Shown here: piece by piece, positions 1 through 64,000 of the stretch
Layout: the number at the start of each line of letters is the position of its first letter
How positions within the stretch are numbered: the stretch's first letter is position 1
Origin: Mobula hypostoma
Taxonomy: Eukaryota
Direction of reading: 5' to 3'
Assembly (NCBI RefSeq): GCF_963921235.1
Contig: NC_086097.1
Span: forward strand, 169,882,001 to 169,946,000
DNA: 64,000 nucleotides
Position numbers and translations under genes: made by a program
Notes under the pieces: generated by a model
Database searches by the model: none
Seen by the model: the letters and a program-made list of their open reading frames with translations, nothing else
What the model was told of the DNA's origin: nothing

Positions 1-460
1 CTCCATCTTCCTGTATGCATGTGAGATATGGACCCTCACAGCACGGCCACAGAGGAAGATACAGGCATTGGAAATGAGATGCTATCGCAACATCTTGGGC
101 ATCTCATACTTGGACCACATCACAAACGAGCAGGTCCACAAGACCATCCAGCACCACATTGGCCCCCATGAAGACCTTCTCACAACGGTGAAGAAAAGAA
201 AGCTGAGATGGTATGGCCACGTAACAAGATCCAGTGACCTTGCAAAGACCATTCTACAAGGAACTGTGGAGGGAAAAAGAAGGAGAGGCAGACAGAGGAA
301 AAGATAGATGGACAACATTAAAGAATGGACAGGGAAAACATTTGCGGTGACCCAGGCTCTGGCACACAACCGCGACAGATGGAACAGACTAGTGCAAAGC
401 TTGTCATGACGGCACCCCGACGACTCCACCAGGAGTTTAGGGTGCAAGGCAAGGCAAGGC
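1..460 (+). mobile_element. RTE-clade LINE, 3' end (continues off the window start)
   Basis: ORF 68-307 (EMRCYRNILGISYLDHITNE...LRWYGHV...ILQGTVEGKRRRGRQRKR) is the typical RTE/BovB-like C-terminus. It ends in a (CAAGG)n tail at ~444-460. Confidence 0.85.
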
Positions 461-942
461 ATGATTTTAATAACCTTCATAAAGTCACCCCTCAGTCTGT
501 TAACATATACACTTCCTTAAACAAAATCTATTAATTTAGATGTGATTGTATAACACAATTAAGATATTTAATACACTGAATCAGAATCAGAAACAGGTTT
601 ATTATCTCTGTCTTATATGATGTGAAATTTGTTGTTTTGCACCAACAGTACAGTGAAAAGATGATGTTATGAAATTTACACTCTTACTACAGGTTTGCCT
701 TGGAATTTGGTCTTATCAGAGTTCCAGGGGCGCAACTATGAGATTCAAAAATTCTATGGTGGAATATTGAGTCAATGTGAAGAAATAGACGCCTAAAGGG
801 TAGGAGGTATGTTTGCAGAAGAGCTACTGGTCTAGAACAAAGGACATATGAATTTTAATTGCTTTATTATTGCCACATGTACTGAGAGGATGTTTCTGGG
901 TTTTGAGGGATTGCGTTATTGAGAGAGGTTGAGAAGATTGGG

Positions 943-1687
943 TCCTTCCAGGTGAGGCGACACTTCACCTGTGAGTCGGCTGGGGTGAAATACTGCGTCC
1001 GGTCTCCCGATATGGCCTTCTATATATTGGCGAGACCCGACGCAGACTGGGAGACCGCTTTGCTGAACACCTACGCTCTGTCCGTCAGAGAAAGCAGGAT
1101 CTCCCAGTGGCCACACATTTTAATTCCACATCCCATTCCCATTCTGACACGTCTATCCACGGCCTCCTCTACTGTAAAGATGAAGCCACACTCAGGTTGG
1201 AGGAACAACACCTTATATTCCGTCTGGGTAGCCTCCAACCTGATGGCATGAACATTGACTTCTCTAACTTCCGATAATGCCCCACTTCCCCCTCATACCC
1301 CATCCGTTATTTATTTATATACACACATTCTTTTTCTCCCTCTGTCCCTCTCACTATACCCCTTGCTCATCCTCTGGGTTCCCCTCCCCCTTGCCTTTCT
1401 CCCCGGACCTCCTGTCCCATGATCCTCTCATATCCCTTTTGCCAATCACCTGTCCAGCTCTCGGCTCCATCCCTCCCTCTCCTGTCTTCTCCTATCATTT
1501 TGGATCTCCCCTCCCCCTCCCACTTTCAAATGTCTTACTAGCTCTTCCTTCCGTTAGTCCTGACGAAGGGTCTCGGCCTGAAACGTGGACTGTACCTCTT
1601 CCTAGAGATGCTGCCTGGCCTGCTGCGTTCACCAGCAACTTTGATGTGTGTTGCTTGAATTTCCAGCATCTGCAGAATTCCTGTTGT
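943..1687 (+). mobile_element. Penelope-like element 3' fragment (GIY-YIG endonuclease remnant plus terminal repeat)
   Basis: Frameshifted FQVRRHFTCESAGVKYC...YIGETRRRLGDRFAEHL motif, then a pyrimidine-rich UTR. Flanked by a 14-bp TSD, TTGAGAAGATTGGG (929-942) / TTGAAAAGATTGGG (1688-1701). Confidence 0.85.
1556..1591 (+). ncRNA. Minimal type I hammerhead ribozyme motif (cleavage triplet mutated)
   Basis: AGTC-CTGACGA-AGGGTCTCGGCCT-GAAAC-GTG-GACT: stem I AGTC/GACT, CUGANGA and GAAA core, stem II hairpin. GTG stands where other copies have GTC. Confidence 0.7.
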
Positions 1688-2269
1688 TTGAAAAGATTGG
1701 GACTTTTTTCATTGCAGTGTAGGAGAATGAGGGGTGATCTTTTGAAGGTGTGGTAAATATTACGGGCACAGATAGGGCCAATATTTATTTCCAGAGTTGG
1801 GAAATCAAGGGCATTGGTTTAAGGTAAGGGAGGAACATTTAATAGGAACCTAAGGGCAAACCTTTCACCTAGAGAGTGATTAGCTTATGGAATGAACTGC
1901 CCGAGGAAGGAATTGAGGCAGATACTGTACATTAGCAACATTTAAAAAAGTATTTGGACAGGTACATGAATAGGAAATCTTTAGATGGAAATGAGACAAA
2001 TACAGGCAAACAGGACCAGCTTGGATTGTAGTTGTGGTCAGGATGGATCAGTTGGGCTAAAGTGCCTGTTTCTATGCTGTATGGCTCTACGATTCTACTA
2101 ATCAAGCATCTCGAATGAACATTGGATTCATATTGCAAGGGAGTGAGCAAAACTGACTTTTTTTTTGGGCTGGCATCTCCAGAGGTGAATCTTCGTGGCA
2201 GACGAAGCTTTAAATTGTAACTGTGGTTAAAGTGTAAAGTCCAGCTCACAGAACAGTATGAATGTGCAC

Positions 2270-2600
2270 CATCCAGAGACCCAAACCATCACTCCAGGTG
2301 AAGCAGTGATTCACTTGCACTTCTAACCTAATGGGCCACATTCAGTGTTCACAACGCAGTCTTCTCTACATCGGAGAAACCAAATGCAGAGTGGGCGAGC
2401 ACTTTGTAGAGCACCTACTTAGTCCAGAGGAAGGATCCTCTTGCAAACCACTTTAATTTTCAACCCCATTCCCTTTCAGAGTTGTTAAAAGCCTCATTCG
2501 CAGCTGTAGTGAGGCCTAAAATAAAGTAGACTGCACCTTAACTTCTATCTGGGCTATTTACAACCTTCTTTAATGATTAATGAATTTTCCAACTTCATAG
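2270..2600 (+). mobile_element. Old Penelope-like GIY-YIG fragment
   Basis: CAGGTGAAGCAG..TTCACTTGC and CTCTACATCGGAGAAACCAAATGCAGA (LYIGETKCR) parallel the 943-1250 region. Confidence 0.65.
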
Positions 2601-2992
2601 ATTTCATAGAGCTACATAAAGCAAAACAGACCCTTCAGCCAAACTTATCCATACCAATCAAGATGCCTATCCATGCTAACTTTATTTGCCTGTATTTGGC
2701 CCAGACCTCTCCAAACCTTTCCTATGCATGCACCTGTACAAATGACTTTTAAACATTGTAATTGTACCCACCTCTACCATTTTTTTTTCTGGCATCTTGC
2801 TCCAAGTACATACTCTGCGAAAAATTTACACTTTAGGTCAGTTTTAAATCTTTCCCCACTCCAAAGCTTATCCCATGTAATATTAACATTTGAACATCAG
2901 CTGACTGGAAAATATTCACCCATGTTAAAAGCTAATTGAGGTGCGTTTCAGGATGAACTTCTGGATGAATATCAACCAAGCACAAGTGCTCC

Positions 2993-3086
2993 GTGCACTT
3001 ACGGGTATCGGTATTGGTATTGGTTTACCTATGCACTTATGGTATCGGTATTGGTTTACCTATGCACTTACGGGTATCGGTATTGG
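2993..3086 (+). repeat. Three tandem 25-38 bp units
   Basis: TGCACTTA(C/T)GG(G)TATCGGTATTGG(TATTGG)TTTACCTA repeated about three times directly upstream of an RTE fragment. Confidence 0.85.
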
Positions 3087-3770
3087 ATGATACATCCGAA
3101 CAGACGCCAAAATGTTAGTGTACAAAGCAGTGGTGATCCCAATGCTCCTGTATGCATCAGAAACCTGGACAACATACCGACGACATCTGAAGGCACTTGA
3201 AAAGTTCCATCAACGCTGTCTTCGAAACATCTTAAATATCAGCTGGGAAGATAGAAGAACCAACGTCAGCGTGCTAAATGAAGCAAAAACAACAAGCATT
3301 GAAGCCTACGTCATCAAGAACCAACTAAGATGGAGCGGTCATGTTGTTCGGATGAAAGACAAGCATCTGCTAAAACAAATCTTCTACTCCCAGCTTAAAG
3401 AAGACAAACGTAAAAGAGACGGACAACAGAAGAGATTCAAAGACGTCTTAAAAGCCAACATGAAGAAATGTAACGTCGACATCAACAATTGGGAAACTGA
3501 TGCCAAGGACAGGAAACTCTGGCGAGCCATCATCCAAGAAGGAACAGCAACTTTCGAAGCCAACGGATGTGCAGAATTAGAAGAAAAGAGAAGGAAATGG
3601 AAAGAGAGGCAGCAACAACCAAAGCCCGATCTGCCATCTGGAACTACCTGTCCTGAATGCAGAAGAACTTTCAAAGCCAAGATTGGACTCATAAGCCACT
3701 TGAGAGCCCATAAGTAGATCAACAGAACGAAGACCATCATCCTCGACCTCGAGGGATAGCCACAATGACA
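3087..3770 (+). mobile_element. RTE-clade LINE 3' fragment with C-terminal C2H2 zinc finger
   Basis: ORF 3112-3717: VYKAVVIPMLLYASETWT...LEKFHQRCLRNILNISW...QLRWSGHVVRM...CPECRRTFKAKIGLISHLRAH. Confidence 0.9.
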
Positions 3771-4210
3771 GTTTACTATTGTCACATGTTCTACAATGCA
3801 CCGAAAAGCTTGCCCTGTGTACTGTTCAGACAGATCATATCATTTCTTTCTTCATTAGAAAATTAGAGAGCAACTGAAACCTGAAGATAAAGTAAACGTT
3901 TTACAATTTTACTTTAACAAAGAACAGTGAACTAAACAGCACAGGGACAGGCCCTTCAGCCCACAATGTCAGTGCTGAGCATAATGCCAAAGCAAACTTC
4001 TGCTACACATGATCCATATCCCTCCTGTCCCTGCATATTCCTGTGCTTATCTACAAGTCTCTTGAAGGCTACTATCACATCTGCTGTTACCAGCACCCTG
4101 GTAGTCCACTTCAGGAATATGTTGTGGATTTTCTAGTTTGCGGCAGCAGTACATTGTAATACATAATACTAAAAACTACACATTACAGTAAGGATATATA
4201 TATAAATAAG

Positions 4211-4450
4211 GTACGTCACATCCGGAGCTTCTCCGGTAAGCAGAAGATTTCCCTCTACGCCTCTCTGACGTAGTGGGGAACCACGTACGAGGCACGTTAC
4301 AGCAGTAGTTTGCCATTGCCTTCTGCCGGGTGAGTTTCCAAAGAGATCACCAGCTCATAACCCAGCACGGATGGAAAGCCAGCTGGATTCGAACTCGGGA
4401 CCTTTCGTCCTGAAGTCAGACGCTGATGCCACTACACCACCAGCTGGGTC
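4211..4450 (-). mobile_element. tRNA-derived SINE, copy 1
   Basis: Minus-strand head has an A box (TGGTGTAGTGG) and a B box (GAGTTCGAATCC). TSD TATATATAAATAAG (4197-4210) / TATATATAAGTAAG (4451-4464). A second copy lies at 10839-11095. Confidence 0.85.
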
Positions 4451-5609
4451 TATATATAAGTAAGTAGTGCAAAAAGACAAGAATCAATACTGAGGTAGTG
4501 AAATGGGTTCATTGTTCATTCATAAATCTGATGGTGGAGAGGAAGAAGCTGCTTCTGAAATATTGAATGTATGTCTTCAGGCTCCTGTACCTTCTCCTTG
4601 ATGGCGGCAAAGAAAATATGTCCCACATAACATCCCCTGTAAATTTTTCCCCTCACACTTTCATGCTATGCCTTCAAGAATTTGACAATTCTCCCCTCAG
4701 AGAAAAGATTTTGACTGTCTACCGTCTCCGAGATTCCCATTATTTTATAAACCTTTATGAGATCTTCCTTCAATCTCTAGCTTGCTTGATTGCAACCCTA
4801 TTAGAAGAACGGAGCCAAACCTCACACTCCGGCCTTCCCTGGTGTAAATTCAGATGAATTTTACACGCTCCTCCCTCTCTTGTGTACCGACTTTGGGCTC
4901 AGTAATGAGTGCAGAAGCAGATTCCGATGTCTCGGCATGGAAATTGGACCAAAGCTAAATAGCAAATGGCAGAAAGTCTGTGATTCCTTACAGAACCATG
5001 GTCCAGCTCACTATTTTAATGAACTGAATCTATTATCTTGATCAATGGCCCAGTATTGTTCTGCCTTACCACTTTATTGCTGGGAGTGAGTAGAATATGG
5101 AACCCACCTCCATTATGAAGAAAGACCATAAGACATAGGAACAGTATTGGGTCATTCATCCCATTGGACCTACTCCGCCATCCATGTCTGCTCACTCAGC
5201 TAAGGAATACCCTATCACTACTGCACTTCTCTTCTGAGCCACAGGGCCAGACTCAGTGCTAGAGACCTACTTGCTGCAGCTTCTCCCTGGTAGGGTACTT
5301 TCCACTCCCCCCCACCAACAGTATCCTAAGCGGTATACTTATTATTGAGGGGAACAGCCACCAAGCTACTCTGCACTGACTGCCTAGTCCCTTTCCCTCT
5401 CCTGTTTGCTTAGAGGTGGTAAAGTAATGATGCACTTACACTAACGTTAAAAAGGTACATGAAAAGTGAACTAATGAAAGAATTTGCTAATGGAGCTACA
5501 GAATCATGGAGCATCAGAAATGGAATAGTGCAGGAAAAGGCCATTTGGTTCATCAAGTTTATGCTGGTTCCCCATAGAAAATTCCACCAAGGAGAATTTT
5601 GAGCATCTT

Positions 5610-6005
5610 AGAGCATAGGAGAATGAGGTGTGATTTTATAGAGCTGTATAAAATTATGAGGGACATACGTAGATAGGATCAATCTGCACAGTTCTTCCCA
5701 GGGTTGAGGAATCAAGAACCAGAAGGTATAGGTTTAAGGAGAGATGGGAGAGGTTTAATAAGAACCTGACGTACAACTAATAGAGTTGTATGCCAATAGA
5801 GTTGTCTGTAATTGGAATGAGCTGCCAGAGGAAGTGGTTGAGGTAGATATATTAACAGCACTTAAAAGTCGCTCAGACAGGTACATGGATAGGAAAGGTT
5901 TAGAGGGATATGGGCCAAATTCAGGCAAATGGGAATCTTGGTTGCTATGGATCAGTTGGACCAAAGGTCATGTTTTTGTTCTATGTGACTCTATAGCTCT
6001 ATGAC
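5610..6005 (+). mobile_element. CR1 LINE 3' fragment
   Basis: WNELPEEVVE...DRYMDRKGLEGYG motif, followed by a short-repeat tail. Confidence 0.8.
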
Positions 6006-6812
6006 CCTATGTCTTTCACCATAGCCCTTCGAATTATTCTTTCATCTGACTATCCCATTGCCATTCTGTTTCCACCACTTCTGGATCAAGAATATTCTCT
6101 GAATACAAAGGCTTTTCCGCAAATTCTGCACCTGTATCTTAAGTCAAAAACTGTAAATCTGAATTCCCTTGTCTCTGATTCATCCATTATTAGGAAGATT
6201 TTCCTTTTGTTTATCCATCTTAACCAGTCTTGATCTTGTCAACCTCTATCCAGTCTCCTCTCAACCCTTGTTGCTCCAAGAAGTTTCTTAGTGATCTGTT
6301 CCACACAAGTCTTCTCCCATTTTACTTCACAGTTCCAGGCATGAAGGATTTCAGCTTCTTCCTTCCAACTCTGGGGCTGAAATTCCTCTTCCCTGGAACA
6401 AAAAATAAGGTGGGAGACTTGTAGGATGCAAAGGCACAGAGTTGACCAAACAGATGCAATAGTCTTTATTTCTGTTGTCCATTCCATTGAATGTTGTGTT
6501 TAGCTTTCAATGGAGTTGCTTATATAGTTATAATTACAGTTATAAGTATAGTTAATTATAATTCCCACCTCAGGATCCATGAGAACATTTTCTTTGCAAT
6601 GTAACAATGAGTGTATCACTATTTTGTGGCTTAAGTCATTGATGGTTTGATTCAAGATGAGAAAAGAAAGTAATCAATGCTAACTACAGGAGTAACTGAC
6701 CAAGATCTTAATGTGAAACGATGGATGTAATTAAATCAATTACCATACATCTGATAGGTATTTCCAGAACTAAGACCTCCTTCTCTCTTTCAATAATAAT
6801 GCCTGTTGCTTC

Positions 6813-7768
6813 AAACCATATAACCATATAACAATTACAGCACAGAAACAGGCCATCTTGGCCCTTCTAGTCCGTGCCAAACTCCTACTCTCACCTAGTC
6901 CCATCGACCTGCACTTGATCCATAACCCTCCATTCCTTTCCTGTCCATATATCTATCCAATTTAACTTTAAACGACAACATCGAACCTGCCTCAACCACT
7001 TCTGCTGGAAGCTCGTTCCACACAGCTACCACTCTCTGAGTAAAGAAGTTCCCCCTCATGTTACCCCTAAACTTTTGTCCTTTAACTCTCAACTCATGTC
7101 TTCTTGTTTGAATCTCCCCCACTTTCAATGGAAAAAGCCTATCCACGTCAACTCTATCAACCCCCCCCACCATAATTTTAAACACCTCCATCAAGTCCCC
7201 TCTCAACCTTCTACGCTCCAAAGAATAGAGACCTACTTGTTCAACTTTTCTCTGTAACTTAGGAGATGAAACCCAGGCAACATTTTAGTAAACCTCCTTT
7301 GTACTCTCTCAATTTTATTGACATCTTTCCTATAATTCGGTGACCAGAACTGTACACAATACTCCAAATTTGGCCTTACCAATGCCTTATGCAATTTCAA
7401 TATTACATCCCAACTCCTATACTCAATGCTCTGATTAATAAAGGCCAGCATACCAAAAGCTTTCTTCACCACCCTATCCACATGAGATTCCACCTTCAGC
7501 GAACTATGCACCATTATTCCTAGATCCCTCTGTTCTACAGCATTCTTCAATGCCCTACCATTTACCATGTATTTCCTATTTTGATTAGTCCTACCAAAAT
7601 GTAGCACCTCACATTTTTCAGCATTAAACTCCATTTGCCATCTTTCAGCCCACTCTTCTAACTGGCCTAAATCTCTCTGCAAGCTTTGAAAACCTACTTC
7701 ATTATCCACAACGCCACCTATCTTAATATCACCTGCATACTCACTAATCCAATTTACCACCCCATCAA
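6813..7768 (-). mobile_element. CR1 LINE 3' fragment (RT C-terminus)
   Basis: ORFs 7233-7802 and 6895-7221: WQMEFNAEKCEVLHFG, LVRPNLEYCVQFWSP, GNFFTQRVV. Tandem tail (AACCATAT)n on the plus strand at ~6815-6830. Confidence 0.92.
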
Positions 7769-9934
7769 ACAAATCAGTGATCTTTAAAAAGAAAAAAAAC
7801 AAGAACAGAAAAACAAGTACCTATAAGATGTGACAATATAAAAGAAAATGGCAATTATTTAAATGGATGGTAGACAAAATTTGCCCTGTACTTGGATTCT
7901 ATCCAGTTTATTGGAAACCATTATTGATGTGAAATCTCAGCTGAAGCTGCTTCTTTTCAATTATTCAAACAATTTGCTCAAGGGGAAATAAATTTAGTTG
8001 GAACACTTTCCATATTCCAGTAGTTTCAACATGGTCTGTGCTAGGAGACCTGAACTTTTAATTAGAAGGCAGTAGTTATCCATAATGGATGGGTTACAGA
8101 CTGCCGCCAGACACAGGTCAAGGATAGACTCATGTACTTAAGACTACAGTATTGGCTTCCACCTGCAGAGATCCCTCCCACATGTCCATCAACACCACCT
8201 GATTCTCATTCTATCCACTTAATTCAAGGGCAATTTACAGGAGACAATCAAGCTACCAATCCTCATGCCTTTGGGACATAATCAAAGTCCCCTCCCCTCT
8301 GGTCATTTTGTTCCCCCCCACCCGCTTCCATCATGCAGAAAGTTCAAAAGCTTAAACATCTGCACCACGAGGTTCAAGGACAGCTTCTAGCTCACTGAAT
8401 GGACTTGTATGATAAAGATGAATTCTTTACCTCTCAGTCTACATCGTCACCACCCTTGGATGCTATTTGTCTGCCTGCACTGCACTTTCTCTGTAACTGT
8501 AACTATATTCTGCATTCTGTTTTTGCTTTTTCACTTATACTACCTCCATGTACTTATGTACGGAATGATCTGTCTAGGCGGCATGCAAAATAAATTTTAT
8601 CACTGTAACTTGGTACTTGAGACAATAAGAAGCTATGTATCAATTACCACTGTAGGAGGAAACCAGAGGACCTGGAGGTAACTCAGGCAGTGACAGACAG
8701 AATGTGCAGACTACACACAGTCAGCACTGGAGTCCTCTGATGCTCCAGCGTAAAAAGCCAAATTTGCCAACCTCTCCTAATAGCTCATACATTCCAATCT
8801 AGGCAGCATCCTGGTACATTTTCACATCTTCTGCTAAGGAAAACTTTGAAATCCAGCAAGCGTGTGGGTAAGAACGCATAAAATATACTTCGTTGAACAC
8901 AAAATATGGTAATAAGAAAGCCATGCTAGAACTATATAAAATATGCATAAGGTTACAGCTAGCTACTGCGTAAACTGCTAGTCACTGTCCATCAGGAGTG
9001 CCAGGATACAGGAGAGAGTTGAGTGATGGAGGAGTTTAATTTTGAGGAAATATTAGCTGGGCTGAGCTACTGGAACAGAAGAAATTGAGGATGTCCGTAT
9101 TCCAAATGAATAAACCTGTGCGAATCCTAAGGGAGAAGGTCCTATTTCCATTTGGAGATAGGACAGCGATGAGACGACATGGATAATTGAAGATAATTGC
9201 TAAAAATAAATAAAATTCTTTCACCCGATAAGTGGTGGGATCTCAGGCTCGCTGGTGGAAGCAGAGTTTCTCATCGCATTTAAAAAGTACTTGGATACTT
9301 TGGGCTGCATCTCCTCCTTCTTTGATCAGTGATTATGTGCAAGCATGAACGGTTTGCAATGGCATGTTGTTCATTTTCACATCAATTTCTCAATAAAAAT
9401 TTTCTTGATTCTTCTCAGGTTGATGTTTATGTCTCCATTCAGCTGTTCAGGGTGGACGAGGAGAGGCGTGATAGGGTAGTGGGAGGGCAGGAAAGGACCA
9501 AATGAAAGGATTGGGAAGTTATCCAAATTAACATTTCACACTTTGCATTCAGGGACAAGGGCAGCAGAGTTGACGGCAACCTCAATTTGTAGCATTTTCT
9601 CTGTTTTATTGTGGTACTTCCGAGAATTTAGTTGAAAAACCAATTACAGTTCTCCTAGAGCATGAAACAGCCCAGAGCTAATTAACTTTAGCATCGGAAG
9701 AGACACTTATAAGCTATTGAACAAAACTGGCTCATCATGCCTGTGTTAACCCTTTGAATGAAGTATCATAAAGTCACTGACAAAATGGCACTATTGATCA
9801 TCAGCGATGTTCTGTAGGCTGCAGACAATTGTTCCAAATACTCAGTTAAATATACCCCTTTTAAATTATTCTCACTGCAATCTGCAGCATGTAACTTCCC
9901 TCCAAGCAATGGACTTTTAAATTACCCTCATGAT

Positions 9935-10300
9935 CTGGCTGTATCACTGCCTGGCATGGGAACTGTACCTCCCTTAATCGCAGGACTCTGCAGAGAGTGG
10001 TGCGGACAGCCCAGCACATCTGTAGTTGTGAACGTCCCATGATTCAGGACGCTTACAAGGACAGGTGTGTAAAAAGTGCCCTTAGGATCACTGGGGGCCT
10101 ATGCCAGGACCAACAGGCTCCAGGACAGCTTCTTCCAGCAGGCCATCAGACTGATGAATTTATGCTGATTTGAGTATATTCTATATCACATTGACTGTTC
10201 TAAAATTACTATGATTGCACATTTAGATGGAGACATAATGTAAAGATCTTTACTCCTCATGTATGTGAAGGATGTAAGAAATAAAGTCAATTCAGTTCAA
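9935..10300 (+). mobile_element. Rex1/Babar LINE 3' fragment
   Basis: GCITAWHG...LQRVVRTAQHI-like coding remnant, ending AATAAAGTCAATTCAGTTCAA. Confidence 0.7.
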
Positions 10301-10838
10301 TGATCTTCATATCTCACGATTGACTGAAGGGCTTGGCTGGCCATGCAGACACAGCACCTTTAAGAGGATGAGGGTTCATTGCCATTGCTGAAAGTGAGGC
10401 AGGATGGGGCGACTACAAGCCAGGCTGAAACGCAGAGGGATGATGCCTCCTCTACCCAGCATCTTGTTGGCAAATGTGCAGTCGCTGGAGATCAAAATTG
10501 AGGACTTAAGGGCAGGACTGCTGTATCAGAGAGAAATGAGAGCCTGTTTTATTGTATGCTTGATGGAAATATGGCTTTCTGTGGGCATGCCAGATACAGC
10601 GATTAGACCCAAGGACTCCTCGATTTACAGAATGGACTGAACTGCTGATTCAGAAAAGGCAAAACAAGGAATTTTTTGATAAACTCTTGTTGGTGCTTTG
10701 ATGTTGCGACTTTATTGAACTTGTGTTCCCCTGACCTTGAACACCTGACAGTCAAATTCCGTCTAAACTATTTACCGGGGGTTCTCTTCCGTAAGCCTGA
10801 CCACAGTTTACATACCACCACTGGCCAACTATAATCAA

Positions 10839-11095
10839 AGGAAAGGAAAGGTACCTTGCATCCGGAGTTTCTCCGTTTAGCGGACGATTTCCCTCCACGC
10901 CTCTCAGACGTAGCGGGGCATTGCATACGAGGCAAGTTACAGCAGTGGTTTTGCCATTGTCTTCTGCCGGGTGAGTTTCCAAAGAGATCACCAGCTCGTA
11001 ACCCAGCATGGATGGAAAGCATGCAGGGGAGCTGGCTGGCTGGATTCAAACCTGGGACCTTTTGTCCAGAAGTCCGGCGCTGTTGCCACTATGCC
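10839..11095 (-). mobile_element. tRNA-derived SINE, copy 2
   Basis: Homologous to 4211-4450, with a (TTTCC)n tail on the minus strand. TSD ACTATAATCAA (10828-10838 / 11096-11106) within the Rex1 host. Confidence 0.85.
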
Positions 11096-12562
11096 ACTAT
11101 AATCAAGCCCTCGCAAAACTGCATGATGCCATCTCCAAACCAGAAACAGTCCACCTCAATGCATTTCAAATCATTGTCAGAGACTTCAACCAGGCTTGTT
11201 TGAAGAAAACCATGACCAATTACCATCAGCATATGATGTGTAGCACCAGGGGCCACAACATACTAGATCACTGTTATTCTAAGATAAGGAATGTCTACCA
11301 TTCCATGCCCAGAAAGCCTTTTGGTAAGCCTGATCACTTGGCTGTCTTTTACCTATGGACATACAGGCAGAGAGTAAAGAGCAAAGCTCCAGAGATTAGG
11401 ACAACAATGAAGTGGTCATAGGAGGAAGAGGAGTGGCTACAGGATTGCTTCAAGTCCATGGACTGGGTCGGGTTCAAGGACTCATGTGGAGATCCGAAGG
11501 AGTGGTTGTAATGAACTTTATTAAAGCAGCTGTAGATGAGTGTGTTCCCACTAAATCGTTCAAAGTTTTCACCAGTTGGAAGTCCTGGATGAACTATGAG
11601 ATCCAAAATCTGCTGAGGGCCAGGTCAGAGGCATTCAAGTCTGGAGACCGAGAAAGTTAGAAAAGGTCCAGGTACGATCTGCAGAAAACCATCTCAGGAG
11701 CGAAGTGGAAATCTGGACCAAACTTGAATCAATGAAGAATGCCCGACAGTGGAGGTGGGGCTTGAATACTATCACATCTTATAACATTAAATCAAGAGAC
11801 ATGGGAGACAGCAGGGCTTTGCTTTCTGATGAGCTCCATGCTTTCTATACCTGCTCTGACCGTCAAATCATGGAGGAACCATCACGACCTCCCATATACC
11901 CCGATGATTCTATGATTTCAGCCTCTGAAGCCGATGTGCATAGTGCCTGCAGAAGGGTGAATCCACAAAAAGCATCCGGCCCAGATGGGGCACCTGGCCA
12001 CGTACTGAAGATCTGTACTGATCAACTGGCTGGTGTGTTCACTAAGATCTTTAACCTCTCGCTTTGGCAGTGTATAGTACCCACATGCTTCAAGCAGGCT
12101 TCAATTATACCCTTGCCCAAGACCTGCATCAATGTCTATCACCCAGTCATGAAGTCTGCAGTGATGAAAAGTTTCGAGAGGATGGTGATGAAACATATCA
12201 ACTCTTGCCTGAGAAGCGACTTAGAAGGAGAACGCGTGGAAATCACGCAGCCCAGATGGCATACCTGATTGAGTACTAAAGACCACTGCTGATCAACTGG
12301 TTGGAGTGTTCACTGATATCTTCAAACTTTGAGGTACCCACCTGGTTCAAACAGGCTTCAAGTATACTGGTGCCTAAGGAGAACGTGGTAATCTGCCTCT
12401 TGTCCAGTAGCATTTACATCCACTGCGAGGAAGTACTCTGAGGGGTTGGTAGTTAAACTTAGCAACTCCTGCCCGAGAAGCAACTCAGATCCACTCCAAT
12501 TTGCCTATCAGAGGAACAGGGCCACAGCAGATGCCATCTCATTGACTCTTCATTCAACCCTG

Positions 12563-13462
12563 TGTGACGAGAATACACATAGATTAAGATGTTAGCTGTC
12601 CTGTGCTGGCACCAGTGGGATCAGCAGTTGGTCTTCCACCTGTCTTCAGGAGAAAGAGAGATAAGGAAAACAATGGAGCAGCATTTGGAGATGTCAATGA
12701 AGGGACGGGAGAGTTTAACGGAAGGAGAGCTGTCAAGATCAGCTCCCCCTTTGAACCCTGAACTGTTTGAAGTGATGGACAGGTGATACCCCAGCAGGGG
12801 GATAAAAAGGGACAGGTTCGCTAAGGCAAGACACACACGACATCCCGAGGTAAAGAGACCCTGGAAGCGGTGCGTCTCCCACAAGTCGGTGGGGAGTTTT
12901 GGAAGGCTGGTTGCGGGACCAAGCCATAGACGCACAGGGTGGAAAGGCACGATCAGCAGGAACCTGGTGTGTGTCCGCCCTTGCTTGGGTGCCAGGTTCA
13001 CCGCAGAGAAACGATCGTATCTGGAAATGGAGGAGTCACGGTCGGTGACCTCAGATGACATCACAAAGGGGTCGCCCGAAAGCTGACTGCGCAGAATGTT
13101 GAAGGTCTGTGTGGAAGCCGTTTGAATATTCATTCGTTTTGCTCTCTCTCTCCTTCCCCCCACTGTCCATCGCCACGGCAGCGATTACTGCGAACTGAAC
13201 TGAACTAAATTGAACTGAACTTTGCGTCACTTTGAAACTGGTCATTTACCCCTAGACAACGATAGAGCTTGATTGATCCTGTTATCTTAATTCTGTGTAC
13301 ATGTGTGTTTATCATTGCTGAACTGTTGCATTTATTATCCTTTTGATTAGAGTACTGTGTTGCTTGTTTCTTTAATAAAACTTTCTTAGTTCTAGTAATC
13401 CAGACTCCAACTGAGTGATCCATTTCTGCTGGTTTGACAACCCAGTTACGGGGTACGTAACA
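12563..13462 (+). mobile_element. Solo LTR (900 bp), copy 1
   Basis: TGTGACG...CGTAACA inverted termini, 4-bp TSD CCTG (12559-12562 / 13463-13466), AATAAA near 13374. Homologous end to end with 22516-23408. Confidence 0.9.
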
Positions 13463-14734
13463 CCTGGAACACGTGTACAGCAAGGATACATACATCAGGC
13501 TGCTCTTTATCGACTACAGCTCAGCATTCAATACCATCATTCCCTCAGAACTAATCAAAAGGCTCCAAGTCCTTTGGCTTCAATACCATCTTGTGCAGTT
13601 GGGTGCTAGATTTCCTCAGTTGCAGACCCCAGTCAGTTCAGCTTGGCAACAACAACTCCTCCACAATCTCCATCAGTACAGATGCACCAAAAGGATGTGT
13701 GCTTAGCCCCCGCTTTACTCGCTTTACACTTGGTGACTGTGAGGCTAAACACAGCTCCAATGTCTTATTCAAGTTTGCTGATGACACCACTGTTGTAGGC
13801 CGAGTCAAAAGTGGTGATGATTGAATCACCAGAAAGAAGGGAGAATGAAAATCTGGATAAGTTGACTCATAACAACATCCTATTACTCAATATCAGTAAG
13901 ACCAAAGAACTGATTATTGACTTTAGGAGAAAGAAACCAGAAGTCCATGAGTCAGTCTTCACTGGTGGATCAGAGGTGGAAAGTGTCAGCAATTTTAAAT
14001 TCGTACTATTTTCATTTATCATTTTGGAGAACCAGTCCTGGGCCCAGCGTGTAAGTGCACTTATGAGGAAAGCATAGCAGTGCCTCTACTTCCTTAGCAA
14101 TTTACTGAGATTTGGCATGTCATCTAAAACTTTGACAAACTTTTATAGGTATGTAGTGGACAGTATATTGACTGACAGCATCACAGCCTGATATGAAAAC
14201 ACCGATGCCCTTGAATGGAAAAATCCTACAAAAAGTAATTGATACAGCCCATGATGGGCCAGTAGGCCTGTTTCAATGCTGTACAACTGGAATCTGGAAT
14301 GTATTTTATTATTTGTTCATTTATTTGTGTTAATACTACTTTATATGTTGTGTGTGAGCTGTGTACTGTGTTGTGCACCTTGGTTCAGAGGAATGTTTGG
14401 CAGTATACATGTATACAGTTGAATGAAAATAAACTTGAACTTGACCTCTGTGACCCTATCGCTCCATGACTTGAAGTTGATGGAGAAGTTCAGTCACGTG
14501 CTTTTTTAACCTATGGACAGGATTGAAAGGGGTTTGTTTCTATGCTGTGTCCAAAAAACCCTCTCAGACACAAAAGAGGCAGAGTAGGTATTTATCAATG
14601 GCATTGTATTGTTCTTCTACTTAATGACTAAATGTCACTGTAAAATGAACAATCCACTTAATAGCAGTCCTTTGTTGCTTTGAAATAGCTCTTGAAATAG
14701 AATTTTCTTTTCATTCTAGACAATAAACTCCACA

Positions 14735-15435
14735 GCAACACACACAAAATGCTGGAGGAACTCAGCAGGTCAGGCAGCATCTATGCAACTTTATAAACAG
14801 TTGACATTTTGGGCCAAGACCCTTCATCCGGACTGGAAAGGAGGGGGAAGACACCACAATAAAAAAGATGGGGGGGGGGAGGGGAAGGAGACTACTAGAA
14901 GGTGATAGGTAAAGCCAAGTTGGTGGGAAAGGTAATGGGCTGGAGAGGAAGGAATGTGATTGGAGAGGAGAGTGGAGCACAGGAGAAAGGGAAGGGGAAG
15001 GGGACCCTGGGGTAAGTGATATCAGGTGAGAAATGGTAAAAGGTCAGAGTGTGGAATTGAAGAAGAGGAGAGGGGGAGGGAAAATGTTTTACCAGAAGGA
15101 GAAATCAATATTCATGCCATCAGGTTGGAGGGTACCCAGACGGAATATAAGATGTTGCTCCTCCACCATGATGGTGGCCTTATCTTGGCGCAAGAGGAGG
15201 TCATGGGCTGACATGTTGGAATGGGAATGGGAAGTGGAATTAAATTGTTTGGTCACCATGAAGTTCTGCTTTTGGAGGAAGGAGCACAGGGGCTTGATGA
15301 AGCAGTTCCCCAGTTTATGATGGGTCTTACCAGTGTAGGGAAGGCCACATTGGGAATACTGGACACAATAGGCAACCCCAGCAGATTCGCTGGTGAAGTG
15401 CTGCCTCACCTAGAAGAGCCGTTTAGGGCCTGGAA
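14735..15435 (-). mobile_element. Penelope-like element 3' fragment
   Basis: ORF 15089-15409 (RQHFTSESAGVAYC...EEQHLIFRLGTLQPDGMNIDFS), with the terminal repeat and a decayed hammerhead at 14798-14835. Confidence 0.85.
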
Positions 15436-16279
15436 TAGGGGTGGGGGGGGCGAGCGAGTCAAGCATAGCACTTAGGAGTCAGAGGTCCAAGGTCCGCATT
15501 GCCCCTAGAATGATGGCTGGTGATCCCAGAGGTCAGCGAGTCCTGAAGTTGGAGGTTTGAGGTTGGTGAGGAGGTCTTGAGGTCAGAGGCCTGTGATCAG
15601 CAAGACTTAGGATTGAGGTCCAAAGGTCAGTGAGTCTGGAGATCGAAGCCTGAGTTTGGTGAATCCACAGGTCAAAGCCCAAAGGATGAAATCCTAGATT
15701 GCCCAAATCTGATGGTTGAAGGCCTGATGTCTGCAAGAGTGGAGCTACAGCCTGGAGGCAGCATGTTGTGGGGGAGAGGGAAAGGGATTTGCTTTGTTGT
15801 TGTCACTTGGTGTATGTTGGCTGTGTGTTGTCCTGCTGAACATGGTGGGCATCTTGGTTGTCATGGACCTATTGGGATAATGGGCTATTTTCATGCTGCG
15901 TGACTCTGTGAATCTATGATGGAAAAGGCAGAAAGAAGTTTATTTTTTAAAAATAGTGACAGATTATCAGGAGCTGTGTGACATACAAAAACCTTTAGAA
16001 GTTAACACGCAGATACAGCAGGCAATTATGATATCAAATTGGTACATTAGCATTGGAAACCAGTGCAAGGTGCAGACATTTGACTCTACCACCACCTTCT
16101 CTTAACCTCGTTACTTGCTTTAAATCGCTTCTGCGACTCCCAACTAATTATCAGGAGAAGCTAGTGTCTTTGATTGCCACATCCAGCTGTTCTCGAGCTC
16201 CTGACTGCATCCCTTTCCCTGGCAACTGTTTCAGACTGAACAATTGTTTTCAAGCTTAGTGTTTAATTATATTCTGAAA

Positions 16280-16550
16280 TGACCTTTGCATCCTGTATCC
16301 ATGACAACAAAAATGACGGCCTACATCCATCTCTGTAACTCTGAATCTGATCCTGCTTTGGGGCACCTGCTGGAGTAATCTTCATCCATGTAAGGCTTAA
16401 CTATTCCGAGTCCGTTTCTATCCTCTCTTCAAGCCTGCGCTTATCCAAAAGACTGCTGTTTATGTCCTAACTCTGTCCAGTGTACCAGTCACTCTAGCAC
16501 TTGTCATTATAGCAACACTTTGATTTTCAAATTGTCATCCTTATTTGCAA
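16280..16550 (+). mobile_element. Ancient L2-like LINE remnant
   Basis: Weak resemblance to L2 C-terminal motifs (RLNYS, IQKTA). Confidence 0.35.
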
Positions 16551-16689
16551 AATACCACATACTTTTACTTCTCCCTCCCTCCGAATGTAACAAAAGATCT
16601 GCATAAAGATCTCAGTAGATTGAGCAACATCTGTGTGTGCGTGTGTGTGTGTGGGGGGGATGAATTGTCAATATTTTGGGTTGAAATCT

Positions 16690-16937
16690 TACTTTTGGAC
16701 ATTTTTTGCAACAGGGAGTTCCTTTCCCCCCACAGGTCTGTTCTTTATCAAATTATGGTATTGCTTTGCACTGTTGTAACTATATGTTATAATTATGTGG
16801 TTTTTGTCAGTTTTTCAGTCTTGGTTTGTCTTGCGTTTCTGTGATATCGTTCTGGAGGAACATTGTATCATTTCTTAATGCATGCATTACTAAATGACAA
16901 TAAAAGAGGACTGCGTGTCCTCATAATCTAATCTAAT
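16690..16937 (+). mobile_element. 3' fragment of a non-coding element with (ATCTA)n tail
   Basis: Matches 48560-48800 and the reverse complement of 47061-47290. Confidence 0.8.
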
Positions 16938-18472
16938 AAGGTGCTGCTCCATCCACTGAGCTCCCCCTGACAAACTGTTTGTAGCTCTGGATTCCAGCAT
17001 TTGCAATCTCTTGTCTCCCCATTGTCCTCTGAATAATTTGTCACTATCCAGTCCTGGTCTCTTCAGTGGTTCAGTCCCGATGAAGGGTCTCAACCCAAAC
17101 CGTTAACTGCCCCTTTTCCTCCACAGATGCTGTCTGATCTTCTGAGTTTCTCCTGATCTTTGTGTATTACTCCAGAGTACAATATCTATCTTGTGTCTCG
17201 GGTTTACCAGCCACTCCACAGATGGAAATCAGAACTTATACCGCCAACAACCTTAAGCTCCTAAATAAGTGTTTATACATCATTGCCTCTCTTCCCTCCT
17301 TGAAAATGCTCCTTTGTAATTCCTCAACCAAGATTGGGCTATTCATATTAATCCCTTTTACCAACACTTGGTCCATAGCCTTCCATGCCTGGTGAGTGAA
17401 GTGATTGTCAAGACACCGTGAAGTGTTGTGAATATCTCTGCCTCGACTCAGCCAGGGTGTTCCAGATTCCAACCACACTCTGGGTGAAAACATTCTTTGG
17501 CAGATTCCTTACCCTACACCTGTGCCTTCAGATATGTTATATAATCAGAACTGAGAAGAGAGTGTTACAAGGGCTTGACAGCCTGAGTTACAGGGAGCGG
17601 TTGGGCATGCGAGGCCTTCTGATTTATGATGGTGTGGGTGAAGCCCAGCGACTACTTACTGGCAGAAAACAAAACTAAACTACAGAATACAACTAAATAC
17701 TTTATTAATAGCACTTCTTCTTGTAAAATTTCTGGTAAGTGATCATTGCAAACAGTGGAAAGGCGAGCAAAGGTGAGGCTGAGTTAAGGCTCGAAGCATA
17801 TGGGTAGGAGGTGAAGTCGAGGCATATTTGAGGCAAAATCGGGGTGAGCGGAGCAGAGGAGAGGCAGATTTGAAGCCCGTCCACCTAAGCCTGCTTTGGG
17901 ATCTGTGATGCTTACTGGGCTCTGCGCTGAACTGACACTGTGGCCTGCTCCAGGCTTTGTGTCTATGGACTCACTTTTGTTTTGAATGCTATTTGCCTAC
18001 TTTTATTGTTTGCATGATTTGTTTTTTTCTCTCTCTGCACATTGGGCATTTGACGGTCTTCTTCTTTTTATGGGTTCTTTTGGGTTTCTTTGTTTTGTGG
18101 CTGCCTGTAAGGAGACAAATCTCAAGTTTGTATAATGTATACATCGGTAATAAATGTACTTTGAACTGAACTTTATTCCTTGAAATGTTGGAGACCTTAC
18201 CGAAGCGTATAAAACACAAGGGGTGTTGATAGGGTGAATGTACACTGTTGTTTTCCCAGTGAAGGAGAGCTGAAAACTAGAGGCTATATGCTTAAGGCGA
18301 GGGGAGAAAGGTTTACAAGGGACTTGCGGGGCAACTTCAGAGTGTATATAGAACACTGCCAGAGGAAGTGGTTGGGGCATGTACGATAATAACATTTAAT
18401 AGGCACTTGAATGAGTGCAGGGGTAGGAAGGATTCTGAGGGATATAGCCCAAATGTGATAGAGTGGACAGCC

Positions 18473-18965
18473 AACACAAAATGCTGGAGGAGCTCAGCAG
18501 CATCTATGGAAAAAAGTACTGGTGTTTTGGACTGAGACACTTCGACATTGTGGGAAAGGGAGAGGGGTGAGGGTGAGACAGCGGTGTAGGGCAGTGGGGG
18601 GGTGTAGGGGGAAGGGGAGGGGGAGGGGAGAGGTGGGTAGGGAGCAAGTGAGAGTGGGGGGAGAACGAGAGGGAGTGGAAAGAGGAGGAAGAGTTCTGCT
18701 GAAGGTTTTAGGCTCGAAACGTCGAGCAAGGGAGAGACAAAGAGAGTGAGGGAATGAGGGAGAGAGGGAGAAAGGGAGAGGAAGAGGGGGTGGAGAGGAG
18801 GGAAGCAAGTGAGAGAGGAGAGAGAGGGGGAAGAGGAGGAAGAGTTCTGATGAAGGGTTTAGGCTCGAAACATCGACCTGACTCTTTTACATAGATGCTA
18901 CCTGACCTGCTGAGTTCCTCCAACATTTGTGTGTGTTGCTTGGATTTCCAACAACTGCAGGTTTT
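18473..18965. repeat. Fold-back Penelope terminal-repeat pair enclosing a purine-rich tandem duplication with two hammerhead motifs
   Basis: ACACAAAATGCTGGAGGAGCTCAGCAG at ~18474 is inverted relative to CTGCTGAGTTCCTCCAACATTTGTGT at ~18907. Hammerhead cores start at 18696 and 18847. Confidence 0.75.
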
Positions 18966-19689
18966 CTCGTGTTTGTGATCAATCCAGTGAAAATGTGTAA
19001 CACTGACCCAAGGTGTGGAGATCAAGTAAGGTATGGTCACAGCGACCACCATTGTTACAACACAGCTATTTGTGACTTCTTTGAGTGCACTTTTGGAAAC
19101 AGATGGAATTTAAATGCTCTAGTACTCCGAATGATCATGTGAATGTTGCCTAATTGCTCAGCTAGATAGTAAAAATAATTCCCATTGATCCATTGGTGAT
19201 TTTCTTCCATTAATAATGTTTCTTCTTTTTGTATAATACAAACTGCTGGTTGCAATGGCAGACTCCATAGTGGGTTCTGTTTCCCAGTTCTGTTTGACAA
19301 TCTGAAAAGTCAATGCATTTTTCTATTTTGGTTTTAACTTCCAGCACCTGACATTTGTGTGATATTTATTTTTCCAGTCTCATATCCCTGTCTTACAAGG
19401 AACCTAACCGATTCTGGTGATATTCCACTGATTATGGGGTTTCAACTGTAAAAACGAGCCTCTAACCACAACTGTAAGCCTTCTACTACCAAACCAATTT
19501 CAGATTCAATTTGTCTAATAGCTTATCTCTGGATTCAATGGACACTTACCCTCATGACTATCATAAACAAGAGTATCCTGACAGGTTGCATCATGGTCCG
19601 GTATGGCTATTCAAATGGATAGGAATGTAAGGATAGTGGATTCAGCGCATACCTCAGGGGCACATCCTTCTCCACCATCGGTGGTATCT

Positions 19690-20880
19690 CCAAGTTCAAA
19701 GTATATTTATTATCAAAGTACATATACGTCACTGTATACAACCCTGAAATTCATTTTCTTGTGGGCATACTCAATAAATCCATAATAGAACCAATGAAAG
19801 ACCAGACCAACTTGAACATTTATCTAGTGTGCAAAAGACATCAAGCTGTACAAATGCAAAAGAAAGAAATACAACTAATAAATAAATAAATAAGCATTAA
19901 ACATTGAAAACACAAGATGACAAGCCCTTGAAAGTGGGTCCATTGGTTGTGGGAACATTTCAGTGATAGGGCAAGTGAAATTGAGTTAAGTTATCCCCTT
20001 TGGTTCAAGGGCTGATGGTTGAGGGGTAATAACTGTTCCTGAACCTGGTGGTGAGAGTCCTGAGGCTCCTGTACCTTTCTCCTGATGGCAGCAGCTAGAA
20101 GAGAACATGATCTGGGTGGTGGGGGTCCCTGATGATGGGTGCTACATTCCTGCATGTAGATGTGCTCAGTAGTGGGGAGGGCTTTACCCATGATGGACTG
20201 CTCTCTTTTCACTGCTTTTTGTAGGACTTTCTAGTCAAGGGTATTGGTGTTTCCATACCAGGTTGTGATACAGACAGTCAATATACGCTCCACCACATTT
20301 TTATAGAAGTTTGTCAAAGTTTTAGCTGGCATGCCAAGTCTTCACTAACTCACAAGGAAGTAGAGGTGCTGCTGTGCTTTCTTCATAATTGTACTTACGT
20401 GCTGGGCCCAGGAAAGGTCCTCCAAAATGATAACACAGAGGAACTTAAAATTGCTGACTCTCTCCACCTCTGATCTTCCAATGAGGACTGTCTCGTGGTC
20501 CTCTGGTTTCCTCCTCCTGAAGTCAATAATTAGTTCCTTAGTCTTGCTGACATTGAGTAAGAGATTGTTGTTGTGGCACTACTCAGCCAGATTTTCCATC
20601 TCCCTCCTATATGCTGAATCATCACTACCTTTGAATTGGTCTAGGGCAGTGTTGTCAGCAAACTTGAATATGGCATTGGAGTTGTGTTTAGCCAGTTATA
20701 AGTGTAAATCGAGTAGAGCAGGGAGCTAAGCACACAACCTTGTGGTGCACCTGTACTGATAGAGATTGTGGAGGAGATGTTGTTGCCAATCCAATCTGAC
20801 TGAGGTCTGCAAGTGAGGAAACCAAGGATCCAATTGCACAGGGCGGTATGGAGGCCAAGGTCCTGAAGCTTATTGATTTC
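19690..20880 (-). mobile_element. Rex1/Babar LINE 3' portion
   Basis: The reverse complement encodes PQGCVLS, KFADNTA and LPSGERYRSL-type motifs, plus the 3' UTR. Confidence 0.85.
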
Positions 20881-21124
20881 AATGGAATATATAGGAGAAG
20901 CTGCTTAAAAGCGGTAACAACTACCGTCTGGGCTATGTCATCTTCTTGCAGCTACCATCACGCAGGAGGTACAGAAGCTTGAAGTCCCACAGCACCAGTT
21001 TCAAGATCAGCTACTTCCCTTCAACCACTTGGCTCTTGAAGCACCCTGCACAACCCTTATCATCACCTCAGGACAGCAACACATGACTGCTTTGAAATAC
21101 AATAGACTTTGTGTTTGCTGTCCT

Positions 21125-21790
21125 AAGGCAAATTAGGATGGATAAATTCCCAGTCCCTGTGGGAGTCAAGTGCAGAAGTTGCAGGGACCTTAGAAGAGAT
21201 ATTTAAATCATCCTTAGTGACAGGTGAGGTACCAGAGGATTGGAGTATAGCTAATGTTACTCCACTGTTTAAGAAAGGCTCTAAACATAAATCAGGAAAT
21301 TATAGGCCGGTAAGCCTGACATCAGTAGTGAGAAAGTTATTGGAAGGTATTCTAAGGGACTGGATATATGAGTATTTGGATAGAAAGGGACTGATTCGGG
21401 ATAATCAGCATGGATTGTGTATGGTAGGTCGTGTTTAACCAATCTTATAGAGATTTTTGAGGAAGTTATCAGAAATGTTGATGAAGGCAAGGCAGTGAAT
21501 GTTGTGTACATGGACTTTAGCAAGGCATTTGACAAGGTCCTGCATGCGGGGGTTGGTCAGGAAGGTTCAGTTGCTTGGCATTCAAGATGAGGTAGGAAAT
21601 TGGATTAAATATTGGCTTTGTGGGACAAGCCAGAGAGTGATGGTAGATAGTTGCCTCTCTGACTGGAGTCCTGTGACTAGTGGATTGTCTCAGGGACCAG
21701 TGCTGGTCTGTTATTGTTTGCCAACTATATCAATGAGCTGGATGATAATGTGGTTAACAGGATCAGAAAATTTGCAGATGACACTGAAGT
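21125..21790 (+). mobile_element. CR1 LINE internal RT fragment
   Basis: VPEDWSIANVTPLFKKG...GNYRPVSLTSVV; YMDFSKAFDK. Confidence 0.88.
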
Positions 21791-22370
21791 CTCACACCAG
21801 TAGGGTTATGCAAGTCGGTTAAAGATGCAAATTGTTGAAAGAAAGTACATGTTCTTGAACAGGCACTGGGAATTGAAAGTAAAATGGAGGGTTATGGACT
21901 GTGTAGGAGAGAAGGATTAAATTGATCATGAAATTAAATATGACCATCCGGCATTCAATACTATCATCCCCTCAAAACTAATAAATAAGCTTCAAGACCT
22001 TGGCCTCAATACCTCCTTGTGTAATTGAATCCTCGGTTCAGATTGGCAACAAAATCTTCTCCACAATGTTCATCTGCACAGTTGCACCACAAGGCTGTGT
22101 GCTTAGCTCCCTGCTCTGCTCACTTTACACTTATAACTGTGTGGTTAAGCACAGCTCCAATGCCATATTTAAGTTTGCTGACATCACCACTGTCATTGAC
22201 CAAACCAAACATGGTAATGACTCTGCATATAGAAGGGAGATGAAAATCTGGCTGAGTGGTGCCACACCAATCACCTCTCGCTCAAAGTCAGCGAGAACAA
22301 GGAGCTGATTATTGACTTCAGGAGGAAGAAGTCGGAGGCCCATGAGTCATTCCTCAGCGGGGGATCACAG

Positions 22371-23565
22371 GTCATGGCACGGTAGCACAGTGGTTAGCAC
22401 AATGCTTTATGGTGCCAACAACCCGGGTTCATTTCCCACCACTGTTAGGAGTTTGTACATTCTCCCTGCGACCGAGTGGGGTTCCTCCGGGTGCTCTGGT
22501 TTCCTCCTACAGTCCTGTGACGAGAATACACATAAATTAAGATGTTTGCTGGCCTGGGCTAGCACCAGTGGCATCAGCAGTTGGTCTGCCACCTGTCCTC
22601 AGGGGAGGGAGAGATAAGGAACACAATGAAGCAGCATTTGGAGATGTTAATGAAGGAGCCATCAGTCTGGGTATTGTCAAGATCGGCTCCCCCTTTGAAC
22701 CCTGAACTGTTTGAAGTGTGATGGACAGGCGATACCCCAGCAGGGGGGATAAAAAGGGACAGGTTCGCTAAGGCAGGACACACACGACACCACGAGGTAA
22801 CGAGACCCTGGAAGCGGTGTCCCCCCCCCCCCCCGCAAGTCGGCGGGAGTCGTTTGGAAGGCTGGTTGCGGAACCAAGCCTTAGACGCACAGGGTGGAAA
22901 GGTACGATCAGCGGGAACCCGGTGTGTGTCCGCCCTTGCCTGGGTGCCGGGTTCACTGCAGAGGATCGACCGCATCTGGAGGAGGGGTCACAGTCGGTGA
23001 CCTCAGGTGACATCACAAAGGACTTGCCCGAAAGCTGCTTGTGAGCAATATCGCAGGTCTGTGAGTGGAAGCCATTTTGAATGATCATTCGTTCTTGTTC
23101 TCTCTCTCCTTCCCCCCACATTGTCCATCGCCATGGCAACGATTACTGCGAACTGAACTAAATTGAACTGGACTTTGTGTCACTTTGAAATTGGTCGTTT
23201 ACCCCTAGACAATGATAGAGCTTGATTGATCCTGTTATCTTAATTCTGTGCACGTGTGTTTATCATTGCTGAACTGTTGCATTTATTATCCTTTCGATTA
23301 CTGTGTTGCTTGTTTCTTTAATAAAACTTTCTTAGATCTAGTAATCCAGACTCCAACTGAGTGATCCATTTCTGCTCGTTTGGCAACCCAGTTACAGGGT
23401 ACGTAACAGTCCAAAGACGTACCGGCTGGTATGTTAATTAGTCATTGTAAATTATTCCATGATTAGGCTAGGATTAAATGGGGGATTACTGGGAGGCGTG
23501 GCTCGAAGGGCTGGAAGGGTTTATTCTGTACTGCACCTCAACAAACAAACAAACAAATAAATAAA
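22371..23565 (+). mobile_element. tRNA-derived SINE (V-SINE/HE1-like) split by a solo LTR
   Basis: GGCACGGTAGCACAGTGGTTAGC head, GGGTTCATTTCCC B-box-like site, core GGTTCCTCCGGGTGCTCTGGTTTCCTCCTACAGTCC|AAAGACGT, (AAAC/AAAT)n tail. Relatives at ~50109, ~53970 and ~61220. Confidence 0.8.
22516..23408 (+). mobile_element. Solo LTR (893 bp), copy 2
   Basis: Same termini TGTGACG...CGTAACA. 4-bp TSD GTCC (22512-22515 / 23409-23412). Confidence 0.9.
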
Positions 23566-23682
23566 GGTGCTGAGGGTCGGCAACCTTAAGTTCCTCAATC
23601 TTATCATTTCAGAAGATGTTTTCTGGGCCCAGCACGCAAGTACCATTATGAAGAAAGCATGATAGTGTCTCTACTTCCTAGG

Positions 23683-24527
23683 TAGATAGATAGATATACT
23701 TTATTGATCCCAAGGGAAATTGGGTTTCGTTACAGCCGCACCAACCAAGAATAGAGCATAAATATAGCAATACAAAATCCACAATCAAACAACAAAATGC
23801 AAACTATGCCAGATGGAAATAAGTCCAGGACCAGCCTGTTGACTCAGGGTGTCTGACCCTCCACGGGAGGAGCTGCAAAGTTCGATGTCCACAGACAGGA
23901 ACAACCTCCCATGCCGCCCAGTGTTGTATCTCGGTGGAATATGGCCGAAGTCCAACAGTAAAAAGTTCAATATCCAGTGTGCAAACACGTTCCTCGATCG
24001 TAATATGACGCGGATTGCACCATCTGTTGTTAACCAGAACAGCAAACACCCAACTCCTTTACGCTTACTGCTCTCAGTGCACTTCTGGTCAGCCCGAACG
24101 GTCTGGAAGCCCTCTATGGAGAAGTTTTGATCGGGTATGTCCTCATGCAGCCCCGTTCCAGTGAAACACATAACACTGCACTCCCGAAATGTTCTCCGAC
24201 GTCTGGCTAGCGCCATGAACTCATCCATTTTATTACCCACTGAACTCCTCTTCTCCATAAGTCTCTGTTGTCTTGACCCGGTCCTCTTTCCTCGACTTTG
24301 TGATCCCCTTCTGCATCCTCTGTTTGTTTTCCTCCAGATTTCAGCAGAGGTGTCCGCCGCTCTGCTCGCTAAACCGGCCGGCATAAGCTCAATCAGCTTA
24401 TATGCAACCATACTGCTGCCCTGCTAATGAGACGTGTCGGAATGTAACTATTTCCAGCGCTAAAAACCCAAATAAAACTCTCTCTACCAGCATGTTAGAG
24501 AGGGTGCAGCTTCGACGTGTTACCGTG
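23683..24527 (-). mobile_element. Internally deleted Rex1-family element (5' UTR and APE start fused to the 3' end)
   Basis: SVGNKMDEF...ECSVMCFT...VNNRWCNP...VGLRPY is joined at ~23940 to sequence homologous to 52287-52520. (CTAT)n tail on the minus strand. Confidence 0.78.
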
Positions 24528-25659
24528 CAGTTTGCAAAGATTTGGCATGGCATCTAAAATTTTGATAAACCTCTACTGATGTGTGATGGAGAGTATATTA
24601 ACTGGCTGCATCATGGCCTGGTATGGAAACAGCAATGCCCTTGAATAGAAAAACATACAAAATGTAGTGGATATGGCCCAGTCCGTCACGGGCAAAGCCC
24701 TTCCCACCACTGAGCACATCTACATGGAGTGTTGTTTCAGGAAAGCAGCATCCATCATCAGGGACCCGCACCACCTAGGATATGCTCTCTTCTAGCTGCT
24801 GCCATCAGGAAAGAGGTACAGGAGCCTCAGGACTCACACCACCAGGTTGAGGAATAGTTTTTACTCCTCAACCATCAGGCTCTTGAACCAAAGGGGATAA
24901 CTTCCCTCAACCTCACTTGCTCCATCACTGAACTGTTCTTACAAGCTATGGACTCACTTTCAAGGACTCTTCATCTCATGTTCTCAATATTTATTGCTTA
25001 TTTATTCGTTACCATTGGTTATTTCATTTTGCATTTGCAGTTTTTTTGTTTTTTGCACTCTGGTTGTCCACCCTGTCAAGTGTGGTCTTTTATTGACTCT
25101 ATCATGGCTATTGGATTTAGTGAGTATGCCTGCAAGAAAACAATCTCAGGGTTGTATATGATGACATATATATTTTGATAATGGATTTACTTTGAACTTG
25201 GAAGTAGTTTGGCACCATATTATAGAACATAGAACATTACATTTTGGACTGAAGGGTCTATATTATTCTACGAGCTATGTTGTGTTATGTTAAGGTGCGA
25301 TGTGAGTCCTCCCTGGAGCCCTGCTCGGTATTTGTCACTCATACACCACCACTGAAACAGATAGTTTGGTCTTTATCACAATGTTCTGACTTGCCTAAAT
25401 CTTGTTGGTCTTCCAGCACAGTGCGATGTCTGGAAGGGAACGCTGCTGGCTGGCAGGAGTACATGCTCGGGAACCTCTGTGTCTTGGTGACGCCCATGCT
25501 CAGGCTCTGTGGGGAAGGACCACAGCCTTGGCTCCTCTTGCTGCTGGACATGGGAGCGCTGAGATCAGTGAGGAAGTACCTTAAACACTGAAAGGGTGTA
25601 TCATCCCAGGGGAAGGGAGTCATATGAGTGCAATGGTTAAAAAAAAATAAGTTAACTCT

Positions 25660-27375
25660 AAGACCATAAGATTATAAGATATAAGAGCAGAATTAAACCA
25701 ATCAGCCCATTCTGTCTGCTCTGCCATTCCATCAGGGCTCATTTATTTTCCCTCTCACCATTCTCCTGTCTAGTCCCCATAACAATAGACATTAGGTGCA
25801 GGAGTAGGCCATTTGGCCCTTCGAGCCAGCACCACCATTCACTGTGATCATGGCTGATCATCCACAATCAGTACCCCGTTCCTGCCTTCTCCTCATATCC
25901 CTTGACTCCGCTATCTCTAACAGCTCTATCTAACTCTCTCTTGAAAGAATCCAGAGAATTGGCCTCCACTGCCTTCTGAGGCAGAGCATTCCACAGATCC
26001 AAAATCCTCCATGTGAAAAAGTTTTTCCTCAACTCCATTCTAAATGGCCTACCCCTTATTCTTAAACTGTGGCCTTTGGTTCTGGACTTCCCCAACATCG
26101 GGAACATGTTTCCTGCCTCTAGTGTGTCCAATCCCTTAATAAACTTATATGTTTCAATTTGATCCCTTCTCATCCTTCTAAATTCCAGTGTATACAAGCC
26201 CAGTCGCTCCAATCTTTCAACATATAACATTCCCGCCATCCCTGGAATTAACCCAGCGAACCTACGCTGCACTCCCTCCATAGCAAGAATGTCCTTCCTC
26301 AAATTTGGAGACCAGAACTGCACGCAATACTCCAGGTGGGGTTTCACCAGGGCCTTGTACAACTGCAGAAGGACCTCTTTGCTTTAACCTTTGACACCCT
26401 TACTAGGAAAGAATTTATCAATCTTTTTAAATATTCCATTAACTTGGCTCCTGAAGCCACCTGTGGTAACAGATTCCACAGATTCACTACAGTCTGGCTA
26501 AATCAATTCTTCCTCATTTCTGTTCTAAATGGATGCCCTTGCATTCTGAGACTGTGCTGGACTCTCCTTCTATTAGAAACAACATCACCATGTTCCACTC
26601 TGTCTCGGCCTTTCAATTTTCAGTAGCTTTCATTGTGATCTGTCCTCAGTCAACCAGTGAGTACTGACCCAGGACCATCAAATGCTCCTCATTCATTAAC
26701 CCTTTCATTTCCAGTATCATTCTTGTAAACCTCATCTGGACACTCTCCAAAGCCAGCACACATTTTCTTAGACATGGGGTCTAAAACTGCTCGCAATACT
26801 CCAAATGTGGTCTGACTAATGTCTTATCAAGCTTTAGTGTTACAGTCTTGCTTTTGTATTTTAGTTCTCTCAAAATGAATACTAACATTGCATTTGACTT
26901 CTTTACTACTGACTCAACCTGCAAATTAGCCTTTTGGGAATCCTGTACTGGGACCCCAAATCCCTTTCCAAACTTGATCCCCATTTAGAAAATAGCCCAC
27001 AGCTTTATTTCTTCTACTGACGTGCATGACAATACACTTCCCTACACAGTACTCCATCTGCTACTTGTTGCCCATCCTCCTTATTTGTCCCCGTACTTCT
27101 GTGAACTCCCTGCTTCCTCAATACTACCTTCCTCTCCACTGATCCTTATATCATCTGCGAACTTGACAACAAAGAAATCTATTCCATCATCCAGGTCATT
27201 AACATATAAGTTGAAAGGACCGGGTCCAACACCGACCCCTGTGGAACACTAGTCACCAGCTGTCAAACAGAAATGGCCCTCTTGATTCCCACCCTCTGCA
27301 TTCTGCCAATCTTCTATCCATGCTCGTATTTTTTCTGTAGCATCACTGGCTCTTGTTTAGCAGCCACATATGTGG
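25660..27375 (-). mobile_element. CR1 LINE 3' portion (host of a nested CR1)
   Basis: VPQGSVL, KFADD and LVRPHLEYCEQF motifs on the minus strand. The tail at ~25660-25690 is separated from the body by the 25783-26384 insert. Confidence 0.82.
25783..26384 (-). mobile_element. Younger CR1 3' fragment nested in CR1
   Basis: ORF 25868-26362 is highly similar to 33119-33706. Confidence 0.88.
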
Positions 27376-28136
27376 CACTACTGAATGTAATGACAATGAA
27401 TGTAAACATTTTGCACCGTTTCTTCTTTTGTATATGTATTTTTTATAGAATAAATTTTAGAAATGTGAGATCTCACTGTGCGCTGCCTGCTACATCTGTA
27501 TCTGGAGCTCTCTCTCAATGTCTGGCATGGTCTGACTCTGCAGAAGTTACTATAGAGATGCGACTGCTTGCACTACTAGTCAGTGAGCTGGATTAAAAGT
27601 GCACCAACTCATCTAAATCGTCACAGTAAATTGGGAAGTTAGATTTCATATTTTAAATGTGTAATAATGGAGCCATCGGTGGAATGTTGTCATCATCAGG
27701 CAGGTGAGGGATTTGGACATTCCTGTCTGTGCTTCCATTCAGGAATGAGAATCCAAACTCTGATAATCATCAGCCCCCAACCCAGCATGAACACCACACC
27801 TGTATCTCCCCTCCTGGACTGTTGCAACAGGCAAGCCTGCAGCATGAGGCCTTAGTCCTTGTTACTACCGAGGACACACAGCTCCCCCACCATCCAACCC
27901 TCCAAGAAACCAGTAAACTGGACTTGCAGTATTTTACATTACCACCTTTGTGCACTGACTTTACACCTCCTTGTAGCGGGCAGCACCATGGTCTGCACCA
28001 TCCAGATCCTCTGCTATCGAGCAATGCACTGATGGGGTAGCCCGCAGTGCTTGAAGTTAAAAATATGTTTAATAAAGACAAAAACTCCTTAGGGTGGCCT
28101 TGGAGAGGCTGCTGTGTCTGACTGCATCACCACCTT

Positions 28137-29588
28137 CTCATCATCATCATCAGGTGCCGTGCCCAGTTCGAGCTTTGACTGCCATGGCCTACACACTCCT
28201 GTTTCAGGTCAAGTGGATCAATTCATTGGCCTTCATTTCCAGTTCTTGGGCTGCTGTCTCCATCATCATCTGTCTTTGTCTTCCTCTTGCTTTCTTCCCT
28301 TCAATCTTCCCCATAATTACTGTGTATTCTAACTCCTCTTTCCTGATCACATGTCCAATGAAATTACGTTGCCTTTTCACGATCTCATACGCTATTTCTC
28401 TTTTTGTGTTTGCTCTGTTCATGACATCCTCGTTAGATATTCATTTCGTCCATGATATTCTTTGCATCTTCCTCAAAAACCACATCTCTGCTGCTACAAT
28501 TCATTTCCTCATGTTATTAGATATTGCCCAACATTCTGAGCCATATAACATAACTGGATAAAGGTAACATTTCAGTACTCTGAGGCAGGTTGTTATGCCT
28601 AGTTTAGTATTGGTCAGTATACTCTTCATTCTCGTAAAGGTGTCTTTTGCCATCCCTATTCTTCTTCTGATGTCCATGTCGCACCTGCCATCTGATGTCA
28701 CCCAGCTTCCTAAGTAGCAAAAGTTCTGTACTTGTTTTATGTCTTCCCCATTTATTCTCAGCCTGCAGGTAGGATTCTCCTTCTTTTTGGATATCACCAT
28801 ACATTCTGTCTTTTTGAGATTGACAGATAGACCCATTTTTGCACTTTCTTCAACAACTATATCAATTAAGTTTTGTAGTTCTTCCTCCGTACTTGCAATT
28901 AACACAGTGTCATCTGCATATCTGAAATTATTGATGTTTTCACTGCCAACTTTGATTCCCAAGATGTCTCTTATTTTTGTAATATTGTTTCACTGTACAC
29001 ATTAAATAAATCAGGGGAGAAAACACACCCTTGTCTAACACCTCTCCTGATTTTTGTAAACTGAGTCACTTCTCCATCTATTCTTACAGTGGCAGTTTGT
29101 TCCCAATACAGATTTCTGATTAGGCGGAGAAGAGTTTTCTGTAATATTTCAAATAACTTATTGTGCTTCACTTTAACAAATGCTTTTGTGTAGTTGATAA
29201 ACCAAACAAATGTTTTTGCACTTGAATAGCTCGTTCTGATAGTATCCTTAACATCAATACTGCGTTTCTTGTTCCTTTGTCTTTTACAAAACCACATTGT
29301 TCTTTACCTGTTTCAGCTTGTATCTTACTTTTAGCTCTTGTCATCAAAATTCTTATAAGTATCTTGTTGATATGACTCATTAAACTTATGGTCCTCTGTA
29401 ATTCACATTCTATTGCTCCAGGTTTCTTAGGAAGAGTGATAAAAGCTGATTTTTTTCATCTCTTTTGGTATTATTCCAGTCTCATAAATGTCATTGATTA
29501 AATCAGTAAGTTTTTCAATTCCATAATCTTCAAGGGTGATAATTTGTTCTATTACCAATTCATCAGGACCTGCTGCCTTTCCTTTCTT
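28137..29588 (-). mobile_element. RTE-clade LINE, 5'-truncated
   Basis: GVRQGCVFSPDLFN, INNFRYADDTVLIA, YPVMLYGSECW, (GAT)n tail. TSD CATCACCACCTT (28125-28136) / CATCACCATCTT (29589-29600). Confidence 0.92.
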
Positions 29589-30883
29589 CATCACCATCTT
29601 ACCACCTTTATATCTGTTTCACCTTTATCTTCATATCACCTTTAATATTGGTTAATAAAATACATTAAACATTGGCAGCTGTGCGATTGTTTTGGCAATT
29701 ACTCCACTCATTATTGCTCATATGTTTTCAAATCCCACTCCATCTGTTACTTATCTTGTCCCTAATCCAATAAGTGCAACTTCTATAGAGGCCAACAACA
29801 AATAGCAATGGCTCATCCCAAGCTCACAAGAACAAAGTAACCCTTGGCACAGCATGACATTACACACTAGGCCAAGCTTAACTCTGCTTGGAGACTCAAG
29901 AGTTGCTGGAATCTGCAGCCTCAAACAAGAAGCTGGAGGGCCTTGGTGGGTCAGCTAGCATCTGTGGGGAGAAATGGGCAGTTGATGTTTGGCTCGACAC
30001 CCTGTCACCTCAAGTGTCCATTTCCCTGTACAGGTGTTGCCTGACCTGTAAAGTTCCTCCAGCTTCTTGACTGTTAATTCATGGAACTTTGAAGATTTGC
30101 CAGTTTGTTTACTTCTGACTTTTCCTGTAAACCCATGGAGCTGTTGGTATTTTGTGGCCTTCTTTATAACTTACATACTTTAAAATTTCCTCTCTGACAA
30201 TGCTTCTAAGATCTGATCATGGAAACTAATACATGATGAAATAACAAATCTTTTTGTTCTATGTTTACCATTGTAACAGACTGATTTATTCAACGTGCAG
30301 TCGACTCCAGTGGCTAGAGTCACATTTCCTGACCCCCTAAAGTCTTACCATTCTAAGAGCATGATGGCATACTCTCCATTTAATGAGATGGAGTGCAGCT
30401 CCAATATAGAACACAGAACATGGACTTGTGCAGCACAGGATCATACTACATGGCCGACAATCTCTGTGTTGAACATATTGCCAAATTTAAATCTTTTCTG
30501 CTTGCATGTGATCCATATACTGTACCTCCATTCCCTGTATATTCATGTGTTTATCTAACTACTTCTTAAATGCCATGATTATATTTGTGCCCTCCTCTAT
30601 TCCTGGCAGCCCATTTCATGCATCTATCACCTTCTTGTGTTATATAAAACTTGTCCAGCACATCTCCTTTAAACTTTCCCCCTCACTTTAAGCACATGTC
30701 CTGTATTTGACACTTCTACCCTTGGAAAAGATTCTAAAGATTCTGACTCACTACCCTATCTACACCACTCATCTCTCTCAAAAAGCTTGATATAATCCAG
30801 AATAAAGTAGATTCCTTGATATTCACCCCTGTTCAAACACTAGGCATTCTTTCATAGAATTTTTTGAGGATGTAACTAGTAGA

Positions 30884-32017
30884 GTGGATAGGGGAGAACC
30901 AGTGGATGTGGTATATTTGGATTTTCAAAAGGCTTTTGACAAGGTCCCACACAGGAGATTAGTGTGCAAACTTAAAGCACATGGTATTGGGGGTAAGGTA
31001 TTGGTGTGGGTGGAGAATTGGTTAGCAGACAGGAAGCAAAGAGTGGGAATAAACGGGACCTTTTCAGAATGGCAGGCGGTGACTAGTGGGGTACCGCAAG
31101 GCTCAGTGCTGGGACCCCAGTTGTTTACAATATATATTAATGACTTGGATGAGGGAATTAAATGCAGCATCTCCAAGTTTGCGGATGACACGAAGCTGGG
31201 TGGCAGTGTTAGCAGTGAGGAGGATGCTAAGAGGATGCAGAGTGACTTGGATAGGTTGGGTGAGTGGGCAAACTCATGGCAGATGCAATTTAATGTGGAT
31301 AAATGTGAAGTTATCCACTTTGGCGGCAAAAATAGGAAAACAGATTATTATCTGAATGGTGGCCGATTAGGAAAAGGGGAGGTGCAACGAGACCTGGGTG
31401 TCATTATACACCAGTCATTGAAAGTGGGCATGCAGGTACAGCAGGCGGTGAAAAAGACGAATGGTATGCTGGCATTTATAGCGAGAGGATTCGAGTACAG
31501 GAGCAGGGAGGTACTACTGCAGTTGTACAAGGCCTTGGTGAGACCACACCTGGAGTATTGTGTGCAGTTTTGGTCCCCTAATCTGAGGAAAGACATCTTT
31601 GCCATAGAGGGAGTACAAAGAAGGTTCACCAGATTGATTCCTGGGATGGCAGGACTTTCATATGAAGAAAGACTGGATGAACTGGGCTTGTACTCGTTGG
31701 AATTTAGAAGATTGAGGGGGGATCTGATTGAAACGTATAAGATCCTAAAGGGATTGGACAGGCTAGATGCAGGAAGATTGTTCCCGATGTTGGGGAAGTC
31801 CAGAACGAGGGGTCCCAGTTTGAGGATAGAGGGGAAGCCTTTTAGGACCGAGATTAGGAAAAACTTCTTCACACAGAGAGTGGTGAATCTGTGGAATTCT
31901 CTGCCACAGGAAACTGTTGAGGCCAGTTCATTGGCTATGTTTAAGAGGGAGTTAGATATGGCCCTTGTGGCTACAGGGGTCAGGGGGTATGGAGGGAAGG
32001 CTGGGGCGGGGTTCTGA
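30884..32017 (+). CDS. Uninterrupted 377-aa C-terminal part of CR1 ORF2 reverse transcriptase (5'-truncated element ~30857-32120)
   Basis: YLDFQKAFDKVPH, SGVPQGSVLGP, SKFADDTK; (TTTCTATG)n tail at 32092-32120. It is a TE fragment and probably not translated. Confidence 0.9.
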   Translation: MDRGEPVDVVYLDFQKAFDKVPHRRLVCKLKAHGIGGKVLVWVENWLADRKQRVGINGTFSEWQAVTSGVPQGSVLGPQLFTIYINDLDEGIKCSISKFADDTKLGGSVSSEEDAKRMQSDLDRLGEWANSWQMQFNVDKCEVIHFGGKNRKTDYYLNGGRLGKGEVQRDLGVIIHQSLKVGMQVQQAVKKTNGMLAFIARGFEYRSREVLLQLYKALVRPHLEYCVQFWSPNLRKDIFAIEGVQRRFTRLIPGMAGLSYEERLDELGLYSLEFRRLRGDLIETYKILKGLDRLDAGRLFPMLGKSRTRGPSLRIEGKPFRTEIRKNFFTQRVVNLWNSLPQETVEASSLAMFKRELDMALVATGVRGYGGKAGAGF

Positions 32018-32614
32018 GTTGGATGATCAGCCATGATCATAATAAATGGCGGTGCAGGCTTGAAGGGCCGAATGGCCTACTCCTGCACCTATTTTCTATG
32101 TTTTCTATGTTTCTATGTTTCCCTCCATGACAAGTGCACTGTGGTTCCTTCTGTTGTAAGGTCAGATGTTTTACCATCCCGTCTGGGTTGTGTTAGGGTC
32201 ACCTGTCTCCAGACCTCATCACATTTTGGCCCAAAGAACAGAGTTCCTGAGATGAGGTGAGAGTGACTGCCTTTGACCATCAAAGTTTGAAGTAAATTTC
32301 TTATCAAAATAGTTTTCAGCATGGACTAGATGAGCCCAAGGACTTGTTTCTGTGCTGTACTTCTCTATTACTCTGTATGTCACCATATACAACCGAGATT
32401 CATTTTCTTGCAAGCATTCATGGTTGAACGAAGAAAATACCGTAAATCAATGAAAAACTACACACAAAGACTACTAAGCAACCACTAATCAAAAGAAGAT
32501 AAAACTGGCAAATACAAAAAACAAATAATATTTGTAAATGAATAGAGTAAATTAATAATATTGAGTGTGTGAGTTGTAGAGTCCTTGAAGTGAGGTGCAT
32601 AGGTTGTGTTCAGT

Positions 32615-33788
32615 GATAAAAGCCTTTGATAAAGTCCCACATAGGAGATTCGTGGGCATAATTAGGGTACATGGAATTGGGGACAGAGTACTGACATGGA
32701 TTGAAAATTGGCTGGCAGACAGGAAACAAAGAGTAGAGATTAACAGATCCCTTTCGGAATGGCAGGCGGTGACCAGTGGGTACCACAGGGTTCAGTGCTG
32801 GGACCGCAGCTGTTTACAATATACATTAATGATTTAGATGAAGGGATTAAAAGTAACGTTAGCAAATTTGCAGATGACACAAAGCTGGGTGGCAGTGTGA
32901 AATGTGAGGAGGATGTTATGAGAATGCAGGGTGACTTGGACAGGCTGGGTGAGTGGGCGGATGCATGGCAGATGCAGTTTAATGTGGATAAATGTGAGGT
33001 TATCCACTTTGGTGGTAAGAACAGGAAGGCAGATTATTATTTAAATGGAGTCAAGTTAGGAAAAGGGGAAGTACAATGAGATCCAGGTGTTCTTGTACAT
33101 CAGTCACTGAAAGCAAGCATGCAGGTTCAGCATGCAGTGAAGAAAGCTAATGGCAAGCTGGCCATCATAACAAGGGGAATTGAGTATAAGAGCAAAGAGG
33201 TCCTTCTGCAGCTGTACAGGGCCCTGGTGAGACCACACCTGGAGTATTGTGTGCAGTTTTGGTCTCCAAATTTGAGGAAGGATATTCTTGCTATTGAGGG
33301 AGTGCAGCGTAGGTTCACAAGGTTAATTCCCGGGATGGCGGGACTGTCATATGTTGAAAGATTGGAGCGACTGGGCTTGTATACGCTGGAATTTAGAAGG
33401 CTAAGAGGGGATCTGATTGAAACACATAAGATTATTAAGGGATTGGACACGCTGGAGGCAGGAAGCATGTTCCCACTGATGGGTGAGTCCAGAACCAGAG
33501 GCCACAGTTTAAGAATAAGGGGTAGGCCGTTTAGAACGGAGTTGAGGAAAAACTTTTTCACCCAGAGGGTGGTGGATATGTGGAATGCTCTGCCCCAGAG
33601 GGCAGTGGAGACCAAGTCTCTGGATGCTTTCAAAAAAGAGATGGATAGAGCTCTTACAGATAGCAGAATCGAAGGTTATGGGGATAAGGCAGGAACTGGA
33701 TACTGATTGTGGATGATCAGCCATGATCACAGTGAATGGCGGTGCTGGCTCGAAGGGCCAAATGGCCTACTGCTGCACCTATCGTCTA
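32615..33788 (+). mobile_element. CR1 LINE, 5'-truncated and frameshifted
   Basis: ORFs 32595-33706 carry RT motifs. TSD TTGTGTTCAGT (32604-32614) / TTGTGATCAGT (33789-33799). Confidence 0.9.
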
Positions 33789-34099
33789 TTGTGATCAGTT
33801 CAGGTACAGAAATATCAGGACTTGGACTGCTTCTTCCCTCAGGCTGTGTGATTAATGAACACCATGCCAAGACCAAGGTCTCATCCTAGGACAGCAAGCT
33901 GTTTACTGTATTTCTATTGTTTACCTGTCCTGCACATTACATGCATTTTGAATTATATTGTATTAACTTAACTACTGTAATATTTTGGTTTATGTGCCTG
34001 TGTGTGATGCGTGTTTTTTGGGCGCACCATGGTCTGAATGAATATATGTATAGTCAGATGACAATAAACTTGAACCTGCCTTTGAACTTCTTTTCCAAG

Positions 34100-35022
34100 A
34101 TTGTGTAGCCAAGTTTCCATCGAACTCAATATATAAGTTTGCTGATGACACCACAATTGTAGGCCGTATCTCGGGTAATGATGAGTTTGAGTACAAGAGA
34201 GGAAATTAAGAACCTGGTGGCATTGTGCGAAGGCAATAACCTATCCCTCAATGTCAGCAAGACGAAGGAATTGGTTGTTGACTTCAGAAGGAGTAGCGGA
34301 CCGCACGACCCCATTTACATCGGTGGTGCGTAAGTGGAACAGATCAAAAGCTTTAAGTTCCTCGGGGTCAATATCACAAATGACCTGACTTGGTCCAACC
34401 AAGCAGAGTCCACTGCCAAGAAGGCCCACCAGCGCCTTTACTTCCTGAGAAAGCTAAAGAAATTTGGCCTGTCCCCTAAAACCCTCACTAATTGTAGAAA
34501 GCATTCTTCTAGGGTGCATCACAACCTGGTATGGAAGTTGTCCTTTCCAAGACCGGAAGAAGCTGCAGAAGATCGTGAACACGGTGCAGCAAATCACACA
34601 AACCAATCTTCCGTCCTTGGACTCACCTTACACCGCACGCTGTCGGAACAGTGCTGTCAGGATAATCAAGGACACGACTCACCCAGCCAACACACTTTTC
34701 ATCCCTCTTCCCTCTGGGAGAAGGTTCAGGAGCTTGAAGACTCGTATGGCCAGATTTGGGAACAGCTTCTTTCCAACTGTGATAAGACTGCTGAACGGAT
34801 CCTGACCCGGATCTGGGCCGTAACTTCCAAATATCCGGACCTGCCTCTCGGTTTTTTTGCACTACCCTACTTTCCCTTTTCTATTTTCTATTCATGACTT
34901 ATAATTTAAATTTTTAATATTTATTATCGATTTGTACTCCAGAGAGCGCGAAGTGCAGAATCAAATATCGCTGTGATGATTGTACGTTCTAGTATCAATT
35001 GTTTGGCCACAATGAAGTAAAG
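34100..35022 (+). mobile_element. Rex1/Babar LINE 3' fragment
   Basis: KFADDTTIVG, FKFLGVNITNDLTWS, KKAHQRLYFLRKL, LPSGRRFRSL. Confidence 0.9.
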
Positions 35023-35024
35023 TT

Positions 35025-35650
35025 GAGTGAAATTATCTACGCTGGTTCAGGAGCCTGATAGTTGAAGTGTAATAACTGTTTCTAAGCCTGGCAGTGTGAA
35101 TCCTGAGGCTCCCTTACCTCCTTCCCAATGGCAACACCAAGAAGAGAGCATGGCCTGGTTGGTTGGGGTGCTTGATGATGGACGCTGCTGTCTTGTGGCA
35201 GCACTCCTTGTAGATGTGCACAATGGTGAGGAGGGCTTTACCTGTGATGGACTGGGTTGTGTCCACCACTTACTATAGCCTTTTCCATCCCTGGGCGTTG
35301 GTGTTTCCATACCAGGCCATTATGCCATCAGTTCAAAAACTCTCCACTGTGAATCTAAAGAGGTTTGTCAAAGAGTTTGGTGACATGCCAAGTCTATGCA
35401 AACTCCTAAGGAAGTAGAGTTGCTATTGTGTGTTCTTTGTGAAGACACTTATGTGCATTTACACAGATCCTCTGACATGGTAATGCATAAAAATTTAAAG
35501 CACCTGATTCCTCTAATGAGGACTGGCTCAAGGACTCCCAATTTCTTCGTCTTGTAGTCAATAATCAGCTTTTACTTTTGCTGACTTTGAGTGCGAGGTT
35601 GTGGCACCATTACAACATATTTTCAATTCTCCTTCCTATATTCACAGCAC
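35025..35650 (-). mobile_element. Rex1/Babar LINE fragment
   Basis: Reverse complement is homologous to 24540-24900. Confidence 0.75.
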
Positions 35651-36414
35651 TTGATGTCAATGGACATCAAAGGGGGTAAACACATTATTGTCTGGAGTCA
35701 AGCCTCATATCACAGTACTGGCCCTCATTACGTGAATTCCCAGTCCCAACCATCTTCAGCATTTTTATTAGTGACCTTCCTTCCATGATGGATCCAGGCT
35801 GTTTGTTGATGACTGCATGATCTTCAATAGTATTTGCATCTCTTCAGAGAAATGATCTCCTTATGATTACACGTAGCAAGTCCAGAGCAATGTACAAGCA
35901 ATGACTGATATCAGGACATAAGAGGTTTTGGGCAAGGACCACCTCCAATAAAAGTGCATCTGACCACCTACCCCTGAGGGTCAGGCACTATGATTCACTT
36001 TCTCACATTCAGGAGTATTTTACAGCATTTGCAGGTCACAGTTCAAGAGTGGGATGGAACCTTCTCGACTGGCCCGGACATGTGAGTGGATGAGTGTTAT
36101 TGGGGTTATAGTTGGGTTAGCAGCAGGGCTGGGTGTGAGTGGAGAGTGAATTGTTTGGGGGTTTTGAGGTGGTGTTGTAGTGGTGATGAAGGGGATGTTA
36201 GGGTAGAATGTTGAGTGCTTGGGAGCTTACACTGGACTGAGGGGGACTGGAGCAGGTGGCTTGTTTGGGCTGAGGATATCTTTGGGTGTTGGATTGCAGT
36301 AGCAGAATTGCTCCTCTTATGTTTGTTATTGTTATCACCCAAGGTTAGTAGCTTCACAGGTAATGGCCATTATGAACTGGAGCACATCCTCATTCCCACA
36401 GCCCGTTCCATTTA

Positions 36415-37651
36415 GACTGTAAGACATAGGAGCAGAATTAGGCCATTTGTCACATCGGGTCTGCTCTTCCATTCCATTGTGGCTGACTTATTATCCCTCT
36501 CAACCCCATTCTGCTGCCTTCTCCCCATAACCTTTAACTCCATGATTAATCAAGAAACTGTCAATCTCTGTCTTAAATATACCCAATGACCCAGCTTGCA
36601 CAGCTGTCTGTGGCAATGAATTTCACAGATTCACCATCCTCTGGATAAAGACATTTTACCTCATCTCTGTTCTAAACGGACATCCCTCAATTCTGAGGCT
36701 GTGCCCTTTGGTCCGAGACACCCCCGTTATAGAAACAACTTCTCCACATCCACTCTTTCTAGTCCTTTCAATATCTGATAGGTTTCAATGAGATCTCCCC
36801 TTCATTCTTTTAAACATCAGCAAATACAAGCTCAGTGCCATCAAATGCTCCTCGCATGTTAACTCTTTCATTCCTGGGATCAGTCTCATGAACCTCCTCT
36901 GGACCATCTCCAACACCAGCATATCTTTTCTTAGAAAAGGAGCCCAAAACTGCTCACAACGCTCAAAGTGCAGTCTGACCAATGCCTTGTACAGCCTCAG
37001 GTTTACATCCTTGCTTTTATATTCTAGTCCTCTTGAAATGAATGCTGACATTCCATTCGCCTTCCTCACCACTGGTTCAACCTGCAAATTAAACTTCAGT
37101 GAATCCAGCACGAGGGCTCCCAAGTCCCTCTGCACCTCTGATTTGTGAATTTTCTCCCACTTAGAAAATAGTTCACGCCTTTATTCCTTCTGTCAAAGTG
37201 TATGACCATGCACTTCCCTACATTATATTCCATCTGCCACTTTTTTGCCCATTCATCCAGTCTGTCCAAGTCCTTCTGCAGCCTCTACGCTTCCCCAACA
37301 CCACTTCCACCTATCTTCATATCGTCCGCAAACTTGGCCACAAAACCGTCAACTCCTTCATACAAATCATTGACATACAACGTGAAAAGAAGCAGTCTCA
37401 GTACCAAACCCTGTGGCACCCCACTAGTCACCGGTAGCCAACCAGAAAAGTCCCCTGTATTCCCACTCTTAGCTTCCTGCCAGTTAGCCAATCTTCTATC
37501 CATGCTAGCATTTTTCCTGTAATACCATAGCCTGTTACCTTATTAAGCAGCCTCATGTGCGGCACCTTGTTAAAATCCTTCTGAAAATCCAAGTAAACAA
37601 CATCCACTGACTCTCCTTTGTCTATCCTGCCTGTTATTTACTCAAGGAATT
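36415..37651 (-). mobile_element. CR1 LINE 3' part (split by L1)
   Basis: SGWLPVTSGVPQG, KFADD, LYKALVRLHF. Continues at 45506. Confidence 0.88.
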
Positions 37652-38405
37652 AAAAAGAAAATATTTATTTAATTTTTATTTATTACAAACAAAAAAAACA
37701 CAAAAAATACAGCACATCCACAAAAACCACAACCATAACAAAATCAAATTAAATATTGAGCAGCAAAAGGGAGAAAAATATAAAGGCAAAATAAACATAT
37801 ACAGCAGAGGTTCACCGCACCAAAAAACCTCAGTCCTCACCCCGTGAGAAAGTCCATTACAGGGCCCCATATCCTTTCAAAGATGACCCCTGGGTCCTCA
37901 TTACGTAGTCCCTGTCTCTCCAAATGTAAAGTATTTGTCAGGTCTCTCAGCCACAGATCGTACGTAGGCACAGAGTCCATTTTCCATATTTGCAGGATTA
38001 ACTTCTTAGCAATCACCATTCCAAATAGTACAGCCATTTTTCATATATATTGGCTGAAGATAGGGAGCGTGTTGCTCCAAGGATGGCTATGAGCGGGTCT
38101 GGTTCCTACCGCTTCCCAAAAGCCGCAGAGAAACAGTGAAAAATACTTTTCCGGTATGCATAAAGCTTACAACATGACCAGAATGAATGTGACAAGTTAC
38201 TGTTCATAGACTTACATCTATTACAAACTGGTGAAACATCAGGGTAGAAACTGTGCAACTTTTCTTTGGAATAATGGAGTCTATGTATCGTTTTAAACTG
38301 TATAAGTCGGTGTCTGACGTTGACCGAACAATCATGTATACTCTTTAAACACTCATCCCAGACCTTCACTGTCAGTTCTATACCCAATTCATCCACCCAT
38401 GCCAA

Positions 38406-38634
38406 TGTGGTAAACCATATATCTGTTGTAACTGGGTTAACTGTCTGGACACACCCCTCTGCCTACTGCCCCTGTGGCTCCTCCCACAGATTCCTGAATA
38501 AAGGTGATTTCACCTTGCCCCTCCCCCTCAGTCCAGGGGCAGACATTCAGCATGGAGGTCGTATTGTACAGTGAATAAAAGCCTTTCAGTATTTTACCCA
38601 GCTTCAGTCTTTTAGAGTTATTGAAGGTGTTTCA
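38406..38634 (+). repeat. Gypsy 5' LTR (229 bp)
   Basis: TGTGG...TTCA termini, AATAAA at ~38574. Near-identical to 40301-40524 and to the reverse complement of ~39345-39573. Confidence 0.9.
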
Positions 38635-38660
38635 ATTTTATTTGCTGTAAATTTTAAAGC

Positions 38661-39209
38661 ATGGAACATGCTCTGAGACCCGACAAGTTAGACCTCGAAC
38701 CGCAAACGCCTGAAGCTGGAAACGCTTTCGAACTCTGGCTGGCCTGCTTCAAAGTGTACCTAGAGAAGATTAAAGCGACCGACCCCGTAGTGAAGCGCAG
38801 AGTTCTACTCTCCAGGGTCAGTCCACACGCCTATTCACTGATCAGAGACCAGCCGAGCTACGATGGTGCCATGAGTGCCCTCAAAGGACAATACCTGCGG
38901 CTGGTAAACAGCGTCTATGCACGGCATCGCTTAGCAACACGGCAACAGCGGCCCGGGAAATCAAGTGCTGAGTTCATCCGAGCCCTACAGACACTTGTAC
39001 TGATGGTGGCGCAGCATGCAGAACTCCTAGTGAGAGACGCCTTCCTCACGCGGACCAGGTCAGTGTATGTGCACCAGCGGCTGTTGGAAAATGCTGATTT
39101 TACCTTAAGTTCAGCGATTGAGCTGGCCAACACACTGGAGGCCGCTCTGCATAACTCTGAGGCTCTCCAGGCACGCGATCCGCTTCGCTACGGGGTCGGT
39201 CCGCTTTAA
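38661..39209 (+). pseudogene. Truncated Gypsy gag
   Basis: MEHALRPDKLDLEP...YARHRLATRQQRPGKSSAEFIRAL...VRDAF resembles retrotransposon capsid motifs and lies just after the LTR. Confidence 0.8.
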
Positions 39210-39573
39210 TCTCCTCTAGGTACGCTTCGAAGTAGGCCAGCCAGAGTTCGAAAGCGTTTCCAGCTTCAGGCGTTTGCGGATCGAGGTCTAACTTGTCGGG
39301 TCTCAGAGCGTGTTCCATGCTTTAAAATTTACAGCAAATAAAATTGAAGCACCTTCAGTAACTCCAAAAGACTGAAGTTGGGTAAAATACTGAAAGGCTT
39401 TTATTCGCTGTACAATATGACCTCCATGGTGAGTATCTGCCCCCGGACTGAGGGGGAGGGGCAAGGTGAAATCACCTTTATTCAGAAATCAGTGGGAGGA
39501 GCCACAGGGGCAGTAGGCAGAGGGGTGTGTCCAGACAGTTAACCCAGTTACAACAGATATATGGTTTGCCACA

Positions 39574-40230
39574 CAAGTGGAGAAGGAGAATGGCACGGTG
39601 TGGAAAGCCACACTTTTAGCCCTCAGGTCAAAGGGACTGCCAGTCTCCCGCTGGCAGGAGGTCCTTCCCGAGGCACTCCACTCCATCCGCTCCCTGTTAT
39701 GCACGGCCACCAATGCCACCCCTCATGAGCGGCTCTTTTCATTTCCCAGAAAGTCAACCACTGGGACCACCCTACCAACTTGGCTGACGTCCCCGGGGTC
39801 AGTGCTGTGCCAGAAACATGCGAGGAGCAATAAGTACTCCCCCATGGTCGAGAGGGTTCACTTAGTTCATGCGAACCCTCAGTATGCCTATGTGGTTTTA
39901 CCTGATGGGCGGGAGGACACGGTCTCCATCCGCGACCTGGCGCCCGCAGGAGCACCGGGCCCCTACCCTGAACACTCCGTGGTGACTATTGACCCCGTAC
40001 CCACTGATATATATACCCATGAGACACCGCACACTCCAAACCCTACACAGACACCACACGACACTCCCATACCGGGCATGGCACACATGCACGAGGGATT
40101 ACCAACACCTAACATGCTGACACCTCAAGTCAGGCCGGAGCCAGCACAACCACTGTCGCCGGTGCAATCACCAACGGTGCTACGTAGATCACAGCGACGG
40201 ACTCGACCGCCTGATAGACTTGACCTGTAA
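39574..40230 (+). pseudogene. Gypsy integrase C-terminal fragment
   Basis: QVEKENG (catalytic E region), IRSLLCTATNATPHERLF, DGREDTVSIRDLAP, RRSQRRTRPPDRLDL; followed by the PPT and LTR. Confidence 0.85.
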
Positions 40231-40300
40231 ATATACTTGTTTTAAATATTGTCAGTCACTTCACCCCGTGGAACTCTTTTTAAAAAAAAGGAGGGGTGAA

Positions 40301-40524
40301 TGTGGTAAACCATATATATGTTGTAACTGGGTTACCTGTCTGGACACACCCCTCTGCTGACTGCCCCGTGGCTCCTCCCACAGACCCCTGAATAAAGGTG
40401 ATTTCGCCTTGTCCCTCCCCCTCAGTCCAGGGGCAGACACTCAGCATGGAGGTCGTATTGTACAGCGAATAAAAGCCTTTCAGTATTTTACCCAACTTCA
40501 GTCTTTTGGAGTTATTGAAGGTGC
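40301..40524 (+). repeat. Gypsy 3' LTR lacking its last 4 nt
   Basis: Follows the PPT and ends GAAGGTGC, where the other copies end GAAGGTG(C/T)TTCA. Confidence 0.88.
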
Positions 40525-41971
40525 CTGTTTAAAACCTCCAGTATTCACCCGAGCTCCATTATGTAGGATCTGATAAAAATAGGATACCAGACTACGAGTA
40601 ACAGGATCAAATTTTTTTAAATGCCTCCAGGGACTCATGTTTGTCTAAAACTTCGAAGTTAGGTATATATTTCCTAACATAATCTCGAATTTGTAAGTAT
40701 CTAAAGAAACTAGATGCAGGGATATTGTAAACTGCTTGTAACTGCGCAAATGAGGCAAAGTTTCCATTAATATATAGGTCACCTACACTGCAGATGCCTC
40801 TCTATTTCCAGGTAGAAAATAACAGTATCATTCAGGCCAGGCAAAAAGGAATGACTGTCACAAATCGGAGTGTCAATATAAGATTTTGGGGCCTTAATGT
40901 GTAGTTGAATCTGCTTGCAAATTCTTATAGTGCTGCCAACCATGAAGCTGTTACTAAAATGTGACTTATTAACTGCAGTGCGGCTGTTAAGGACAGCTGG
41001 TAAGTAAGTCTTCTTACAAAGCACTCGCTATATGAGTAACCATGCTGGGCACGAGTCTGAGGTAGAGGGTGGGCCTTTTTTCCACCATGCGAGAATGGAT
41101 AGGTGGGCAGCCCAGTAATACATTTTAACATTTGGTAGGGCAAAACCACCTGCTTCCTTGGGCTTTGACAAGTGCTTTTTAGTAATTCTAATAGCTTTAT
41201 AATTCCAAATGAAGGGTATAATAATTGAATCCAATTGCTTAAAATATGACAGAGGAATAAAACATGGAATTGACTGGAAAAGATGAAGAAATCGTGGCAG
41301 TACAATCATCATGATTGCGTTAACCCTCCCCACCAAAGAAATTGGAAGGGTTTTCCAAAAGTCAATATTGTGTTTAACCTGCTCAACTTTGTTTCGCCAA
41401 TTCACTTGCAAAGGTTCATCTGGGTTTTTTGTAATAGTCACACCAAGATAGGAAAAATTATCATGAGTTATTTTAAAGGGAATGGACTGTAAATACATTG
41501 TATTAACCACTGCAGTGACTGGCATTAGTTCACTCTTATACCAATTAATAGAGAAACCTGAGAAACTACCAAAGTTATTAATTAGAGTCAGAAGGGCAGG
41601 TATTGATGTTTGTGGGCTGGAGATATATAAAAGGACATCGTCAGCGTATAACGAAAGGTGATGTTTATGTCCATGCATATCAATAGGAGATATCAAAGGA
41701 TCCTGTCTGATGCGAACAGCCAGTGGCTCAATGATAACTGCAAACAAAAATGGAGAAAAGGGGCAGCCTTGACGAGTCCCACGATGAATTGCAAAAGGGG
41801 AGGACATATTCTGATTAGTTATAATAGAAGCAGATGGGTGTGCATAAATTATCTCAATCCATTTAATGAAAGATGGTCCAAATCCAAATTTCTTAAGTGC
41901 AAACATCATATATGGCCACTCCACTTGGTCAAACACACGTTGCGCATCTAATGAAATGACTACAGCCTCTT

Positions 41972-42293
41972 AAAAGCAGGCTTTTTCCACTGAGGCAAGG
42001 GGAGAAAAAAACCATAGGTTAAGGGTGAGGGGGGAAAAGTTTAAAGGGAACATTAGTGGGGGCTTCTTTACACAGAGAGTGGTGGGAGTATGGAATGAGC
42101 TGCCAGATGAGGTGGTAAATGTGGGTTCTTTTTTAACATTTAAGAATAAATTGGACAGATACATGGATGGGAGGTGTATGGAGGGATATGGTCCCTGTGC
42201 AGGTCAGTGGGACTAGGAAGAAAATGGTTCAGCACAGCCAAGAAGGGCCAAAAGGCCTGTTTCTGTGCTGTAGTTTCTATGGTTTCTATGGTT
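41972..42293 (+). mobile_element. Short CR1 3' fragment inserted in the L1 RT
   Basis: GGFFTQRVVGVWNELP; (TTTCTATGG)n tail. Near-identical to the reverse complement of 57876-58198. Confidence 0.9.
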
Positions 42294-44479
42294 TCTTCTG
42301 CATGTTTTGTATATAAAATATTGAAAAGATGACGCAAATTAAAATACATATATCTACCTGGCATAAAGCCAGTTTGATCTGGATGAATAACAGAACAAAT
42401 GCATTCTTTTAACCTATTGGCCAGGACTTTCCCAAGAATTTTGGTTTCAATGGGCAGCAGCGAAATGGGGCGATATGATGAATCCACCTTGGGATCACAA
42501 CCTGGTTTTGGAATCAGAGAAACATTAGCTTTACATAAAGTGGGTGGCAATCTGGAAGCTATCCTAGAGTGATTCAACATTCGTAAGAGCAGAGGTGACA
42601 ATTTTGGACCAAATACTTTGAAGAATTCCATGCTAAAACCATCTGGACCCGCTGCCTTATTATTGGGGAGGGAAGAGATGACCTTCTTGATCTCATCTAG
42701 GCTTATATCAGCATCAAGTATATTTACTGAATCTGTTGACAGCGTGGGCAGATTCAGATTATCAAAAAATGCTACCATAGCTTCAACATCTGGACCGCCT
42801 TGTGATTGGTAAACATTAGCATAGAACTCCGCAAAACACTTATTAATTTTTTCTGGGTCCGTCAATAAAAAGCCATCTTTTGCCTTTATACGATGTATGG
42901 CCCTGGAGGCCTGCATCTGTCTTAACTGACGGGCTAATAACTTATGGAGTTTTTCACCAAGCTCAAAATACCTCTGTCTGACTTGTGTCAGTAGTTTTGA
43001 AACACTCTTGGACATGATAGAATTATACTCATACCGTAAGGCAGTAATCTTATTAAGTAATTCTGCTTCCTGGTTTATTTTGTAAGAAGCTTCCAGATTT
43101 GCCAACTGATCATCTATTTCAGTTAACCTTTTCTTGAATCTTCTTTTTTCCGCTGTCTCATATGCTATTATGCAACCTCTAATAATCGCCTTCATGGCCT
43201 CCCAAAGGGTGGAATCATCAACACCGCCCATATCATTGGTGCTTAAGTATAGATCTATCTTATCTGAAAGATAACAGCAAAAATCCTAACCTTTTAGCAA
43301 AGCATTATTTAAACGCCAACTATATTCACTTCTTTTGTGGTTCAATTTGAGTACAAGTGAGACAGGAGTATGATCCGATATAAGTATATTATGGTAAGTG
43401 CAACTGACTACTGATGAGACCAATTTCGAATCGAACAGAAAATAATCAATCCTAGAGTAGGATTTATATACTGTGGAGAAATATGAAAAATCCTTCTTCG
43501 TGGGATTAAGAAGCCTCCAAATATCCACTATGTTATACGATTGCATGAGATTATTAAGTGTTACACTATTTTTAAGTGAACAACCTTGGGGACGTTGTCT
43601 ATCTAGGAGGGAGTTTAAGATGCAATTAAAGTCTCCACCTACAATTATATTAGAGTCAGACAGATTAGGCACGGCCTTAAAGAGGTTCTGAAAAAAAATT
43701 GGATCATCAAAGTTGGGCCCGTACACATTCACTAGTGTCAATGGTATAGAATTTAATATTCCACTTACTATTACATATCTGTCCCTCAGGTCAGCGATAG
43801 TTTGTGCGTGAATAAATGGTATAGGTTTTTAAAATTAGGATTGCAACACCTCTAGTTTTAGTACTAAAATTCGACTGGTAGAATGAGATGCCCAGGAGGG
43901 ACAAAGCACTTTCGCTGCTGTTTTCTTAATGTGTGTTTCTTGGAGAAAACAAATATCAGCTTTGAGTGTACGAAGAGGTGCATACACCTTCCCTCTCTTC
44001 AGTGGACTATTCATCCCCCGTACATTCCAGCTGACAAGTTTAGTCTCACCAATGCTGTGCATATGTGAATTAGATGTCATATCTGCTGCTTAACAAAAAA
44101 AAATACGCTGTATGGTCGTAGCATAACACGAACAGTAACTCGAACAAATAGATGTGCTGTAACAACCCCTTGAGAAGCACAAAAAACCCTCCCAAAAATA
44201 AAAGCAGACCAGGAGTAGAACTTCCATACCACTAACCTAGAGTCAAAGCTACATCCAAGAGCCAACACATGGCCCGGAATAGCGAGATAACTACCCATTA
44301 CTCACTAAACATGGGAGAAACACCTCTTCACAAATACACTATGAAACATAAAAATAAACAATAACAATCAGTCCTCACCCACATCTTAGTGTGAGCTTAT
44401 TTTTCAGTTCCTCATGCGCTGAACATAATGAACAGTCTCCAGATGAAGCCGCGATCGATCAACAACGAAACCAGTAACC

Positions 44480-45400
44480 CAGCGTTAATCCGTTTTTAGG
44501 TTGATACGGCGTCAGAATGCCAATCTTTAACTTCTCAGCTCAGGAACTCCTTCGCTACGGCTGCAGTGCTGAATGTACTGGTGGTATTGTTAACTGTAAC
44601 CACAAACCTCGCTGGATACCGGAATCCACACCTAATTTTCCTGGCTTTGCATTTCTCCTTAATGTGCTGAAAATCCTGATGTTTCCTCATGGTAGCCAAG
44701 GTTAAATCCGGTTAAATGAACACCGGACACCCGTCATATAGCAGCGGAGCTCTCTCCCTGGACACCTGTAGTGCCAACTCTTTAACCTGGTAGTGGTGTA
44801 GCCTCGCAATAATAGCTCTTGGCCTGCCATTTTTAGCAGGTGCTAGGCTCCGGTTGGCACGGTCCACTTCAATCGGCTAGTGAAAATGTTCTTCCCCCAG
44901 CACTTTGGAAGCAACGTGGCTACAAATTCTGTCGGCTTATTGTTTTCGGCTTTCTCCTGAACCCCGATAATGTGAATGTTTTGACGGCGAGACCGAGCTT
45001 CAAGGTCATCCACCTTAGCCTGTAGCAGTGTGTTTTGGGATATTAGACTTTCAAGCCACCTCTCCAACTCTTCGATTTGCCTCTCAAACAATTCGACTGT
45101 ATCCTCCATTAAAGAAACATGCTTACTGACTTTGGTTAGAGCCACGGTTAGGTTCATGATTGACTTATTATGCTCTGCATGTCTCCCGTCTACCGAACAG
45201 TGCAGCTTGTTTACCACCACAAGGGCTTCTTCAATGGTAGTTGGGACCGGGGCGCTAGCAGCATTGGCTTTAGCTTCTCCTGGGCCCGCTATCTTCGCGG
45301 AACCCTCGCCAGAATCTTCTTCTCCTGTGCCCTTTTCTTGTTTCTTCCCTTTACCAGGCTTCGTAATTTCGTTCAGCCCGTTACAGCTCACTTCAGTCAC
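44480..45400 (-). pseudogene. L1 ORF1 (coiled coil plus RRM-type domain), frameshifted
   Basis: Heptad-like region followed by KVDDLEARSRRQNIHIIGVQE; PRAIIARLH motif downstream in another frame. Confidence 0.85.
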
Positions 45401-45505
45401 TTAAAAAATAAGAATTAACTGCTATTTGGGTGAGGCAAAAGGTGAAGGTAGACACAGCTCCCAGGACACATGTCTACTCCATACCAAGACCCCACGTGAC
45501 CCCCC

Positions 45506-46215
45506 TACTCAAGGAGTTTTAACAGATTTGTCAGGCAAGATTTCTGCTTACGGAAGCTATGCTGACTTCGGCCTATTTTATCATGTGCCTCCAAGTAACC
45601 TGAAACCTCATCTTTGACAATAGATTCCAATATCTTAAAAAAAGAACTGCAGTCAGGTTAACTGGTCCATAATTTCCTTTCTTTCTGCCTCCCTTCTTAA
45701 AGAGTGGAGTGACATTTGCAATTTTCCATTCCTCCGGAAACATTCCAGGATCTAGTGATTCTTGAAAGATCATTACCAATGTCTGCATGATCTTTCAGCT
45801 ACCTCTTTCAAGACCTGGGGTGTGGTCCATCAGATCCAGGTGACTTATCTACTGCACCTTCAGACTTCTCAGCCTCTCAAGCAGCATCTCGTTAGCAATA
45901 GCAATGACACTCAGTTATGTCTCTGACACTCTTGCATTTCTGGCATTCTGCTTGTGCCTTCCACAGTGAAGGTGATGCAAAATACTTACTACATTCCTCC
46001 ACCATTTCTTTATCCCCCATTACTACCTCTACAGCATCACTTTCCACCACTCTCATCAATTTTTGACCCTTTATCTGAAAAATCTTCTTGTATCCCCTTT
46101 TATATTATTGGCCAATTTACCTTCCCAGTTTACCTTTTCTCTCTTTTTGACTTTTTTAGTTGCCTTCTGTTGATTTTTAAAAGCTTCCCAATCTTCTACC
46201 TTCCCACTAATTTTT
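45506..46215 (-). mobile_element. CR1 LINE 5' part (split by L1)
   Basis: IFQESLDPG..PEEWKIANVTPLFKKG..GNYGPV. Confidence 0.85.
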
Positions 46216-46387
46216 GCTCTGTTATATACCATCTCTTTCGTCCCCTCACAGCTGGAGGGATAAAACTACTATTCTGTGCTGTTTTCTATTACTCAACCTG
46301 TGCACGAGTGATATTTTCCAGCGTAACTAATCATACCCATGTATATGAATTTACGACAGAAACAAGATAGAGCAGTAACTTACCCTC

Positions 46388-46406
46388 CAGCCACGAGAGG
46401 GTGCTA
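46388..46406 (+). promoter_or_regulatory. Candidate CTCF core motif
   Basis: CAGCCACGAGAGGGTGCTA resembles the consensus TGGCCACCAGRKGGCGCTA and lies in non-repetitive sequence. Motif match only. Confidence 0.35.
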
Positions 46407-47060
46407 TTATACAGTACTTAAAGAATCATAAGAATCATAGGCCAAGTAAGCCCACACTGAACAGAGGTATATATTTAGGTGATTGGCAAAAAAGGGACAG
46501 AGTGATATCAATAAAATATTTTTCATGCATTGAGTAGTTAGGATTTAAGTTATACTTTCCAAATTGGTGGTGGAAACTGATGCAATGGTAAGCTTCAAGT
46601 CAGGCACAGTTGCATTTATTATCAGGTGCAATGAAAAACTTACTTGCAGTGGCATCACAGGTAGCATTCACAAGAAAAACAAATTAAACAAAAGGGAATT
46701 GTATGAAAGGTGAAATTATTGCAAAGAAAAGGGGAATAAGTGTAAGGAAGAGTGAGACCAACCGCATTGACCTTTCATGGAGTCAGTCCTGGGATGAACA
46801 GCCTCCAACTTTATAGCCATAAAATCAGGGAATGTCCATTTCTGCCCTCAAGCCTGTCTCACTTCAATAATTATTGCAATCATGAAGAAGGCACACCAAT
46901 GGTTCTACTTGTTAGGAATTTGAGGAGATTTTCCATGTCTTTTTTTTTCCTGAGCTGACCATCTGCAGACTATCCAGTGACATATGCCATGGAGCCAGCC
47001 TAAGTGGAGTTGGAATGGTGTCAGTCTCACCATAAACACAGCCTCCATCTTTGGCAACAT

Positions 47061-47740
47061 TAGATTAGATTAGATTATGAGGGCACTCAGTCCTCGTTTA
47101 TTGTCATTTAGAAATGCATGCATTAAAAAATGATACAATATTCCTCTGGTATGATATCACAGAAACACAAGACAGACCAAGACTAAAACTGACAAAAACC
47201 GCATAATTATAACATATAGTTACAACAGTGCAAAGCAATACCATAATTTGCTAAGAGCAGACCATGGGCACGATTAAAAAAAGTCTCAAAGTCCCGACAG
47301 CCCCAACATCTCACGCAGACGGTAGAAGGAAGAAACTCTCCCTGCCATGAGCTTTCAGTGCCGCAAACTTGCTGATGCAGCATCCTGGAAGCACCCGACC
47401 ACAGTCCGACTCTGAGTCGTCCGAAAACTTCGAGCCTCTGACCAGCCCTCCGACACTGAGCACCGAGCACCATCTCTGCCAAGCGCTTCGACCCTGGCCC
47501 CAGCCGCCAAGCAACAGGCAAAGCCGAGGATTCGGGGCCTTCCCCTCCGGAGATTTCAGATCACACAGTAGCAGCAGCAGTGAAGCAGGCATTCCAGAAG
47601 TTTCACCAGATGTTCCTCCGTGCTTGCACACCTGCCTCCACCAAATCAGAATTGTGCACGGCCTCCTACTTGACAGATTACAGATATTCATCACCGGAGA
47701 GGCCACGTGCGCTGCGTCATGACGTCATCTTCTCCTCCTC
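47061..47740 (-). mobile_element. Non-coding GC-rich non-autonomous retroelement with (ATCTA)n tail
   Basis: Homologous in reverse to 48270-48800; ends AATAAA...CTCATAATCTAATCTAATCTA. Confidence 0.75.
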
Positions 47741-48269
47741 CCTTAACAAAGCAGTACGAACTGAGTACGGGTAGGAAGGAGCTTATCAGACCAGTGGGCC
47801 TGTGCCAGCTCCCAGGATGGCCATCCGCAGCAACCCCCGCCCCCACATGTCACCAAAGGCCTATGATATTTTTAGAGATGTACAGAGGGAAGCATTCAGA
47901 CTGGTTGCATGACAGCTTGGTATACAGACTCCAGTGCGCAGGATTGCATGAGGCTGCAGACTGTAGACTCAGCCAGGTCCATCACGGGCACAGCCCTCCC
48001 CACCATCGGAGACATCTTCAAGAGAGGAAGGAGATAACACAGCATCAGTATCCACTGGGGACAAATGGGCTATAAACTCTCTGACTGAAAGGAAACAGGA
48101 CTGGCAGCGAGGAAACATTCATTTTGAGATTTTTAGTTATTCTAAACATTTTCATTCTTTCCTCCATTCATTTCATTTCCAAGTATCTGGATCGAACTGC
48201 GGTAATGTTTCCTGGGAAACATTCCTTTCACAGCTATGGGGGAAAGTAAGCTACCTTGGAAAACTTCTG

Positions 48270-48800
48270 AAATGGCCGCTTCGCTGCCGCTGCTACTGTG
48301 TTGTAACCGGAATCCCCGGAGCAGAAGGCCCCGAATCCTCGGCTTTGCTTGTTTCAGCGGCCGGGGCTAGGTCGAAGGCACTCGGGAGGATGTATCGGAG
48401 AGGCTTATCGGAAGCTCGAAGTTTTCGGACGGATGGACTCCGTGTCGGCTGTGGTCGGCTGCTTCCAAGGCATTGGCAAGTTGACGGTGCCTGGAGGTTT
48501 ATGGCAGGGAGTGTCTCCCTTTTGCCGCCTGCTATCGGGGACTCGGGAGTCGATCGACTCGGGGACTTTTGAGACTTTATTTACCGTGCCCATGGTTTGT
48601 TCTTCATCAAATTATGGCATTGCTTTGCACTGCTGTAACTATATGTTATAATTACGTGGTTCTGTCAGTGTTAGTCTTTGGTTTGTCTTGTTTTCTGTGA
48701 TATCACTCTGGAGAAACATTGTATCATTTCTCAATGCATGTATGTATTTCTAAATGACAATAAAAGAGGACTGAGTGTTCTCATAATCTAATCTAATCTA
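48270..48800 (+). mobile_element. Non-coding GC-rich non-autonomous retroelement with (ATCTA)n tail
   Basis: CpG-rich body with the same 3' end as 16690-16937 and 47061-47290. Confidence 0.75.
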
Positions 48801-49259
48801 TGCATCTAGAGTAGGGGTTTGCAACCTAAGGTCCATGGACCCCTTGCTTAATGCTATTGGTCCATGGCATGAAAAAGGATGGGAATTCCTGAACTGGAGG
48901 CTTAATGTTCAAAGACAATGAATGTGAAAGTTGAAGATTTCTCATGAAAGGCATTCCAGTAAGAAACATCGAACTGGCCAGCACATCAACCATATGAATG
49001 GGAACCAATCAGTATGTCTGACAGAAATTATTCCCATTGGTTTGTGATTCTTTCACAAACACCAATTGGCGCTTCATCAACTATTTAATTTTATAAATGA
49101 GATTTTTATTGACCAGAAGTATTAAGAGTGTTTAAAGAGTTCTCAATAGTGGCATTAGGCCAAGTACCTCTTTTTCTGCCAGCAAAATCACAATGGGATA
49201 AATGTCTTCATTCTGAGTTGTGAATGCATCATGATTCAGGGAACTAGGAAAAAAAAGAA

Positions 49260-49437
49260 ACACAAAAGATTATGCAGATGCTGGAAATCTTGAGCAACAC
49301 ACACGAATTGTTGGAGGAACTCAGCAGGTCAGACAGCGTCTATGGAGGGGAAGGGTCTCAGCCTGAAATATTCACTGTTTATCTCCTTCCACAGATGTTG
49401 CCTGACCTGCTGAGTTCCTCTAGCATTTTGTGTGTGT
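49260..49437. repeat. Fold-back pair of Penelope terminal repeats
   Basis: GGAGGAACTCAGCAGGTCAGACAGCGTCT is inverted relative to AGATGTTGCCTGACCTGCTGAGTTCCTCT. Confidence 0.78.
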
Positions 49438-51488
49438 AGAAAATAAAGCACAACCAGAATCACTTAGCACGGCATTTGCTGTTTTGTGGCAGCAGTACCG
49501 TGCAAAGACACACTTCTAAAAGAGTTGATGGGAAACCTGCAGATGGAGGTGTTCCTATGTGTCTGCTGTCAGAGGGCTTCTTAGTGGTCGAGGACATAGG
49601 TTTGTGAAGTTGAAAAGAACCCGGGTGAGTAATTTCAGTGCAGTTTGAAGACAGTGCACACAGCTGTTACTGAATGCATTATGATAGTGGATTGAGAGTG
49701 ACTCCTTCATGCCATACCCAGAAGCTCACTCAAGGTCAAGGACAGTCACTCTCATGTCATCTCTGGAGCTCCGCTCCTCGGACCAAGACAGAGAGGAAGT
49801 CTCGAGGCAATTGATCCTGACACAGCCCAAACTGAGCAGTCCAACTTCTGACCTCACAAAGGAAGGAACCATGATGCACTAGTTTTCAGGAATGAATTGT
49901 CTGCGTCACTTGCTGAATCTCCAGCAGTCCTCTTTATCCTGGATGATATCAGGATTTTCAAGGGAAATGAGAGGCATTGATAGAGAAGGCAGTCAGAATC
50001 TTTTTCACAGGGTAGAAATGGGAAAAACTAGAGGACATGCACTTAAGGGGAGAGGGAGTAAGTTTAAAGGAGATGTGCTGGGTAAACTTGGCAAATGATA
50101 ATGCCTTTGGGCACCACTAGAGCAGTGGTTAGCGTGACACTGTTACAGCTCAGAGTGTTCCAGAGTTCAGAGTTCAATTCCAGCACCATTCTGTTAGGAG
50201 TCTCTATACGCTCTCCTGTGGAATGCATGGGTTTTCCCTGGGTGCTCCTGTTTCCTTCCACAGTCCAAAGATGTACCAGGTGGGTTATATGGTCATTGTA
50301 AATTGTTGTTGTTGAGCCCACTAGGGGATCAGCTGTACTGGATTGGGTATTGTGTAATGAACCAGAGGTGATTAGAGAGATTGAGGTGAAGGAACCCTTA
50401 GGAGGCAGTGATCATAACATGATTGAGTTCACTGTGAAATTTGAAAAAGAGAAGCCAAGATCCGATGTGTCGGTATTTCAGTGGAGTAAAGGAAATTATA
50501 GTGGCATGAGAGAGGAACTAGCCAAAGCTGACTGGAAAGGGACACTGGCGGGAAGGACGGCAGAGCAGCAGTGGCTGGAGTTTATGCGAGAAGTGAGGAA
50601 GGTGCAAGACAGGTATATTCCAAAAAAGAAGAAATTTTTGAATGGAAAAAGGATGCAACCGTGGCTGACAAGAGAAGTCAAAGCCAAAGTTAAAGCAAAG
50701 GAGAGGGCATACAAGGAAGTAAAAATTAGTGGGAAGACAGAGGATTAGGAAGTTTTTAAAAGCTTACAAAAGGAAACTAAGAAGGTCATTAAGAGGGGAA
50801 AAGATGAACTATGAAAGGAAGCTAGCAAATAATATCAAAGAGGATACTAAAAGCTTTTTCAAGTATATAAAGAGTAAAAGACAGGTGAGAGTAGATATAG
50901 GACCGATAGAAAATGATGCTGGAGAAATTGTAATGGGAGATAAGGAGATGGCGGAGGAACCGAACAAGTATTTTGCATCAGTCTTCACTGAGGAAGACAT
51001 CAGCAGTATACCGGACACTCAAGGGTGGCAGGGAAGAGAAGTGTGTGCAGTCACAATTACGACAGAGAAAGTACTCAGGAAGCTGAATAGTCTAAAGGTA
51101 GATAAATCTCCTGGACCAGATGGAATGCACCCTCGTGTTCTGAAGGAAGTAGCTGTGGAGATTGCGGAGCCATTAGCAATGATCTTTCAAAAGTCGATAG
51201 ATTCTGGCATGGTTTTGGAGGACGGGAAGATTGCAAATGTCACTCCGCTATTTAAGAAGGGGGCAAGGAAGCAAAAAGGAAATTATAGACCTGTTAGCTT
51301 GACATTGGTGGTTGGGAAGTTGTTGGGAGTCGATTGTCAAGGATGAGGTTACAGAGTACCTGGAGGCATATGACAAGATAGGCAGAACTCAGCATTTCCT
51401 TAAAGGAAAATCCTGCCTGACAAACCTATTACAATTTTTTGAGGAAATTACAAGTAGGTTAGACAAGGGAGATGCAATGGATGTTGTA

Positions 51489-51734
51489 AACACAAAATAA
51501 TCTGCAGATGCTGTGATCAAAGCAACACTTTCAGTACGCTGGATGAACTCAGCAGGTCAGGCAGCATCAGTTAGAAACGATGAGTCGACGTTTCGGGCTG
51601 GAACCCTTTGTCAGGACTGAAGAATGAAAGATGGGGAAGGATTTGAAGAATACTTGTAGCTTCAGTTGAAAGACCAGTAATTTGAAAGACAAAGGGGTGG
51701 GGGAGGGGAAGCATTGATGTCATTGCCCTTGAAA
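51489..51734 (-). mobile_element. 246-bp Penelope terminal fragment with hammerhead motif
   Basis: Perfect 15-bp TSD GCAATGGATGTTGTA (51474-51488 / 51735-51749). Confidence 0.85.
51583..51618 (-). ncRNA. Minimal hammerhead ribozyme motif (G8 mutated)
   Basis: Minus strand reads AGTC-CTGACAA-AGGGTTCCAGCCC-GAAAC-GTC-GACT. Confidence 0.7.
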
Positions 51735-52146
51735 GCAATGGATGTTGTATATTTGGATTTTCAGAAGGCCTTTGACAAGGTGCCACACATGAGGCTACTT
51801 AACAAGATAAGAGCCCATGGAATTACGGGAAAGTTACATACGTGGATAGAGCATTGGCTGATTGGCAGTAAACAGAGTGGGAATAAAGGGATCCTATTCT
51901 GGTTGGCTGCCGGTTACCAGTGGTGTTCCACAGGGGTCCGTGTTGGGGCCTCTTCTTTTTACATTGTACATCAACGATTTGGATTATGGAATAGATGGCT
52001 TTGTGGCTAAGTTTGCTGATGATACGAAGATAGGTGGAGGGGCTGGTAGTGCTGAGGAAACAGAGAGTCTGCAGAGAGACTTGGATAGTTTGGAAGAATG
52101 GGCAAAGAAGTGGCGAATGAAATACGATGTTGGAAAGTGTATGATT

Positions 52147-52543
52147 GTGGGGATGGAACTGGACTCTCTCACGGTGGTGTCTGAACAGAGGATGCTGTCT
52201 AAGTTGCAGGCCATCTTGGTCAATGTCTCCCATCCACTACATAATGTACTGGGTAGGCATAGGAGTACATTCAGCCAGAGACTCATTCCACCAAGATGCA
52301 GCACAGAGCGTCATAGAAAGTCATTCCTGCCTGTGGCCATCAGACTTTACAACTCCTCCCTTGGAGGGTCAGACACCCTGAGCCAATAGGCTGGTCCTGG
52401 GCTTATTTCATAATTTACTGGCATAATTTACATATTACTATTTAACTATTTATGGTTCTATTACTATTTATTATTTGTAGTGCAACTGTAACGAAAACCA
52501 ATTTCCCCCGGGATCAATAAAGTATGACTATGACTATGTCTAT
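52147..52543 (+). mobile_element. Rex1-family 3' fragment inserted in CR1
   Basis: NVSHPLH...FSQRLIPPRCSTERHRKSFLPVAIRLYN; AATAAAG(TATGAC)n tail. Confidence 0.85.
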
Positions 52544-55133
52544 GTTATGCACTTTGGCAGAAGAAATAAACGGGCAGACTATTATTTAAATGGGGAGAGA
52601 ATTCAAAGTTCTGAGATGCAATGGGACTTGGGAGTCCTCGTACAGGATTCCCTTAAGGTTAACCTCCAGGTTGAGTCGGTAGTGAAGAAGGCGAATGCAA
52701 TGTTGGCATTCATTTCTAGAGGAATAGCGTATAGGAGCAGGGATGTGATGTTGAGGCTTTGTAAGGTGCTGGTGAGACCTCACTTGGAGTACTGTGGGCA
52801 GTTTTGGTCTCCTTATTTAAGAAAGGATGTGCTGACGTTGGAGAGGGTACAGAGAAGATTCACTAGAATGATTCCGGGAATGAGACGGTTAACATATGAG
52901 GAACATTTGTCTGCTCTTGGACTGTAGTCCTTGGAGTTTAGAAGAATGAGGGGGGACCTTATAGAAACATTATGAATGTTGTAAGGCATAGACAGAGTGG
53001 ATGTGGCAAAGTTGTTTCCCATGATGGGGGAGTCTAGTATGAGAGGGCATGACTTAAGGATTGAAGGGCGCCTATTCAGAACAGAAATGCAAAGAAATTT
53101 TTTTAGTCAGAGGGTGGTGAATTTATGGAATTTGTTGCCACGGGCAGCAGTGGAGGCCAAGTCATTGGGTGTTTTTAAGGTAGAGATTGATAGGTATCTG
53201 AGTAGCCAGGGCATCAAAGGTTATGGTGAGAAGGCGGGGGAGTGGGACTAAATGGGAGAATGGATCAGCTCATGATAAAATGGCAGAGCAGACTCGATGG
53301 GCTGAATGGCTGACTTCTGCTCCTTGGTCTTATGGTCTAAATTGTCCCGTGATTAGGCTATGGTTAATCGGAGTTGAGGGGTTGCTGGATGATGTGACTC
53401 AAGGGGCTGGAAGAGCTTACTCCGGACTGAAGGTGACTCAGAATAAAAGGCCTGTTCAACATTTCACATGGATGGAGTTAAGATTATTACCACAAGAGGC
53501 TGCAGAGGTTTGTAGATGCAGCCAGTTCTATCACAGGCAACAACCCTCCACACCACCAAGGCGGTGTCTCAAGAAGGCAGCATCCATCATTAAGGATCCT
53601 CACCATCCATGACATGCCCTCATCTCATTCCTACCATCAGGGAGGAGATACAGGAACCCGAAGATCAATACTCGACAATTCATAAACAGTTTCTTCCACT
53701 GCGCCATCAGATTTCTGAATGGCCCATGAACACGACCTTGTTATTTGTCTTTTCCACGACTTAGTTATTTTGCAACTTAGTTATTTTTATATCTGACACT
53801 GTATTGTTGCCACAAAATAACAAATTTCAGCACAAATGCCCATGATAATAAGCCTGATTCATATTCTGCCTTGCATCCAGGTAATTCTGTCTGTGTCGAG
53901 ATGTTGGTGGGGGACATGCTGACACACATTTCTGTGCAGTGAGGCCCAGTCCAAGAAATGAAGCCTTATCCGGGGCAGCACACTGGTGGAGTGAGTAGAA
54001 CAGCTGCCCCTCACACCAGTGATGGACCTCGTCCATCATGTCCTCAGATGCTGTCTATGCGCCGTTTTCACATCCTCCCCATTCTCCGAGTGTTCTGGTA
54101 CTCTTTCACATCCCAAAAGTGAGCAGGTCGAGTCGCCTCCTGTGCATAGGGAAGTGAGTGGCAGAACCTGGGGAGAGTTGATGGAATACTGAGAGAATAA
54201 AATAGGATCAACGTAGGATTATCTGAAACACGCTTCTGGGGGAAGTCAGTGGGTCTCAGGCAGCCGGTTTGTTTTATTTTGCTCCAGATTCTAGCATCTG
54301 CATTCTCTTGTGACTCTGGGATTAATTTAAAACAAGAGGTCTATAGTCAGCACGGACTCAGTCAGCCAAAGGGGCTGTTTTTATGGCACATGACTGCTTG
54401 AGTCTAAAATCTGGGCTGCCACATCTTTTGGAGATGCTGCCTGTCTGATATTCATCAAATTGAGGGTTCATCCGTCCTGGTCCCCACATCCCAGTCCACT
54501 ATTCTGGAGAAGACCAGCGAGTTTTTACTTAGTCCACATCTGTGTCATGGCCTGCACTGAGATTCAGAATCAGGTTTAATATCCTGGCATATGTCACGAA
54601 ATTTGTTGTTTTGTGGCAGCAGTACATTGCAACACGAAGTAATAAAATCTATAAATTATAGAAAGTATATAAAAAGAAATAAAATAAATAAAAAGGTACA
54701 AAGGTACATCTATTATCAAGTATGTACGCAGTGTACAACTCTGAGACAGCCACAAAACAAAGAAAACCATGGTAGCTGTACAAAGAAAAACACCAACCTC
54801 TTCCCCCCAACACAAAACAAAACTAATCTCGCAAATGGCAAGAAGAACAACCTCCCACTGTAAAAAAAACGCAAATGGCAGCAACAACATTAAACCCTAA
54901 ACACCCCTCACGTAAAAAAAACTAACAAATCTCACAGATTACAAGAAAGAATGGGTGAAAACACAGAATATAAAAACATAAAATTGAAAAAGTCTAACTT
55001 GAACTATAGTCCATCCATAAATCACAGAACTTCTGGAATATCCTCTGACATCATCTAGGGAGAGACAACATGAATGCAGAGGACTACCCTTGGGGACAAT
55101 GAGCAAGGCATCGGTCACATACAGACAACTTCT

Positions 55134-55196
55134 CCGACAGCACTGAGTGAGAATCCGACAGCACTGAGTGAGAATACGACAGCAGTGAGCGAGAAT
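55134..55196 (+). repeat. 21-bp minisatellite, three units
   Basis: CCGACAGCACTGAGTGAGAAT units in head-to-tail array, with a fourth partial copy at ~55219. Confidence 0.85.
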
Positions 55197-55574
55197 CTGT
55201 CACACACAGCCACCTAGTCCGACAGCAGTGAATGAGAGGCAGGTAGATAGTGCTGTATACTTGTTCATCTTCCACATTGGCCTCTTGTTTCAATCTTTCT
55301 CTGCACCTTAATTGGTGAAATTGATGAGAAACAAAGTTGATTGTGGGCTCGCGCCCCATCTTGAAGCTTCTTCGCCTCAAGGTTGTTCACCTCCTGGAAC
55401 CTTGGAGACAGCAAAGCACTAGATCACTCAATTAATCTTCAAATAGTAGATCACAGGCTCTAACAGAACCAGAACACAATTAAAGTGAAAGAAGGTGTAG
55501 AAGAAGTGAAATTAACAGTTCCGTGGACTATCTGGACAGTGTTGCCTGACGAAATGTAGTTTGCTGGGTCCATC

Positions 55575-57080
55575 TGGACCAGAAGTGCAAAAAGAAAGGG
55601 AAATAATTCTGAGGGAGTGTTTATGGGTTCATTGTCCATTCAGAAATCTGATCATGGGATGGGGTGGGGGGGGGGGGGAAGTAGCTGTTCCTGAAACATT
55701 GAGTACGTGTCTTCAAGCTCCTGTACCTCCTCCTTGTTGGTAGCAACGAGGTGAGGGCACGTCCTGGGTGATGGGGGTCCTTAATGGTGGATGCTGCCTT
55801 TTTGAGGCATTGCTATTTGAAGGTGCCCTAGATGCTGGGGAGGCTCGTGCCAATGATGGAGCTGGCTGAGTTTACAACTTTCTGCAACTTTTTCCAATCC
55901 TGGCAGTTGGCCCCCTCCATGCCAAATGATGGTGCAACCGATTAGAATGCTCTCATAGTATATCTGTTCAAATCTGCAATTCTTTGGTGACATACCAATT
56001 CTCCTCAAACTCTTATCGAAATGTATCCACTGTCATGCCTTCTTTGTAATTGCATCAACTGGTTGGACCTCAGAGATGATGACACTCAGGAACTCAAAAC
56101 TACCCACCTTTTCCACTTCTGATCCTTCAGTGAGGACTGGAGCGTGTTCCCTTGACTTACCCTTCCTGAAGTCCACCATCAATTCTTTGGTCTTATTGAC
56201 ACTGAGTGCAAAGTTGTTTCTGTGACAGCACTCAACCAACTGATCTATTTTGCTCCTGTACGCCTCCTCGTCACCATCTAAAATTCTGCCAGCAAGAGTT
56301 GTGTCATCAGCATATTTATAGATGGTGTTTCAGCTGTGCCTAGTCACACAGTTGTGGGTGTAGAGAGAGTTGAGCAGTAGGTGTAGCTCGCATCGTTGAG
56401 GTGTGCCAGTGTTGACTGTCAGCGACGATGAGATATTATTTCTGATCCACACAGACTGTTGCAGAGAGAGGTACAAAGGCCCAGGTTTTGCAGTTTTCTA
56501 TTTGGACGGAGGGTGTGTTTGTGTTAAATGCTGAGTGTAGACAATAAACAGCAGTCTGATGTAAGTATTACTACTGTCCAGATGATCCAAGGCCACATGA
56601 AGAACCAGTGAGATTGCATCCACTGTGGACCTGTTGTGGTGATAGGCAAATTGCAGCAGGTCCAGGCTCTTGCTTAGGCAGGAGTTGATCCTAGCCAAGA
56701 CCAACCCTCTCAAAGCACCTTATCACAGTAGATGTGAGTCATTGAGGTAGCTCACCCTGCTGATTGTCAGCTTTGTGAAGCAGGTGGGAATCTCCAACTA
56801 CAACAGTGAGAGACTGAAGATGTGTTTGACCTCTCTTGCCAGTTGGTTGGCACAGGTTTTCAGAGCCCTACCTGGTACAGCATTGGGGCCTGTCGTCTTG
56901 CAAGGATTCAATCTCTTGACAGATGTTCTGACATTGGCCTCTGAGACAGAGATCACAGTGTGTCCAGAAGCTGCAGGGATTCACATAAACGTTGTTTTAT
57001 TCTGCTTTTCAAAACATGCATAAAAGGCATTGAGCTCATCTGGGAGTGAAGCATCTCAGCTATTAATGATGTTAGGTTTC
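55575..57080 (-). mobile_element. Rex1/Babar LINE RT fragment
   Basis: LQFAYHHNRSTVDAI...YIRLLFI, LSVNKTKELMVDFRK, ESILIGCTIIWHG. Confidence 0.88.
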
Positions 57081-57875
57081 ACTAAAACACATGTCACATG
57101 ACAGTCTCTAGGAGAAGATTGGGCACAGAGATACCTACAAAGCAAGAAATCAAACAACATTGTATGTTGTAAAGGAATTACTGTGGTGCTTTAAATAGAA
57201 ACCTTTTCAAAGATATTAGATGTAATATAGCACATCATGTTCTGATAGCAAGTACCAAATTAATATGGTAGCACAGTTCACCAGAATGTTGCCTGGGATG
57301 GAGTTTTTCAGTCATTCTCGCTTCTCTTCCCCTCCCATCAGGCAGAAGATACAAAAGCCTCGAAGATCACCAGGATCAAGGACAGCTTCTATCCCACTGT
57401 TATAAGACTATTGTACCCTTGTACGATAAGATGGACTCTTGACCTCGCATTCTACCTCATCGTGGCCTTGTACCTGTTGTCTGCCTGCATCTTCAGAATT
57501 CAGAATATAACACTTCCCTGGAATGTTGTATTCTGCCTTCTGTTATTGTTTTCCATTGTACCAACTCAATGCACTGGTGTGATGAAATGATCTGTCTGGA
57601 TGACATGTAAAACAGAGTTTCTCACTGTATCTTGGAAATCTGTAGATCTGTAGAAGTCTTTCATTTGTAGATTTTATCCTTACCTGCATAAATTATCATG
57701 TGTTATGTATACTATTGTGCTTTACGCCCTGGTTCAGAAAAACGTTGTCTCATTTCTATATACATTATATGGTTATATACATTATATACATGTATATAGT
57801 TAAATGACAATAAACTTGATTTGAAATGGCTAATGCAAGGGGGCCTAAATTTATGGTGATTAGAGGGAAGTATAG

Positions 57876-58743
57876 AAACCATAGAAAAACTACAGCACAG
57901 AAACAGGCCTTTTGGCCCTTCTTGGTTGTGCCGAACCATTTTCTGCCTCGTCCCACTGATCTGCACACGGACCATACCCCTCCATACACCTCCCATCCAT
58001 GTATCTGTCCAATTTATTCTTAAATGTTAAAAAAGAACCCACATTTACCACCTCGTCTGGCAGCTCATTCCATACTCCCACCACTCTCTGTGTGAAGAAG
58101 CCCCCCCTAATGTTCCCTTTAAACTTTTCCCCCCCTCACCCTTAACCCATGTCCTCTGGTTTTTTTCTCCCCTTGCCTCAGTGGAAAAAGCCTGCTTGCA
58201 TTCACTCTATCTATACCCATCATAATTTTATATATCTCTATCAAATCTCCCCTCATTCTTCTATGCTCCAGGGAATAAAGTCCTAAGCTATTCAACAAGT
58301 TTCTCAAGTCCCGGCAACATCCTTGTAAACCTTCTCTGCACTCTTTCAACCTTATTTATATCCTTCCTGTAATTTGGTGACCAAAACTGAACACAATACT
58401 CCAGATTCGGCCTCACCAATGCCTTATACAACCTCATCATAACATTCCAGCTCTTATACTCAATATTTTGTTTAATAAAGGCCAATGTACCAAAAGCTCT
58501 CTTTACGACCCCATCTACCTGTGACGCCACTTTTAGGGAATTTTGTATCTGTATTCCCAGATCCCTCTGTTCCACTGCACTCCTCAGTGCCTTACCATTA
58601 ACCCTGTATGTTCTACCTTGGTTTGTCCTTCCAACGTGCAATACCTCACACTTGCCTGTATTAAACTCCATCTGCCATTTTTCAGCCCATTTTTCCAGCT
58701 GGTCCAAGTTCCTCTGCAGGCTCTGAAAACCTTCCTCACTGTC
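57876..58743 (-). mobile_element. CR1 3' fragment nested in older plus-strand CR1 fragments (~57825-59290)
   Basis: WQMEFNTGKCEVLH, LVRPNLEYCVQFWSP; flanked by TATAG at 57871-57875 and 58744-58748. Confidence 0.9.
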
Positions 58744-59354
58744 TATAGGTGGGATGTTGGAGGCAAGTTCTTTACACAGAGAGTGGTGGTTGCAGGAATG
58801 CCCTACCAGGAATAGTGTTGAAAGGACCAGATAGGGGGGATGTGGAGAGGATGTTGGCTATGGTGGAGGTATCCAGAACTAGACGGAGCCGCCTCAAAAC
58901 TGAGGGGTAAAGAGGAATTTTTTTAGCTAGCGAGTAATAAATCTGTGGAATGCTGTGCCACAGACTGCGGTGGAGACCAAGTCTGTGGGTATATTTAAGG
59001 CGGAAGTTGATCATTTCCTGGTCAGTCAGGACATCAAAGTATGCGGCGAGAAGGCAAGGTGTATGAGGTTGAGTGGGATCCGGGATCAGTCATGATGGAA
59101 TGGTGGAGCAGACTCAATGGGCTGAATGGATTAATTCTAGTCCTATGTTTTATGATCTTATAGAGGCATTTAAATAGGCACGTGAATGATAGAAAAATGG
59201 AGGGCCATGTAGCAGGGAAAGGTTAGGTTGATCTTAGAGTAATTTTAGAAGTGGACCAAAGAGCATACACTGTGCTGCAATGTTCAATGTTCTACGTGGC
59301 ATTAAAAAAAACTTTTATCAAAAAAGCAAGGGAGTGAGACTAGATTTGCTTTAA

Positions 59355-59745
59355 ATGAAGTGGGGGAGATTGAGGGGGAATCTAATAGAGATATACACAT
59401 TTACGAGGGGCACATACAGAGTGGACAGTAGTAAAGGTTCCCCATTGCAGAGGTGCCCATAACCAGAGGGCTTAGGTTTAAGGCAAGAAGTGAAAGGTTT
59501 AGAAAGAAACCAAGGAAGAATTCTTTCAGCCAGAGGATGGTTGGAGTTTCGAATGCACTGCTTGACAGGGTGATGGATGCAGAGACTCTTACAAGATTTA
59601 AGAAATATCTAGATGGGAACTTGAATTACCAAAGCATAGAAGGCTACGGATCAAGTTCTGGTGAAGTGGGATTAACATGGATGGATACACAAAGTCAGCG
59701 TGGAACACAGCGGCTGTAAGGTCTGTTTCTGTGCTCTATGACTCA
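59355..59745 (+). mobile_element. Old CR1 3' fragment
   Basis: TRGLRFK...FSQRMVGV...FKKYLD...IEGYG. Confidence 0.7.
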
Positions 59746-61984
59746 ATGGTAATCTCTAAACTTTCACCTTTATGGGAGCTTGCAGTGTGCAGATTAGTGA
59801 CACAAAAACATTCGGAGGATTCTGCAACTCTTGAGCAGGACAAACAAAATGCTGGAGGAACTCAGCAAGACAGGGAGCATCTGTGGAGGGGAATAAACAG
59901 TCGACGTTTTGAGCTAAGACTCTTCATAGTTTATCTTTAAACTGCAGAGTATCTCCAACCTTTCCTGTTATCACTTAATCTTTTCAAGGTGTTTTATAGT
60001 ATAGCCCATAGTTTGAATTGTGGAATTAGTGCTTAACTTAACTGCAACTGACCAGGTATTGTTTAATCTCAACATAATTCTTGTTTGCACCAAGGGTACT
60101 GGTGGATCAGACACAGGATGAGTATTATGAACCACCAGGACAAGATAGAAAGAACTGCTTGGTCTGTTTGGGCTAAGCAGCCATGAAGCTTCTGCGTACT
60201 CAGCTGGTCTCTGCTCAAAGGCAGAATTTACATTGAGTTGATGCTCGAGTGTCAGTTTCTCAGTATGGTGGGGGTTCAGAAAAAAGCCCTACTCATCACC
60301 CCCACATCTCTTTTACACAGAGAGCAGTGGGTGGCTGGAATTTGCAGCCAGCAGTGATAGTGGGGGCATTGACATACAAGAGAGGTATTTAGTAGATCCT
60401 TAGATAAGCACGTGGATGGGTAGACAATGAGGGATATTGATTGTATAGGCAGAAACAAGCAGTTTAATTAATTCAGCACAACTGCGGGCCAAAGGGCGCG
60501 TCCCTGTGCTGTAGTGTAATATTGTTATAATCTGTAAAAACCTGTGAAAAAAGTCATCTCAACTGCTCTCCCCGGCATAGATGGCTGTTAAAGCCATTTT
60601 AAAAACCTTAATTGTCTCTGAATGTCATTCCAAAAAATAATCAGACTAGCGCAACACTTAAAAATTAGAAGCAGCTAAAATATTAAAAAATCTGAAATAA
60701 TGTATAATAAATAAGCACTGGCTTTGTCTTTGGCAATTGTTCCTTTCTAACCAGATGAATGGATTGGCCAAGGTGGTATCAAGTCAAACCTGGTGCAGGG
60801 TTCTGGGTAATGTCCTCTGTTCTGGGGAATCCGCAAATCTTGATCCATTCCCGAAGGATCATATCAGCTGTGATTTAGTAGGTGGTGCAGCTGTCTCTCG
60901 GAAAGAATTGAACCCCCATTCGAGAGCCTGGAGGACAAAACTCATGGTATTACTGAGGGAGTGTTGAGCTGTTGATAGTTTTACCTCCTGAGATCAGTTT
61001 ATGGTCTAGACTGGATGAAGAAATAACACAGCAAAGAGTAGATGTGTTCTTTTTGGCATCCTGACTTATCTTTATTTTTCAGTCAATATCACTGATACCA
61101 ATTACCTGTCTAATCTCACAGCGCTAGTTTTGGGAACTTACTGTGGATATGGTGTTTCCTGCACTATTAATATTAATGGCAATTATGCTTCAGAAAGTTC
61201 CTGGAGTACTGTGGATGTCGGAGGCACAATTAGCAGAGCTGCTGTCTCACAGTGCCAGAACTTTGGGTCCAATCCTGACCTCGGGTGCTGCCTGCATGTT
61301 CTTCCTCTGAATGCATGGCCTTCCTCCCACATCTCAGAAGCATGCCCCCTGGTAGATTCATTTGCTATAAGTTGACGAAATGTTTTAGGTGCATGGTAGA
61401 ACCTGAAGGGAGTTGTGGGGACATGAGGGGAACTGATAGCAGGAAAATCATTGGAAGGCTGGAAATGGTGGAACTGATCTAAGAGCTAGCATGTAATAGT
61501 TGGACCGAATGGACTACCTTTTACATGAAGAAGAAGTATAAGAAATTGAAATATAGTGAAGTATGATACAAAGTGAGGGAAGCAGATCCATATTATTTAT
61601 CTATTAATTGAGTCAGAGCACAGAAAAGGCCCTTCCAGCTCTTTGAGCTAGGCTGCCCAGCCACCCCGAAGTTAACCCTAGCTTAATCATGGGACAATTT
61701 AGAATGACTAATTAACCTACTAACTGGTATGTCTTTGGACTGTGGGAGGAAACTGAAGCAACAGAGAAAACCCACACATCCTACAGACAAGAAACCAGGT
61801 CAAATTTAGCAGCCTTTCTATAACCAATCATGCTGTTGCAACTAAGAGGACAAATTTCTGATGAAAGCTGAACTCTGTTTCTCTCCCCACAGATGCTGCC
61901 TGGCTTGCTGAGTATTCCCAGAATTATTTTAATTTCTAAGCCACATTAACCCTCTACTTCTGAAACTGAGTCCACTCATAAAGG

Positions 61985-62200
61985 AGAGAAAATCTGCAGA
62001 TGCTGGAAATCCAGAGCAACACACAGAAAATGCTGGAGGAACTCAGCAGGCCAGGCAGCATCCATGGAAAAGAGTACAGTTGATGTTTCAGGCTGAGACC
62101 CTTCTGTCCTGCTGAAGGGTCTCAGCACAAAACATTGACTACTCCATTCCGTAGATGCTGCCTGGCCTGCTGAGTTCCTCCAGCGTTTTGTGAGTGTTAC
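61985..62200. repeat. Fold-back pair of Penelope terminal repeats with central hammerhead remnants
   Basis: Arms 62016-62104 and 62114-62200 are reverse complements (GCTGGAGGAACTCAGCAGGCCAGGCAGCATC / GATGCTGCCTGGCCTGCTGAGTTCCTCCAGC; CTGAGACCCTTC / GAAGGGTCTCAG). Confidence 0.85.
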
Positions 62201-63199
62201 TTCCATTCATAAAGAGTTGTTTGTTTTTATTCAACATTTCCATGATCAATTTTTACTATGTTGACATTTTATTTTAGTATTATTAAATTATTTGAACTTA
62301 ATTCCCTAGATGCCATGGTGGGATTGGAACTCATGTCTCCAGATCAATAGCCCAGGCCCGCAGACAATATTTCAGTGTCATAATCATTATGCTCTCATAT
62401 CCCAAGCATAAGTAGCAGAAAATGAATTGCATGGATGCTACGTTATGAAGGTGACGAAACAGAATGGAGAAAGGATAATAAGGATATTTATACTGGACAA
62501 TAAAACGAGAGAAAACTTGCCTAGTCGTATATGGTAGCATGGATCAGTTGGGCCGAATGGCCTTTTGCCTGGCTGTACATGTTGTGTGATGGACAGCATG
62601 CAATTGCAGGAGGAGGGTTGCTGAGAAGCACAAATGGTTTCCACAAATGGAAATGGTTCACCTGCCCTTTCAACTACATGCAATGACAAATGATAAAGTG
62701 CATGGGAGGTGTACGGGGGGTAGGGGGGAAGGATTCGCTGGTACTCAGGTGTAAACCTCATACACGTGGGCACATATAATTCAGGTCATCCATCATTTTT
62801 TTTGATAAATGTCCTTGAGTTGATTTTGACCACAAGTCAGAAAATACACAAATATCACCTGATATGGTACCTGTTACACTGTTGCAATAAATAGTTATCA
62901 AAAGCACATAAGACTGATAAGAACAATTACTAAAAGTGAACAGAGAAGAAGCTCACTCCGTTACTCGTAGGAATGAATGTATGTGTGGAAGTTAGACTTT
63001 TGAATTGAAGTCGTAGATTTATACAGCACAGAAATGGCCCTTTGATCCAACTCATCCATGCCAACTAAGTTGTCTATCTGAACTAGTCCCAGTTGGCCTA
63101 TATTTCTCCATACCTTTCCTATCCATTATTTGTCCCAAGGTCTTTCAATTGTATTCACCTCTACCACTTCCACTAGTAGCTTGTTCCATAGTAAATAGG

Positions 63200-63960
63200 T
63201 GATTTTTAAACGATGCCCCATAGAAAGTACTCCATCTGGATGTATAATGGCTTGGTAATTCTGCTCTGCACATGACTACAAGAAACTGCAGAGGGCTGTG
63301 GACAGAGCTCAGCGCGTCACAGGAAACAGCCTCCCCTTAATGGACCCTGCCTATACTTCTCACTGCCTCAGTAAAGCAGCCAGAATAATCAACGACTCCA
63401 CCCACCCAGATATTCTGTCTTCTGCCCTTTCTCATTGGGCAGACTCAAGGACAGCTTCTATCCTACTTTTAACTTTTATTTTTACTTTTATCTGTCGAAT
63501 GCTCTGTTACATACTCCGGTGGAGGCGAAGTCCGTATGTGTATTTAAGGTGGAAGTTGATAGTTTCCTGATCAGTCAGGGCATCAAAGGATATGGTGAGA
63601 AGGCAGGTGCATGGGGTTGAGTGGGTTCTGGGATCTGGGATCAGCCATGATGGAATGACGGAGCCGACTCCATGGGCTGAATGGCCTAATTCTGCTCCTG
63701 TGTCTTATGGTCTTATCGGACTCTTGAAAGAACCTCATAGGATATTACCGACATGGCCTCACAATCTAACTTGTTATGATCTTGCACTTCAAAATTTACC
63801 TGCACTGCACCTTGTTGGTAGTTTTTAAACTTTAGTAGTTTAAAAAGTTTTTAAACTCTACATTGTAATTGTTTTAATTTATTCAAGCTCAGTGCACTGT
63901 ATAATGATTAGTGCAAGAAAAGTTTTTCACTTTATCCTGGTGCATGTGACAAAAATAAAC
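63200..63960 (+). mobile_element. Old Rex1 3' fragment interrupted by a CR1 3' fragment (~63495-63715)
   Basis: KKLQRAVDRAQRVTG..LP..HCLSKAARII; the inner piece has a CR1 tail GTCTTATGGTCTTAT. Confidence 0.7.
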
Positions 63961-64000
63961 CAACACCTCTGTATTGTGATAGAGTGGAGAGGCACCAAGG

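Follow-up and report, generated by a model that had tools for sequence, protein, structure and literature searches.

To our knowledge, self-priming of reverse transcription has been shown only in Tf1 of fission yeast, and has been predicted for Tf1 relatives and for some plant Copia elements. In Tf1, the first 11 bases are reported to serve as the primer, with the cut placed between bases 11 and 12 (PMC7175516), and this cut is ascribed to RNase H (PMC7175516, PMC5341516, PMC4600332). A copy of the Tf1 primer in a 3' single-stranded tail is reported for about half of the cDNA (PMC11042837). The start site and the self-primer have been described for Tf2 (PMC5341516), and a primer-binding site (PBS) with complementarity to the LTR RNA, for Tj1 from S. 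japonicus (PMC4600332). Complementarity of the PBS is the reported ground for predicting self-priming in Tf1/sushi elements, Tcn1, and TAR (PMC6317226).

Here we analyze an element from Mobula hypostoma located in a 64,000-nucleotide stretch of DNA (hereinafter, the window). Like Tf1/Tf2, Tj1, the Tf1/sushi elements, and Tcn1, the window family has the Gypsy gene order and an LTR-adjacent PBS complementary to LTR RNA. The element belongs to an animal-wide Gypsy group in which the PBS pairs with the element's own LTR, and the primer is very probably the LTR RNA of the element itself.

The window copy and its family

The element in the window is a rearranged, dead Gypsy copy, whose features are listed in Table 1. 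At the position of the putative TATA box, 12 of 28 other copies have a variant of TATA. The inverted copy of the LTR, PBS, and gag start retains both arms of the pairing (39330-39343 and 39399-39412), as had been noticed in the first-pass annotation.

Table 1. Coordinates of features of the window copy.
Feature	Position	Strand	Comment
5' LTR	38406-38634	+	229 bp, TG...CA; ends set from flanks of other copies
TATA position	38497-38503	+	AATAAAG in the window copy; putative promoter role
Initiator-like TCAGTC	38528-38533	+	likely transcription start near A38530 (LTR position 125)
Primer arm TACAGTGAATAAAA	38567-38580	+	includes AATAAA; putative cut after 38580
Predicted second helix (38581-38590 with 38620-38631)	38581-38631	+	predicted to stack on the primer helix
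Single A between LTR end and PBS	38635	+	
Primer-binding site TTTTATTTGCTGTA	38636-38649	+	arm complement, one base past the LTR
gag start	38661-39209	+	disrupted by rearrangement near 39180
Inverted copy of LTR, PBS, and gag start	39202-39573	-	372 nt, 95%
Integrase, C-terminal part	39574-40230	+	without chromodomain
Polypurine tract	40282-40300	+	same tract ahead of 3' LTRs in other copies
3' LTR	40301-40524	+	final 4 bases absent; arm at 40461-40474

Two features adjoin these elements. At 39566-39580 integrase sequence is fused straight to the inverted copy at its U3 end; autointegration, or a nested insertion followed by a deletion, would produce such a join. The clipped 3' LTR is followed at 40525-45400 by a minus-strand LINE-like element, labeled by sequence reading only, with long minus-strand frames at 41028-41969, 42140-43828, and 44843-45400.

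The family search of the host genome yielded 3152 first-look candidates, the 40 scored ones being 91-100% identical. The element length in 20 longer loci is mostly about 4.2-4.6 kb, and the 5-bp target site duplication (TSD), assessed by eye, is exact in 13 of these loci and has one mismatch in three. Other copies of the family encode Gag with zinc knuckles, followed by PR-RT-RH-IN, that is, the Gypsy order; the TG...CA LTRs, the polypurine tract (PPT), and the 5-bp TSD are those of a Ty3/Gypsy LTR retrotransposon. Named homologs are found in cartilaginous fishes (74-89% identity) and in a sea anemone and a nematode (58-59%), with many unnamed metagenome proteins in addition. No relative was found in the viral contigs searched, and the nearest solved relative in PDB, Ty3, is too distant for placement.

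For 13 full-length copies (L031-L049), selected by likeness to the window 5' LTR, the difference between the 5' LTR and the 3' LTR within an element is 0.282, compared to 0.291 between elements (21 informative sites), and the overall LTR difference is 7.0% within and 7.4% between elements. The arms of the palindromes described below are closer to each other (0.136 vs. 0.274). Intermolecular strand transfer or gene conversion is a possible source of such unlinked LTRs, and dating by LTR pairs would mislead for copies of this type.

Conservation and covariation of the arm-PBS pairing

The pairing of the arm with the PBS in the window copy is real and above chance. It comprises 14 pairs, 12 Watson-Crick and two G-U, and a run of at least 14 such pairs was obtained in one of 2000 LTR shuffles, with the shuffle median equal to 7. 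The 83-nt stretch covering both arms folds at z = -3.45, none of 200 shuffles being equally stable, and the structure can form at the 5' LTR only. The first-pass annotation had placed a 14-nt pairing at these positions and had seen no TGG-type PBS there; re-reading of the sequence and the shuffles bear out the pairing, and no TGG follows the 5' LTR.

One argument made at that stage has to be withdrawn. A T/C difference between LTR copies had been taken as a change that keeps the pairing, but in 33 copies the arm CpG and the PBS CpG decay independently: the arm/PBS states are CG/CG in 11 copies, CG/TG in six, CG/CA in four, TG/TG in two, TG/CG, TG/CA, CA/CG, and CA/CA in one each, and others in six. 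Hence, the difference is CpG decay and not covariation.

The covariation test that had been suggested for the two arms did find compensatory changes, and the covariation is genuine both in a sister subfamily and in relatives. The sister subfamily (L231-L233, located on one contig and counted as one case) is 83% identical in RT-RH and carries two compensatory pairs, the complement being perfect over 13-14 bp; one of these changes is present in L223, in the arm only. L151 and L154 are one compensatory pair apart.

Among metagenome relatives, 80 loci were reduced to 38 with the Gag start and further to 36 with enough upstream DNA. A perfect complement of 11-19 bp, starting 1-2 nt past the CA, is retained in 25 of these 36 loci, the shuffle ceiling being nine (20 shuffles per locus); the 25 loci form 18 families, which include close kin (L122-L125) and are not 18 independent cases. 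Nine of the 11 other loci keep the pair with mismatches, and in the remaining two of the 36 readable loci (L135, L159) no arm-PBS pair was found. In the 25 relatives the pairing is purely Watson-Crick and the cis arm always lies 23-67 nt from the LTR end, and the PBS sequence shifts in step with the LTR of each family. In 15 of 19 families, compared to 6.3 expected from shuffled loops, a helix begins immediately behind the arm, and RCC directly follows the arm in 16 of 19. A TGG-starting PBS is absent after the LTR in the family copies examined and in 25 metagenome loci; it is present in three control elements of the same genome (L277, L283, L285), whose self-complement is only 4-6 nt.

Junction products and the source of the primer

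Integrated by-products of reverse transcription give a view of the primer. L040 has a 3' LTR that continues through a single A and the PBS into LTR positions 175 to 1 in reverse complement, with a 5-bp TSD flanking the whole. Junction searches of the host genome yielded 40 of 40 scored matches; the exact pattern has 41 matches (none in the reversed control), and the pattern with up to two mismatches, 59. Sixty junction loci were examined. Two of them, L327 and L329, turned out not to be genuine and were excluded; the other 58 consist of the LTR, one base, and the PBS, continuing as the LTR reverse complement.

The inverted arm reaches the U3 end in 53 of the 58 loci. Twenty-three loci are stand-alone palindromes of about 405 bp, inserted at unrelated sites, in which both termini are U3 ends and the 5-bp TSD is exact; four more have a TSD with one mismatch. 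The first 48 loci include 26 stand-alone palindromes (21 with an exact TSD, four with one mismatch, and one without a TSD), six loci that extend past U3 to the PPT and internal sequence, two following a 3' LTR, six with a shortened left LTR, four near-complete ones, and four stopping at LTR positions 121, 124, 126, and 126; among 12 held-out loci there were two more palindromes with an exact TSD and a further stop, at position 123. The combination of two U3 termini with an exact TSD marks the 23 palindromes as integrase products of a finished two-ended DNA.

Some palindromes have arms of different subtypes, and are thus compatible with pairing between molecules. Fixed left-right differences confined to R, which had been predicted for the palindromes, were not seen. 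One young LTR subtype is common to roughly half of the 26 stand-alone palindromes (L061, L063, L065, L067, L070, L073, L075, L076, L078, L083, L106, L111, L114, L121), and many of these may have one source. In L113 and L326 a small segment, LTR 201-229, which is the region of the U5 hairpin, is inverted.

In L051 and L115 the PBS is present behind a 3' LTR, a place at which only copying of the primer can account for it; it runs on into leader sequence, and therefore the primer would be LTR RNA. Together, complementarity, covariation, and fossil products support the initial proposal of tRNA-independent priming by LTR RNA.

The fossils also suggest where this RNA begins. Five of the 58 loci leave the LTR at positions 121, 123, 124, 126, and 126 (window-equivalent 38526-38531), about 35 nt upstream of the arm. 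The probability that five of seven internal departures fall within a fixed 6-nt window is about 3e-6, this window having been set after seeing the data and only the initiator TCAGTC having been named before the census. Two of the loci could have other causes, as L082 has a 7-8 nt microhomology at the exit and L099 abuts another repeat. Two further copies switch template at LTR 148 and about 145, staying on LTR sequence. Run-offs at the initiator make it likely that the primer reached the transcript 5' end, at a distance of about 50 nt from the arm's 3' end. Thus the Tf1-like RNA start near 38567 expected in the first-pass annotation is not supported, as the run-offs point to about 38530; the accompanying claim that an upstream start without a cut would leave only masking of the poly(A) signal was too strong, since the fossils show the leader copied within the primer. 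The TATA motif upstream of the arm was not seen in 16 of 18 relatives, and so the leader length cannot be generalized to them.

At the other end of the putative primer, LTR position 175/176 is joined to an internal site in L069, a single event with a 4-nt microhomology, as would be expected for a mis-jumped strong-stop DNA. When LTR pieces beginning at 176 were sought with a forced mismatch, two matches were obtained, compared to one at the control site; this is no enrichment, and neither of the two was a clean junction. In a counterpart search at the start site, which was poorly designed, 30 of 45 matches were read, and all but L080 were point variants or small indels.

We consider it probable that the primer is a capped leader of about 50 nt cut in cis from the transcript's own 5' end. 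The transcript would start near 38530, as suggested by the TATA and initiator motifs and the five run-offs. The arm would pair with the PBS, and a cut after 38580 would free the capped primer, of which only the last 14-16 bases would be paired. By analogy with Tf1, this cut would be made by the RNase H of the element, at the junction of the primer helix and the stacked RCC helix; its position is suggested by the same analogy, by the conserved helix junction, and by L069. The 55-nt minus strong-stop DNA would then jump to the 3' R downstream of the arm. Plus-strand synthesis overrunning the PBS would copy the leader up to the RNA 5' end, and the over-copied tail, being complementary to R, could anneal to another LTR-sense strand or RNA and be extended to U3. 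Two such strands, or one strand with a PPT-primed partner, would yield DNA with two U3 ends, and integrase would insert this palindrome with a 5-bp duplication. A point against the leader model is that normal copies must stop after 14-16 nt of the 50-nt primer, a stop that the model does not account for.

The main rival of the cis-cut leader is priming in trans. Here the RNA that anneals to the PBS and is trimmed to the duplex would be either a short LTR transcript made separately or, in a packaged genome, the arm of the 3' LTR. The template then needs no internal cut, and the leader run-offs are accounted for equally well. Six of the first 48 loci pass U3 into the PPT and internal sequence, as a primer from the RNA 3' end would; exchange between molecules is hinted at both by the mixed-subtype arms of palindromes and by the LTRs of full-length copies, which are no closer than random pairs. 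We nevertheless regard this scheme as unlikely, since the helix located exactly after the arm and the adjacent RCC fit a cis junction, L069 begins at 175/176, and the distance of the cis arm from the LTR end is invariably within the range given above.

Rather improbable is a strict Tf1 geometry, with the RNA starting at the arm, a primer of 14-16 nt, and all palindromes arising from PBS DNA snapping back on the arm. It would make a special stop signal unnecessary, DNA fold-back explains the inverted arms reaching the U3 end, and Tf1 itself is reported to use its first 11 bases (PMC7175516). The five exits at LTR 121-126 are not predicted by it, however, no TATA is found 25-35 nt ahead of the arm, and the TATA and initiator motifs, 33 nt apart, lie upstream of the arm.

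Very improbable, in our opinion, is that the principal role of the hairpin is to mask the 5' poly(A) signal, the primer being some host RNA or a tRNA fragment. The structure is restricted to the 5' LTR, and the arm covers AATAAA or ATTAAA in the window copy and in nine of 18 relatives; in the other nine the signal is missing from the arm, and L125 has an uncovered AATAAA downstream of it. The comparison with host tRNAs covered one isotype, tRNA-Lys(TTT), whose variants match the PBS over at best 3 nt by Watson-Crick pairs and 7 nt with G-U; besides these, the tRNA survey gave two intron calls that were spurious. Rfam gave nothing near threshold, and a conserved host RNA cannot track a PBS that changes with the LTR of each family. 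The purely Watson-Crick pairs beginning 1-2 nt past the CA, and the PBS copies behind 3' LTRs that run on into leader sequence, also argue against a host primer. Masking, which had been put forward as a possible function, is therefore not supported as the main role, given the nine arms without the signal, and is at most a secondary one; for roughly half the families, hiding or removing the 5' AATAAA would be an added gain. Separately, a dense cluster of tRNA-Lys(TTT) genes (L296-L319) is located at 4.0-4.3 Mb of contig C90 in the host genome.

Finally, template switching during host replication can be favored by short inverted repeats, and the palindromes could on that ground be host rearrangements at the inverted repeat after insertion, uninformative on priming. 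This is hardly credible in view of the 23 palindromes described above and is ruled out for TSD-flanked ones by their U3 ends and exact duplications; it may apply to individual complex loci, for instance L079 or L099.

Placement and comparison with known systems

The self-complementary elements group as a single clade in the RT-RH trees, with support 100/100, and this clade joins the TGGCGACGAG-PBS elements at 95/88, at a point where long branches meet. The RT-RH sequences are about 28% identical to those of TGGCGACGAG-PBS elements and 25-30% identical to those of chromodomain elements of the same genome. The final tree comprised 22 of 44 rows, including two chromovirus rows, no Tf1, and no named Mag sequence; L277 and L283, on a long branch, were used as Mag stand-ins, and L280 and L281, which gave no RT, were excluded. 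Forcing the clade together with two chromodomain-type elements costs 3.84 log units and is not rejected (AU p = 0.112).

No match to a chromodomain or SH3_Tf2-1 was found at the integrase C-terminus in P0002, P0003, and five homologs; such domains are present in L279 and L282 of the same genome. This agrees with the initial reading of the integrase as lacking a chromodomain, and the suggested separate lineage is also supported, as the chromodomain elements of this genome differ from the clade in RT-RH identity and the clade has the tree support given above. By domain content the clade is not a member of Tf1/sushi, and an independent origin of self-priming is likely.

Other elements of the host genome differ in layout. 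The chromodomain/SH3_Tf2-type elements L279 and L282 have their own self-complement of 7-8 nt located 224-231 nt before the LTR end, a sushi-type layout. L276, L278, L285, and L286 are Gypsy elements, with the long frame ending in RNase H in L276, L278, and L285 (Gmr1-like order); L285 has a TGG-type primer site.

The broadest reading, which we hold to be evenly balanced, is that a large animal Gypsy clade, apart from chromoviruses, has evolved its own capped-leader self-priming, with the cut at a two-helix junction just past the poly(A)-signal arm, and that over-copying of the primer routinely yields integrated two-U3 palindromes, seen as recurrent inverted repeats of about 405 bp and as a fossil map of the start site. 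If true, tRNA-free priming would have arisen or persisted more widely, with a second lineage that is widespread in animals and differs in geometry. The clade might then also be beyond the reach of PBS-directed tRNA-fragment silencing.

The integrated by-products provide in vivo evidence, without an assay, on the primer sequence and its likely 5' end, and show that a DNA whose ends are both U3 is accepted by integrase. They also account for one class of MITE-like palindromes and make clear why annotation tools that rely on the PBS would overlook or mislabel the clade. In the literature covered, which did not extend to subscription journals and Repbase Reports, no description was found of self-priming in non-chromoviral animal Gypsy elements or of these palindromes; the supplements of mollusc and annelid surveys (PMC6238403, PMC8556966) may name this clade.

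Compared to known systems, the window family differs from Tf1/sushi chromoviruses in the absence of a chromodomain or SH3_Tf2-1 and in the RT-RH divergence given above. With Mag A/C and CsRn1 it shares short LTRs, two Gag zinc knuckles, and the absence of a chromodomain. Mag elements use TGG-type tRNA sites, and the window family differs from Mag and CsRn1 in having no tRNA site. Its LTR start, TGTGGT, resembles the motif TGTGGYG reported for CsRN1 (PMC3601003). Self-priming in TAR, Houba, and Osr-1 is likewise predicted from PBS complementarity (PMC6317226), but these are plant elements of the Copia superfamily, and for them it is a prediction only. Troyka, like the window family, is an LTR lineage of aquatic animals, and is described as having CG...CG ends and 3-bp TSDs, in contrast to TG...CA and 5-bp TSDs here (PMC12440569). 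The genome census of junction fossils and the clustered stop site are new here.
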